DNA of 63,587 bases, the filler included, from Cercozoa sp. M6MM (taxonomy: Eukaryota; Protista; Endomyxa: Ascetosporea), in NCBI GenBank assembly GCA_040357565.1. It is 5 parts of 5 records of this genome, joined end to end, with 100 filler letters (N's around TTAATTAATTAA, not from the genome) between each part and the next. Parts side by side here need not be neighbours in the genome. Positions count along the whole stretch, not along the records: positions 18,944 to 38,092 come from JBDODJ010000217.1; 4 more parts are not named here. One strand, 5' to 3'. This document shows, piece after piece, positions 1-63,587 of the stretch. Below the pieces are notes generated by a model that was not told the origin of the DNA, ran no database searches, and was given only the letters and a program-made list of their open reading frames with translations. How positions within the stretch are numbered: the stretch's first letter is position 1; each line of letters opens with the position of its first letter. A program made the translations under genes and the position numbers.

Positions 1-1
1 A

Positions 2-66
<65 letters not shown>
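1..66. repeat. (GT)n microsatellite at window start; similar CA/GT, TA and GA tracts recur in introns and at contig ends
   Basis: Direct dinucleotide repeat. The CVCVCV ORFs are artefacts. Confidence 0.95.
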
Positions 67-68
<2 letters not shown>

Positions 69-175
69 GGTTTTATTGTGTACTTTTACCGCAGATCGAT
101 GCGAAAAGGAGGATGGATTCAATGAAACCAGCGTTTTTTCTGTGGTGTCCCATGGTATACGACCATGTGATTTGG

Positions 176-708
176 GATCACATCCGCTCAATGTGCCGTC
201 GCGTCACATTAATGTGAGCTGCCTCTACGATCAATATGAGCCGCTGTCACATCAAAATGGCTGCCAGGCATTATAAAATTGCTCTCCAGGTCACGTCAAT
301 ATGACGGATTTTCACATAAATGCGACGTGACTTCACTTTGAAACTGTACAAATGGCTGAAAGTGCAGTGATAAAATTTCTTTCAGTTCACATCAAATGTG
401 ACCTCAGCTCACGTTGGGGTGAGTTTAGTTGACCTCAGTTCACATCGAATGTGGCGCCAGCTCACGTTTGGGTGATCTCAGTTCACTTCAAATTTGACTT
501 CAGGCACATTAAAAGTTAGGCATCTTCACATTGAATTTGAGACTAAGTTTTTTAAATCACACTGAATGTGCTGCCGTCATACTGAATTGGCTTGTATTCA
601 CAGTGGATTTGAGTTGCTGTCACACACAGTTTGAGCTGTCACCACAGTGAATTCGAGTTGTCGTCACAGCGAAATTTGAGTTGTCGTCAGAGTTAATTTG
701 AGTTCGAG
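176..708. repeat. Degenerate tandem array, period about 21-22 bp, core TCACA-N5/6-(T/A)TGTGA or TTTGAG
   Basis: Units such as cacatcaaatgtgacctcagct, cacatcgaatgtggcgccagct, cacagtggatttgagttgctgt, cacagtgaattcgagttgtcgt. Confidence 0.75.
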
Positions 709-719
709 TATCGTATGGT

Positions 720-768
720 GACCGGTTGAAACCGGGCCGAAACCGGCTAAAACCGGATAGAACCGGGC
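720..768. repeat. Five 10-bp-period ACCGG repeats
   Basis: accggttgaa accgggccga aaccggctaa aaccggatag aaccggg. Confidence 0.85.
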
Positions 769-939
769 TGCTACCTGGAAGGGTAGTTTTTCAATCGCAG
801 TTTACTAACGTCCCCGTACCCGCTTAATCAGGTACTGTACCCCCCACGGGACAGTGGGTACTGACATGGTTCCTGCCTGGACTTGAAACTTGAGCGCCGA
901 TGCGTGCGTAAGAAGTGATCCTACGTGAGTTGTCAAAAC

Positions 940-2514
940 TCACCCAGAGCCACCGCGATTCAGCTGGACACGCAGCTGCACGACAAACTCGGGGAAGGCC
1001 TGGTCGTCGCTGTAGCTGACGAACACGCTGGGCGACAGGACTGAGTTTACCGTGCTATCGTGAAGTCTAAATGTTACGGAGTAAACTTATGTCACAGCCC
1101 AAGTTTCAGCAGTAAATATTCTGAACTCACTTTGCATCAAAATGTAAATTTAATGAGTTTTACTGGTTATCGTGAGGCCCTTCGTTGGTACGAGGTGGCG
1201 AAAGCATGAAGGATCTTCCAAGTGCGTACTCACCGACTAGCACACGAGATCTAAACAGACAACAGTGAAATTATTTCAAGCCGGCGTCGCTCTTCCGTTC
1301 TTGGGAAATAAAGTACAGGATGCACGAGCACTCTATTGATAGCCCCTGCTCGGCAGGTTCAGTACGGCTTTGTGCGCGCCGAACAGCGTAGCTCAGTCTG
1401 CACAGGATGCAGAGTTGAAACCCATGAATCAGCAGTAACTTTGCACAATAAATTGAAATGCGGTACGCAGTATCCGGATGCAGCGAGAAGTAAGAACCGG
1501 CTCCGTAGACTAAGCAGTGTATCAAGGTACAGTATACATATCCAGCAGAGAAAGATCTAGACAAACCAGTGTGCTGACGGAGTTGCCGCAAGAAGCCCTG
1601 CGAGGCGATCGAACGTGCGGACTCGTTGCAGGTACCGTGCCAGAGGTAACGCTCGTTTAACCTGTCTCCTCCCACTGCCGATACAGTAGGGATAGAAAAG
1701 AAAAAGCAAGAGGTGAATTAGAGATATCGCCAATACAGTACTGTACACTGACAAGGCTCCAAGCGTGGAAAGAAAAGAGAGTACTTACGTCGTCGCAGCA
1801 TGATGGAGCGACGCGCATCGTACAGAAGCCAACGCTCTTGCGATACAACACTGCACAGCGCACGGATAATCCCAACAGGTCTACAAGTCGCTAGAACTTG
1901 GTATAGGTGTATCTATGAGCAGGTATCTTAGTACGCGCGTATCGCTATAATCTCGAATTGCATTCCGGCCGCTAGCAGTGTTCAACCCAATTTGAATGTC
2001 TGGTGGGTGGGGGGGGGGGGGATTGTACCACGTGCCTTGAGCAACGATAGTATGTGCTTGTACTGCTTAGATGCGTGGTGCAACTTCCGCAAATGGCACA
2101 TTGACGAAGGACGACTCCGCGGGGATCTGCAATTCTCCCAGTCCAACAAAGTTAATAGAACAAAGAGTGCCCACTAAACCGGGGGTTTACGAGGCCTTAC
2201 AGAGTGTGAGAAGGCGCATTGTTCCACTTTCGACAGTTCCAATGATCTGAAACCACACTCACCCACATTCGATTACCGTTCCACAATTGCAGCCTGAAAC
2301 TCCGTAAAGATCGGGTACCGACTGGGTGCCAGTCAAACGTATCAGACCCAATGGTCTGCGTCAGGTACAGCGAGCTTGTCACAGGCGATGAAGGCTGTTC
2401 GATCGGCGGTGCCGGTGTGCTGCGGGTTTTACAAGGCTGCGCCGGTGCTGCCTGCTTTTTTCGCGCACGCTGAGACTGCTTTGAAACAGACAACATTGTC
2501 GGCTCAGCTCCCAA
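940..2514 (-). CDS. PARP-family (mono-)ADP-ribosyltransferase catalytic-domain protein, multi-exon; 5' end uncertain
   Basis: Spliced motifs SQERWLLYDARRSIM, NERYLWHGT..SIASQGF, YGAGSYFS, LFRSRVLVGEY, HDSTVN...PSVFVSYSDDQAFPEFVV. Confidence 0.85.
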
Positions 2515-3599
2515 CTCGGTTTGACTGGAATTGGATAGATATTGTCGGCGTAGGACAGTGCCTGTTGTCTTCTAAATTTAAACTAAATTTACCGGTTTCA
2601 GTATGCTCAGTTTTAGCGTGCCTACCTAATGTCATATACAATAGCTTTAATGAGTTTATTGGACTTCTCCTTTATCCGATGACACGTGTACCCGTAGCTT
2701 AGCTTCAGTTTGACAAGAGCCGGATTTAGAAACCAATTGACACTGTGACAGTAAATTTAAAGTGCCGTCGCAATCGCATTTCGAGCTGTGTCAAAACTCA
2801 TTCAAGTGGAGCGTTTATCGACATGTGGGTCCCAGGCTACGACACTATTGCGAGTTTGGTCCACTGGGTCGCCTCGTGGTTTCGACGAACTGAAGAAGGT
2901 ACAATTTAGACCTCTTCGGATCAATACAAAGCTGTTAACGTGCGATCTGTTTGTGCAGATGAAGAGGAGAGGGCTAAATCTTCGTTCCGAGAGAGCTCCA
3001 CGAGCAAGGGGTCATCAAAGGGTGCACTCTTGTATCTCCTGGTTTCATTCATCCTGGACAAACAATGAATCAGACCGAATCGACGAGCAGGAGCCAGAGA
3101 ACGTCGTCGACTCGGAAAACAACGTTGATCTATACGACGGCGACGAATTCGAAGTCGACGAGTTTGTTTTCACAGACGACGCACAATTTCATCCGTGGTA
3201 GCACCGAATCGAACGGAAACGACGTCGACACCCACCACGCCGTGAACTGAACGAAAATGACGTGCGGTGGCGGATGTATTCTCGCTGACGCTTCGGTTCC
3301 ATACTGTATTCCACTTTAGTTGAGTACCTACGCTCCGTCCCCGTGATTACAGAACCACACGCAACGATTCAGCTGAACATCGCAACACTGTGCGCATACG
3401 CTCGACGGAGAAATCGACCAGGCTTTTTACGTTAACTGAATGGTATTCTCCTAGTGCAGCCGAGTGTAGGGATCAGGACTTGGTAAATAAGGGTAATTAA
3501 CCTACAATCAATCATAGCGACCGACGCGAATTGAACTTGCGATTGCAAGGTAGAGTGCGGGCGCGGAGACGTGTGATAGGAGGCAGGAAAGAGAGGGTC

Positions 3600-4354
3600 T
3601 CACAGCGAGAAGGACTCAGTGAACTCCATGTAGGGCACCGAGCGGATCTCTGCGAGGACCAGTGACACAGCACAGTGACAGACAATGACAGGGAAGCACA
3701 TAGAAGCAGCAGGAGGATAGGGCACCGTCGGAGAAGAAACGCAGCACGACCGAGGCACGCTTGCCGCGCAGAGACTCCGGGATGCGCCACCTGCCCATGC
3801 ATGTATGGTAGATATTTGTAACATACCAGATATGGGGGATAGGCACTCGTAGAGGTCGTCGTAGTCGGTGAGACGCTCGCCATCGACGAGCCAGTGCACG
3901 GTGTACTTCTCGTTGTTGACCGGAGCCGCGCGGAACTCGGCCAGTGGCACCGGTTGCACCCAGCTGTATTTATATATGTACATATATAGGTAAAATCTTA
4001 CGATAAATAGAGAGGGTACACAACATCATTGTGCACGCGCACGTCGTCGATGAGCGACATGATATCGAGGAACTGCATCCACACGGCCTCCTGCACCGGC
4101 GGCTGCACAAGCAAACACACACACACACAGTGTTGCTGTTGTTGGACACAAGTAGACTGTGACTCTAGTCTCGGTGAGTATATGTGTGGATGTGGATGTG
4201 TAGGAGTGTAATGGGTACGCTGAGGTACTCGCTCGTCATGTTGCGCATCAAGCAGAACTCATTGTCCGGACGGTAGGTCTTCCTGCCCTGTACACCAATA
4301 TATATATATATATATCAGCATATCAGTAAATCCGTATATCAGTATACATCAGTA

Positions 4355-4385
<31 letters not shown>

Positions 4386-6556
4386 CTATATATATGATAG
4401 GTAGGAGGCCAGGCACCATGGCGTTCCAGGTCGGGTAGGCCGAGATATGCGGCGTGGGCCAGCTGCGCCACACGAAGGCGTCCTCTGCGCCGTACTCGTG
4501 CATCGTGATGGAGCAGATCTGCGCACGCCCGCCAAGGTACACGGTCAGTTCGCTTCGTCACTGCAAGGAGACTACCTGACGGATGGAGTAGTCGTCGCTG
4601 GTGGCACTGCGCAGACACTTTCCATTGGGGGGGTGAGGGGTAAGAAGGAAGGAATGGGGAAGGCCGTACCGACGGAGTGCGCGAAAGGTGAGAGTGTGAG
4701 CACCCGGCGACAGCGGTTCCTCCGAGATGTGCTCAGAGAAACTGCGGTCCAGGATGCCTGAAGTCTTCCAGTCAAGTCTACAGGGAGAGGGCGTCTCATT
4801 CACACACAGGCAGGAAGCAGGGTTGAAAGGAAGCAGGGTTGAAAGGAAGCAGGGTTGAAAGGAAGAAAGCAGGGGTTGGAAGGAAGGAACAGTGGAAGGG
4901 AGGGAAGGAAGGAAGCCAGCAAGCAAGGGTAGGATCGAGGTGTACTTCTTGCCATCCAGCAGCACTTCGATCGAGTCCTGCGTCTCGGCACCACTCACCT
5001 GCCGACACCAACCAGCGCACATAAATGCATACATTATGTACAGTATACATGTTATACATATACACATATACAGTGTGATATATACATATATAGTGTGTTT
5101 CTGTGTACCGAGTACTTGAGCATCCAGCGCGACAAGCCACGCGACTCGAACTTGACCTCGTAGTCCGGGTACACGACTTCCTTGTCTACACATCCATACA
5201 TACATATAAATAAATATACATACATATATATATATATATGTATAAGTAATAAATGGTGATAATACAGACTCACCAGCCAGCACGTACCACGCGTAGTCCT
5301 GCACGATCTGGCTATTCAGTTCCTGCGCACACAAGCATGCAGACATAGACATGCATGCAGACATAGAACACGCATGCACATATACACATGCATGCAAATA
5401 CGAATGTGCCAGGGAGACTGCACCTCGCGGATGTCGGCGCCGTCGTTGTCGGTGAAAGGAGCCCACTTCTCCTGCACACATGCACGCACATACACAGGCA
5501 TACACACAGACACATAGACACAGACACATAGACACGGACACATAGACACAGACACATAGACACATGAGTGCGGCACCTTGGCCTGTGCGACAGAGCGCGC
5601 CGAGTTGGCGCCGCGGTAGACCCAGCCGCCGTCTGTCGCACATACGTGTCACAGCGATAACCTTACGTTTGCCCTCTACCATAGGGTCTACACAGTGAGT
5701 ACCGTAGCCTTCGCCAACGTCGGCAAAGTTGTGTCCCATCTGCAGTATATATACATACACAAGTCTGTAGATTTCTACATATATATTTTTATGTTTATAT
5801 CCATATACATATAGAGATATAATGCATGTGTGTGTGTGCAAAGGAGTACCTCATGACGGAAGACCATGGTGCCGGTGGTGTGCGACTTGGTCGTGATGGT
5901 GAACTCACCGCCGAGGCCGCCGTAGAAGGCGTCGTTGCCGATGAGTGCCGGGAAGTCGCAGCCGCCCTCACTGCACACACACACACACACATGCCCATAT
6001 CTATACTTAAACATAATATATAATATATAAGATATATAATTAGACAGTGTCCGTACCCAACGGCAGAGCAAGCCTCCCGTGCGCACTTCGCACAGTCTAT
6101 CGAGCCACCAGGTATCTCAAAATGGCGCTATGTTCCTACGGGGAGGGGGTGTACCAGGGTAGATGCCGCGCAGCTCGGTGCCATCGCGGTACAGTCGGTA
6201 GGCCGTCTTGCTGTAGACAGATACACACAGACATAGACAAGCACACAGACATGGACAAGCACACAGACATGGACAAGCACACACACAGACTTGGGCACAT
6301 GGGCCTACACATGGACACAAAGCAAACGCACCGCGGCTTGCCCTGGTCGCCAATGCCGCTCTCGTCGGAGGGCACAAAGACACTCCAGATGTTGAACAGC
6401 GGCAGGAAACTGCACCCGACAAAAACTCTCAGTGATTGACGGATACACAAGAGGTGTGGGGGGGGGAGGGTTAAGTAGCATCAGCACCTGCCAAAGGTGA
6501 CGTGCTCGCCCTCCTGACCATTGAACATCTCCTCCGTCAGGCGACGCATGTCGTCG

Positions 6557-6592
<36 letters not shown>

Positions 6593-7292
6593 ATCGTATA
6601 TATGGTACACAGAGAGATTTGTACTGGTGCTGCTCGCGTTCGGCGCGCGTGTAGCCGTCGCCCATGAAGGGAACGTCGACTCTACGCGAGTATAGTGTGG
6701 AAACTGTACACCCTTAACTGTAAAGTGCGGGTACCGATTGGTGGACGGACCGTTCTGTACAAGCGGCACCACCTCGGCCGTGCTGAGAACGCTACCTTCC
6801 GCAAAGAGTTCCTCTTCCACCAACAGACCGGCCTGTACCAACTCCTTGCATGTCCCTCAGCACACAACCCGAACAGGCAAAAAAAGACAACTCCATACCG
6901 GGCAGGCCTTCTCGAGCGCCAGCAGAGCGTCGTCCGGACGCATAGCACGCGCCGTGATCAGCGTGTCGTACTCCTGGGTGTGCTCGCCCGTGCCTTCCTC
7001 GTGGAAGCGCTCCTTGCGCTCGACCTGCGCTCCCGAGCGGAGGCCTGCGCAAAAGAACCCAGTCAATCAAAACCTAAAGAAACGCCAAGTTGATTGGAAA
7101 CAAAAGATTACTTGCACGAAAGCCAGCTCGCGCTGTGCTGTGCACCACTCGACAGGGCAGCACTTCCAGCGCATCGGTCACCGCTGCGATCTCGTAGGCG
7201 CTGTTCGGGCGCTCGAGAACCGAAACGCCTTGTTGGCGATCAGCGATGTCCGCACTCACGCTGCAAGCAGCCAAGGCGAGCAGCAGCTTCAT
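3600..7292 (-). CDS. Secreted peptidase M64 (IgA-peptidase-like) zinc metallopeptidase, multi-exon
   Basis: Signal peptide MKLLLALAACSVSA; FNIWSVFVPSDESG; YGGLGGEFTIT; spliced RHE|MGHNFADVGEGY|DGG (HExGH); C-terminal YRPDNEFCLMRNM. Confidence 0.8.
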
Positions 7293-7931
7293 CTTCAACT
7301 GCACTAACAACGCTGCTGCAACGAAGGAATACAGTACAATCGCACTGTATCTTGTTTTTTGGGACTGGGATTGGATTCGCCCTGTACTTGTCCATTTTGG
7401 ACAAGTTTTCGACTCAGTACTGTAGCCATAACATTCCCCTATTCTCACTGTACTGGCCCATCAGTCAACGAGAAGCGGCGTACGTGTGGCCTACAAGCCA
7501 ATCGTGATAAACGATGTTCCAACAAGTGAGTTGTACTGAGATTTGTGGGCATTTCCTGATTTTGGGGGGCTCTGGCCCAGATGCGGTACGACCGTACCCG
7601 GCGGTGTGTTACCGCACTGTAAAGTGTATCGCCAGGTGCTGTAGTCCTTTAAGGCCCGTGTGTTGCCATTCTGGGCGTTGGCCAGGGCGGCGTAGCCATT
7701 TTGCGGTTTTTGGTGAATTTTGCGCGCTGTGGCGCTTGGCACGTTCTGTACGCAGCGTTGTGCTGCCATATGAAGAATTTTCGATGCATTAATTGGCCTT
7801 TGGCCGTCTAAGACAGTTTGTGGTGCTATTTTGTGGTGCTATTTTGTGGTATTTGCCGCGCGTTTTTGGATGTGCTCTGTCGTTCGTCTGGGTGGCTCCT
7901 GCATCGTGTTTTCTTTGTGCGACAGGAAGAA

Positions 7932-9084
7932 ATGCCGGCGCAGGCGTACGCGGCGGCAGGTGGTCCGTTGGTTCCTTGTACTTGTGAGTAGTCTTGGCTA
8001 CGGCCGTGCTGTGTATGTGCACAGGTGTCGACCCGTCAGCGGGCGGCCAGGTTGTCCAGCAGCAGGTGCGTTTGTCGACCTGAGCGTTGTGGTTCAGACA
8101 CGTAGATGTGCTGATTGGTTTTGCGCAGTCACCCACGAGTGACGCAGGCTCGCCGACGCAGCAGCAGGCGGTGCAGTTGCAGCAGGCGGCAGCTGCGCAG
8201 ATGTATGCCGGTCAGCAGGTGTACTCACCCGAGCAGGTACATGACCTTGCCGACCTCGTGTGCTGTCAGCACAGTGTTGCGTTGTTCCAACAGATGCAGC
8301 AGTACTACCAGCAGCAGCAGCAGTACGCGCAGCCGCAGCAGGTAACACTGTCGACATACCCGTGTGTAATTTTCTGCTGCGCCGCCCCCCCCCCCCCTGT
8401 AGCAGATGGCCTACACGCAGCAGAACATGATGGTGCAGCAGGTAGAGACACACCGTGTGTATGAGATAGATTTGTGTACATCTGCGTGTCTGTGTGTGTA
8501 CAGCCGGTCCAACAGCAGGCGCAGGCACAGCAGCAGGCACAGGCGCATGCGCATGCACAGGTGCAGCAGCAGGCGCAGGTGCAGCAGCAGGGAGCGGCCG
8601 TGCAGCAGCCGGCACTCGGCGAGGTGCACGACGTGCCGGGCCAGCCGGGCATGAAGCGCGTCTTTGTGGGCAACAAGCGCGTGCGCTACTGGCAGGAGCC
8701 GCAGCAGGTGCGCCGCAAGCGACAGAAGCGCGTCGACGCCAACGGACACGAGCTCTACTGCCTGTGCGGCTCGATCGACGACGGACGCGAGATGATCGGC
8801 TGCGACGGCTGCGGCGACTGGTTCCACCCGGAGTGCATCACGCTCGAGCCGGCCTACATGAAGATGATCCGCGAGTTCTTCTGCCCCGAGTGCGAGAAGG
8901 CGCTCGGTGTCAAGACTGTCTGGGACGAGCAGGCACTCGCGCAGATCAATGTATTCCGTCTGCCTATCTCACATTCACCTATCTATGTATACATATCTAT
9001 ATATATATATATATATATATTATACCTATATATTATACCTATATATTCCATATAACTGGACTTGGATAAACGTCTTGGGTTCAG

Positions 9085-9120
<36 letters not shown>

Positions 9121-10160
9121 GCATGTATATGTGTGCGTTTATACAGGCACAGCAGACACAGATGCAGCAGGCGCAGCAACCACAGCAGCAGGCGCAGGCG
9201 CAGGCACAACAGCAGCAGCAGGCGCAGGCGCAGGCACAACCCGAGGTGGCCGAGATGACGCCCGAGCAGAAGCTGCAGCAGATTGACGACGCCTACGCCT
9301 CGAGCATCCAGCAGCAGTAGCTCCTGCTTCTGTCCATGCCTATGTCCATGCCCATGCCTATGTCTATGCCTATTCCTATGCCCATTCCTATGCCCATGCC
9401 AATATGTTAATGTGTCTGACAGGGAGGCGAACTACCTGCCGCACCTGCAGGCCAGTGCCGGCGACGAGCAGACCAACGACATCCGGCAACGCCTGGCGAC
9501 CTACGTGTCGCAGCTGCGCGACTGGTACGTCGAGCAGAAGAAGACCATCCTGCTGGACATGGGCCGCCGCGAGGAGGAACTCACACCCGAGATGCTGGCG
9601 CCGCCGGCCTCGCAGATCGCCGCCTTCCTCGGCCTGCAGCCCAGTGTGCCGGCCGAGCAGTCCGTCGAGACAGCGCATGCCGTGCAACATGAGGTAGTTC
9701 TCTCGCTGTAGTTCTCTCGGTGTGTGTCCTCAGTGTGCATCCTCTGTATCTACCGCACCTCCTTCCTCCAGATGGAGGAGGGTCAGCTGCAAGCGCAGAT
9801 GGAGGGTCAGATGCCAGCACAGATGGAGGGTCAGATGGAGGGTCAGTCACACGAGCAGTCGTCGCACGAAGTGTCACCAGAGCAGCAGCCTGCCACCGAG
9901 GCGACTCCTGCAGCCGCTGCTTCCCAGTCCTCTCACGCCGCCGACTCTGTCTCCGACTCTGTCGCCGAGTCGTCCTCGCAGGTACCTCCTGCTTTCACTC
10001 ACACAAATACGCAAATCAACCTACCTACCCACCTTCCTACCTACCCACCCACCTACCTACCTACCCACCCTTCCAGCAGGAAGCCCACATGTCGCCCGAG
10101 ACGTCGCCGGTTGCGACGCCCGTCGAGCAGCCGTCGACTACCGGGCAAGAACAGCTCTAG
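7932..10160 (+). CDS. PHD-finger protein with Gln/Ala-rich low-complexity regions, multi-exon
   Basis: YCLCGSIDDGREMIGCDGCGDWFHPEC...FFCPEC (C4HC3, aromatic-cage H3K4me3-reader type); GT-AG introns. Confidence 0.88.
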
Positions 10161-10858
10161 GTCAACTGACACGCACTGGCTTTCAGCCCCTTCCGCAACT
10201 ATACGTCAAAAACAAAAACAAAGACAAATACCAATCGGGGCGGAACGTGACTTGTCTGCTTCTCCGACGGGTGTCGTGCCTGATCATACGCTCCGCTCGC
10301 CTTACACCGACTGCTGTCCGGTTTAGCTTCGAGTTCGTTACGTAGCCCCGTGTTTTCGCGCAACCCTCCTGCCTTGCGCAAGTCCGGAGGGCACGCGAAG
10401 TTGCTCGACTTTAGAGTAGAGTTGGTTGGCTTGCGCTTGTGACCCCGACCCGGTAGAGGTGAGGGAACGACATGGTAGTAGTTCTTTTGGTTTCTTGAGA
10501 CCGAACTAACTGCGCTGACCACGTACCCCTACAGCAGCGCTGACGTGAACAGTACCGTACTCTAACAGCCGAAGTACTGCAAAAAGTATGAGACGCTGAC
10601 GATGATAAATTTACTGATGCCGATAAATTTACTGTAATGTGATGTCGAGACCAGGAATCGAACATCGAAGGAGAGTCTAACGCAAATGTGGGCAATGTAA
10701 TTCTAGTGCTCGGGGAGCATCACATTTGCGAAGCGTTCGATCGAACAGTCAAGAAGCCTCCGATCCGCCACTCGCTCGTCTGTCCAGCAGTCAACATATC
10801 GACCAGGCAGGCGGTGTAGGGTCTTGATAAATAGGAACTGAGAGGGAGCACCGTCCGT

Positions 10859-12152
10859 CTAACGCAGAAGTGCCAAGGTGGAGACAGTGAGCATTCCCAT
10901 GGCGCTCAGACTGGCTCTGTAAACTTACATGTTTCAATGTTCTCATACTATGTAAGTATGCATCATGGGATATTCACTGACATACGCGGTAGCACTGCTT
11001 TGCTGCGCAGTCTCGGCCGCCTCGGCATCGCGCTTGGTGCCCTCTTGTGCGACAGGAGCATCGTCGTAGGGCGAGGTAGGTTTCGGCTTGACGTGACACA
11101 GCTGCTTGGGACACGCGAAGGCAACGTCCTTGCAGCCGCCGCAAAGAGCGTCATCGACGTGCTTCTGCGTCATCAGATTGAAGCATTGCACGTCGGCTGT
11201 CGTGGCACAGGTCAAATCCTTGGGCAGCGTGTTCTCGGCGAGCGTCAGCTGTCCTTCCTGCGCCGAGAAGTCGCCACAGTCCTGCATGCTGGCCCGAGTC
11301 TTGGCGTGACACACGAAAGGTGCGCCGTTGTAGCTGCCCTGGCTCGGGTGACCGTCTGCCTTGCACAAGGTCGGAGGGCACGCGAAGGCAGTGTCCTTGC
11401 ACTGGTGGTTGCAGTGCTCGGGACTGACCGCTGCCTGCTGCTCGAGGTCCCAGCAGACGGCACCGGCAGTCGTCGCACACTTCAAAGATGCCGGCGTGGT
11501 GCCTTCACTCAGCGTGAGGTGCGAGGCCGCGGTACTATAGTCGCGGCACAGAGCGTAGTCAGTCGCCTTGTTGGTGTGGCACACGAAGCGGTATGAGGCG
11601 TGACCGTCACCGTCGGTGGGAGGCATGTACGGGTCCTGCGTCGCAGGAGGCTGGTAGGGGTCCTCGGGCTGCGGTTCGTGCTGCTCAACACATAACCGCT
11701 TGGTCAGCGCAATACAACACTGCACTGAGTCACACAGACAAGAGGTACACACCACATGAGGCGGCAGGTAGCACTCGGAGGGGTCGCAAGCGTAGGCTAC
11801 ATCGCGACAGCCCCCACAATGCTTCTCGTCCACTCGTTGTTTGATGCCGTATTTTTTGCTCAATCGGAAGCATCCGTACTCTGACGACTTGGCGCACTTC
11901 AGCTGGTCGACATGTTTGACAGAGTCGTCAAGGAACAAGTACTGAGGGGCAGAACACCACGACAACAGATTGGAAGCAGGGAACAGCAATGCCTCTCTGC
12001 GAGAGACTTTTTGTGTGGTGTACCTCGGACGACAAGTCGCAGCATTTCGATTCCTCGACGGGACGCACAAGCAGACACTTGAAGGAAGATTTCTCTGGGC
12101 CGTAAGCCGCCGCGCAGCTCGCTCCCAGAATTGCAGCCAACACGAAACGCAT
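10859..12152 (-). CDS. Secreted, probably GPI-anchored surface protein with three tandem 8-Cys repeats (4 exons)
   Basis: Signal MRFVLAAILGASCAAA; three ~75-aa repeats ending C..CKD.A(F/Y)AC....C; last exon ASLSAMGMLTVSTLALLR-stop after SSATA. Confidence 0.75.
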
Positions 12153-12643
12153 TTCGGTTTCCGAGGGTTTTCGTTTTTCCTAAAACGCAGGTAGTCAGAC
12201 GCAGCCTTTGTCGTTGTCAACAAAGAACAGCGTGTGTCGTGGAAGAATATGCGTACAATACAAACACCAAGGTGGTACTAGGCAGAATCCTTCCCTGAGT
12301 ACGAAACTCCGGTCCAGTTTTTTCACGTTTTTTCAATTCTGTGGCGTTTTCTCCCTGCTTTCGCAAGTTTAAACACTCCAGTAATATGAGTGCTAGACAC
12401 GACGAATGTTGTTTCATTCATGGCATCACGTATCTGTATCAATACCCGGGCAGTATGTTCCGTGTCAGTTAATTTACCTTAGGTTGTCAGTTGAGTTTTT
12501 GGCAACTGAACTGGAGTAATCACTCACTTTCATTTCATTTTACAGCGGCTGTACGGTAGACAGCTTGTTTAGATCGTAAAAATCAACTGACGACACCTTG
12601 GCCGACGAGCGGAGTTCCAGTGAGTAAATTTATCGCTGTAAAT

Positions 12644-14287
12644 TTACGGAGCGACGCATTGCCCAGAAACGCACCCGACCGTTCCGCCTGATTCATTGTT
12701 GTCTGCAATGATCTGGGGAACTCTGGTGACTGTTTCTCCGAGGCAAGTGTCTCCGTTATTATCGTTATCATCAGTCGCCACTGCGGATCGGGGTGATGTT
12801 TTGGGTTTCATTCGATCGATTCCACTATACGGGTCCAGACTTCGCCAGCTGTTGGAAATGTTGTGTACAGTGAGGGGTGCAAAAACAAAAGGGGGACGAC
12901 AACATACGGGATATCGGATGCAGTAACGTCGATGACAAGGGGCTGCTTGTCCTCTCTGTGTACACTTGACCCGGGAATCGACCCGGTGCCACTCCTCCGA
13001 CTGCCATGCTCAACTGCCAAATCTGATGATTCATGGTCAAGCGCTTCCGAGGATTCCGTTTTAATGGCAGATGTTCTCGAAGTGGGTGACTCCTTTTTGT
13101 GGTCCTCGGTATCTGAACTGACTTTTTGCGTGAGTCCTCGTTTGAAACGTCCTGCAGCTATCACCGTCCGTGTGGCCAACTAAAGCAAACACAGCAACAA
13201 CTAAACGAACTAAAACGGCATTGCAACAGAAGCTGCATAGCTTCTTTCGATGTCAATGAGATCAAATCGAGAGTACCCCTAGTTTTCGTCGTGCTTCGTT
13301 AAAGCGAGCCAGGTTCTCTATCGCTTGGACGTTCGTCTTTGAGCTGACACCTTGTCCAAGGACCCACTCATTCTCCAAAAGATCCTGCAGTGAAATCCTG
13401 CGGGCGGGGTCAACCTGGAGGAGACTTCGGATCACATTTTTGGCCTCTTCGCTCACAGACTGCCAAACCGAGTCATTGAAGTCGTACTTGCAGCGCGAGA
13501 TATGTCGTAGCAGTTCTGGCTCGCTGAGTTCTCCGTAGGGATCGAAGGGATGATACCCAGCCAGCAGAATGTACAGTAGTATCCCCAGAGTCCAAATGTC
13601 AACTCTGCAATCGTATGCTGTCCGAGCGACGACCTCTGGGGCTGCGTACGCCCACGTTCCGCAAATGGTGTTCATGCGCGCCAGCGCTCCTGGCAAAGTG
13701 GACACAGGAAGCAGTTTACTCAGACCAAAGTCAGCAAGTTTGATGCAGTCGGTGCGCTGACCGTCAATTGGCTGCCCGGAGCTGTCTAGCTTCACGCGCC
13801 GTTCGAGCAGCACATTTTCCGGCTTCAGGTCACGGTGTACAATGCCAAGTGAATGCAAGTGAATCAAAGCCTCTGCCATCTGTCGTAGGACAGACGCACT
13901 TCGTGCTTCGCTCATCTGTCCGTCTTCAACGATACAGTTGAAGAGATCACCTTCCTTGCACAGCTCCGACACGAGGTAGTAGAACGACGCGTCTTCAAAC
14001 ACGTCGCGCAACCCAAGCACGTGAGGGTGTCGTCCGCCGTGGAATAAAATCATGATCTCGGACATCAACAGGCGCTTGTTTGGCAACTTGGCCTTGTGGA
14101 TTTTCTTGACCGCCCATTCAGTTTGATCGTGCACGTCCTTACACTGGAAGACCTCAGCAAAGTGTCCGGATCCAATCAAACGTCCGATGTGGTAGCTTTT
14201 AGCAAAGTCGCTTTTCTTAATTTCCGGAGGTTTCTCCGACAGCAGCGAGGGCCCTCGTTTTAACCTTGAACTGGAACCGCAGCCCAT
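12644..14287 (-). CDS. CaMK-group Ser/Thr protein kinase with N-terminal MGC acylation motif and spliced C-terminal tail
   Basis: GSGHFA, AVK, HRDLKPEN, DFG, GTWAYAAPE; spliced FNEARRKLG|LATRTVIAAGRF resembles a CaM-binding helix; MGCGSSS start. Confidence 0.92.
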
Positions 14288-14653
14288 CGGATTTAGCACA
14301 ATGGAATCCTGCACGATTCACAAAACGAAATAATCTGTGGCCAGTGTTCAGTTTTGGCAAAAAATGCAGATACAACTTTCGACTCCAGACTGGTTGATAC
14401 TCCCCACGATCCCACCAACTTGCACACCCAGTCACACTGAACCTCCCGCTTATAGCGTGCCAAATCTTCGGGTCTGACAATAAAACCGTTCCCTCAGCGC
14501 GGAAGTTCATTTAGTTTCTGGCAACTGGGATCCTCGGACCTTGTTGAGTGCGCTGTCCGAAAGCACCTCCGACCATAAATGACTGGAGCTGTTTCAAATC
14601 TATGGACTAGTCCGTGGGGTGAATTGGGTTGCGACAAAGGAGCAGCACTGACG

Positions 14654-16724
14654 ATGAAGCTCCATGTTTCAATCAGCTTGCTTCTCTTCCTGCTGAAGCT
14701 GTCAAGCTATGTGGCTTTCGTTGGAGCTGTTTCGCTCCCCCAGTCGTCCACTTGCCCAGACGACTCGATGTATGCTCAGCAATCAATGCAAGCAGACACT
14801 TTTGTTGACGGACTGGAAAGCGGGCCGCAGGTAGATTTACCAGTAGAGTTGCGTACATTTATACTGTACAAACAGGTGGAGTTCTATTCTGCGACCCGAA
14901 ATCAACTTGATGCACGTGTTGACCCTCGTGATCCTTCTCGCATGACGATCGATGAAACCAACCCATCTGCATCGCGATGCGTCGGTGCAACCTCGGGCGA
15001 CGCAGAGTCGCGCCGCCGTTCGCTTCTGTGCCTTGATGTTTGGGCAGCACGTGATCCTGTAAACTCAAACCTCAGGTCCAGGACACAGTTGCTTGATTGA
15101 ACTCTCTTTGTTCAGGTTCCTTCTCGCGACAACCAGTTTTACTTTGCCTATTCATTGCGAATGCCAGGGTTGTTGGGTCAGGCTTCGCGTCTCCCGTACC
15201 CCAGAACAGGGTGGATCGGCCCTTTTGCTGGAGACCAAAACTGCACCGTGTGCCAGCGGTACTGCATGTTGCCTCTGCCGAGAGAGTTCGTCTGTGCTGC
15301 TTTTGCAGGCACAACGGTACTGTAGGTTTCATCGTTTCCCTCGCTTTTAACGAATATACGTCATGCACTGATCCCAGGTTCCTCGTTGTCAGTTTGAAGT
15401 GACTTTCAACGGCACCACGATTCTTGTGGTCAACTTTACGCAGACTGGAGTTTCAGGGAGTGCGGGTGTGATGAACACTACCACTCCGATGTCAACAGCA
15501 ACAGTGCTGCCTCAGCAGCAAAGAAAGAGAGTATTTGAGCGGAGCGGCACCTTTCGAGACATCGACGCATCTGTTGAACAGGAGATTCGAGCAGCATTTC
15601 ACAGCAAACTGAGGCAGAACATTACTCAAGAAGAAATTGTTAGTGACGACCCTGCTGCGCAGCAGAGACGACTGGAGCAAGCCATCGGTGCAGCCAGAGA
15701 GCGCTTCGACCAGCTTCTACGAAATCAAGCAGTGTCGACGCGAGCCTCTGCTGTGACAGAAGATGAATTCAGTCCACTGAAGGCCAAATGTCTTCGACGA
15801 GTGCAGGGCATCTTTGACGACGACGCCATTCCTCAAGGCCGAGAGGACTTGGACATGAGACCTTCTCCCGCCCCTTCAGTGAGCAGCCAAATAGGACTAC
15901 GCGTCAGGTGTATCCAGGAGCCGTTGGTGAGTTTGAATTCACACCTTAACTTGCATGTATCTGAGGTAACTAACTGTTCCGATATCAAGACAGGACCTGT
16001 CCAGAGGGATAGGAAAACTGCTGCTGGACACGATCTCGAGGTGCCAGGTGTGGGCACGCCTGTGTGTCCGTATGCGCATGTTTCGCTTCACCTGGGGAGT
16101 TCGCGTGTGTCCGACAGTGCGAGTAGTACAAGCGGCGCCCGCGTTTTTGCGCGACTCTGCGACTTTCAACACGCTACTGCCCTTGCTGGAAACAATCTTG
16201 TCGCGTCGAGCACTGGGATGCTACAGCTTCCCGCGCACACCTGATACGGTTTCAGTGCCCTTCCGTGTGTGCCGAAACAGTGGATTAGTGTTGTTGTTTC
16301 CTAGCCCGTACCGGCGCAGTTCCAAGAGGACGCAGACGCTTTCCAACAACTCTTCTTCTTTGGAGCACCTGCGCCAACGACACCGGCTGCCGCTCCGAAT
16401 GTTACAACAATGGCACCTCGGTTCGTGCCTCGAAATCCGCCTGACGATAATGACGTACTTTCAGTTGTCTCTCCACTGTGATGATCACTTCGACTGTCAT
16501 TTTGTAGGGTGGTGTCGGCATTGTCAAGGTGATAGTCATCGCCAGTGCTGCGGCAGTAACTGTGCTGGTCCTCTTTGCCGCTGCCATGCGACGACGCGAG
16601 CGTCAATACCAATCCGTAAGTTTCACTTCGAGTGATACTCGATTGTGTGCCTGCGTGTGTGTGTGTGTGTGTGCGTGTGTGTGTGTGTGTGAGTGTGTGT
16701 GTGTGTGTGAGTGTGTGTGTGTGT

Positions 16725-16780
<56 letters not shown>

Positions 16781-17677
16781 TGCACTATACATGCGTAGAG
16801 ACGTGACGCCGAGGTACGCTCGCAGTTGCTCCAGGCGAAGCAAGCAGCCGCCGAGACGGGACTAATACACAAAGCCGAAGCACAAAAGGTTCCACTCGCT
16901 CCGTACTTGCTGTGGCACGGAGAGAAGTATCTCTCCCCTTTCGCTTGTGGTGTGAAGGTTGCGGCCGAGTTTTTTGTGGACGACGCAGCCAGAGAGCGCG
17001 ACAAAGAACTCCGGCGCGCCTATGAGGCCGAAGCAAAAAAGTATGCCAAGTACACACGTGCAGACCTGCGCGCGCGCCGAAAACGAGGTGTTAGGTAACT
17101 AAATTATAACGTAAACGAAAACGTGCATGGCACGCTGAGTCCGATTTCATCATACGTGGCGAGTCGAAATATGATTCCCTGACTCGATGTGCTACGCTAG
17201 AGCTGCCCCGGCTACACTGGTGGAACGACCAGCGTGGTTGGAGGGTATCAAAAACGATACAGCGGTGGTGGCGAACTTTTACAATGAAGCTTACGACGAC
17301 GCCGACTACTACGCAAGTGAAGAAGAGAACAAGAGCGCCGGCGACAGTCATTTAGACGCATTCTCTCGTGTACAAACTGAACATTTTGGTTCCTGTCACG
17401 AGTCGTCGATGTTTCCAATTTGTCCCTCACAGGACTGACTGACTGATCGCACCGCACACGACTACGAGCGCATGCTGTGTCGCATTTGCTCACGCTGTGC
17501 GATAAGATGCTCAACGAGCAGGTGCGACAGAACAGCGGCGACCTGCGCTCAGTATCATCCACCGGTTTAACTCAAGCAACTGAACTGCACGCACGCGTAC
17601 CTGAGCGACACCTGGCTGCATTCGAGCACTTCCCCCGGCAACGTACTGACACACTAGGCGAACCTGGGCAAAGTTGA
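14654..17677 (+). CDS. Uncharacterised type I membrane protein (signal peptide, Cys-containing ectodomain, one TM); exon structure uncertain
   Basis: MKLHVSISLLLFLLKLSSYVAFVGAVS; TM VIVIASAAAVTVLVLFAAAM followed by RRRER. Confidence 0.55.
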
Positions 17678-17989
17678 GTCTCGTAAACTGTTTGCCAATC
17701 AGGGCGATGACTAAAACATCGCACCTCATCACCGCGTAGATACTTTGCGAGGTAGTTTTGCACGGTTCTCGGCTAACAATGTCACGGTACTTAGACATTT
17801 TAGTTGTCTAGATTGCATACAAAGCTAAATATCGGTACACAGGAGGTCTGCACGAGAGTCGCATGCCAGGTGTCATACGCTACACAGAAAATAGACGAAT
17901 CTCAAGACACAACGCAGGGGAAACAGACAAACTGAAGACAGCTGAGGGACTGAGTTAATTTATACAATGGAGAACAGCGCGTGCAATGG

Positions 17990-18791
17990 CCTCGGCCGCC
18001 TTGCCCCTGTCTTCGTTGGTCACAGAGGCCAGGGCCTGGTACACTGCCTGCATGGGCACAGGAGTGGCGCACACCGCCAGCAGCACCTTGATGGTGCCTG
18101 TGCTCGAAATAGACCTCAATTTCTTCAGTTGAACAATCGATGAAGAATGTGAAGAGTACAGTTGGCAGGGTCTTCGTCAAAATCCTCCAGTTCGATGAGA
18201 GACCGTTTGAACTCACGCATCGATTGTGTACTGCCCAGACATGAAGGAGTGGCTACTCTGCACACAATTTGACCAGGAGAGAGAGAGGAGAGAGAAAGAG
18301 TACTCCAGCACTGTTGCAAATCGCGGTCGTACAATACCCATACACAGGCATGCCGTCTGTGTATGAATAGACACACAGCTTGTACATAGGTAAGTGATAC
18401 ACCTCTTGAGAGAGAGAGAGAGAGAGAGAGAGAATACGTGCAGCATGGCATGTACAGTGGCAACAGCAACGGGCGCGAGTGCGTCGATCTGTCGCAGCAT
18501 GGCCGCGACTCTGTCGGACGCGACGTGGGGCTGCAGAAAGTGCGCGCACAGGGCGCGTAGCACAGTGACGACGGCGACGTCATTGTCGTTCAGCGCACGT
18601 GTCACCATACCGATCACTGTCGAGAGATCACTCACCTCGCGATCAGTCACTCTGCCATCATCACTGTCACCGTTGCTCACCGTGCGCAGCACCGTCACCA
18701 GTGAAACACGTGCGCCCAGTCCACACACCTCATCGTCGGCACTGCGACAGGCCTGCAGGCAGGTTGCCCACCAGTCAGCATACACCCCCCC

Positions 18792-18800
<9 letters not shown>
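17990..18800 (-). CDS. Partial (3') gene of unknown function, truncated by contig end
   Basis: GC-rich exon ORF (GGVYADWW...HAMLH) flanked by microsatellite introns. Confidence 0.4.
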
Positions 18801-18843
<43 letters not shown>

Positions 18844-18943
18844 NNNNNNNNNNNNNNNNNNNNNNNNNNNNNNNNNNNNNNNNNNNNTTAATTAATTAAN
18901 NNNNNNNNNNNNNNNNNNNNNNNNNNNNNNNNNNNNNNNNNNN
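18844..18943. other. Artificial contig linker N44-TTAATTAATTAA-N44
   Basis: Stop-in-six-frames spacer flanked by Ns. Confidence 0.97.
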
Positions 18944-18989
18944 GGGGGGGGGTAAAGGTGGCAAGGGGGTAAAACGTCTTTGTGTGCAG

Positions 18990-19990
18990 GACCCGAGCTC
19001 GTCGTCGCTCACGAAAATCGACTTGTCCGGCAACCGACTCGAGGAGGACTGTCTGTAGCTTTACCCCCCTTTATCCCCCCTAGCCCCCTACCCCCTTTAC
19101 TTCCCTACCCCCCCTTCCCCGTTAGGCTGGAGTTGTGCGAGGCGCTCAAGTCGAACACGCGTCTGCGTTCAGTGGTGGTAGGACACGTTCGTTATGTTAA
19201 AGTTGAGGTGGCTACACAGTGCGGTGGTACAAGTGTACCCTACGATGGCACTGTGTTTGTGTGTGTGTCCAGATGGACGAGAACAGGACGTCGTTAAGGG
19301 TGCTCAAGGAGCTGAAACGCATTCTGCGCGAGAATCATACCTTGGTCGACCCGGCCATTATTCCGATGAGCGACGTAGCTTGCCTTCCTTCCCTCCTGTG
19401 GCCCCTTAACCCCCTCCCCTTCCCTCCCTCCAGGTGGACCAGACAATGACGCGTCTGTCGCGTGCCGAGAAGGCCGAGTTGAAGGAGACCATCATCAGCA
19501 TCGAGACCGCCGTGGCGCGCAATATGGACGAGGTACGCACGGCCTTTATCCCTTACCCCCTTTACCCCCCTCGCACAGTTCGGAGGCGAGCGATGCGTGG
19601 CGCAGCTGTTGCGTGACACGGTACACAAGTGTGAACCCTCCTCCGTCCCTGTGTCACACCGCTCCCTTAACAAAACCTCTCTATGTCTGGACTGACACAC
19701 AGGGCACGGACTGGCGCTCGCAGTTTCTCGAGCAGCTGTACGGACGTCGCTCGCGCCGCACCGGCTCGGACGCTGATGAAGCGGCCGTCCGCGCGGACGA
19801 GGACGAGGACGAGGACGGCCTACTGCCGCTCCGCGAGGACCGCTTCGACGACGCCGGCGTCGCGGGCGGCGACGACTTTGCCGCGCCCTTAAACAGTCGG
19901 TCGCGTGGCGCCAGTATGGCCATCCGCGCGCAGACCGCCGGTAGCACGGCCTACGCCGCCTCGGCGCGCCTGCGTCGCTACCAGAGCTGA
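18990..19990 (+). CDS. Partial (3') RNI-like leucine-rich repeat protein
   Basis: Spliced SLTKIDLSGNRLEED..LELCEALKSNTRLRSV..MDENRTS. Confidence 0.65.
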
Positions 19991-20891
19991 GCGCGCCGTA
20001 CCGTAATCGCTTGTGCGCACATTAATGCGGCGTATGCACGGCTGTCGTGTACGGTAGTACGGTAGCATGAGTAAAATATATTCAAGAATTGTGTTGTGTT
20101 CAGTCTCAGTACGCTTGCTTCCACACTACTCAGTCAGTCAGTCACAAACGAAAGGCAATCCCGGAAGGAGTAATGTCGTGAGATTGCCAATGCAATTTAA
20201 GTGAAGACAACGACAATTAGGTTCGTTCAAATAAACCGAAAGATAATTTATCAAGTTTCCCCAAGGTAGGGCCGTCGATACAGTTGAGAGTGTGACGAGG
20301 TTTGTTCGAAAGTCAATAAACAAACACCCTCTTGCCTGCTCAAGATAGAGCAAATCAGTTGCTTTGTCAACAAGGACCGGGAGGACGTGTAGGCCATGCG
20401 AAGTCGGAGCGATGCAAATAGCCAAGAAGGACGCCGAAGCCTATCGCGCGCACCCCGCGAGATAGTTCGTTCAGTCTTCTAACGTAAAAACGTTGACTTG
20501 GCGGTACGAAGCCGTCAAACGTGCGTTGGGGTACGGGGTCGTTCACCACACGTCCACGCACACTTCATTGGCGTCAACGTTCGCCCTGCAGCAGTCTCGT
20601 CTCAGTCCTGGTTGGCGTCCAGCGACCCACCGCATCGCATCAAAGTCTCGGGCGTCACACGACGCAGCGAGATAACGACGAGCACCGTGGCTGACTGAAT
20701 CAACGGCAAAATCTATCATGGACGGGATACTTCGCATGTTGTGTGCGCGTACGCGTGCGTAAGGAGACTAGACTAGACCAAGTAATCGAATTTACAGACG
20801 AGACTAGCTCGGCTACATGTACAAAGCAGCTAGCAAATGTCGGTCATCGCGACATCGCTGGGCTGCTGGAGATGGGGTTGCGTTGGTTGCG

Positions 20892-23800
20892 TCACTGCAT
20901 GCCGTCCATTTCGAGCTCGCGCACGCCTTGCTCTAGTGTTAGAAAAAGCAAAACCTTAACAGAGAAGGAACACTGACAAAGAGGTCAACGTACCGCCGTG
21001 CAGCTCAAAGACGGACGGCTGCGGCTCGGCACTGACGTGCGCATACAGCAGGTGCTGCAGCTGCTCCTCCTCGTCCTCCTCGTCGGCAGTGGCGTCCTCA
21101 AATTGCTCCTATCAGAGAGAGAGAACATAGAAGTTGCGATATAAATCAAACTGGTACACTGGAGGGGAGGTAGACAGGGTCACAGACCTCGTACCTTTTG
21201 CGAGTTGAGCACGAGACCAATAAAGAGGTTCGAGAAGAAGAGCGTCACGATGATCGTGTACGACATGAAGTACACCGATGCCGTCCAGCTGGTCGACATG
21301 ATGGCCGCGTACATCACGTCGTGCCAGCCAGCCTGGGAGGGGCACACAAGAGGACGTACCGAAGCTTACAGTGACAAGAGGAGGTATCGATACCACAAGT
21401 AGGTGGAACAAGGCAATGAACGCGTAGGGCAACGACTCAAAACGCGCCTCGGGTAGACGATCCTCTTGCAGACGCGAGTACTCATCACTGATCACCACAA
21501 AAAACAGGTCTCTCAGGTAGCATAAGCGAGGAGTGAGAAGAAGAGCCTACCCGAACAGGTAGATGCCCATGACGCCGTAGACGTAGAAGACACCCAGCAG
21601 CACCAGGAGCATCGACACGAACTGCGGCACAATCTTGGCCAGCGAGAAAACCAGGCGACGCAACGACACCTGTTCGAGAAGGGAGGGATAAAGGAGCGAT
21701 ATGGTAGAGGTAAGGGGACAGGGGGGGGGGGGGGGAAAAGGGCAGGCTACAATAAGCGTGAAGAGTCGCAGGATGCACAGCGTCAAGGCAAAGCGCAGAG
21801 AGTCGTCCTCCTCCTTGTAGGACAGCACGCGACCCGTTGAAAGTCGAGTCACCACTGTCAGCAGCAGCGACAGCAGCACGATGAACGTGTCCACGCGGTT
21901 GGCCATTTGACTGTCCACGCGGAATACCCCATTAACCGAATACAACGAAAAACCACAACTGCACAGGTACCGATCGAGACACGGCGTGTGCATGGTATCG
22001 TGGTGGATAAAACCACGCCAACCCCAGCCAAACACCTTGACTCCAATCTCCACCACCTGTTCGTATACTCAAGTGTAAAGGATGTCGGGGGGGGGGGGCG
22101 GAGGGGCGAGTCTGGGGTACCTGAGCCAGCAGCAGGAAGAACAAGATCTGATCGAGATGAGTAACGTCGTCGGCACCGCCATAGTACGCCATGCACACGA
22201 TCTACTCGAGTGGAGGGAGGCGTCAAAGGGAGAGTGCAAGGAACACCACAGAATAAGTCACCTCGCCCAACACGACAAGCTTCAGCAGCAACACGCCGGC
22301 GGCACCGCCCCAACTGTGTCATACACACAGAAAGGTAAAGCGCTAAAGGAAGTCAACAAGAAGGAAGATACCCAGTCAACAGATTGTCGCGCACCCATTT
22401 GCGCAAAGCGTGCGTGGACAACTGCACACACATATGAAAAGTGAGTGAGGGGGAGAGAGGCAGAGGGTAAGGGAGTAAACAAGGGCAAGCACCTCGCGCT
22501 GTCGCTGTCGCTGTCGCAGCTCGCGCATGCGATCGTCCATGTTGCGCATGTCTGCAATGAGAGACTCGTGAACAGAAAACACGCCCAGCCAAGGCCTGGT
22601 AAATAAGTGGTTGAAAGGTACGGTGCACGAACTCGGTCTTGGTGAGACCCGAGTCGCTGGCGCCGTCTTGACGCTCGTACAGCGAGTCGACGTCCTCGTC
22701 CGCATCAACCTCCATCACGCGACGCAAGAAATCCTAATATAATAGGGAGGGCGTAAAGCCGGTAATAGGGAGGTACAAAGGCACAGCCTACGCGGAACAT
22801 GTCCTCACTGAGCAGGTGCTCAATTTCCTCTTCGGCATTGGCATCCTCGGCATCCGCGCGGACGTGGCCTACCACGGGTTCCTGCTTGGCCAGCACAGCA
22901 TACGCTGCGATCAGTCGCGAGTCGTCAGTCACCTGGAGGGGTACACGGGGTAAAGAGGTACAAGGGGTAAAGAGGTGCACGGGGCTAAACAGCAGTCAGG
23001 CTACCTGCAGCCGCTGGTGCAGCTGCTCGTAGGACTCCTCGAAGCCGTCTTGGAAACGGTCGACGATCATACCTGGGAGCAGAGGAGAGCGTGAGGGTAC
23101 ACGATGACGATCCAAGACAGAGGGCAGACAGGGCGAAAGTCGAGTGTACCCAGGATGATGAACATGCCAAAGACGGTGAAGGCGATGAAGTACACCGTGT
23201 ACCACGGCGACACTTCGTAGGCCGGGTACACCAGTTCCTCATAGTTGTCACCCGTCGAGATGAACACGAAACTCTGGGAACGCAAGGGGTAAAGGAGAGG
23301 ATGGAAGGGACAAGAGGGAGGGGATAAAACAGCCCAGTACCGTCGTCATAGAACGCACAAAGTCGGAGAAGACTGAGCCGGGACTCCAGTCGTCCAGCAC
23401 ACGTCGGAACAGCACAATGCCCATGGCAGCTGCCACGGCCACTACCACCAGGTACAGCAGCAGAACCGTGCGCATGCCGGCCGACGTCAGCGTGCGCCAG
23501 AACGAGGCCACCACGGCGGCGACACTCTCGTTCGTCACCAGCAACAGCAGCGGTCGTAGTGCCAGTAGCCACAGCTCCGTCTGCAGGGAGGGGGGGTCAA
23601 GGGGTCAAGAAAAACGAGGCACTGCGAAGGGCAGACAGTACCCTTGGACCGACGCACATCATGATGACATCGACGATGAAGAACACGATGAGCGCACCGT
23701 GGAACAAGGTCGCCTGCACCGTGCGATCACTGCCGAGCAGGTTGGTGCCGGTGCGCCATAGGATCAGCGCACGTGTCACCCAGTCCAACAGCTCCAATGC

Positions 23801-26800
23801 CTGGGAGGGGACACGAGAGGTAGAGTTAAAAGAAGTAAAGGCAGAGAGACAGGAGCTACCACACACACGCCGGCTATGACCACAATAGCGACGTGCGGAT
23901 CCTCCTCGTCGAAAAAGTCGGGTTCCGCAAAGCCGAGAATGATGTGCACCAGTGCGATAACATTGATGCCGAGCGTCCACCACACTGTATTGCGCATTCG
24001 GTGCAACCACAACAGCCGGCTCGACTGCATGGTCTGCATGGGGGAGGGGGGAGTAAATTGTACATAACCGAAAAAGCTAGGGAATACCTCCAGTCGGCAG
24101 GTAGTCACTATGTTCGACGACTCGTTAAAGTGTGTCGCTGCGCGCTGCAGCCTATCAGGGAGAGAGGTAAGGAACAGTACACAAAAGGGCAAGGAGTAAA
24201 GACGCAGTACTTGACTTGCCGGTCGCCATTGCCGCGCAGACAGGTGTCATAGGCCAGGTGCACACTGCTGGTGACCTCGTGATTGACGAGTTCACTCACG
24301 ACGGCCACGTCGGTACGCGCTGCTTTCTGCGCCAGTCGCGTCTGGTTGTGCCAGCTGCGTCGCTCGTCCAGTTCGTCGTCCAACCAGGCCACACGCAGAC
24401 CTGCACAACAGGAGGGTCTATCAGGAGGGGAGAGGGTAAAGGGGAGACAGAGGCCAGACTACAGTAGTAGATGCCGATGCCGCAGCCAATAGCAACGGCG
24501 AAACGTGTGATGAAGGACAGCATGATGTCGTCGTACAACCATTGGTACAGACCGTCTTGCTTGGGCACAGCAAACACCGACAACCACGGGTTAGAGGACA
24601 CCACGCCATCGGCATCGTCGACGAGGGCGACATACGTGTGCGCACGGTCCACGGCACGCGGCACCTCCTCCACCTCGATCGACCCAGCACCTGCAGGGGG
24701 AAGGGGAGAGAAGGGAAGGTCCGAATGAAAGGGAGAGAGAGAGAGAGAGTGAGACAGGAAAAAGGATACCGGTAAAGTCGCCGATGGAATCATCGCCATT
24801 GGCATCGACACTGGGCAGGAGGTGACCCGACTGACGCAGGAAGGCCGTCGTCTGGCGTACCACCGTGTCCGAGATGTCGTCACCGTATACCACACTACCG
24901 AGGGGGGAGGGGTTGCGGGTAAATACCAAGGGGTAAAATGGGTAGAGAAGTTTATACGCTTGGATTTCTTCGGCCGTAAGTTCGAACGGCTCGCCCTAAC
25001 AGGGGGAGAGAGGTACAAAGGGTGCGTTCAGAAGGGCAACACGCACCTTTTCGTTGAAGAGATCGCCAGCCAGGTAGCGACCCGAACGCTGAAGCAAAAA
25101 CAGACGCTTCATAGGCGACACGCGAAGTCTAAGACGGGTAAAGTAAGGGTGCAATATGCAATAAGGGTGTTTAAAAAAAAGGGGGGGGGGGGTAAGTACT
25201 GCGTGCGACGCAGCACATCGTCGAACACGCTGAGACGGATGTCGATAGCAAACACTCCCGACACGTACTTGCTCTAGGGGAGCAAGGGTGAGGGACAAAA
25301 GAGAGTATAGAAGGAGATTAGCTACTGTACCACAGTGGTGTCATAGTAGTCGCCATTAGCACCGACGCCCGAGTTACTCGGGTCGACCAGCGGCGTACTA
25401 AAGGGAGTGAGAGTAAGGAAGGTAAAACGAACGAGGAAGGTAAAGCAGTACGCCAGAGTGATGCCGAGACCACCGCTCGCGTATGTGTACAATTCACTGC
25501 ACGAGGTAAAGTGAGGTAAAGGAGGTAAAACGAAAAAGTGTATGGAGTATAAGCTTACGTCCACTGCGACAGGTAACCCGGTCGACGGCGACCGATCCAG
25601 TCGAGCCAGCGCGAATCCTTGGGTCCCGTCATGTCCACCTGTCCATGCCAAGTGGTACGTTTGATGGGGGTAGGACTGGATCGCAAAAGGGGCAAAGGAG
25701 TAATACCTCAGACAGACCGGTGGCCTCAAAGAACTCCGTCACAACCTCCTGGGCACGAGAGACCGCCATCGTGTACCTGTCACAGGAGGATGAAGGGGTG
25801 GGTGACGCGAAAGGAGGTGAAGAGGTAAAGCAGCGGGTATGAAGTAGAGACACCAGTTTCGATCGCGTGGGTCAAAGCACAAGTTGCCATCCTCATAGGC
25901 AAACGTGTCTCGGAAGAAGGACAACTTTCGGGCCGCTGTGTTTCAACGAGGTTAATGGGATTAACATGAGTGCTGTGGGTGGGGGGGGGGGGGGGCAAAT
26001 CGCACGCGTGAAGTAGTAGGCCGTGTCGTTGGTGTCGCGGTGCATCACCGTGATGTCCCTGGGCAGAGGGAGTCAGGAAGCGGATGAAGGTAATAAAGAA
26101 AGTGGAGTCTCTACCACCCAGCATTCGTGGTGCCGCTGGCGGCTTTAGTGGCACCGATCATGCGACCATCGCCGCGACCCAGGTACACAGCGTCCAGCAG
26201 CATACCACCTGGACCATCAAGTTAGACAGAGACAGGTGCACAGGTACATCTGGACAGAGAGGTACCGCTGTCGTTGCGGTAAGAGTTCAGCGTGCCCACG
26301 AAGAAGCGGTCAAAGTAGTTGAACTCGGGACCCTGTGGGTATTGCGAAATATAGGCTCAAAGGGGAACGCATCGAGTTACCTCAACGCCACTTGGTGGCA
26401 AGGTCGGCTCGCGCACCTTATCGTCCAGCGCCAGCATGTCGCCGAGGTCGTGTCTGGGGGCGGGGCGGGGAGGGGGTAAGGGTAAGAAAGGGTTGACGGG
26501 AGAGCAGTGGACCCTACCTAGACAACGTGAGCTCCATGACCTGTCGAGCACTCTGCACGTAGCTGTTTGACACGTCCATGTGTCGCCTCGCCGCCTGCAG
26601 CATCGTGCTGTCCACAAAGTCGAAGGTCGCCAGCGACTCCGACGCCAAATGCAAGGCCCACACGACCTGGGTCGGGGGGGGGTACAGAAAGCAGAGGAGG
26701 ATAACACACACACAAGAAAGGAGAAAACTGTACCAACACGATCAAAAAGGCGCCCAGCAACAAACGCGGACAGTTCACCGGTAGTGACAGAAGTAATTTG

Positions 26801-29735
26801 TCCGTGTTCTCCAACTCGAATCTCGCCTGGGATTAAGGAATAAAAGAGGCAACAAATAGGTACGAAAATGAGTCAAGCTACATGCAGACGCTTGGCAAAG
26901 AGACGTGCGTGGTGTTGCTCAGCACGCGACTGATTGGCGCGCGCCTCGTCCAGCAGTGCCTGTGTCAAAGAGAGAGCGGGTGGGGGGGGGGGGGGGATAA
27001 ATGAAATCAAGGAGTAAAGTCGCGGCACCTGCATCTCCTGCACCGACGGGTGGTCCTCCACGAGTTTCTCCACCGCCTTTACTTCCTGGAGAGGGAGGGG
27101 TGAAGTTAAATGGGTAGTGAAGAACTCAACAATAACTGAGATACATCGGCAGGCATCTCGCCCAGGACGGTGACACGCTGACGCAGACTGTCGACGTCCT
27201 CAAACGCCGTCTCGTCGATACCGGCCATATGGGGTGCCTGCAGTCAAATAGAGGTAGAGGGGTAAAAGAGACCAGGAATAAACGGTAAGCTCTCAACGCA
27301 CGCCAGTGTTCTTCGAGATCACACTCTGCATCCACGCTTCGCGAGCCTACTCAACAACGTGCGAGGTAAAGTGGTGCTATGAGAGGGGTCAAAGGGATAA
27401 GACTGCACCAGAGGCATCTGTTCACTGAGCAAGTGAACGCGCCGATCGCGCAGTTCCTGCTCTGCCGTGCGCACCATGCTCTCGCACACCTGCAGAGGGA
27501 GAAGGGATCTCCAACATAAAAGAAGGGACAAAAGCGCACACCTGCAACTCGCAACGCGCCTTCTCCTCCTGTGCCACCGCCGCTGCAAGGGCCTCCTGTG
27601 CAAAAAAAAAGCGAACGGGGTTACAACGAGAGTGTGGGTAAAAGAGAGACTACCCGACGCAGTTGCGCACGCACGCGCATGGCGTGACACTGCGACGGCG
27701 ACACTGCCGCCACCACGCGGTACAGCCAGCGCTCGCGCGTCGCCAGTGGGACCTACGGGAGGAACGAACAGGACAAGATGGTAAAGCAGAGACGTTTAAG
27801 GGTCAAACATACCTCGTAGATGGCAAATGCGGCCACAGCAAACACGAGGGCAACGACGAGGTAGATGGCATTGCTTTCGGTCGTCATCTGACGCAGTTCC
27901 TCCTCACTGTACTCCGTGTCTAGTACCGTCACGACCTTGTACTCCAAACCACCAGACGCGTGCACCGACAGTGCCGACACCCAGTAGCCTGGAAGGTAAT
28001 AGGGAGTGAAGGAAGCTGAATGGAAAGCAAGGGTATAATGAGGTACCATCATCAGTGCGATGAGGCTTCACAATGACGGCATGTCCGTCTTCACCGGGTT
28101 CGTACGACTGCGTCAGTCGGTCGCCCAGGTAGCCCAGTGCATATTGCTCCTGCGCACTCTCGGCGGTTGCGCCTTCCTCAAAGGTGCGAGCCACAGTCGA
28201 CATCTCCTGCTCGAGGAAAAAGGCACAGTGTTGAAGGAGGGCAAAACGGGTCAAAGGTAAAGAGCAAACTACGTCGATGGTGATGAAGGCACAGCCCTTG
28301 CGCGGAATACGCGCGCGCTCGAGTGCCGGTTGCATGTACTCCGGGATCAGGTCAGCAGCCACAATGATCTCGACTCCGGGTCGTGTGCCATTCGGCAGAG
28401 GTGCCAGTGTCACGCGTCGGTAGTCGTGCACCGTCAGACCGCGCTGCTGCAGGTAGTCATAACGCTGCGTCCACTCTGGTCGCTTCGTGTTCAACTACGC
28501 CCACAAAAGATTAAGCTGAGCCTTATAAGGTGAGGAGGCAGAGAAGGAGGGACAACACTCTACCTGAAACCACGGTCGCGAGGTTTGATCGAAGGCACCG
28601 CTGCTGAGGGTCGTGCCCGTGGTCGACAGCGTGCCCTCATCGTCGAGGATATCGTAGGCAATGATCTCCTTGGTGTCTGATGTCTGGTACCGCAGTTGCC
28701 GCTTGCCATCACGTGCGTTTTTCTCGTAGAACACGCCGATCATCTGGTGCGCGGATGCCATGTAGAAGCCCTGTGGGAGAGTACAAGAGGTACAACACGA
28801 CTGAGGGTAAGCGAGATAAATAGATTACCGTGGTTCCGTAGCCGCGTGTAAGTGAGTAGTCGTCTTTGCCTTTGTCCAGGTCGATCGTCGAATTCACCGT
28901 GAATTGCTGCAGCATCACCTCGAACGTCTGCCAGAACGCCCACGCCGGTGGATGTGTCTTATTGCTGCGTGCCACAGAGGAATACGTGACATGGGGCACA
29001 GCTTGGGGGGGGGGGTACAACTGATAGGTGAAGAGAAGTTACCTCGGCGGGTACAAGGCCGTAGTTACATCGCTCGAGTTACTGCTGACAAGGTTCTGGA
29101 AGAAGGAGCCGTCCAGCAGGGTGGAGTGACCGACCGACACGACATCGACGGCTTGTCCAATGTCGCGACTAGCCAGTTCACTCACGCGGTCCTCCGCCTC
29201 GCGCAGCAGTGCCTTGGTCGACGTCGCCAGCGACTCCTGCGTTGGCTGCCGCCAGGCCTCCCAGCCGCCCTACACTCGAGAGGAGTAACAGTTTCAGTCA
29301 ATTAGTCAAACCATGCCTAGACTTACCACAACAAAGGCCAGGATGAAACCGGCGAAGAACACAATGGCCCAAACGGCACGTGGCATGCCACAGTAGCGCG
29401 TTTTCGCCTCCGGTTTCTCTGACTCTTCCTCTTCCTGGGAAAACACGCATACCACAGGTGATCCACCAGGTGACCCACACAGGTGACACCGGCACCTCCT
29501 CCGTGATGACAGGTGGCTTCGCGTCTAACACCGACTGCTCGCGCATGCGCAGTAGCGTGGCCGAGCGGCCCATGACAGCGCCATCACTAAACAAAAGCGT
29601 TCATCAGTTCGGCTTTTCAAATCAGACAAAACAGCGGCGTATTAGAAGTGATTGGGGAACATTAAGAAAAAAGCGAAGTGCAGCAAAACCAAAAAAGGCC
29701 TAAAGGCAGCACCTAGCACTATCATTGTCAGCCAT
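20892..29735 (-). CDS. Fusion protein: TM-dCache-TM-linker-TM-dCache-TM followed by a two-pore channel (2x6TM); about 50 exons
   Basis: dCache1: FDQTSRPWFQ|LNTKRPEWTQRY...IIVAADL. dCache2: AVYLGRGDG, FDPRDRNWY, ELYTYASGGLGIT, GVFAIDIRL, WLSVFAVPKQD. TPC: ILGFAEP, ALRPLLL, FISTGDNYEELVYPAY, VVEIGVKVFGWG, LRLF, FHLLV|AGWHDVMY, FFSNLFIGLVL. Inter-module junctions splice in frame with GT-AG. Confidence 0.82.
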
Positions 29736-31619
29736 GGCCGAAGCGGATCGCCGTAAGCCGCGTGATGGTAGGGCCGCACACTCGGCGTGAGTCTCGTGAT
29801 GTGCTGTATCCCACCGACTGACGAGTTGTCGAACCGCTGAGGAAGAAATTCACGTGCAAGATTGCTTTGATCACGACAACCACTGGGATCAGCCAAACGA
29901 TCAGGCTGCAGGAGCAACTGCAGTCTTTCACGGTCCGGACAGGTAGGTAGTGCAAATGATGGTGTGTTACCGTAATCTGCGATCGAGACACCGGGGATTG
30001 GCCAGCGCCACCATTGTTTTTGGTCCTGCGAGTTTCATAAAACTTAGACATCTGACCTCGTTTGCTTCACGAACAGGGGGATGTCTTAAAGAGCTGCAGG
30101 TTACTGACAGTACTATAACGCGTCTACAAGTACGTCCTGGACAGTGTGTTGTTTTTCTTGTGCCCGCCCGCTCCGACGCTGTGGTGAGTTGCTGGACCGC
30201 AACTGCCGACACTTTTTCAGTTAACGTAGCGCATTCAAAACGGCGACCACTTGGGAGGCACCAACATAGAAACAGTAGCACAGGCTGTACCTAAAGGCTC
30301 GGATCCGAATTGGCCAGGCAGCGACGGCCTGGATGCTGTCGGAGAAAACAAAAACGCGCAAATACGTGTTGCTCGAGACTCATTGTCACAGCTGACGCGA
30401 TACGCTGTCGAAGTTCCTTGTTTGGGCATGTGCAGTTCTTTAATCAAGCAAGTGCTTGTCAGCATCGTCGTCCTCTTGCTGTATCACATTTCCTCCTTCC
30501 GTCAGTATTAAAATAATGGGCGGTCTGTTGTTTGAATTAGTGGAGCGACGCTGTCACTGCTCGCGAGGTCACGGCCATTCGAGACTTTGGATGTTGGACA
30601 ATCCTACGTGCCTATGCGGCTGGAGCAGGAGCAAGGGAACCTCGTTGTGCGCAACCTTCCGCCGCCGTCGACTTCTTTAAACGTAAAAATGAATGATTAC
30701 TAAACTTACATTCCCTTTGCTCTTTATCACTTTCAGTCCAAAAAAGAGTCATGATTCAGCAATGCAAGGCGCACATCGTCGACTTCAAGTTGTGGCCGCG
30801 TTTGAATCCATCGCCATACGGTGGGCTTTGAAGGGGCAAGCTCAAGTTTTCGACACATTTACTGACTGGGGGAGTTTGTGAAACAGGAGTCATAGCGGAG
30901 GGCGCGCATGTCGATTGGACGCTTTCGAATGCTTCCTACTACCCTTTGGTAACGAGACTTAATTTTACTTCTGTACATTATGCATTACTCCTGTACATTT
31001 AATTACACGCATGACACGAGGGCTGTTTAAATCAGAGTTTCCCGATCGACTTTGACAACAGAGCGCAGTTGCATGCGCTAGCTGCTCGCGAGATCTTGGG
31101 TGTGGAAATGATTTTTAATGCCATGCACGGGGACTTATTTAATTGTTCGTATCTCGCAGGACTTGTACCTCCGACAAGCGCACGTGCTCAAGGAGTACAG
31201 CTTGTCACACTGGCCAGCGTTACTGTTTTGTGGCTTTTCACATTGATGGTGCCGGTGCTTGTTTGTAGTGGTGGCACCCCCGTCTGCCGTCGTTGAGCGC
31301 GACGCAGAAAGTCGAGTCGCTCTGGCACCAGGGACGGCTCGTTCCTGTCAGTGTGCTCGTGGAATGTAAATTTTACATCCAGTTTACTGGTCAATTATCC
31401 CCGTCAGTCTGATTATTGGGTGCTCTTGTTTGATCCTAGTGGACGCGAAAGCTGTCACAATGTTCCGCTACCCCAATCCTGATTTTTCGTTTTTCCGTGG
31501 CTGTCAGTTATCGACGCGCGGACGTCCGATTGCGTTACTTTGCCTTTTCGCGTATTTGCTAATTCGTTGATTCACCTTTCGTCACGTCCTTTGTCGTGTA
31601 GCGACGCAGTGTCGTGGTC

Positions 31620-32331
31620 AGCATACATAGCTCGCAGTACAGTGTGGAAACTTAAGCTTGGTCATGCACTCCGAGTGCAGGTAAACAATGAATTTACAAC
31701 GATGCCATTTAACAAAAACCTTCTGAGTGACTTCAGTTTGACTCTGAGTAATAATTTACAGGCACAAGTCATGTGCGTATTCGAAAAAACTGAGTGGACA
31801 AATTTTATCACCGCTAGTCGTAACGACGAGCGCGGAGAAGGTTCAGTTTTTCCTATTCGCCTGCCGTGGATTGCATTGCGTTTTTTGTTTGACCCAGGTG
31901 GCTACACCGTGACGGTGCAACACGGCGGAGAAACTTCGCACCGTGATTGCAAGCCTGCCTTGGAGGTGTCAGTCGACAGCATCGTAAATGTTCTTGGTAG
32001 TCTTTACTGAAAACTTCGTTTTGTGGACAAATATAGACATACCAGGACTGTAACTTTAGAGGGCGAAACCGTCACTTTGGGACTAAACTGCGGAAAGAAC
32101 TGTGTCGTGGCATTGGCTCCCAAACTGTAAATTCAGGACTGAAGTGCTGTACGAGACTCGTCCCTACTATTTCCAAATACTGCAATGTAGGTACGGCGAA
32201 GCTGTTCCGCGACAGGTGGCGCACTGGCTCAAGTCTGTGTTACAGCTGAGTAAGTTAGACGGTGCCATTTTGGGAGTAGTCACCTCGCACCTGGTACATT
32301 TAGTCTTTTTAATGATGAGTTTTTTCTCCTA

Positions 32332-32407
<76 letters not shown>

Positions 32408-34200
32408 ACACACACACAGACACACACACACACACACACACACACACATTACATAGTCCATCACGTACGTACAAAATCAGCTGTGCGAACATGTGAACTC
32501 TCTTTCCTCCCCATCATTTAAAAAAATGAAACTGTTTGTTCAGTTGGGCAAAGATTGTTGCCGAGTACTCGCAAAAACGCGGTTTTTGCCAGTGCACGCG
32601 CCAGCTGCGAAGGTAGACTTACCTTTACCGTGACCCAACTTGACGTTCGGCAGTCGAAGAAACATTACCCCGCTATTTGCGAAGGGCGCCGTCTACAGCT
32701 ACGGTGATGCGTTCGTCGGTACGCACTTGTTGCCGACGCTGGCACGTGCTGTTCACACCGTTGTCTTTGGCGATTGGTATGTCTCTTTTTTTTTATTATT
32801 CCTTCGGCATAAACAAGGTTTGTGCAAACAGGGACGAACTGTTTGAGATCCCGCGTCAAAATCAACGCGCTTTCGCCGCACACACAAAGAATATTGTGCG
32901 CGCACTTATCACTTCGACTTCACAGGTTCTTCTGATATTTTAGGTTTTTACTTCCCCGAGTGGTATACTAAACGTCTGTTCTAGGATGAGATCGAGAAGT
33001 GTTCAAGTGCTCTGATCGAACCTCAATCTGCAGGTATTATGTGACCGGTGGATGGTTTTATCTGATGAGATTCGCGTGTTTTCGCTTTAGTACGCAAACT
33101 ACTAGACTCGAAAGCACGTCGCGACTTTGTCTTGTAGTTTAGATGCTACAGGGGATTAAACCGGATGAACATCGCTGAGTTTTTCGTGTAGAAAGTGGCT
33201 TCACCAGTTCGGTTGTGCGATGACTCTGCAAGGAAAAACGGTACAATAAGTTTACATGTACACTTGGGCGAAAGTTAAATGTGGTTTCTCGGTGAGCAGT
33301 CATGGCGTCCAGAGGAAATGGTAATGTTCCACAACCACGCGGACGACGCTTACTCCAGAGCATGGCGAAAAAGAGGCATTGACGCAACTCCTCGCGGCAG
33401 CAGCGATGGCGCTGTGGTAAAGTGGCCTCTAGATTGGTGTGGAATTTTGAAGAATAGTGGGAAACTTAGCTCGAAGCGACGCAACACGCTGCAAGACACA
33501 ACAAGCACCATGCGCTGTTGCCAGTCAGTTGGCTTGAAGTTCACCTGCGACTCAACACACTCGACAACGTGGACAAAAGCACTTTGGCCGCGTATTGCCA
33601 GCTCACTGCCTATGTCCGAAGGTCTGTGCATATATGTTTATATTCTGGCATGTTTTTGACAGGGCTTACGCAAAAATGAGGGAGTGGTACACTCAGCCTG
33701 AGGTATTTACACACTAATAACAATTCCTAGATTTTCTTCACCTTTTCGAAAAATCGCAGAACGCCTGGAAGGACAATCCAAGCCACGAAGCGCGACGTGC
33801 TTTACAACTTCTGCTGGAGCAGCCAAACTTTGTAAGCAATAACTTTCGGCCACCGACTCGACGTATGTTCAGTTTTGCCCGTAGGAACCCTTCTTGTGGC
33901 ATGCACGTATCGTGAAAAGTCCGGGTACAGTAATTTTTGCCGGAGTGAATGAAGTAGGAAACACGAAGAGTCCCCTTCATTTCTGCAGAAGTTGGTGGCG
34001 TCACGCTGCGTGAGGAACGCGTGCGCGACTGGCATCGTGCGAGACGCGCCGCTAGGGCAGTCAACGGCAGTGCTGAGATGCCATTCCCTGCATCTCTTGT
34101 CGTCACTGGAGATTTTAAGTGGTTCTCTCCCATTTTCCTCTCTCTAAGTTTTGTAGTGACGCAAACACACATTTTGTAGTGACCACGAACCGGCGTGCGC
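31620..34200 (+). CDS. Possible multi-exon gene or pseudogene of unknown function
   Basis: Short open segments bounded by gtaaac/gttcag/gtaagc donors and ag acceptors; no recognisable motif. Confidence 0.25.
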
Positions 34201-34327
34201 GTGCAGTTGCGTCGAGTTTCTTAAACTGGCTCAGCGACTTGAACTCTCGTCCGGTATGGCGAACGCGTCTCAAACCCCCTAGCTTTTTGCCTCAGTCTAT
34301 TCCGTTAAACTTAGTTAAGTGTGTGTT

Positions 34328-34380
<53 letters not shown>

Positions 34381-35096
34381 AAGCAAGTGGCATTGTCAAC
34401 TGTAAAACCGAGTACTATACAAATACTTTTACGTCCACGCGCTGTGCGAATCCTGAGAGATTAGAAGTCCGAATTTTACACGTGCCAATTTCGAAGTCGT
34501 GTTCAGTGAGATATAGAAGTGTCGAAGATTTCGACGCGCGTTCGCTGAAGAATCCTCGAGCAAGCTTTTGCAGCTGAACTCAACGATACAACGCAAGGAA
34601 TATCTCGTGATTCTTCGATCCACACTGTAAATACGGGTCAGTTCAGTTCAGTTTGTTCGACGAACATGTTTTTGATACCGTGCAGTACCCGCAAACCCGA
34701 TCTCTTACATATGCATGCAGTTCGCCCTCGAGTTGCGTTGTCTGTTGCTGCAGTTGGTCTGCTCATACCCAGTGGTGCTCATTGTTGCTGTTTTTGACAC
34801 TGAAAACCTGTAGTACAAGTAATACGGTACCTATTTTTGCCATTAGTTTCAGTAGATCGACTTTACTCACAGTGGCGCCGCTCATGTGGCGGTGTCAATA
34901 CCGTAGAGCGTATTGGATAAATTTACACTCAGGAAGTCGTGCATCCTTTACAGCACTCCTTCGCGCGAGAACACTAACAGACAAGCGCGACTCGTTCACG
35001 TAAGCGTGCGTACTCGGAGTCGGAGAGCAAACAGCTGTAATGCGCCTGGTCCCTGTCCATACAGTTGGCACCATGAAGGCCTGCAGTAAATTACAC

Positions 35097-37594
35097 GGGC
35101 CCTCCCCTATCGTCGGGCCCATAAAAAAACTGTCGCGAAACAAGCTAGTTTTTACCTTTAATGAAGCCTGGGCGTGTGTAGTGATTGTTTAGGCGTTTTT
35201 GAATTGTACTAGATGCTTATTTGTCGAGTTATTGTTGCTCGGGTTTTTGGTTACCCGAGGCAGGCCCGCGCAATCTGTTTTTCTTTATTGGTTGATGTTT
35301 TTCGACATTTGTCGCAGGGTTTTCGAACTTTTAATTGACACATCATTGGCTAAGTTGATGCTCTTTCTCTAGGACGTTGTATTGCTGCTGAGCGAGACGC
35401 AAGGCAGCTGCGTTCTTGGCAACACGCTGCGGTCGTTGCACCTGGTCTCCTGCATCGCCGTCATCGTCCAAGTACATGGCTTGGACCTGTGGGACGAGAA
35501 TTTCGACCAAGTACGGTTCGCCTCGGACGCGTCTTCTTTTTGTCGGCCGCGGATTCTGTGCCAAAAGGTAGAATATTCGACAACAGTACCACGCTGCCCC
35601 AAGCATGTAAAGTTCGAATTCATGTTAAACATAAAGCGAAGATACCTCGTCTTCGCACTCGTTTGACTCGCTGTCATTCTCGTCGAGCAGCGCAATGAGT
35701 TGGTCAACAAAGCGCTGATCGTGAGTGGCGAGCACCGTCACGAGAAGTCCCTCCTGAGTTCGTGTGTTCTTCTCCATTTGTATGCCCTAAATTTAATCAT
35801 TGTGTTCATTGGATATGGGTGATTATATTTTATATGTGCTGTGACACCATAGGGGTTGGTGTATCAGAGTACCTGGGAGAAGAGACAGTGCAGCGCGCGC
35901 TTCCACAGAACAGCTTTCGCTCAGTATCGTCATCGTACTTTTTCAGCTGGCGCGTGTCACGGAAGCGCGTGAGCATGGTTACGGTCTCGTCATCGTGCTC
36001 TCCGATGCGAAAACCGAGGGTAGCGTTGCGGTACCACTGCACGAACGCCATAGCCATGGCGATGCTTGTAGGGTCGGTAACGCCTTTGAGCAGCACGAAC
36101 CTGCTCAGCAGCTGACGCACGTGGCTGTGGCCGCCTTCGGTGCTGTTGGTGTTGATGGTCTTGTTGGCGTCCTGCGTCGACCGCTTGACCCACTCTTGCC
36201 TGTGGTTGACGGACTCCAGACAACAGGCGAGGTCTTCGTGCGTCACGTTAGAATAGTCGATGCCTTTGATATGTGCAATCGCTCTATGGCCACAGGGTAC
36301 GCCTTCCACGAGTCCCTGTGTACCCAATCATACCTCTGTAGTGATTTATGTGTTTGTGTTCTGACAAAGTTTGTGTTCTGACAAAGTGCATGTACGTTTG
36401 AGTTTGGAACAGCGTGGAGCCCGGCTTGATGAAAACCTTGTCCATGAGAACGGGGTAGAAACTCTCGTTGTCTCGCTTCATGGTCACCTGGTACCGGTAC
36501 TCGAGTACGCGCCGAGTCTCGCGCTTATTTTCCTGCGGGATACATGCGCGAGATGATATGTTCTTATTGTGTGTTGCGTGTTGTGCGAAGTGTACAGGTG
36601 TGCTTGTACCTTGTCCCAGAAACGCGCGCACAGAGTCATCGAGAACACCCACACTTCATGTGAGCGCTGTGGACGACTGTGTTGGTTCTTTGTTGGCTTG
36701 TTCTTGCCGAGGCAGAACTACAAAAACTTGGTACTACATCTACATTTTATAAATTATGTGTACCTCGTCAATCTCTCGTCTTGGTTGCTGGCGCACAGAC
36801 GTTCGCCGAGTCGGTACTGCTCCTGACGCAGGCGTTCACTGCGGCCGAGGATTCCGACGCTGCGGCGACGAAGTGACCGCGTCCACCGGGGGCTTTTTTT
36901 CGGACGGTACGAGCCATGCTTGAGATGGTACCTTTGTCCCACGACATCACGTGCAGAGCTCTCAGGTTCTGACTGAGAGAGCCGCTGCCGTGCGACAAGA
37001 CTGTGTGAAAGCCGTCGGCTTGGCTTGTCGACAGGAAGATGCAGACCTTGCAGCACTTGCTGTTGCGTGCTGTGTTGCCGTCACGCTTCGTTGCTGTACA
37101 GCACCAGGCCAGTTTGTGCTCGTCGGGAGCTGCGCACCTTGAGCACAAGCTTTCGCTCACAGTGCTTGCAGCTCGGAACGTCTTCTCCGCGAACGCTTTT
37201 GTGCAAGTGCTCCTGCAACACAGTATCAAATATATTCACTGCTTGATGTTTTTTTCTATCGTGTTTATGTACCCGTAGTGCCTCAAGCAGGGTTTCCTCT
37301 TTAAGCTTCGCAAGTTCGTCTGTTGTTTGTGCAAAATGCAAGATTTAGAGCGATTCAGCAGGCGTTTTCTTCTTCTTGTCGGCACTCATGTTTTTTCTCG
37401 CCCAACGAAATTTTTGATTTTCTGTCGACGCGCCCGATCGCTAATGATGCTCTGCACACTGCTATTGTATTTATAGAGCACACACTGGGGGTCAGTGAAA
37501 AGTGCTATCTTTGTAAACTGATCAACATGAAATCTACTTGTTGGCTCAGTTTTATCGGCTCACTATTTTTACCCGACGATACGGTAGGATTCCC
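35097..37594 (-). mobile_element. Merlin (IS1595-like) DNA transposon, 2498 bp, imperfect TIRs, 9-bp TSD AAATTACAC
   Basis: TSD at 35088-35096 and 37595-37603. Left end gggccctcccctatcgtcggg versus reverse-complement right end gggaatcctaccgtatcgtcggg. Internal transposase motifs. Confidence 0.85.
35343..37341 (-). pseudogene. Intron-containing, frameshifted Merlin/ISXO2 DDE transposase
   Basis: CKHC..WCC zinc ribbon; EIDE|FCLGKNK...EVWVFS; IKPGST..TDSWKAY; SVNHRQEWV...INTNSTEG; frame breaks near 37125, 36775 and 36270. Confidence 0.82.
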
Positions 37595-38092
37595 AAATTA
37601 CACTATCTGGGGTATCTGTCCGAACGCCCCTATCCGAGTTAATCAATACTTCGGGCACCCCAATTGTTACTGCGACTCAATGGCCAATCAGTATGGGAAA
37701 GGAGAGACTAAGTAAATCATTCAATTAGATAAGTCGTCACTCAGTAGGGGAAATACCCCTACTGGGTCTCGAAGTGATCCCACTGGATCTCGACCGAAGA
37801 AAGACGTCCTTGGTCGTAACAATGCGTTTATGAAAGAAAAAACTCCGCCCTGTGAACACACGACGAAGTGAGTGGAATGGAAACCAGCCAATGAGCTAAC
37901 TGACCAGGCTGAAGCCGTGACGGAGCTTTCTGCTTCTCTGCAAGGACTCTGTCCAGGCAAGATCTACAGCAACAGCAATCCACTAAGTCAGTAGTTAGGT
38001 CTCAGAGCAAGGTACCAAGCCAGAACACTCTTAAACGTCTTTCCTGTCTCAAACTTGTTTGAGACATAGATTATGACCTCCACGCGGACGGG

Positions 38093-38192
38093 NNNNNNNN
38101 NNNNNNNNNNNNNNNNNNNNNNNNNNNNNNNNNNNNTTAATTAATTAANNNNNNNNNNNNNNNNNNNNNNNNNNNNNNNNNNNNNNNNNNNN
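38093..38192. other. Artificial contig linker
   Basis: N44-TTAATTAATTAA-N44. Confidence 0.97.
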
Positions 38193-38239
<47 letters not shown>

Positions 38240-38263
38240 ATGATAATGATGCTGATATCCGCA

Positions 38264-39691
38264 GTACGCGAGCGTGCCGTTCACGTGGTCATTGACGCGC
38301 AGGACAAAGTCGACCACGGTGTCATCTTGCACCGACACCACGAGGTCCATGAAGCGACTTCTGATCTCGGTTCTGTGGACACAATGGACTGGGCATATCA
38401 CACGAACACACCAACAGATGAATGACACGCAACACACAGGTTATTCATGAGTCCCGTCAACACCTCTCTGTCTTGCTGTGCAGAAGAGGGGGGAGGGTAA
38501 AGGTGGGCGAAGCGGATAAAGGTTCAAAAGCAATCTACCTCGGAATCACGCGCCTCACGCAGCATGCGCTGTGTCAGTTGGATCGTCTCAAAGACTACTT
38601 CCATGTCACGACGCAGTTTCTCCAGGTACCTGGAGGGGATAAGGGGCTAAGATGGGGATAAAGGAACCGAGCACAGTGAACTGAAAGTACCCTTCTCGAG
38701 GCGCACGGGCAGAAGGCGCAACTGCGGCAGCTGAAGCACTCGCAGGCACTGATCGTTTCGGTGCCTGCTTTCACCGACACAACCACAGGATTACTTGTGG
38801 CAGACAAACACAGACAGCAGACAGTCGGGTGTGTTTTGCAAGTGGTACCTTGGTTACCGTCTTGTCGATGGCAGGAAACACAACGCCACTTCGCTCCATC
38901 TGGTCGAAAAGCGCCTTGAATTCGCCCTTCCTGAAAACAAAAGAGAACTCAAAAAAAAGTACTCGAGAAAGAAAGAGAAGGCACCGATCCGGGAAGTTGG
39001 TGGCCCAAGTCGCCAGCAACTCGGCCGCGCGGTCCTTTGAAAGCACCCAGTTAGACCAAAGAACAACAACACAAGAAACGTACTGAAGCTCGCGTCATGG
39101 AGAACTTGAGACACGCCTTGCCGAGCGCCGGCAAGAACTCGAGACGCGGCGATGCGAACGCATTGGCCACGTGCTACAAAGAAGAACAACAGACAGAACC
39201 ATCATCGGCAAAAGTTCTTTCACTCCATTATCTGAAAGAGTATATTTTGCTGGAGGATGAAAGTACACGTCGACCGTTTTTGAGCACCATGTCGGCCAGT
39301 TCGAGTGCGAGCAGGACTTGGTTCTCCTACTCAATGCATCGGTACACACGCAACACGTCCGGTGTCATCAAGAGAGTGACTTTACCTTCTTCGACTTGAG
39401 TCGCTTTCGCAGCGTTTTCACGACATCGCAACAACTGAAGTAATACAGAAATGTCACGCACACACGAAACATACAGACACACAGACACATTGGAAACTTA
39501 CTACTGTGTGGACTGGTTGCACATGTCGGAAATCACGAGGTTCTGCTCCAGGTCCGGCTGGATCAGGATGTCATCTGTCCACACAACACGACTCCGGACG
39601 CACCTGTGTCACACAGGTCCGAGGACTCAAACGTACTTGTTGCCTTCTTTACGGCCTCTTCGCCGGCAGTGTCGGTGGTGAAGATGCCCAT
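38264..39691 (-). CDS. TOM1-like VHS + GAT domain protein (3' end may be cut by contig end)
   Basis: VKKAT.DILIQPDLEQNLVISD; KDRAAELLATWA; LFDQMERSGVVFP (VHS); LRRDMEVV...DTVVDFVLRVNDHVNGTL (GAT). Confidence 0.82.
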
Positions 39692-39953
39692 GCGTCCAGT
39701 TCAATGTCAAAAGTGGGTCAACAAGAGGGTCAAAGTCGTGGCGCCGTTTCTTCAGGTTGGGACAATCCCGTCCGCTTGTTTTCCAGTTTCACAGACGCTA
39801 CAGTTTTGTACTGACGACCAAGAATCCTTTAATACGCCCAGAAACGTGTCGATCTTGCTACCTGACTCTGCAAAAACAGAACGTGTTTTGCTCAGCGCTC
39901 CCTTAAATGAAATGACTGAGCTGCTTTTCGCTCTGTACAAGTAGTAATTAGCG

Positions 39954-41276
39954 ATGTCGCGCCACCACAGACGACGAAGAGAGCGATCTCGTGACCGTGC
40001 ACACGACAGGGTCGGCGATAAGAGGGATTACTTCTGGCGACACTTTCCGGTGGAGAAACGCCGCGACTTGCAGATTGACGAGGAGGCGCTCTACTCGGTG
40101 TCCAAGTACGAGTTCGCGCTGCAGCAAGCCAAGGTTCTGCGTCGCTTTGTTCAGATCGCCAAGGACAGCGATGTGCGCAGCAGTGTCACCGATGGCAGCG
40201 CGTGTGTCGGCGGCGACACGCTCGCACTGGCCGCCGTGTTTCGGTACCTCTGGATGGATACAGGTCTGATCTTTAATTTTACACCTACGTCCTTTAATAG
40301 GTGTTTGTATATGTATCTTTATATATATAGATATATAGATATATTATATGACTACAGCAACGTGACGGCGGTGGAGTTAAATGAGGCGCGTTTCGAGATG
40401 CTACGCAGCAACGTGCGCGTTGCTCTGGACGAGTGCGACGCGCGTCACGTCACCTGTCTGTGCGGCGACTTCAACGAACTCGTATCGACGCGCGACGAAT
40501 TGGACACACTGGTGCTGTGTATATCCTATATATATATATATATCTGTATATGTATGGATGTTTATTCTGTGTTTATATTATGTTGCAGTGTTTGTACCTG
40601 GACGCTCCCTGGGGCGGCGTCGACTACCGCAGCAAGGATCGCATGGTTTTGCGTCTCGGCGAGCTGCATCTCGGCGACTGCGTCATGCGTGCCAAGGAGG
40701 CGCGTCCCGGTCTACAGGCCGTCGGACTCAAGCTGCCCAACAACGTCGATTTGGAGGACCTGCAGCAACGCCTCAGTGACTGCAGGGGCTGCCAGGTACT
40801 GTATCCTTCAGCACACCAGAGGCAGCACTTCTGGGATGTTCCTCTCTGCGTGTGTGCTCAGATGAGGATTGGCAAGTGGACTTTCGTTGTGCTGGACTTT
40901 GTTCGCTGCGAGGTACTGTCTGTTTAAAATGCTGGTTACATTACTGACTAATACTGATACTTACACTTAAACTTGAACAACAGAAGTCTTTCCGTCGCAA
41001 GATCGATGAGATCAAGGACCGCGTATTATCTGCGTTCTTTCTTTCTTTTGGGGAAAATTGAATCACTGGTGTGTTATCTGGTGTGTTAAAATGCAATAGT
41101 ATGCCTTGGAGGTTCGCCAACTGGACCAGATCAAGGATCGTCGTGGCAGCAAGTCGGACGAGCAACAGCCTCAGACTCAGGCTGACAGTGAGAGCAAGAC
41201 CGAGAGCAACGAGCAACCTGATGGTGTTTCCGAGGATGCTCGCACTCAGGCTGAGACTGCCAGTGATCATGAGTGA
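39954..41276 (+). CDS. RNA cap guanine-N2 methyltransferase (TGS1/Tgs-like), multi-exon
   Basis: LQIDEEALYSVS, VTDGSACVGGDTLALA, VTAVELNEARFEMLRSNV, LYLDAPWGGVDY; two further 3' exons to a TGA at 41276. Confidence 0.85.
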
Positions 41277-41635
41277 CACACGCAGTCGCCGAACCCCACC
41301 AGAAGTTTAATGTTACTGTAGAATCCTGTCACAGCATGATCTACTGTATCCGCGCGGAAGCCACTGTACAGCTTTCAAAATACCTCAGGAGAAATGTGGA
41401 AGTTTTTGACGTGCGTTTGCTGGTATCCTAGGCCTGACCTGCCGAGAGCCTCAGTCCAGACTGTGGCACAACCGTATTTGAGTAGGGAAAAGCCGATTAA
41501 ACCACTGATTTAAGCCCCCTCATTTACCAATGTGAGGGCTACGGTAACAAACCAGTGTTCTAAGGTACCGAAGACGACGGCATAAAGGAAGTGTGAACGT
41601 CAGTTAAATTTAGAAAAGTGGAGAAAAGGTCGTCG

Positions 41636-41856
41636 GGGTATGGCGGGGTTTTTCGAGGCAAAATCCGAATCTATAAAAATGCCTTTGGTATCGGCCTGGG
41701 AAAGGCACAAAAGAGAGAGGGCTTTTCTTACAAGTTAACAGGCCCCCAGAAGGCCTAAAAGCCCAGAACGAGGACCTGATTAGCATCTAATAAAAGCTGT
41801 TTGAGAGCAGTATTTTTGGGTGCTCTGATTTTGCCTCGAAAAACCCCGCCATACCC
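41636..41856. mobile_element. MITE, 221 bp, perfect 30-bp TIRs, 8-bp TSD GGTCGTCG
   Basis: TIR GGGTATGGCGGGGTTTTTCGAGGCAAAATC at 41636-41665 and inverted at 41827-41856; TSD at 41628-41635 and 41857-41864. Confidence 0.93.
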
Positions 41857-42272
41857 GGTCGTCGAAAGGGTGGAGGCTTTTTAAAAGACAACTAAATCAG
41901 CCCAAGAACTATCACGGCAGAATGTGTCAAATGCAAGGGGACGCTCCGCAGAAGGAAGCAGGATCAGAGGTACCTGAAATCAAAGTGCGTGAGGTGGAGA
42001 AAGCTTGACCCGAGCTAGGAAGTCAGGTCTGCACAACACGTGACAAAAACCTTCCCATCGATCATACAGCTTCAGATTAGATCATCCACGCTAACGAGTA
42101 GCCAGACGAGTGACTTGATTGATTGAGAAACCTTATGACGTAACATTAGTGAACCTGATACAGCAACTACCAATGATGGTACGGTAAAATTACACTAATG
42201 AGAACGTAAATTGCAAATTGCTTGATGCAAGACGATGGTAAACGCGTGAGGGAAAGCAGCGAAGCGGAGAGC

Positions 42273-43032
42273 TTAAGCGCCCATCTCGAGGTCCTGGAAG
42301 GCGGCCGTGATGTCGTCGTAGAGGCGCTGGAACTTGTCGCACACGGGCTCCTTGTTCTGCGGGATCGGGATCTCCTTGTTCATCTCGGTGAGTCGCGTGT
42401 AGACGTCGTCGCAGTGCACCTTGATGTCGGTGTAGGTGATGCGGCGGTTCGAGTCGCGCGAGTTGGCGATGACCTTCATGCCGAGGTCGTAGAAGTGGCA
42501 GAAGTTGCGCAGCATCCACTTGGTCTTCCACAGCGGGCAGCAGTAGTCCCAGTCGCTGAAGCCGTTCTGCTGCAGGAAGTCCTCGCGCACGATCTCGGCC
42601 AGACCGAGCGTGAGTTTCTGGTCCTCGGACAGCGAGTCCTTGCCGACGAGCTGCACGATCTCCTGCAGCGCCGTCTCCTGCTGCAGGATCTTCTTGAAGG
42701 CCGTCACCGACGGCATGAAACTCGGGTCGCGCGACGCCCAGTACTGCCCAAGGGGGGTAGGGTAAGGGTAAGGGTAAGGGTAAGGAGGTGGGGAGTAAGA
42801 GTGGAGGTACGTCTCGCAACACGCCCTCGTAGTTACTGAAGGAGAGGTTCCAGTTCACTGACGGGAAGTGCTTGCGCTGCGCGAGCTTCTTGTCGAGACC
42901 CCAGAAGACCTGCAGGCACATGGACACATACACATGACGGACAGGCAGGGTAGGTAGAGGGGGGGGGGGAGGTAAGTAGGTAGATGGGTGGGTGGTTAGT
43001 AGGGCTACCTGCACGATGGACAGTGTGGCCAC
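42273..43032 (-). CDS. ATP6V1A: V-type H+-ATPase catalytic subunit A, 3' portion (5' lost at contig end)
   Basis: TLSIVQ|[20 protein letters not shown]; [16 protein letters not shown]; [10 protein letters not shown]; CPLWKT. Confidence 0.96.
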
Positions 43033-43033
43033 A

Positions 43034-43133
43034 NNNNNNNNNNNNNNNNNNNNNNNNNNNNNNNNNNNNNNNNNNNNTTAATTAATTAANNNNNNNNNNN
43101 NNNNNNNNNNNNNNNNNNNNNNNNNNNNNNNNN
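43034..43133. other. Artificial contig linker
   Basis: N44-TTAATTAATTAA-N44. Confidence 0.97.
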
Positions 43134-43485
43134 AACAACAACTGCAAAAACAACAACAACTGCAAAAACAACAACAACTGCAAAAACAACAAGTGCCACT
43201 GCAAAAACAACAACTGCAACTGCACCAGTCGTGCCGAGTGCCTCCAGTCCGCCGCTCGCCAAATCGCGCTCGCGCAGCAGTGGCGGCTACGGGCAGGCCA
43301 AGCTGCGCATCTCTATGCCGTGGAAGCAGCCGCCCAAGCCGCCCGTGCTACCCAAGCTGCCCGTGCTATCCAAGCTGCCGCTGCCTCCCAAGCTGCCGCC
43401 TCTTGTCAGCGCGCATGTGCCGGCTGGTGCGCATGTGCCTGTTGTCCCCGTTGCGTCAGAGTCGACAAGTCACGGATTTAAATAA
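43134..43485 (+). CDS. 3' fragment of a Gln/Pro-rich protein; frame uncertain
   Basis: 18-bp QQQLQK repeats followed by PKLPVL-type repeats. Confidence 0.35.
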
Positions 43486-43588
43486 GTACTTTAGTCGTCT
43501 AGCAAAAATAAAGCTGGCGCAAGTTCCGTTCCGTTCGATCGTGCCAAACCAACACTCCGCCATACAACACTCGGCGGTACGGCAGCAG

Positions 43589-43994
43589 TCAGTTCTCGGT
43601 GGGCTGGCCGATACGAACGCCAGTTTCGTCATGCAGCACAACAGTGAGCGGTCTCTTGCCAAGCACGGGGTCAGTAACAGTAATCCGCGTGCCGTTGCTA
43701 GGAAAACACACGCACACACACACAGAATGACTGAGATGCGAGGAGACACAGCTGTAAGAGGAGGTACGTCAGTTCAAGTGAAGCGAGCGACTGCTGCAAG
43801 CGTTCTTGCACCTTGGGATTGCTGCTGAGTTTGGACATATATAGCATCTTGGTGTCTTTGGCGACAGAGGGGTTCTTGAGTGACGTGTCCTTCTGCTGAC
43901 ATAGGTGCTGACGCAGCTCGTGCAGCGTTGTGCTATGCAGGAAAACATATCTCAAACGGGCGGCAGTACAATGAAGAACACACAACGAAAGGAG

Positions 43995-44092
<98 letters not shown>

Positions 44093-45652
44093 GAGACAAA
44101 TCGCAGGAGACAGAGAACGGCTTGCGCGAGCACACGAGACAATCAGGCTCGGGCTGCATCGAGAAAGTCTGCGTGGCTGTGCCGGCGTGTCCCATGAACA
44201 TGAAGTAGTTGTCCACCGAGAAGGCGCACCAGGTGCAGAACTTCAGTGCTTCCGAGGCACACGCCGCACTCACTATTTATCAACCGTCCACGCTAGTTAT
44301 ACAGACACTCACACGCATCAACAATACCAAGTGCATTCGTGGAAGCAATGGCCGGAATGATGTTCTTGACTACTTGTTGCGTGAGTGAGAAGGTGACGCC
44401 ATCGATGCCAAACTCGGCAGCACGCGATGCTGCACGCTTGTACAGCCAGGTCCTAAAACAGAAGCAAGAGTAAGGAGAGAATGGAAAGATCAAGACACGT
44501 GACACACATATGGTTGACATCGTCCGAGTCCAACTCAGGAGCGTTAGCAGCTTCGCCTTCAGCAGCCAGCTCGTAGTCATCGCAGTCCTCCTGTATCACA
44601 GTAAACGAACTAATGAGGCAAGGCAAAGTCAAGGCAAGGCATCACAAATCAAAAGCTGTACAGGGTTTAGACGAGTCAAACGCGGCCATAGAATTTGCTT
44701 GGCATACGCGATGCAGTGTTCAGGCTGAAAAGCAAAGCCAATCCTCAGACACAAGAACCTCCGAGCAAAGTACGCACCTGGCGCGGCACAGATGCGATTG
44801 TGCACTGCGCGAAAGCTCGCGTTGGCGAAAGCAGACGCACACCGCACTCAAAGCAAGCTAGCCACCACAAAGTCACAAAGTGGACCGACTTAAATGAGGC
44901 AACAAACTAAGTACCAGTAAGGAAGGGCAAAATGAGACGAGCTTGACCCTTGAAACCCTCGGTGCCGCCATCGATCAGCGGAATCAGCGAATGCGGCAAA
45001 ACGTTGCCATCCTCGTCGAATTCAGCAAGATCACACAGTGTTGAGTTCAGCCAGCGACGAGCAGCAACATTGTCGAGACCAGCGATCACGACTAAGATAC
45101 GTCAAACAAATTAAACAAGTCAAACATCCGCGCGGACAATTATACAGAAATTAAGCTGCAAACTTACCATCGAAACTGGAGTAAAACTTCGGCGGGAAGG
45201 CCTGGATACGCGCGTGGTGTGCCTTGATCGTGACACCCTTGACACGTCGCATGACGAACTCGGCCGCCACGACGGACTTGGGCCGCCCAATGTCCTTCTT
45301 TCGGAACAGGAACTGTCGGTTCAGGTTGCTTAACTCGATCGTGTCCAGATCGATGACTTCAATGTTTTTGAAGCCACTCAGTGCGAGATCTTTGAGGATC
45401 TCGCAACCTAAGTAAAACACATGTAAACCGTCGGTAGGTTTAACCTTGTCGGGGTGTACCCAGACCACCGGCGCCAACAACGAGAACGCGCTTCTCATCA
45501 AGCTGCTCGCGAAGCTCCGGGCCAAATTCGATTGGCGGCGCGAACGCGCCTGACGCACCTGCGGCACACACACAAAAGTGAAATCCTTACGTTTGTTGAA
45601 GGGTGTCAAAGAACCCACGGTGGAGGAGATTGTCGATCGAGTGCGGCGCCAT
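43589..45652 (-). CDS. UBA3: NEDD8-activating enzyme E1 catalytic subunit
   Basis: VLVVGAGGL|[79 protein letters not shown]. Confidence 0.95.
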
Positions 45653-45912
45653 CCCTTTTTTGAATGAAGAAAAATACAAGAACAATCATCGTGCTGCAGC
45701 GTTCGTATGCTAATTTTACCCCAAGTATCTATTGGAAGCAATCAGAGGTTCCAGGCACTTGATTCTTGCCGTTGGAAGGCCTGGTTTCGCTAAGTCTGCC
45801 GAGAAAATCACACAATCGTGGCCAGCTGGAAGATTGAAAGCCACCGCTTTTTCTGTGCTCATTTGAATCCACAGAGCACTAATTTGCCTTAAATCCTGTG
45901 GTTTCAGTCCTT

Positions 45913-47679
45913 ATGGCTGAGGATTTGAGCAAGTTCGACTGGCCGTCGGAATATGTGATTTTTCTATCCTCCGTTGGCGTGGTTTTTCAAGCGCCATGGT
46001 TATTTCTTTCGTGCACATGTGATGTTTTACGGTGTTGTAGTATGCACATTGAATGTATAAACCCAAAGGATGGATGCATATGTGTGTCTGTCCGTAGAGA
46101 GATGACGCGTTGATGCAGCACTGGTATGCCTTTCTGCCAAAGGAGAACGACGACGAGAAGGCTTTCCAAGTGAGGCTTCAGTTCTGGTCGTCGCTTTTGC
46201 GCGACTTGCTGTCGTTTCGTGCAGTTTCGCAGCGGACTGACCCTTCCGCGCGGACGTTGGCAGTCAATGTGCACGATGTAGGTTTGTTATTCACGATGCC
46301 GTGTGAGCGTTCATGTGTGTCGCATGCAGCGTGTTGGCTGTTTATGCGTGTTGTAAGCAGCTTAATGAGATGCTTCGACGGCCGAATGGCCTCGTACCGA
46401 ACTGCATGGGTGCTGTGCTGGCCGAACTGCTTCGTCGCGAGCAAGCAATTCCAGTTTCGAGATATTCGCACGAGAAGCAGCAAGATGGCTGGGTGAAATG
46501 GCTCGTTAAGGGTGCCGTTCGCTTTTTCGCTGAAGATGAAGGTATTTCCGTCTGCTTTCGCCATGTTTCGCCATGTTTTCACGTACCGCTGTGTTTCAGA
46601 GAATATAGCAGACTACTCTGTTTTTTTTTTATTCTAGACGAGTACGAGTCCGACGAAGCGCTGGTGGTTGTTGCTGCCGCCGAGAAGCTCGCATCGACGT
46701 TGCTTGCGAAAGTGCGCGAGCGAGGTGACTTCGTGCTGTCGGCAGGTGAAGTGCGACACATGCTATCACCGGTGACACACATGAGCGATGGCGACTTTGA
46801 GATCGTGCTCGTGACACTGCAACGGAAGGGCTGGGCCTCGGTGCTGCAACGGCCGGGTGAGTCCGTCGTCAAGTTTCTGGGCAATGGCGAGGAGGTTCCC
46901 GAGGTCACACCGGGCGATGCCACGACTGTGGACTTGCGACGGTGTGCCAAGTCGCTTGCTCGTCGCGATCGAATGCTTGACGATCTAACACAGAGGTACT
47001 AAGTGCTGTATCCCCTCATGTTCCTACCCCTACATGTGCGCGGCGTTAGAGCACGAAAACAAGCGCTTCTGCGAAAGAAGAGCGGACAGAAGGAGCTGGC
47101 GCTGTCGGCTTTGAGACAGATGAAGACACTCCAGGGCACTCGCGCCACGGTGCAGAAACAGCTGCAGAACGTGGAGCAGCTGCTCATGGCTGTCGTTGGG
47201 GCCAAGACGGACCGGCAGGTCTTTAGTGCCATGAGACGCGGTGCCGACACGCTGCGCGATCTGCACGCCGACGTCGATGACAACCTTGAGAATGGTATGT
47301 GCTTCTGCAGGTGCAGAGGTGTGTCTATGGTGTTCCACACTCTGTAGTGGATGACATGATGTGCGACATTGCTGACGCTCTGAGTAAGACCGAATCCATC
47401 AGCGACTCCTTGGCACAGCCGGTGACGCAAGACGTCGAACTCGAGGACGAGGACACGCTTGTCGAGCAGTTGCAACGCATGGTGCTCGACGAAGACTCGC
47501 AGACCAGGGAACTCACACCCGCGCAGATCGACGACGAGCTGCGACGTCTCGAGGCCGACCTGCCCAGCGTGCCGATCACCTCTATTTCTGCCCCTGGCGT
47601 GCCGGCGACGACGACGAGCGCTAGCACTCGCAAGGAAACGCCCGTTGAACGAGAACGCGAGGCTGTAGTTTTGACTTAA
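45913..47679 (+). CDS. CHMP7: CHMP7-like ESCRT-II/III hybrid (winged-helix N-terminus + Snf7 domain)
   Basis: RLQFWSSLL, RRPNGLVPNCMGAVL, GWVKWLV, GQKELALSALRQMK, QVFSAMRRGADTL, C-terminal LEADLPSVP. Confidence 0.85.
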
Positions 47680-47910
47680 CTTACTGTAGTTAGGTGAGGT
47701 GAGAATTGCCGTGCGTTGCGTTGAATCGAATTGAATTCAAACCGAACCACCAGTGAAACTAACGTAAATCCAAAATAAGCGTCTCCCTATGCCGCGAATT
47801 CGTTGGCATCTGCCGGCATGAGGTGGCCGAGGGGACGCGGCAGAGGCCATCTGCCATACACCCATACACGTCGAAATTCCCTTGACACGAGAAACAACGT
47901 GAGGTGAAAT

Positions 47911-49190
47911 TTACGTGTTGACCACGGCGCCAAGAACACCACCGCCGTTAATGTCGAGAGAGGAGAGCGGCGTCACTTCGAACTCTCTGAGCTGCACGTC
48001 GTTGAGCTCGTTCTTTTTCATCTTTGACGAACCGCTGTTGCTGCCAAACACAAGCTCGACTGAGATTGATGGGGAGGGAGGTAAAGTGCCGGAAGGGGTA
48101 CCTCGAAGCACACACGTCAACGCCGCCACTCACCGTGGCTTCCGGCACACCCGGCGTCTGTCGGAGCACCTGCACGTGGATAACCTTGTTGGGAGACTTG
48201 CGCACCAGGTCGGCCACCTGACGCAGTGAGTTGAAGTTCTCCTTGTGCAAGTGCCCGAAGCGCAGGAAACAGTCGCCGACGCAGAGACCAGCCTGGTCGG
48301 CGGCACTGGTTTTCACCATCTGCGTCACAACTAGGAAGGCGTCCTGAAAGGCCGGATGCAGCTGCGACGACACCAGCATGCGTGGATCGAGACTGATGCG
48401 ATCGCTGCGCATCTTGCCGTAGTCGGTGGCGGCGTTTGTGCTCTTCACAAAACAACATTCAGAATAGATTTCAACCTCTGTCAATGTGTTTACCTTTGAG
48501 CTGGCAGCAGAGCCGGCGCGACCTTGACTGAAACGCGACTTGGAGCGCGACGTGCGAGAGCGACGCTGCGATGCTGCTTTTTTGTCGTGCAAGGCACCGA
48601 ACGTGCCACTGTTGTCTTCAAGCGCCGCACCGGAACTCGCGCAGAACTGGTGATAGCGCTCGGTCAGCGTGGCCTCATCACGAGTGGCCTTTTTCATGAC
48701 GCTAACTTGCGACAGTGTCTTACTGCACGACTGGCAGCACAGACGCGGCACGTAAACGGCTGCGCCAGCGCGGCTCACGCACTTTTGCAAGGCAAAATCG
48801 CCACTGTCCACAAAGCACTGGCAGCGAACGCACTGCAGGATGTGCTGTGCCGCCTTGACATCTTGACGAGCTTTGGAGTGTATTGCTTTCTGAAGCAGCT
48901 TCGCTTCCGCGATACTCACCGTTGTTCTGCGTTTGCAGAAAAGAAGAACTCTGCTTGGTAGGATAAAAAAGCGAATATAAGACTTACGGGTGGCCAAAGA
49001 AAAGGCGAAACTGGTTGTTGTTCATGGGAAACGTCCAGTGGCGAAGCGACACCAAGAAGCTCTCTTGTGCCCAAACACGTCCTGAGACACGCTCCTTTCG
49101 CCCTAACGCGTAACCTGCGCCGCAGGCGTGACCGTCGCTCCAGTCATAAGTGAAAGCCCGAAGGCACAGTGTTCGACACGCTGCAGACAC
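47911..49190 (-). CDS. Protein with a Cys-rich (CxxC..CxxC) region and a C-terminal PSMD9/Nas2-like PDZ domain; start uncertain
   Basis: AFLVVTQMVKTSAADQAGLCVGDCFLRFG..FNSLRQVADLV..VIHVQVLR, last exon FEVTP..GGGVLGAVV; CVRC...CQSC. Confidence 0.65.
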
Positions 49191-49421
49191 GTGTCACAGT
49201 TTAACTGTTACAATACAGTTTACTCTAGGAGGAAAGATGTCATTCGAGAACTTAGACGACATTTGGCATCTTAAAACCGAACATGTTTATGGCAGCGTTT
49301 CTCACTCTGCTTCGAAACACACCCACCTCCACAGACAAATACAACTGCCAAAATGTCAAACTGAGTAAGTCTGACTTCTGGTGCCGCTGGCGTCGAGCTA
49401 AACTACCACAGACACTTCAAA

Positions 49422-51499
49422 ATGGAAGGAGTGTCTGGAAGTGCAGAGAGTTTAGGAGCAGAGGCCGTTGAGCCAGCTGTGGCTTTGCCCAGCACGATGA
49501 GTATCCAAGTGGCTCCTAGAGTTTTGAGTACCGGTGAAGTCAATCAAGAAGACACCTCGGCGTCACTTCTGACCGAGCGGTCATTTAGCGATGTCTATCA
49601 ACTGAGGTCCCTTCATATTTCCGTTTCTTTCATAGTTTACAGTCAGTTAAAATTGCGGTTTGAACTGAAATGTTGACAGACGCAAGTTTCGGTCGCAAAT
49701 GAAAAGAATGCTAAACACCTTGTCGACTGACATCGGAAGCATCCTGCAGCACTCTGCAGCCAACATTTCCCGGCGTACGCACGCATCGGTTGTATCTCCT
49801 GAGGTGCTGACTATGCGCAAATCGGAGCCGCTACCTCGAAGCGTTCTAAAAGACATGCACGACTCCGTACAAAGACAACTGAAAAACATGTCAAGGACAG
49901 AGCAGCAATTCCAGCGACAAATTCGAGGTAGAGTGCGAACTGTCAACAAACTGGAGAAAAAACTACGCCTACAACCTCGTGAACTGCGACTGCTGCGCGA
50001 AATTTTCTTTGACGACCAAGCACAGTTGCCCGAAGCTTGCGATAACGAGGCAGTGCCGTATCTGAGGGACAGAGAAGAGTCGATTGTTGAGGAAAACGCA
50101 GAGCTCGCCCCCAGCGATGATTTGCTTGCCGTCGAAAAGTTTGTGCGGCGCCACGAAGATCAGAATATGAGACGCAGTTATGAGCGCTACGTGAGAAAGA
50201 AAGAGCATGAACTGCTTGAACGAATTCGAGAACAAAAAACAGCCGAACGGCAGCGAAAAAAAGAAGTCTGTTCTGCTCTAATCGATCGTTTCATTCAATG
50301 CCTCTCCTAGCACATACACTTTTGGTAACTTAATGACAGGAAGAAGCCCAGATCTTGAACATCATTCAGGAAGACGCAGCAAAGAAGCACTCACTCCATC
50401 GGGAAATTTCAACTGTCGCTGAGACTGTAACTCGTCGCCGAAGAGCAGCACTGATGCGCGAGCAAGAAGAAGAAGAGCTATTGCGCAACATTGAGAGAGA
50501 GGAAGAACTCTTGCGCGAGGAGGAAGAGCAGCAGCGTGAAGCCGAAAAGGCAGCACTCGACGTCTCTCTGATGCGACGCCAGCGCAAACACCGACGCAAG
50601 CTTCTGGACGAACTTGAAGGTACATGCAATTCGCTAGATGAGCATACTAATGTCACCCATGGACCGTGGTTGTCAATTAACTCTCGGTTTTGTAGCCGTT
50701 GGGCAGGAAAAGCAGGAACAACTGGCCGGGCTCCGTCAGGAACAGGGTACGCTTTTGCTTTCTCCTGCTGCCAGGTGGTGTCGACACATTGTGAACTTTT
50801 GCAGAAACAGGCGAAGCTGTAGAAAAACGCCAAGAGAAGCTACACAGCGTCGAAATCACGCGACTCACAGAAACGACAGCTACAACAGTCCTCGAAAAAG
50901 CAGAAACTGTTGCTCGCATCGAACAAGAACGCGAGAGGTGCACTCTCGAAGAAGAAAATTCCAACCCGAAGGCACCCTCAAGCAGTCTATCAGATCACGA
51001 AGCCCAAAGCTGCACGGAAACTCCTCGCAAGTCAACGGTGCAGATCGACTCACGAAAAACTCAGAAACCTTCTCCTGTAAAGCGGTATGTGAAACTGAGT
51101 AGCCTTTGCCCGTTTAACGAGCATCACTTTATTCACTGTAGGTGGGACTTCTCGAGACCAAACCACAACCAAACAGGTCAAGGAGCGAACACCGGCACCG
51201 CTTCAACCAGGCGTAAGAAAGAGAAAAATCGATTTACACAACTCGGTCGTAGCGACAAGGCCTCGCCATTGCCGTCGCAACTGCGAGCAACAAAAAGCAC
51301 CCGGCGGGGGTCTTCGGCTCAGACGAAGTCATCAGGAAGACAACGGAAAGCAGCAGCGGCGAGACAGGAACGAGTCGGTGAAACAACAACGAAACAAGAG
51401 ACTGAAGCAGCTCAACCAACGCTCCTGCCCTCGTACATGCGTCCACGTCGATCCCTGAGATCGAAACGAGTTCTGCTTGAGCGAGACAGGGACAGCTGA
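49422..51499 (+). CDS. Uncharacterised coiled-coil (E/R/K-rich) protein, multi-exon
   Basis: Long charged helical ORFs joined by GT-AG introns. Confidence 0.55.
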
Positions 51500-51779
51500 T
51501 CAAGACATCGCATCGACATACGGGAAACCTGTAATTTAACAGGACAGTTTACTCGTAAATTAAAACTTACCTCCAGAATTTGATGCGATGTAAATTTCGG
51601 GCAAAATTACTGGCAATTCGGCCCCCGCCTTGTCCGAGTTTAGATTAATGCTCCGGCCCAAACGACTAGGCATCCGACGCTCAGTTGTTTGAATAGAACC
51701 ATCAATCATTAATGCCAAACAATTCCGTCCCACCCAACGCACGCCAACCAGGCAGGGGCAGGACATTGCGTGGTGAAAA

Positions 51780-53648
51780 CTACTGCTGCAAGGCAGGGAG
51801 AAGCTTGCCCTCGCAGGTGCCAAAGCCGACGCGGAAGCCGTCGCCCTGCGCGATGCCGGACATGATGACAGTGTCGCCGTCCTTGATCATCTTGCGCTCG
51901 CTGCCGTCGGCGTCCGTGAGCGTCACCGGCTGCACTCGGGAGTGTAGTCCAACAGAGCATGTTTAGGGCGCGAGAGAGAGAGAGAGTACCTTGGTGCCCT
52001 TCCACGAGATCTCGAGCATGGAGCCATAGCTGCCGACATCGGGACTGCTCACACGCACACACAGACATAGATTGTTGAAACCCACAGACACAAAGACACA
52101 GAAAGAGGGCACCCAGAGATAGTGCCGCTGCCAAGCAGATCACCGGCGCGCATCGGACAGCCAGTGCCTGCGTTCAGGGAAGGTAACACAGGGGGTGGGG
52201 GGTAAAGACTCGCATTACTCGCATGGTGCGTCAGCTGCTGCTCGAAGCTCCAGTACAGGTACTTGCAGTTGGTCTTGCACACAGCGTGGCCCGTCGGGCA
52301 GCCCTCTACACACAGGAGGGGGGGGGGGGGTAGAGGGGGTAAAGGTATGAAAGCACGCTGAGTACCAGGCACAATGTCGACCTGCAGATCGATGTCGATG
52401 GCATGCAGCTTGGGATCCTTGAGGTACGGCAGCACCTCCGGCACCTGCGGCTCCGGCTCGGCAAAGAACGGCTCCAGCGCCTCCGTGGTGACCACCCTGT
52501 CCGCGCGGACGCACCACATGACCATACCTTGGACCCGATAATTCCCTGGACAAGCTACCACGGCGAGATCGACGAAGCGAAGTTCTTGCCGTTGAAGGGA
52601 CCAAGCGGCACGTACTCCCACTTCTGAATGTCGCGCGCCGACCAGTCGTTCATCAGCACGAAGCCTGTAAACTGGGATAGGGGGGGGGGGGGGGGGAGGG
52701 TAAAGGGGATAGGCCATACCAAAGATGCGATCGCGAGCCTCGTTGATGTTAATGGGCGTGCCCATCTCGTTCTCGGGACCGCCCACGAAGAAGGCCATCT
52801 CCATCTCAAAGTCGAGCAGACGGCACGCGCCGTACGTCGGCGGGGCCTCCGGGTCCGGACGCAGCTGTCCGCACGGACGACGCACCGGCGTGCCAGAGAC
52901 GACGACGGACGAGGCGCGGCCATGGTAGCCCACCGGGAGGTGCAGCCCTGCTCATTACGGACACAGCAGTATACTGGTGTGATAACACACAGAGGGAGAA
53001 ACGCACAGTTCGGCTGCAGGGCATTGTCCTTGCCACGGAACATGATGCCGACGTTGGTGGCGTGGAAGCGCGACGAGTAAAAGTCCGTGTAGTCGCCGAT
53101 TCGCGCCGGCAGCTGCATCACGGCCTCGCCCATCGGCAGCAGCACCTTGGCCTGCTGCTCCACGTTCGACGCCAGAGAGGACGACTCTGCTTACAGGGGG
53201 AAGTACAGGGGGAAGTACGGGAGAAGGGGTAAAGGGGGAGGGGAGGGGGTGAGGTGGCTAAGACACCAGCCTACCAGCCAGCAGTTGCTGCAGCAACGCG
53301 CGCACCTCGACGCGAGCCGCCTTGCCTGCAGCCATGAAGTCGTTCAGCGTCGTGCTCTTGAACACCTCGGCCGACACGTTCTGCAGACCGGCCAGCAGAC
53401 CCTCGTCAGCACATGCGTGCATGTCGAGCACCTGCAGTCCGCAAAACGCACACCATATCAAACATGAGCACTCTGAGATCAATGCGCCTGTGTCAAATTC
53501 ACACTGATTTGACTTGACCCACCTGATCACCGATGGCGACACCGATGTGCGACTCGCCCTCGCCATTGCGCTTAAACACACCGAACGGCAAGTTCTCGAG
53601 CGGGAACTCGCACTCAGCCGTGTAGGCCACGAAACTCTTCAGCACCAT
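51780..53648 (-). CDS. FAH: Fumarylacetoacetase
   Basis: FPLENLPFGVF, IGDYTDFYSSRFHATNVGIMFRG, GYHGRASSVVVSGTP, LDFEMEMAFFVG, MNDWSARDIQKWEYVPLGPF, GFGTCEGKLLPA. Confidence 0.97.
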
Positions 53649-54319
53649 CTAATTAAAAAAAGCAGATTGCTAAATTTCTTGAGCGCACAAGTCCATATGA
53701 GTTACTACATACCGGTCGTGGATAGTACAACAGTCAGTATTCCAACAGCGTACCAGTTAGATCCGCGCAGAGGGCGATGATTGCAATTTTTGGCATTGTC
53801 TGATTCCAAAGAAGGTTCCGGTGTTTGAGGAGTACAGAACGCGGGTTTGTACTGCCAGATCCGATGCGTTAATCATTTTCTTTGAGCCCGCCCCCCCCCC
53901 CCTCCCTGCAGCCAGTCAGCAGTTGTTGTTTGATCTCTTTAAACAACAACAGCAACTGCTGGCGGCGATAGCAGTGCGACGGTTGTTGTGGTGATCGGGC
54001 CCGATGCCCTCTTTTTAGTGCGTGTGATCAGGACAGATCCAGTGATGGCTCCACCGAAACCGTAAATCAAAAAGAGAACACAGTGCTGTGCTTGAATAAA
54101 TGATCCGCTAGCAAGAGGGTCGCTAGTGCGCTGCATGTGCATATCCACGCGTGGTTTCGTGCACAGGAGGTGAGTACGGACGTGGTAGAGTGACTCGCGG
54201 TCAGTATCATTCCGCTGGCTCGCAGCGACTCAGGAGCCGTACCGAACGCAGGTGTCGGCCAGCATTAACGTGTTCGCGGCGAAAGCCGATTTTAGCCGAG
54301 CACCCGAGCACGAGTGACG

Positions 54320-54406
54320 ATGCAAGGCGTTGGTGTTGTGGGTCCGGGGCAGCGTGCGGCTGGCGATCGTGACTCGTGCAATTCGATCAGCGGTGATGTG
54401 GGTCAC

Positions 54407-54447
<41 letters not shown>

Positions 54448-55320
54448 GCAGCAACAGCAGCGACAAGAAACCACGACAGTTCTAGAAACACTATTGCCAG
54501 AAACGGCAGTGCAAGAAACGCTAGTGGAAGGCGTGGCCGGCGCAGCTACGATCGGCGGCGACGACGACGGCGTCAGCGACGAGGAGACGACGGCCGGCGC
54601 CGCCGGATCGACGACGACGCCGCGTGCACTCGGTATTGCCATCGACGCCAACGGACAGGTCGTGCTGACACCGGCGATTCTTGAGCACCTGTACGCTCTG
54701 CCGACTGCGCAGTTGCGCGAGTATGTACGTTTACCCCCCCCCCCCCCCCCCACCTTGGCCGGGGGGGGGGGGGGGGGGGGCGGCGGGGGGGGGNNNNNNN
54801 NNNNNNNNNNNNNNNNNNNNNNNNNNNNNNNNNNNNNNNNNNNNNNNNNNNNNNNNNNNNNNNNNNNNNNNNNNNNNNNNNNNNNNNNNNNNNGGCCCGA
54901 GAACCAGCTTGGCACCCCATTTCCAAGAGAATCTTCTCGCGACCTCTTCCCATCTTTAGTTTAGCCCCTTCCCCCGTCTCCCCCCCCCCCGCTGGCAGGT
55001 GCAGCAGCACAGTGGTCTGTTGCATGCGTTGGAGCGACAGGCGCAGCTGGAGCAGCAGCATGCGACTGCTGGGTCGGGCGTCGGTGAGGCAGGAGAGCTC
55101 CGCGCGGAGGAGGTGCACACGGAGGAGGTGCACACAGAGGAGGTGCACACGGAGGTCGAGGTCACTCCAGCAGGAGTCAATCCGGTAGAAGTGCGCGCGG
55201 AAGACGAAGAGTTGCTCGGTAGTACGCCACTGGGTGCCGACTCGACAGTGCTGCGCAGTGCGCCGCTGGGCGCGCCGAGTGACATGCTGCAAAAACAACA
55301 ACAACTGCAACAACAGCTGC

Positions 55321-55357
<37 letters not shown>

Positions 55358-55359
55358 GC

Positions 55360-55414
<55 letters not shown>

Positions 55415-55494
55415 GCAACTGCGACATCAAACGTCACCAAGTGATGCCTTGTTGCTGGCCTCGTTGGAACAGTTACAACAACAGCAACAACAGC

Positions 55495-55528
<34 letters not shown>

Positions 55529-58113
55529 GCAACAACAACAACAACAACAATTGAGTGCGCAAGATGTAGCCACACTGCGCGCCAGACTGCAGCAACTCGC
55601 ACAAGTCGACGATAGTCTCTCCTCTGTGGCTATGGTAGTTCTACCCGCACTCTCCCCCACCCCCCAACCCCTCGTTATCTGGATAGGCCACGGCGCGTCA
55701 GTTAACGTCAGAGCAGCGTGAGTGCGTGCAAGCCTTGTGGCCGCGTGTGCTGGCACTGCAAGAGCTGCAGCAGGTAGCTTGTTCCTTACCCCTACCGCCC
55801 TTACCCCTTTACCCCCCTCCCCAGATGCTGGAACAGGACGAAAGCGTGCGGCCGCAGTACGACGCACTGACGCAGGCGATGTTGGTGCAGCTGCAGTCGC
55901 TGGAAGCGCCGGCGCGCGAGGTGCTCACGCTACGCAACCGACTGCAGCAGGTGCGCGTGCAGCGACAGCGCTGCGAGGCACTGCTGCAGCAGCATGGAGC
56001 ACCCCAACCACAGGGTTCACAACAGGGACAACCACAGGGTCTACATGGACAACCACAGGGTCTACATGGACAAAGCAGGCAGGCTGTACAGACTGGTGTA
56101 CAGACAAGTGTACAGACGGGTGTACAGACTGGTGTACAGACGGCCTCGCTGGCGACGGACCTGCCGCAGATGCCGCCCATCACGGCATCGCTGGCTATGG
56201 ACGGCTCCGACGACATTGGCACCTGGCCGCACGTGCTGCGTGTGTTGGCCGCATTGCTGCCGCAGAGTCAGCGCTCGGCGCAGGAACAGCTCTTCGCCAG
56301 TCGCGATGCCGCCTTGCCCGACCTGCCTGGTAGGGACCTTACCCTACCCCTGCCCTCCTACCCTACCCCTACTCACTCCGTAGAACGAGGCCAACTCACT
56401 GTGACGGTGCTGCACGAGGACATGACGTCCAACAGCAGTCTCAGAGTGCGCTACTCGAGCGACGATCTCAGTCACTCGCCCGTGGTCTCGCTCTTCGATG
56501 TCATGTACTACCTGCTTTTCTTTCATCCACTCTTGCTTCTCTTTACCCCCCCCCCTGGCACAGGTCGGTGCTGAAATTGCCGCCGATGGAGCAAAGCGTG
56601 CTGCTGAACCCGGACGAGTTGTACTCGCTGCTGCGGCACACGTCGCCCTCCATGGTGGTGCCGCTGCAGCTGCAGATCTTGCAGGCTATGTTCGAGCAGA
56701 CACATCCAAGTACCGAAACTTCGCTTCTGTGCCACTCTTTTGCTTTTTTACGCTCGTTTTTCTCGTTGTTTTCCTAATTCATACGGCATGTTTTTAGCTT
56801 TGCTTTTTTGATTTTTCGCTTTTTCTTTTGTACTGATGTCTGAGTGAGCTTAGAGGCCTGGATGGCGCCGCTGGCGCGCATTGTGGCGCTCGCCGTTCGT
56901 TTAGAGCACGCTGGAGGCATGAATGCGGTACTTTAAAGTGTATTTTTTGTGCGTCCGCGCTGACGTGTATTTGATCGCAGGTCACAAACTTCATCAACCT
57001 CGTTTTGCTGTATTGTGACACGGCACTGATTCGTCTGGTGGCTGCGTGCATCCAACGCTACCTGAACGTGCTGCAAGTCTACACGAGGACTCAAGTGTGT
57101 CCGTCGCTCGTGTCGAGATTGGCAGCACTGGTGCATCCGGAGCAGTTGCAGCTTTTGCTTCGCGCCGCTTTGCGACAGCAGCTTCTTTCGCGCGGGTACT
57201 TTCTTTCTTCGTGTGCTTTCATTCGTTTCTTTTGATGTCGTTTCTTCAGTGAAAGTTTTGTTTTTGGTGCAGTTTGCCACAGCAACAGCAACAACAAACG
57301 GAACAGCAGCAAATACAGCAGCAGTTGCAGCAGCAACACCAGCATCATCAACAGCAACAGCAACTGGTGGAAAACCAGCAGCTGCAACAACACCAAATAC
57401 ACCCACCACAGCCCACAGTTTCTTACGCACGTGCTCCTGTAAGGCTTCTTTTGTTTTGCTTTTGATCTGGATTCCGAAGACGAACTTTCTGTGGGTGCAA
57501 ACAGCGTCGACCGCGTGCGAAACGACGACGTCGCGAGTACGAAGGTATCCAGAGACCCTTCTTTGTGTGCGTCTTGTTAACATATATATTTGTCTGTATA
57601 TCTTTAGAGATGTAGATATATAATGTTGTATGATAATATTGGTTGTACATGGATACACGCTTACAGAGGAAGACGAAGATGTGGCCGAGGTGGCCCCGCG
57701 ACGTCCGTCAACGCGACGTCCGAAGCGAAAAACTGACGCCGACATGGTGTACTTCCTTGATGGCGATGACGACGTCTTTGAAAGCGTGACGGGAACGGCG
57801 CCCGTGCCAGCTCCGGTGCAGCCACCAAGTGCGACAGAGCCCAGTGCCAACGACGCCGACAGCAGCAACACTGCCGGCAGTGACACTGACGGCAACAGTG
57901 GCGACACTCAGCGAAACAACGAAGGCCCGCCAATGCTGAGTACTCTTGGCCTTTCTTTCCTGCCTTCTCCCCTTGCTTTGCAAACCACTCGCTGCTCCGC
58001 AGGTATACTGCAAGGCGCGCACGCGCGTGCTCTCGAGCGCATACAGAACAGTCATGACAGTCACGACGCGTCCAGGTGAAACGCAACGTCGACGTCGCCG
58101 AACAAAAAGCTGA
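54320..58113 (+). CDS. Large polyglutamine-rich protein of unknown function, spanning a 100-N gap
   Basis: Several polyQ exons, coiled-coil segments, helical segment LLYCDTALIRLVAACIQRYL, basic RRPKRK. Confidence 0.55.
54794..54893. other. Assembly gap (100 N) after a poly-G run
   Basis: N run. Confidence 0.97.
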
Positions 58114-58340
58114 GGTGGATTACCGTCCCACCGCAACCTTAGCGTGTGTGTGTGTGTGTTTGTGCCTGGGCCCGGTCGTTTTCTGACAAAGCAGTCGAAC
58201 TAAACTGCCAGATTCTGGGTTGACGCGATCGGGCCAGTTGTACGTAGTATGCTTGACTTTCGTTTGATTTAATTTCACGTACCCTAGCAATCGCAATACC
58301 ATACTGCTGGTGACACCGGCCGCTGGCGGCGCGGCTTAGG

Positions 58341-59645
58341 CTACTGGTCCTGCATGGACAGCCGGATGGCGAGCGCCAGATCGGCGTCTTCATCAGGAGC
58401 GTGACTAGCCGACGACGCGGACGGATGTGACTGGTGTCCAAGAGAGAGTTGAATCGCGCGCTGCATCTGCTCGTCTTCTGCTTGCCTCCTGCCAAGCACA
58501 TACAGCAGCATCGGTACAGCCATTTTTTTCAGTTCGAAGGAACGGGAAAAGAAAAATCTCTACCTGGAGGCAGAGACATCTTCCTGAGAAGCACGCAGAG
58601 CTGCTTGGAGGTGCGGGTCGTTCAGGTCATCCTCTGGAGCACGTTTCGCTTGTCGCTGCTGTTCCTGTGAGCAGTGAAAGTGCAGAAACAGAAGCAGAAA
58701 AAGTCAACGCGAGAGAATGTGTGAATATTGTACCGAAAGCCGACGTGCTTTCTCCAGTTGCTCTGCACGCGAAACCGTCAAGATCGAAGCACGCGGATGA
58801 TCGGGCACGGGAAACGAAGTGCTGCCCTCCGGAAGTGTTTGCTCAGGTGGCAACTCGCCCTGTAAGAAAAAGTGTCCGCGATACGCTTTTTGACAACAAA
58901 GAGAGGAAGGAAGCCACGCGAACGACAAAGACGTCGTAGCCACTGGACTGCAGTTCATGCAGATAGGCGCCCAAGAAGAAGGTACCGATCGGGCGTGGGG
59001 CCTCATGCATCGAGTTTAAGTCGAACCAACTGCAAGAAGCACGTACAAAAGCCTGTACGTACTTGTTGAGATCCTTACACGTTGTGAACGCGACGAATGC
59101 AGAACCAGTGCGCATGATAGTTCAGCAAGAATGCAGTTTCTGTCGACAAGCATAGAGCAGTTCTAACAAGACTCACTATGGATGAAAACAATGCGAAATA
59201 CCGTTTTCCGGAGCGTCAAGCACTCCGGCAGCTTCGTTGCTGTTGCAGCGAGCAGTGTGGCAATTCACCACTTGCAACGCCTGGTTCAGCACCTGGACCG
59301 AGAAATTGCCCGTTGGATCAACGTTCGCTGTGGTACCGTTGTTGTCACTTCTCGTATCTCCCAGCAGCGCTCTCTCCTGAACAGTTTCAGACACAAACAA
59401 TTCGGGTCTGACACAGAAGCCAGAAGAAACGCACGTGCCGATCAATCTGCAACGCGATTTCGCCCAGGTCAATCTCGCTGAACATCGGTGTTTGCAACAG
59501 GTTGTTTAAGCAGTGCACACCGCACAACATGCCTTCTTGTCTACAACGAGCTCACGTTGGCACTCAAGTTTACCACAGCCAGAACAACGAATGACACAGG
59601 AATTGCAAACCGTTCGAAATAGACCAAGCGTCTGTCTTCGGCCAT
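58341..59645 (-). CDS. ATXN3: Ataxin-3-like Josephin deubiquitinase with C-terminal UIMs
   Basis: VYFER.QEGMLCGVHCLNNLLQ, NVDPTGNFSVQVL, HWFCIRRV, WFDLNSM, GYDVFVVR; UIMs EDEQMQRAIQLSL and DEDADLALAIRLSM. Confidence 0.93.
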
Positions 59646-59830
59646 CTTCGTCCCGAATTATAAGCTCCGAGTAATTTCAAGTCGTTTAGATCACTTTAGA
59701 TGTCTCAGACGCGAGAAAAGGCAAGCCAAAAAGTATGATTAGAATTAGTAGCCACCCGCCCTGTACAGAAATCGCGTTGCTGCGTGGGCTGTGGTGCTTA
59801 TTAGGAAATGATCGCTCTGCAGTAGGTAGA

Positions 59831-61750
59831 ATGAACAGCGAGCACACTCGGAGGCGAGCCAGACTCAATCGTTGGGACAGGCGGCGCAGCGTTGAAATCG
59901 GCGAGCAGATTTCTCCGCGGGAGGTCGATCTGCCTCGCTCTTCGTCGCGTGCCACCGGTCGCCTCTTGTCGTTCCGGCGTTTCTTCGACGAGGACGACAA
60001 CAAGCCGGTGCCAAGCTCTCGTTCAAGCAGTCGCAGCACGTCGCGGTACGACGAGCACGAGGTAAACCCCGACCACCACAGCACGAGACGAAGCACCGGC
60101 GAAATCCGACGAAGCCGTCACGAAATCAGGCGAAACAACGACGAAATCAAGCGAAATGATAACGAAATTAGGCGAAGCAACGAAATCAGGCGAAGCAGCG
60201 ACGGAATCAGGCGAAGCAGCGACGAAGTGAGACGAAGCAGCCACGAAATGAGACGAAATTCACGCTTGAGCTCGCCGCAGGTCGAAACTGAGTCCGAACG
60301 AAGCGAAGCAATGTCGCTTAGTGATCGCGTCGACCGTCTGTTGGCTCGAAGACGAAAGCTTCGCAAAGCGCACCCGTTGTCGCCGATGAGCAGCTCGAGC
60401 GATTTCGATCTGACCGGCGATGCGAGCTTCCGCGCGGACATGTCGATCGGTGATACACGCGATATCTTTGACGACACCACCGATGCCCTTGTTCTCGACT
60501 CGCCCGTATTCTCGCCGTTTTCGCCTGCTGCGGCGAAGCGACGGCACTCGCGACGCGACACTCACTCCAGTCAGAGCGAAACTCGGCGAAAGCTGCGCGA
60601 AAGCGAAGCGCGAAAGCTGCGCGAAAGCGAAACTCGGCGAAAGCAGCTCGAAAGCGACGACGAAAGCGTCGCACAGGTGAGTGATCGCATGCGCACGCGA
60701 CTGGCCGAAGCGAGAATTCGCGCGTCAAAGCTCCAGCGTGCGCTTCGTCGCGCCGAAGTTGCGAAAGCAGCGCTGCGCGAGCAACTCGAGCAGCGCTTCG
60801 ACACTGCCGCCAGTCTCAGCAAGCAACTTCACAATCGCGGCGAGCACCGCTCGCGACAGCAAAGCAAATTGCTCGAAGTGACGCAAAGCGCGTTGACTCA
60901 ACTCGAGCGACGCGTGCTTTCGCTTTCTTCGCTGATTCCGGCTGCTTCGAAACTTGCGTATTCGTGTTTTCTTTGCTTTTCACTTTGCTTATCGTAGCTG
61001 AAGCTTTGCAGGAAGCAAGTTCGCGAGTTGCGACGTGAGTTGTCGAGCGAGCAAGCGCGAACGAAGCGAAGCGCAGTGCAGGTGCACGAACTGGCTTCGC
61101 GATGTGAAGCACTCGTTTGCGATCGCGACGAGTTGAAGCTTCACGTGGCGAAACTCGAGCGAGAGCGAAGCGAGCAACAGCAGCAGCAGCAACAACAACA
61201 GCAGCGACACGAGCAGCACGAACAGCAACTCGAAGCTCAGTTGCGACAACTCGAAAAACAGATTCATCAGGCCAAGCTGCTGCGACGCAAGCAAGCACAG
61301 GAAAGTGCGGCGCAGAAGGAAGCATTGGGCCAGCTCGCCAAACACGTCGCCAAGGAGCGCGACGCTGCCTTGGATCGCCTGATTTCAGAGGTGAAGCTTC
61401 GCGCAGCTTTGTTCAAAAAGATTGTCTCGCAGTTTTTGCATAGCTTTTTCGCAAAGCGCTTTGGCAAAGCTTTTTCGCATAGCTTTTTTTGACAAAGCTT
61501 TTTTCGCAAAGCCTTTTTGTGGTTGTCAGCGGAAGAAACGCAACACGTGGCGGTCCGACCTGAGGCACCGAATACAGGAGTACATGCACCTGCAGCAGCA
61601 GTACGCCGGTGCAGTTGCGACGCGACTCGGCGTGCTCGAGAAACGAATCGACAGTGTTCGAAAACTGCGACATGGCGTCTCGAGACGCTTGCAGGAGCGC
61701 AAGTGGTACTTGCCCCCCCCCCCTCTCGTTACCCCACCTACCCCCCCCCC
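59831..61750 (+). CDS. Uncharacterised Arg/Ser-rich and coiled-coil protein (3' truncated)
   Basis: 420-aa ORF with 7-aa EIRRS repeats, followed by coiled-coil exons. Confidence 0.6.
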
Positions 61751-61754
61751 CCCC

Positions 61755-61854
61755 NNNNNNNNNNNNNNNNNNNNNNNNNNNNNNNNNNNNNNNNNNNNTT
61801 AATTAATTAANNNNNNNNNNNNNNNNNNNNNNNNNNNNNNNNNNNNNNNNNNNN
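61755..61854. other. Artificial contig linker
   Basis: N44-TTAATTAATTAA-N44. Confidence 0.97.
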
Positions 61855-61918
<64 letters not shown>

Positions 61919-61924
61919 TAGACA

Positions 61925-62660
61925 ATACAATGGGTGAGGCGTCCTTTCCACGGACAATGTTCCGCAATTCCGTCAGCGGCATTGTCCAGAACAGCAGCAG
62001 GAAGAACTGCAGCAGACCCAATAAAATATGTGAGTCTGTATGCTGCCGAGTATATCAAAGGTACAATGGATGTGCAGCCAAACAGAAGTTTGCGCGCATC
62101 CTCGTCGCCGTCGTCCAGCAGCGTGGCACCCATTTGGATGCCTGTGATGACGACCAGACTGAACACTGTTCGCGATACACAAGGCATGACCACAAAACGT
62201 CTCTGTGTATCTGATAATCTGAGGCACCCATGACTCCGCGAATGCGTTGTCGCTGTTGTCGCGAGGCAATGTCCATCAACGAGAGCATGTAGTACGTACC
62301 CATGCACTGAACAGACAGCACAGCAATCTGCGTACCGCACACCATTTGACTACGGACGGTGCAGTGAATGTACCAAGCCTGGCCAGTTGGCAGCGAACAC
62401 GTACCAGTCCTCAAGCGCGACACCGTAGGCAATCCACGCCTATATCGAATAAAAATAAGACAGAACGGTAAAGATATGAACACTAATCAGCAATTCAGCA
62501 CCAGGCAATTCGACAGGATCAGAACAAATGGCAGTGGATTCAGTCCGCCCAGATCGCGTGTTCTTGTCGCCTTCCTGACGTCCTTCATTGGTGCCAGGAA
62601 CAGAAAGAACGCCAGCACGGCACCTGCCGCCGGAGCGACATGCTCCATGAAGACCCCCAT
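61925..62660 (-). CDS. SWEET/MtN3-family sugar transporter, 5' part (3' truncated)
   Basis: GAVLAFFLFLAPMKDVRKA..DLGGLNPLPF..NC, WIAYG, VFAANWPG, second repeat MPLTELRNIVRGKDAS. Confidence 0.88.
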
Positions 62661-63084
62661 GCTTGTGTGTGCTGAATTGACAAAAACACTCTCGCGAACC
62701 ACTCGGGTCGGGACAATGATTGAATGATGCCTCACCAACAAAGGCGCGACAGTGAAATAGTGCTACAGCTGCACAATGATAGGAACACTGCCGTGCACAC
62801 ACAAGCGAGTCGTTAAAAGATGCAGAAAGTCGTTTATTGGCTGGGGTGGTCGCTGATCGACTTTTGGTTGTTTACCAGTGAAAAGAGCTAAACGAAAGAA
62901 GTAAGAAGTCAGGCGTCGTAGACGGAGTCGTCCGTCACGGTTTTGATTCAACGATACGATAGCGGAGACTGCATCACTGTACCGTCCTTAACCTTCAGAT
63001 GAACCGGAGTCATCAACTGAAGTCCTCACAACCCACCCCGTCCTAGAAGACTCAACTAACTAACTCATCAAGTCCCCAGAGTCA

Positions 63085-63506
63085 CTAGAGCTCGTCGTGC
63101 AACTGGTCTTCCTCAAAGTCGGCCTGTCAGCGCGGAACAACGAGGAATACCAGTCAGTCAAACCGAATGAGAAACTTAAGCACTGCTACCAGGTCGTCGA
63201 ACTGTTCTTCGGCGACGTCGCTTTCGAACGTGTCTCGCAACGGGACAAAGAAACCCTCCTGCAGCAGACAATCGGTACGAGTCTAGTGGGGCAAACAAAA
63301 AATACTGCAGCTACAGAGGGATGGTACATTGGTCAGCCAGACGTCCTTGCTGCGCCGTGTGGCCGCCACCTCAAGCTACATTAAAGGGGTGCGGTACACA
63401 ACATCGGCCAGTAGACACAGGGTGTACCTGGCCATTAATGGGACAGTTGGGACAGTTGCGATTGTTGTAGTTGTTCCGCTTGTTGGTCCTGTACAGTACT
63501 CTCCTC

Positions 63507-63510
<4 letters not shown>
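63085..63510 (-). CDS. 3' exons of an ER-lumenal protein ending in HDEL
   Basis: Last exon reads ADFEEDQLHDEL-TAG after an ag acceptor. Confidence 0.65.

Positions 63511-63587
<77 letters not shown>

Follow-up and report, generated by a model that had tools for sequence, protein, structure and literature searches.

A predicted 2x6TM cation channel with two N-terminal dCache_1-type modules in Cercozoa sp. M6MM: a candidate receptor-channel

The window analysed here, a 63,587-nt stretch joined from five parts of the genome of the rhizarian marine amoeba Cercozoa sp. M6MM (Lemnamoeba sinaloensis, strain M6MM), includes a 19,149-bp source piece that carries a long spliced reading frame on its minus strand. 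The hand-spliced frame is identical to the deposited model MES1912185.1 (P0001; MHM6MM_004502, MAG record), an 1847-aa product annotated as "hypothetical protein". P0001 was mapped codon by codon onto the minus strand, and the exact match defines the exon and intron boundaries (Table 1). All 51 introns are of the GT-AG type and measure 48-126 nt, mostly 55-70 nt; 51 canonical short introns in succession, each of which keeps the frame, cannot have arisen by chance. The intron style is alike in the sensor half and the channel half, which argues against a chimeric assembly. The initial annotation had proposed a single spliced frame from TM1 into a TPC-like channel, and both its coordinates and its critical junctions recur exactly in the codon-level mapping: the phase-1 intron behind TM4 (GTAGTC..GTGCAG) yields YYC-LRVAWLDD, removal of the intron at 24152-24210 yields RQVK-LQRAATHF, and the intron at 26667-26733 interrupts TM3.

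Table 1. Features of the gene in window coordinates; domain and topology assignments are predictions.
Feature	Position	Strand	Extent	Basis or remark
Whole CDS, stop included	29735..20892	minus	52 exons, 51 introns, 1847 codons plus stop	equals MES1912185.1 (P0001)
N-terminal cytosolic segment	29378..29735	minus	aa 1-57	K/R-rich flank ahead of TM1
TM1	29264..29377	minus	aa 58-76, spans intron	hydropathy 2.42
Module 1, diverged dCache_1-like ectodomain	27867..29263	minus	aa 77-432	dCache profile, hhalign, language-model features
Module 1 motif FDQTSRPWF	28567-28593	minus		
Module 1 motif WTQRY	28459-28473	minus		
Module 1 motif IVAADL	28348-28368	minus		
TM2	27750..27866	minus	aa 433-451	hydropathy 2.43; collinear with TM2 of bacterial dCache_1 protein (BLASTP)
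Cytosolic linker TM2-TM3	26764..27749	minus	aa 452-640	charged; 11-14% identity to homologues
TM3	26640..26763	minus	aa 641-659, split by intron	hydropathy 2.45
Module 2, dCache_1 ectodomain	24527..26639	minus	aa 660-1071	hhalign, BLASTP, phmmer, Pfam, language-model features
Module 2 motif FDPRDRNWY	25773-25876	minus	spans intron	
Module 2 motif WTELY	25487-25563	minus	spans intron	
Module 2 motif GVFAIDI	25238-25258	minus		
TM4	24464..24526	minus	aa 1072-1092; then 62-nt phase-1 intron 24401-24462	hydropathy
Cytosolic junction, TM4 to channel helix IS1	23995..24463	minus	aa 1093-1190	8 columns invariant in three homologues
Channel repeat I, 6 TM	23062..23994	minus	pore I and S6 exon 23150-23273	Ion_trans; filter T-G-D-N, PAY motif
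Inter-repeat cytosolic linker	22292..23061	minus	aa 1414-1560	EF-hand pair degenerate in M6MM, weak in homologues
Channel repeat II, 6 TM	21198..22291	minus	pore II 21303-21423	Ion_trans 1.4e-33; V-A-G-W
Acidic C-terminal tail	20895..21197	minus	aa 1796-1847	

The encoded protein proceeds from TM1 through module 1, TM2, a 189-aa cytosolic linker, TM3, module 2, TM4, and a 98-aa junction into two 6-TM Ion_trans repeats. The four hydrophobic helices added ahead of the channel reach Kyte-Doolittle values of 1.9-2.45 over 19 residues, and the K/R counts in their flanks obey the positive-inside rule for an arrangement that puts both modules outside and starts the channel inside. Hydropathy and charge counts thus agree on the topology first proposed, in which each module lies between a pair of TM helices and would look out of the cell or into the lumen of an organelle, while the channel N-terminus would be cytosolic. 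Module 1 contains four N-glycosylation sequons, and in module 2 a 31-aa insertion separates the two motif halves.

Two distant environmental homologues (P0003 and P0004; 2107 and 2506 aa), retrieved via their channel part, known as gene calls, and compared as proteins, share the whole layout of four TM helices, two modules, and a 2x6TM channel. The recurrence of this layout points to a small family rather than to an annotation accident. Conservation among the three proteins is poor in the TM2-TM3 linker and in module 1, and P0004 contains EGF-like inserts, which are typical of adhesion and matrix proteins. The homologues also bear on whether the annotation has merged the gene for a double-Cache receptor of four TM helices with an adjacent gene for a TPC-like channel. 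Such a merger would be favored by the highly compact genome with its closely neighboring genes (PMC13746701) and by the automated funannotate run that produced the model; this pipeline, however, drew on transcriptome reads (PMC11069148). Moreover, the junction exon follows TM4 after a single canonical intron of just 62 nt, the frame stays open through exons 33-34, and no in-frame Met occurs there ahead of aa 1179. P0003 and P0004 further preserve the same order in one protein, even though their N-terminal halves have no 5-mer words detectably in common with that of M6MM. We consider a merger of two genes very unlikely. While the frame is confirmed, the initial claim that one gene encodes sensors and channel in one protein is supported by the frame-keeping introns, the identical deposited model, and the two collinear single-protein homologues, with single-transcript continuity resting on the latter two.

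Pfam recognizes two Ion_trans repeats (1.4e-33), and AtTPC1 aligns as one stretch over both (8e-10). Among PDB chains, the pore I segment matches only TPC1/TPC2, whereas pore II matches Cav3, Cav1, Nav, and BacNav. The acidic pore I filter (TGD/TGE) is Cav-like, its residues differing from those of canonical TPCs, and pore II reads V-A-G-W in M6MM versus G-E-G/A-W in the homologues. Whole-protein PDB matches are stronger for Cav3 than for TPCs. These comparisons support a 2x6TM cation channel of the TPC/Cav superfamily. Of the complete TPC-like channel proposed initially, the two repeats, the AtTPC1 alignment, and the TPC-only pore I stand, while pore II is Cav-like; the TPC label is valid for architecture and pore I only. 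Gating charges are sparse in both S4 helices, a trait more in keeping with control by a ligand than by voltage. In the inter-repeat linker of P0003 and P0004, EF-hand matches reach E 0.004-0.07, under the Pfam cut-offs.

The initial annotation had expected two dCache_1 and two Ion_trans matches. On the M6MM protein, Pfam is significant for Ion_trans only, while dCache_1 remains below threshold (E 0.17, 11.8 bits, aa 912-962 in module 2). P0003, in contrast, passes the Pfam cut-offs with 48.2 bits for dCache_1 (cut-off 45) and 40.2 bits for MCP-like_PDC_1, and P0004 matches dCache_1 with E 2e-7. Module 2 of M6MM finds module 2 of P0004 by phmmer (3e-13) and a bacterial dCache_1 protein by BLASTP (1e-8), and the module-2 profile aligns with bacterial dCache_1 sensors over 200 columns (hhalign 98.4%, E 8.8e-15). 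By Pfam, the bacterial matches (L008, L009) are dCache_1-HAMP-PAS-GGDEF-HD proteins. No VWA domain was matched by Pfam in the M6MM protein or the two homologues.

For module 1, pairwise comparison yields phmmer E-values of 0.27 or worse and, against the bacterial pair alone, an hhalign probability of 4.6% (E 0.009). Further, a search with a 196-aa stop-free stretch (aa 265-391 plus translated intron) retrieved no relative from 1.84 billion proteins. Module 1 could hence be an unrelated ectodomain of similar size, leaving module 2 as the single Cache sensor. We regard this as quite unlikely, since a combined dCache profile scores module 1 of M6MM at 21.9 bits and those of all three proteins at 15-22 bits, compared to at most 4.7 bits in 600 shuffles, with alignments collinear across the RxW, WTxxY, and GVxxxD motifs. 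The combined profile also reaches 88% (E 3e-6) by hhalign, the module-2 HMM detects module 1 with E 5e-4, and language-model features (Atlas) place both modules among dCache_1/PDC clusters (0.96). Both dCache_1 and MCP-like_PDC_1 match P0003 in two separate Pfam stretches, with a position given for the first one only. Homologues, hhalign, the shuffle-controlled profile, and language-model features thus overturn the Pfam miss on M6MM alone and uphold two Cache-type ectodomains, supporting module 2 as a bacterial-type dCache_1 domain and module 1 as a diverged copy. Both modules probably adopt the double-PDC fold.

The published amino-acid-binding motif consists of YxxxxRxWY together with Y and D (PMC8915833). 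Judged by sequence, most of it is retained in both M6MM modules: R, W, Y, and D are kept, and position 1 is F instead of Y. P0004 bears an exact YDPRTRVWY. All three proteins retain the ligand-contact residues R, W, Y, and D in module 2, and the motif Arg is missing from module 1 of P0003 and P0004. Because both M6MM modules keep these four residues, the likeliest ligand would be an amino acid or a related carboxylate or amine.

Taken as a whole, the locus is best explained, with a probability of about two in three, by a receptor-channel in which two dCache_1 sensors are fused to a 2x6TM channel and a ligand biases pore opening. The two modules would be paralogues that pair within one chain and mimic the bacterial dCache homodimer, TM1-TM4 would form a four-helix membrane bundle, and a small ligand would sit in the membrane-distal pocket. 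Ligand binding may displace TM4, as in bacterial chemoreceptors, and the conserved junction could relay this movement to repeat I. Assembled as a dimer like TPCs, the channel, which may reside in the plasma membrane or the phagolysosome, would present four sensor modules per pore. Complex prediction gives an ipSAE of 0.47 for module pairing versus 0.00 for the best control, with at least 54% of contacts agreeing between runs and a partner pLDDT of at least 59. Of 78 solved complexes, 51 attain this mark, as do 2 of 108 mismatched pairs, but a score of up to 0.60 misleads more often than not if pairing was not likely beforehand. The prediction thus hints weakly at intrachain pairing and may do no more than recall solved dCache dimers.

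Ligand gating of the channel is what we infer from these sequence features, and a genuine fusion might also do without it. As a built-in auxiliary subunit resembling alpha2delta/CACHD1, the modules could aid folding or trafficking, help retain the channel at the surface, or contact the matrix without gating the pore acutely, the sole Cache-channel partnership known in animals being auxiliary (PMC8915833). The weak conservation of module 1 and the TM2-TM3 linker, the absent module 1 Arg in both homologues, and the EGF-like inserts of P0004 would suit such a role, whereas modules of the bacterial TM-flanked receptor type, lacking a VWA match, would not. Moreover, the TM helix after a bacterial dCache domain conveys the signal (PMC8915833), and it is module 2 that retains its motif residues and the junction past TM4 that has conserved columns. 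A purely auxiliary function therefore appears unlikely. If the receptor-channel reading is true, the channel would be under direct control of a small molecule, e.g., an amino acid.

The initial annotation did not recognize the architecture from the literature, and no paper on a fusion of two Cache modules with a two-pore-like channel was found. Like plant TPC1, animal TPC1/2, and coccidian TgTPC, the M6MM protein holds two Ion_trans repeats in one chain, and its pore I and S6 with the PAY motif match only TPCs in the PDB. To our knowledge, TPCs possess neither an extracytoplasmic sensor domain nor four extra TM helices. The acidic, Cav-like filters (GEGW in homologue pore II, VAGW in M6MM) and whole-protein scores favoring Cav3 also set the M6MM protein apart. 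Plant TPC1 carries EF-hands in the inter-repeat linker, where P0003 and P0004 show their weak sub-threshold matches, and TgTPC has an unexplained extended N-terminus (PMC8490419).

With alpha2delta/CACHD1, the M6MM protein shares dCache_1-type ectodomains functionally attached to a member of the voltage-gated cation channel superfamily and the same R, W, Y, and D motif positions (PMC8915833). However, alpha2delta is a separate, GPI- or single-TM-anchored protein with a VWA domain nested in dCache_1, and every eukaryotic dCache_1 protein in that survey had the VWA insertion (PMC8915833). In contrast, the M6MM modules lie in tandem within the pore-forming chain, TM-bracketed as in bacteria and without VWA. 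Bacterial dCache_1 chemoreceptors of the PctA type and sensor enzymes such as L008 and L009 share the succession of TM, long helix, double PDC, and TM, as well as FDPRxRxWY, WTxxY, GVxxxD, and a G-x-aromatic "flv" segment, with significant homology. Their output is a kinase, MCP, or cyclase module and they pair as homodimers, whereas the M6MM protein combines tandem sensors and an ion channel in one chain, encoded with 51 introns by a eukaryotic host. A precedent for a Cache sensor covalently joined to an ion channel is given by prokaryotic Cys-loop channels fused to MCP-N/Cache or PBP domains and proposed to be chemoreceptor channels (Tasneem et al, 2004; PMC549065). These prokaryotic fusions belong to an unrelated pentameric superfamily and have a single sensor and another topology, whereas the M6MM channel is of the voltage-gated-like tetrameric type.

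Codon-by-codon mapping of P0001 (MES1912185.1), the deposited 1847-aa protein of Cercozoa sp. M6MM, onto the window places its coding sequence on the minus strand at 29735..20892. The gene comprises 52 exons and 51 introns, which are 48–126 nt long and are bounded by GT..AG without exception (51/51). Frame and limits of this model are identical to those spliced by hand in the initial annotation, and the exact mapping also reproduces its RQVK/LQRAATHF intron and its intron-split TM3. The sensor region consists of two TM-bracketed ectodomains, module 1 and module 2, whose coding is spread over 6 and 15 exons, respectively. The intron that separates exons 39 and 40 (72 nt) consists largely of 2.9 copies of a 17-bp unit (22940–22989). 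In GenBank, the protein is labeled 'MAG: hypothetical protein MHM6MM_004502 [Cercozoa sp. M6MM]'. The source organism, an amphizoic marine amoeba from fish gills, is classified in Apofilosa (Rhizaria) under the current name Lemnamoeba sinaloensis (PMC11069148, PMC13746701); its genome was annotated with funannotate and transcriptome reads (PMC11069148).

Searching 1.84 billion representative proteins with a 196-aa stop-free minus-strand segment (27907–28494) retrieves P0001, at 98% identity, as the one real relative. P0002, a 2837-aa protein of the fish Metynnis hypsauchen, is rejected as a repetitive artefact: it matches 26 times to a single 18-residue stretch (residues 130–147 of the translated segment) which is translated intron. 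Pfam searches with 30 single stop-free minus-strand segments yield weak Ion_trans and no Cache matches, the exons being too short to be informative.

Ten ORFs in the flanks of the gene have no Pfam match. The 8.3 kb upstream (29800–38092) have a G+C content of 47–50% compared to 55–58% within the gene and contain the simple repeats (CA)58 at 32333–32448 and (GT)30 at 34319–34378; ORFs of 113–165 aa in this stretch give no Pfam match. A stretch of this kind is odd in the M6MM genome, which is reported to be 84% genic, although richness in simple repeats is reported as well (PMC13746701). It could harbor an intron-rich gene. Downstream of the stop codon (18944–20700), G+C rises to 57–61%, a C-rich 25-bp repeat is found at 19065–19113, and the ORFs likewise lack Pfam matches.

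Both modules are predicted by hydropathy and positive-inside counts to be extracytoplasmic, each lying between two TM helices with the signaling TM at its C-terminal end. Module 1 carries four and module 2 two N-glycosylation sequons.

Predicted layout of P0001
Feature	Residues (aa)	Basis
Cytosolic N-terminus	1–57	Hydropathy and positive-inside counts
TM1	58–76	Hydropathy and positive-inside counts
Module 1 (outside)	77–432	Hydropathy and positive-inside counts
TM2	433–451	Hydropathy and positive-inside counts
Cytosolic linker	452–640	Hydropathy and positive-inside counts
TM3	641–659	Hydropathy and positive-inside counts
Module 2 (outside)	660–1071	Hydropathy and positive-inside counts
TM4	1072–1092	Hydropathy and positive-inside counts
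Cytosolic junction	1093–1190	Hydropathy and positive-inside counts
Two 6-TM repeats	after 1190	Hydropathy, Pfam Ion_trans (two matches)

The fusion architecture proposed in the initial annotation is supported, as is the assignment of sensor modules and channel to one gene, for which the deposited model, the DNA junctions, and the homologues all speak. That the annotation joined two adjacent genes is very improbable. At the DNA level, the TM4 exon is followed by a canonical phase-1 intron of just 62 nt (24401–24462), as had been noted before and as inspection of the sequence reproduces. Moreover, the frame continues uninterrupted after TM4, the first in-frame Met occurs only at aa 1179, and the junction contains invariant columns. 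Two environmental homologues, the unnamed Logan/ENA proteins P0003 (2107 aa) and P0004 (2506 aa), keep the identical order of parts, with four extra N-terminal TM helices around two ectodomains followed by 2x6TM, and their N-terminal halves are so unlike that of M6MM that homology cannot have guided their joining. Further, the intron style is alike in the sensor and channel halves, which argues against a chimeric assembly or bacterial contamination.

These homologues stand out when the channel part (aa 1150–1847) serves as query, scoring 1.4e-81 (P0003) and 1.5e-57 (P0004), far above every Cav/Nav match. With the N-terminal half of either P0001 or P0003 as query, only the query itself is retrieved among candidates of 0.55–1.75 times the query length that pass a 5-mer word filter, because the modules are too diverged for this filter. 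Module 1 of P0004 spans 683 aa and has a Cys-rich insert at aa 650–830 with EGF-like matches (29 Cys); hence, the sensor ectodomain of this family tolerates large insertions. An environmental channel relative, L001 (Ga0206123_10040317, 273–2454), is 29% identical to P0003, displays the pore signatures TGEN and GEAW, and carries a clear pair of EF-hand loops in the linker between its repeats. Its 2.5-kb contig begins with a simple repeat and has a stop codon upstream of the junction-like region.

Pfam detects Ion_trans in two stretches of P0001 (1.4e-33) and nothing else at significance, and hydropathy agrees with two homologous 6-TM repeats. All 60 matches listed in a phmmer search of the PDB are channels. 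Among solved structures, whole P0001 aligns best to Cav3.2 (8e-26, four stretches), while residues 218–678 of AtTPC1 align to aa 1326–1798 in a single stretch covering pore I, the linker, and repeat II (8e-10). The exon encoding pore I and S6 finds TPC1/TPC2 chains in 12 of 12 PDB matches, with E-values of 0.1–0.4 for this short query, and pore II finds Cav3, Cav1, Nav, and BacNav. The S4 helices of both repeats are charge-poor. The pore I filter reads T-G-D in M6MM and TGE or TGD in the homologues and is thus acidic and Cav-like. In pore II, P0003 and P0004 have the equally acidic, Cav-like GEGW/GEAW, and M6MM has V-A-G-W. In none of M6MM, P0003, and P0004 is the filter of the uncharged Asn/Ser/Thr type expected of TPCs. 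Judged by sequence, “TPC-like” is a fitting term for architecture and pore I, with membership in the TPC family tentative; the earlier designation as a complete TPC-like 2x6TM channel holds to this extent, pore II being Cav-like and the filter not of TPC type.

Pore II of M6MM (21303–21423; exon 49/50 junction 21394/21332) has one residue fewer than in the homologues and no filter Glu; around the acceptor (CCCAG/GCAGGCTGG), the DNA allows no other in-frame splice by which the Glu could be regained. The V-A-G-W sequence suggests that ion selectivity in M6MM may differ from that of its relatives. The inter-repeat linkers of P0003 and P0004 give weak EF-hand matches (E 0.004–0.07, below the Pfam cut-offs), located where plant TPC1 has its EF-hands; the corresponding segment is degenerate in M6MM.

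For the identification of the modules as Cache domains, Pfam on P0001 alone formally speaks against the initial annotation, which had named missing Cache matches as a refutation: against a dCache_1 (PF02743) gathering score of 45 bits, the protein reaches 11.8 bits (E 0.17), in a match of aa 912–962 to profile positions 140–191. The homologues, profile tests, and language-model features reverse this outcome and bear out what the initial annotation had proposed. P0003 exceeds the Pfam cut-offs of 45 bits for dCache_1, scoring 48.2, and of 27 bits for MCP-like_PDC_1, scoring 40.2, with two stretches for either family, and P0004 scores 31.2 bits for dCache_1 (E 2e-7). By phmmer, module 2 of P0004 is linked to that of P0001 (3e-13) and of P0003 (5e-18). 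A metagenome scan with the 9-residue motif of the family yielded two bacterial loci, L008 and L009, with ORFs for dCache_1-HAMP-PAS-GGDEF-HD proteins that lie above the Pfam dCache_1 cut-off. P0001 aa 732–840 aligns to one of them (BLASTP 1e-8), and a module 2 profile of three sequences matches their dCache_1 domains over 200 columns (hhalign 98.4%, E 8.8e-15), E-values that are somewhat flattering because the loci were chosen by the 9-residue pattern, beyond which the alignment nevertheless reaches far. Starting at the N-terminal helix, the hhalign match crosses the distal module and enters the proximal one. On these sequence comparisons, module 2 is almost certainly a dCache_1 domain.

Module 1 is much more diverged, and pairwise tests fail. 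An HMM combining module 2 with the bacterial sequences scores the three module 1 sequences at 21.9, 19.3, and 15.2 bits, compared to 4.7 bits for the best of 600 shuffles, and hhalign of module 1 against the combined dCache profile gives 88% (E 3.1e-6). Language-model features place both modules at 0.96 among dCache_1, MCP-like_PDC_1, and HK-sensor clusters; about 1 in 100 shuffled proteins attains 0.95. Module 1 is very probably a diverged paralogue of module 2.

According to the dCache_1 survey, the amino-acid motif of dCache_1AA consists of Y121, R126, and W128 (as YxxxxRxWY) together with Y144 and D173 (PMC8915833). Mapping by motif and alignment assigns F816, R821, W823, Y824, Y876, and D921 to these positions in M6MM module 2 (FDPRDRNWY, WTELY, GVFAIDI) and F255, R260, W262, F263, Y276, and D312 in module 1 (FDQTSRPWF, WTQRY, IVAADL). 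Hence, the first motif Tyr is replaced by Phe in both M6MM modules, while module 2 of P0004 has an exact YDPRTRVWY. The motif Arg is absent from module 1 of P0003 and P0004. Because R, W, Y, and D of module 2 are invariant in all three proteins (P0001, P0003, and P0004), an amino acid or similar compound is a reasonable guess for its candidate ligand; in M6MM module 2, the Phe in place of Tyr and an insertion of 31 aa keep this assignment tentative. The insertion, counted relative to P0003, P0004, and bacterial dCache_1, lies between RxWY and WTxxY (25559–25776, exons 24–25, aa 823–872) and could be either a loop particular to this lineage or a minor mistake in how these exons were modeled in the deposited entry.

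Bacterial dCache receptors are homodimers with a four-TM bundle in which the post-sensor helix transmits the signal (PMC8915833). By analogy, the presence of two paralogous modules and four TM helices in one chain suggests an intramolecular pseudo-dimer. Ligand binding would shift TM4, whose movement would be passed through the conserved junction to bias repeat I, and a TPC-like dimer would carry four sensors per pore. Complex prediction weakly supports the pairing of module 1 with module 2 (ipSAE 0.47 compared to 0.00 for the best control), at a score range (≤0.60) in which wrong calls outnumber correct ones except where pairing was to be expected in advance, and the score may echo memory of solved dCache dimers. 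Across runs, at least 54% of the contacts are shared, with a partner pLDDT of 59 or more. Of 78 solved complexes, 51 reach the mark applied to such predictions, as do 2 of 108 mismatched pairs.

We infer that the fusion protein probably functions as a ligand-controlled channel. In its full form, to which we assign a probability of roughly 0.4, this reading describes an unrecognised class of eukaryotic ligand-gated channels, in which an amino-acid-sensing dCache_1 pseudo-dimer of bacterial type directly gates a TPC/Cav-like pore via its C-terminal TM helix. In phagotrophic protists, such a chemoreceptor and channel in one protein would sense amino acids of prey or of the phagolysosome; it would also be a covalent counterpart of α2δ-Cav. 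The main rival to ligand gating is that the modules serve an α2δ-like structural or trafficking role, which appears unlikely. If ligand gating applies, the protein offers a testable model for coupling Cache ligand binding to a channel of voltage-gated type, a new ligand-gating principle for this superfamily, and a route from amino-acid signals to cation or Ca2+ fluxes in amoeba chemotaxis or phagolysosome signaling. As M6MM is cultured and has a small genome (PMC13746701), experiments are feasible.

Among the extracellular sensors of bacteria, Cache domains are the commonest. What they do in eukaryotes is to our knowledge largely unknown beyond α2δ/CACHD1, the gabapentinoid drug targets that are separate auxiliary subunits of Cav channels. 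The earlier impression that the architecture is new to the literature agrees with our full-text search, which found no prior account of the fusion, no paper combining dCache_1 and Ion_trans, and the terms “Cache domain” and “two-pore channel” together only in an α2δ review; the GenBank entry is likewise hypothetical. A Cache-channel fusion is known only from prokaryotic Cys-loop channels (PMC549065), and the coccidian TgTPC has an extended N-terminus that is unexplained (PMC8490419). According to the largest survey of eukaryotic dCache_1 domains, all carry a VWA insertion and are either α2δ/CACHD1-like or kinase-linked (PMC8915833). Pfam finds neither VWA nor VWA_N in P0001 (E up to 10) or in P0003 and P0004 (E up to 0.1). 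The sensors of these three proteins are of bacterial type, unlike the surveyed eukaryotic ones, and a VWA-free dCache_1 channel contradicts the generalization drawn in that survey (PMC8915833). While α2δ/CACHD1 have VWA inserted in dCache_1 and act as separate auxiliary proteins, the modules of P0001 lack VWA and reside in the channel chain itself; if the proposed reading holds, Cache domains would have been tied to this channel superfamily for longer and more directly than thought.

Follow-up and report, generated by a model that had tools for sequence, protein, structure and literature searches.

We propose that P0001 (MES1912185.1), a hypothetical protein of 1847 aa from the marine amoeba Lemnamoeba sinaloensis (strain M6MM), the name now given to Cercozoa sp. 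M6MM, is a candidate amino-acid-regulated channel, because each of its putative sensors retains four of the five amino-acid-binding residues of bacterial dCache_1 receptors. The full proposal, in which two dCache_1 sensors with amino-acid pockets and a two-repeat channel are combined in one Lemnamoeba sinaloensis protein under ligand control, stands in our judgement in even balance between right and wrong.

Gene Structure and Topology

A spliced alignment that matches every letter of P0001 to the window (the whole stretch analysed, 63,587 nt with filler, in which parts of five records of genome GCA_040357565.1 are joined) places its gene on the minus strand at 29735..20892, with 52 exons and 51 GT-AG introns of 48-126 nt. 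Codon log-odds were positive in frame and negative out of frame for every exon of the gene, and a search for an orthologue of P0001 found none. The protein runs from TM1 through dCache_1 module 1, TM2, a linker, TM3, dCache_1 module 2, TM4 and a 100-residue linker to two six-TM Ion_trans repeats, making 16 TM helices in total:

20892..29735, minus strand: whole gene (exact spliced mapping, codon log-odds)
29264..29377, minus strand, intron 3 inside: TM1, signal anchor before module 1, aa 58-76 (Kyte-Doolittle peak 2.42)
27867..29263, minus strand, introns inside: module 1 ectodomain, divergent dCache_1, aa 77-432 (hhalign, hmmsearch, ESM Atlas)
27750..27866, minus strand: TM2, aa 433-451 (hydropathy peak 2.43; aligns with the TM2 of bacterial receptors)
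26764..27749, minus strand: predicted cytoplasmic linker, aa 452-640, eight small exons (charged; helical or coiled-coil character by eye)
26640..26763, minus strand: TM3, anchor before module 2, aa 641-659 (hydropathy peak 2.45)
24527..26639, minus strand, introns inside: module 2 ectodomain, better-conserved dCache_1, aa 660-1071 (hhalign, hmmsearch, weak Pfam match, Atlas)
24399..24526, minus strand: TM4, aa 1072-1093 (hydropathy)
23986..24398, minus strand: linker from TM4 to the channel, aa 1094-1193, exons 33-35 and introns 33-34 (intron features, codon scores)
23062..23985, minus strand: channel repeat I, S1-S6, aa 1194-1413, pore loop T-G-D-N-Y (Pfam Ion_trans, hydropathy)
21207..22303, minus strand: channel repeat II, aa 1557-1792, pore loop V-A-G-W (Pfam Ion_trans at aa 1584-1800, CaV3.2 alignment)

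Each module is enclosed by its own pair of TM helices in the hydropathy profile (TM1/TM2 around module 1, TM3/TM4 around module 2), as in the extracytoplasmic placement of dCache_1 domains, and this topology fits a location of the two modules in the extracytoplasmic or luminal space, onto which the outer pore mouth also opens. The membrane that holds P0001 may be that of a food vacuole or the cell surface. Pfam recognized no family in the linker between them (aa 452-640). The sequence-only reading had given the two modules a span of 24540-28770; the modules start upstream of 28770 (module 1 at 29263..27867, module 2 at 26639..24527).

Homology to Bacterial dCache_1 Domains

Profile comparison shows that the two ectodomains are homologous to the dCache_1 sensor domains of bacteria. 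Profiles were built from 60-94 bacterial dCache_1 domains (60 of 60 profile members being Pfam dCache_1). The dCache_1 fold consists of a long stalk helix and two PAS-like modules, one membrane-distal and one membrane-proximal. Module 2 matched the bacterial profile with an hhalign value of 97.65 % (E 2.5e-12, aa 665-957), the alignment running from the stalk through the distal module into the beginning of the proximal one, and module 1 matched 60 bacterial domains at 93.0 % (E 3.4e-7, aa 251-443), from the motif onward via the proximal module to TM2. With the TM helices left out, hmmsearch gave 57.2 bits for module 2 and 22.6 bits for module 1, of which 36.7 and 21.1 bits, respectively, stayed when the N-terminal motif was masked, while shuffled controls (300 per module) reached at most 3.4 bits and other parts of P0001 at most 1.4 bits. 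On the A1 profile, module 2 scored 48.6 bits and module 1 20.4 bits, compared to reference scores of 57-61 for alpha2delta-1, 83.7 for CACHD1, 39.9 for TlpQ and 23.4 for McpU. The closest ESM Atlas clusters of each module all belong to the Cache clan (score 0.96). Profile and profile-profile scores far above those of shuffles, together with these neighbours, bear out the earlier identification of both regions as dCache modules.

Residues of the Amino-Acid-Binding Motif

The motif strings quoted in the sequence-only reading are present on the minus strand, within P0001, and in profile alignments anchored on a PctA orthologue carrying PctA numbering they occupy the defining columns (PMC8915833) as claimed, Tyr121 to Phe being the only replacement. 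The columns (module 1/module 2) are filled as follows: Y121, F255/F816; R126, R260/R821; W128, W262/W823; Y144, Y276/Y876; and D173, D312/D921. Their positions are:

28567..28593, minus strand: module 1 N-terminal half, F255 D256 (DQTS) R260 P W262 F263, matching PctA Y121, D122, R126, W128 and Y129 (hhalign)
28459..28461, minus strand: module 1 Y276 (WTQRY), matching PctA Y144 (profile alignment)
28351..28353, minus strand: module 1 D312 (IVAAD), matching PctA D173 (profile alignment)
25876..25854 + 25776..25773, minus strand: module 2 N-terminal half, F816 D817 P R819 D R821 N W823 Y824 (hhalign)
25564..25772, minus strand: 47-residue insertion between the motif halves of module 2, aa 825-871 (hhalign gap)
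25487..25489, minus strand: module 2 Y876, first Tyr of ELYTY, matching PctA Y144 (profile alignment)
25241..25243, minus strand: module 2 D921 (VFAID), matching PctA D173 (profile alignment)

Four of the five amino-acid-binding residues are kept in each sensor, namely the carboxylate contacts Arg126 and Trp128 and the amino-group contacts Tyr144 and Asp173 (the last not being the inactive Asn variant), with Phe at Tyr121 in both. In module 1, the Tyr lies 14 residues past the Trp (Y276 vs W262), as first read, the structural Tyr adjoining the Trp (PctA Y129) is also Phe, and R124 is changed too. Module 2 retains D122, P123, R124 and Y129, including the D122-R124 salt-bridge pair, and the Y-L-G..D-G strand; intron 23 (25853..25777) interrupts its W823 codon. 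Direct similarity between the two modules is limited to the N-terminal motif, and all five motif positions hold identical residues; because the modules otherwise share only 17 % identity (over 123 profile columns), the motif residues look constrained. Among bacterial sensors Phe121 often occurs naturally, usually with the rest of the motif kept: Y144 and D173 are both present in 72 % of natural domains reading F-DPR-x-RPWY (n = 94) and in 82 % of Tyr121 domains (n = 110). Because the N-terminal half of the motif is accompanied by the C-terminal half in ~75-80 % of cases in the bacterial sample, the five residues behave like a single subfamily signature, not like five independent signals.

The published spacing puts the motif halves 13-17 residues apart in prokaryotes, with Y[x27-34]D (PMC8915833). 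In module 1 the halves are ~13 residues apart, in module 2 51 residues lie between Y824 and Y876, and the Tyr-to-Asp gap holds 35 residues (module 1) or 44 (module 2), both above the published 27-34, so that overall the spacing departs from the published one. We treat spacing as secondary, because the defining study tracks alignment columns (PMC8915833). The insertion at aa 825-871 matched no Pfam family, and at the corresponding site alpha2delta and CACHD1 carry a VWA domain (PMC8915833). The loop matching PctA residues 109-118, which contacts the ligand side chain, cannot be aligned in module 1 and is lengthened in module 2 by an insertion of ~41 residues.

Channel Region

Pfam Ion_trans matched two stretches of P0001 (E 1.4e-33 for the protein) and single exons as well, giving the two Ion_trans repeats in one chain that mark TPCs, and an alignment to TPC1 spans both repeats (aa 1326-1798). 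The best score for each repeat was to CaV3 (E 8.4e-26), higher than to TPC1, with ~24 % identity to any channel found; TPC sequences fell outside the length window of the protein search, and P0001 may belong to the TPCs or to a half-CaV lineage. In repeat II, the pore has Ala where CaV3.2 has Glu/Asp and S4 keeps only two of the usual arginines. Because the S4 segments are arginine-poor, the data suggest that the main control would be by ligand and not by voltage. A 1190-residue N-terminal sensor region is not known from the TPC and CaV3 families.

Putative Ligand and Coupling Mechanism

In PctA-type receptors and alpha2delta-1, the Arg and Trp columns (R126, W128) clamp the carboxylate of the ligand and the Tyr and Asp columns (Y144, D173) its amino group. 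Binding by PctA is crippled by R126A and D173A, and Asn173 is inactive (PMC8915833). Because R126, which is lost or not conserved in amine-only receptors (PMC10589655), is kept, the ligand would more likely carry a carboxylate as well as an amino group, and it is reasonable to infer that the ligand is an amino acid or similar. The putative membrane-distal pocket of each module would bind an amino acid or a close analogue bearing both groups, with loss of the Tyr121 hydroxyl costing one hydrogen bond to the carboxylate. Ligand binding may displace the TM helix after the module, as in bacterial receptors, and this movement could reach the channel via TM4 and its linker; by an alternative route, the ectodomains could touch the channel from its extracellular side, in the manner of alpha2delta with CaV. 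For a four-repeat pore, the two-repeat P0001 would need to dimerize. That such a protein represents a new class of ligand-gated cation channel, with bacterial-type amino-acid-sensing dCache_1 domains and a CaV/TPC-like pore in one polypeptide, is a tentative and rather doubtful claim. If true, P0001 would unite in cis what alpha2delta and CaV do as partners, and the amoeba would convert amino acids outside the cell or in a lumen directly into a flux of cations.

Alternative Explanations

Pfam dCache_1 (PF02743) reached only 11.8 bits on the whole of P0001 (E 0.17, aa 912-962 only), short of the 45-bit gathering threshold, and nothing on single exons, and phmmer searches of the PDB with the two motif-bearing module 1 exons as queries found no match, all of which would fit motif matches that are chance strings in a non-Cache region. 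We consider this highly improbable, since the profile scores are far above what shuffled sequences and other stretches of P0001 reach, even with the motif masked, the TM-ectodomain-TM pattern occurs twice and the Atlas neighbours are all of the Cache clan. A weightier alternative, though still an unlikely one, is that these are genuine dCache_1 sensors for something other than an amino acid (an amine, organic acid, purine or other small molecule), or that the pocket no longer binds, in which case the ectodomains would serve only in structure or trafficking, as does the second dCache of alpha2delta, which lacks the motif, and the motif of P0001 would be kept for fold or by descent. Motif-bearing dCache_1 domains can also bind related non-amino-acid ligands, and the loss of Tyr121 in both modules and of R124 and Y129 in module 1, the non-canonical spacings, the insertions in or beside the side-chain loop, the co-occurrence of the motif halves as one subfamily signature and the likeness of the module 1 score to that of the polyamine receptor McpU on the A1 profile all lean this way. 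They are countered by the retention in both modules of R126 and D173, the residues whose mutation cripples PctA, by an Asp at 173 that is not the inactive Asn variant, by the lack of R126 conservation in amine receptors (PMC10589655) and by the sharing of exactly these residues despite divergence to 17 % identity.

The union of sensor and channel in one polypeptide is likewise predicted, and rests on two short introns (intron 33, 59 nt; intron 34, 54 nt; GT..AG, 70-75 % pyrimidine) and on a 64-nt linking exon (24151..24088) that scores lower for coding than any other exon of the gene (0.27 bits per codon). Were the fusion an annotation artefact, retention of intron 33 would bring an in-frame stop near 24111 and end a two-dCache protein shortly past TM4, and a separate channel gene would begin with an ATG near 24040; the motif result would be unaffected, cis coupling would be lost, and the separate proteins could still cooperate, as alpha2delta and CaV do. 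The weak linking exon, the presence of that ATG just upstream of S1 and the very compact genome, in which the median distance between genes is 162 bp (PMC13746701), speak for such a split, which we nevertheless find improbable. Introns 33 and 34 match the other 49 in length, ends and pyrimidine content, the linking exons score positively in the annotated frame (0.53 and 0.27 bits per codon) and negatively out of frame, including the frame that the split needs, and the gap between the two genes would be only ~70 nt. Furthermore, transcriptome reads went into both the training and the updating of the deposited annotation (PMC11069148), and the TM count sets the N-terminus of S1 in the cytoplasm, as the channel fold requires.

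Comparison with Known Systems

The gabapentin/leucine site is the dCache_1AA domain of alpha2delta, and the human gabapentin target shares the five-residue amino-acid site. Like the bacterial dCache_1AA domains (PctA, PctB and PctC of Pseudomonas aeruginosa, PDB 5LTX/5T65; Mlp24/37; Tlp3), to which they show significant profile homology, the modules of P0001 are extracytoplasmic domains between two TM helices, with R126, W128, Y144 and D173 in both, D122, P123, R124, Y129 and the Y-L-G..D-G strand in module 2, and prokaryote-like proximity of the motif halves (~13 residues) in module 1. They differ in having Phe for Tyr121, a longer Tyr-to-Asp spacing and large module 2 insertions, in standing in tandem in one chain encoded by a eukaryotic gene with 51 introns, and in having an ion channel as output where the bacterial proteins have a kinase-control, cyclase or phosphatase domain.

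Metazoan alpha2delta and CACHD1 are eukaryotic too, have two dCache_1 domains with the amino-acid motif, are tied functionally to a CaV-type channel and are interrupted between the motif halves at the point matching the module 2 insertion; alpha2delta-1 also has a comparable bacterial-profile score (57-61 bits vs 48.6 for module 2). A VWA domain is reported in all eukaryotic dCache_1 proteins (PMC8915833), whereas Pfam found no VWA family in P0001 at E up to 1, the insertion at that site being 47 aa, and if our proposal is true P0001 would be an exception to this rule. Its dCache domains are in tandem with separate TM pairs and not nested, and, unlike the auxiliary alpha2delta subunit, its sensor shares a polypeptide with the pore. 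The comparison to alpha2delta made at the outset holds for the shared motif columns and breaks down at the VWA insertion and the nested arrangement.

Plant TPC1 (PDB 5E1J) and T-type CaV3.x (PDB 9AYG) share voltage-gated-like Ion_trans repeats with P0001, which has two. Its pore has D in repeat I and A in repeat II, compared to EEDD in CaV3, and its S4 segments are arginine-poor relative to those of TPC1 and CaV3.

Gene structure and product

The piece at window positions 18944 to 38092 lacks long bacterial-style open reading frames, and its minus strand carries short coding segments in a chain, with GT..AG gaps of 50-80 nt between them. Among 1.84 billion representative proteins searched by HMMER with exon 7 (74 aa, window 28273-28494, minus strand), the single true match was P0001 (NCBI MES1912185.1, 'hypothetical protein MHM6MM_004502 [Cercozoa sp. 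M6MM]', 1847 aa), at 99% identity over the exon; the other hits were four spurious repeat proteins. When P0001 was threaded onto the window it was reproduced exactly by 52 exons from 29735 to 20892, interrupted by 51 GT-AG introns of 48-126 nt, and in a leave-one-out codon test all exons were positive in frame and negative in both other frames. A dynamic-programming gene model of the locus, in which one intron was retained and several exons were mis-set, was dropped in favour of P0001. Strain M6MM has since received the name Lemnamoeba sinaloensis; this marine rhizarian amoeba has a compact genome of 27 Mb that is very intron-rich, with a mean of 13 introns per gene of ~82 bp each (PMC13746701). 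The exact N-terminus is the least certain part of the gene model, because the annotated exon 1 has only 23 nt and the intron after it, at 126 nt, is the gene's longest (window 29587-29735); the dynamic-programming model chose other starts.

Hydropathy analysis divides P0001 as listed below, and the Pfam scan reported two Ion_trans matches (E 1.4e-33), with no VWA domain. The channel fold requires a cytoplasmic N-terminus of S1, and a layout with four transmembrane (TM) helices before S1 is compatible with this and with a predicted position of both ectodomains on the outer or luminal face.

Layout of P0001 from hydropathy
aa 58-76, TM1
aa 77-432, module 1 ectodomain
aa 433-451, TM2
aa 452-640, charged linker
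aa 641-659, TM3
aa 660-1071, module 2 ectodomain
aa 1072-1093, TM4
aa 1094-1193, linker to channel
aa 1194-1413 and 1557-1792, two six-TM channel repeats

Two divergent dCache_1 ectodomains

The Pfam dCache_1 model scored 11.8 bits on P0001, below its cut-off of 45; a Pfam search of 20 stop-free minus-strand reading frames gave no Cache and only weak Ion_trans matches, and phmmer with the two motif-bearing exons found no match in the PDB. Profiles built from prokaryotic relatives recognized both modules. A degenerate DNA pattern for Y-DPR-x-RPWY yielded a reference set of 120 bacterial and archaeal loci, among which L071, with 441 bits to 5LTX, is an orthologue of PctA that shares its numbering, and 60 sensor regions from this set, all 60 assigned to Pfam dCache_1, were aligned as profile A1. 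With hhalign, A1 matched whole P0001 at module 2 (97.65%, E 2.5e-12, aa 665-957, 183 columns) and, run against module 1 alone, gave 93.0% (E 3.4e-7) over aa 251-443, through TM2. A second profile, an HMM of 94 bacterial-type dCache_1 reference domains, scored 57.2 bits on module 2 and 22.6 bits on module 1 with the TM helices removed, and 36.7 and 21.1 bits, respectively, when the N-terminal motif was masked as well; the best of 300 shuffles reached 1.1 bits for module 2 and 3.4 bits for module 1, and the linker and channel parts of P0001 scored at most 1.4 bits. A1 profile scores were 48.6 bits for module 2 and 20.4 bits for module 1, compared with 83.7 for CACHD1, 57-61 for alpha2delta-1, 39.9 for TlpQ and 23.4 for McpU. 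In the ESM Atlas, the language-model neighbours of modules 1 and 2 were all Cache-clan clusters (0.96), which we treat as a lead only. Judged by these profiles, modules 1 and 2 are real dCache_1 homologues; module 2 and alpha2delta-1 lie at about the same distance from the bacterial amino-acid subfamily, with module 1 far more diverged.

Retention of the amino-acid-binding motif

[quoted passage not shown] The sequence-only reading had proposed that both modules keep a near-complete form of this motif with the first Tyr as the sole change, and profile alignments to the PctA columns agree with its assignment in both: Tyr121 alone among the five differs, being Phe in each (F255/F816). A single-pass hmmalign placement of Y144 at F839 in module 2 was rejected, the insertion having misplaced it, and both hhalign and a two-domain hmmsearch alignment give Y876.

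Residues of P0001 at PctA positions, from profile alignments
PctA Y121: module 1 F255, module 2 F816
PctA D122: module 1 D256, module 2 D817
PctA R124: module 1 T258, module 2 R819
PctA R126: module 1 R260, module 2 R821
PctA W128: module 1 W262, module 2 W823
PctA Y129: module 1 F263, module 2 Y824
PctA Y144: module 1 Y276, module 2 Y876
PctA D173: module 1 D312, module 2 D921

Arg126, Trp128, Tyr144 and Asp173 are thus kept in both modules, which depart from strict dCache_1AA membership at Tyr121 and in spacing: 35 (module 1) and 44 (module 2) residues lie between the motif Tyr and Asp, where the published range is 27-34. In module 2 an insertion of 47 residues also separates W-Y from Y876, at the site occupied by the VWA domain in alpha2delta and CACHD1, and another, of ~41 residues, lies in the loop that corresponds to PctA 109-118 and in PctA contacts the ligand side chain. 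In module 1 the structural Tyr129 is Phe and the Arg124 of the D122-R124 salt bridge (PMC6974571) is missing; module 2 has both. A second shared feature is a Tyr two residues past the Y144 equivalent (Y-D-Y at aa 278, window about 28455-28453; Y-T-Y at aa 878, window about 25483-25481), where the PctA orthologue has Asp146.

Compared directly, the modules show no significant similarity beyond the N-terminal motif (blastp E 1.0, hhalign E 0.46). Aligned through the bacterial profile they share 17% identity over 123 columns but agree at all five motif positions, a pattern that fits constraint on these residues. The motif occurs in 10,808 of 86,346 prokaryotic dCache_1 domains, about one in eight (PMC8915833). 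In a sample of natural F-DPR-x-RPWY domains from metagenomes (at least 120 loci, 94 usable), Y144 and D173 were both kept in 72% of the 94 Phe121 domains, among the matches listed, versus 82% of 110 Tyr121 domains. Phe121 is therefore a frequent natural variant among domains that otherwise retain the clamp, and the same figures show that the two halves of the motif co-occur as a subfamily signature and do not amount to five independent pieces of evidence.

R126 is not conserved in amine-binding relatives (PMC10589655), and its presence in both modules therefore argues for a carboxylate-bearing ligand, with an amino acid or a close analogue as a reasonable candidate for both. Which side chain would be preferred cannot be predicted from the sequence, since in alpha2delta other pocket residues set this preference (PMC9901441) and the relevant loop is remodelled in P0001.

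The channel region and its probable join to the sensor modules

The solved channels closest to P0001 are T-type CaV3 (E 8.4e-26), followed by CaV1, NaV and NaChBac, and the alignment with plant TPC1 covers both repeats; a word-index protein search with aa 1200-1847 likewise gave animal CaV3/NaV proteins as the closest, at about 24% identity. From the CaV3.2 alignment and direct reading, two S4 arginines of the usual set are present in repeat II and one in repeat I. The pore loops (window 21312-21417 and 23226-23264, minus strand) are unusual: that of repeat I (T-G-D-N-Y) has an Asp, and a Tyr instead of the usual Trp, and that of repeat II (V-A-G-W) has an Ala in the place taken by the selectivity Glu or Asp in CaV3.2. 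Given the few S4 arginines, voltage sensing is likely to be weak, which fits control by a ligand without proving it. The inter-repeat linker (aa 1414-1556; window 22304-23061, minus strand) is very acidic and contains, by eye, a degenerate EF-hand-like loop (D-G-A-S-D-S-G-L-T-K-T-E-F) that recalls the EF-hands of plant TPC1, which lie in its corresponding linker; Pfam reported no EF-hand in P0001.

In the annotation, sensor and channel are joined by way of two introns, 33 (59 nt) and 34 (54 nt), together with the 64-nt exon 24151..24088. The locus could instead hold two genes, as without splicing of intron 33 the sensor protein would stop near 24111, and a second gene, for the channel, might begin at an ATG near 24040, with ~70 nt separating the two. 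However, introns 33 and 34 resemble the other 49 of the gene, the linking exons score 0.53 and 0.27 bits/codon in the annotated frame and negatively out of frame, and the deposited annotation was trained and updated using transcriptome reads (PMC11069148). We consider it very probable that the dCache modules and the channel are fused in one predicted protein.

The annotated protein thus comprises two dCache_1 ectodomains, each with four of the five defining motif residues, followed by two channel repeats. In such a fusion, the distal pocket of each module would bind an amino acid or close analogue, and binding would shift the following TM helix, as it does in bacterial receptors; the shift may be relayed to the channel via TM4 and its linker or, alternatively, through ectodomain contacts on the channel's extracellular face, as with alpha2delta on CaV. 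P0001 would dimerize, and the dimer would form a four-repeat pore.

Comparison with known Cache systems

In prokaryotes, the targets of Cache sensors are kinases, cyclases, phosphatases and chemotaxis arrays; in animals, Cache domains occur on alpha2delta, an auxiliary calcium-channel subunit (PMC4822843, PMC8915833). The outputs in the Cache survey are chemoreceptors, kinases, cyclases, phosphatases and transcription factors, with 'ion channels' referring to alpha2delta subunits only (PMC4822843); neither of these two papers lists a direct fusion of Cache to a channel pore, and Cache goes unmentioned in a broad survey of voltage-gated-like channels. As annotated, a dCache_1 pair and a channel pore in one chain is an architecture new relative to the surveyed outputs. 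P0001 differs from alpha2delta and CACHD1 in lacking VWA and in having tandem domains, each with its own TM pair, and from alpha2delta in carrying the pore in the same chain. Searches of protein collections (HMMER with exon 7; word-index with aa 60-1110, 1200-1847 and 740-1000) returned no orthologues, the word-index runs with aa 60-1110 and 740-1000 giving P0001 alone, and a metagenome scan found no relatives of exon 7, which may partly reflect the isolation of the lineage.

If both the fusion and the ligand prediction hold, P0001 would hint at the way in which a bacterivorous amoeba senses amino acids, whether at the cell surface or on food vacuoles, a choice of location that sequence alone cannot tell. 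It would also offer a simple system for reading out ligand binding at the universal amino-acid pocket as current, a natural test of how dCache movement passes to a voltage-gated-like channel, and a counter-example to the VWA insertion stated for every eukaryotic dCache_1 protein found (PMC8915833).

Sequence composition of the locus

Every intron of the P0001 gene is pyrimidine-rich on the coding strand (0.51-0.86), and several contain runs of 10-13 C, read as 'PPPP' in the raw translation (window about 26990-27000, 25980-26000 and 25180-25200, minus strand). G+C falls from ~0.56 over the gene to 0.47-0.50 upstream (window 30000-38092). Long dinucleotide microsatellites, (CA)58 and (GT)30, are present at window 32333-32448 and 34319-34378, matching the unusually high simple-repeat content reported for the L. 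sinaloensis genome.
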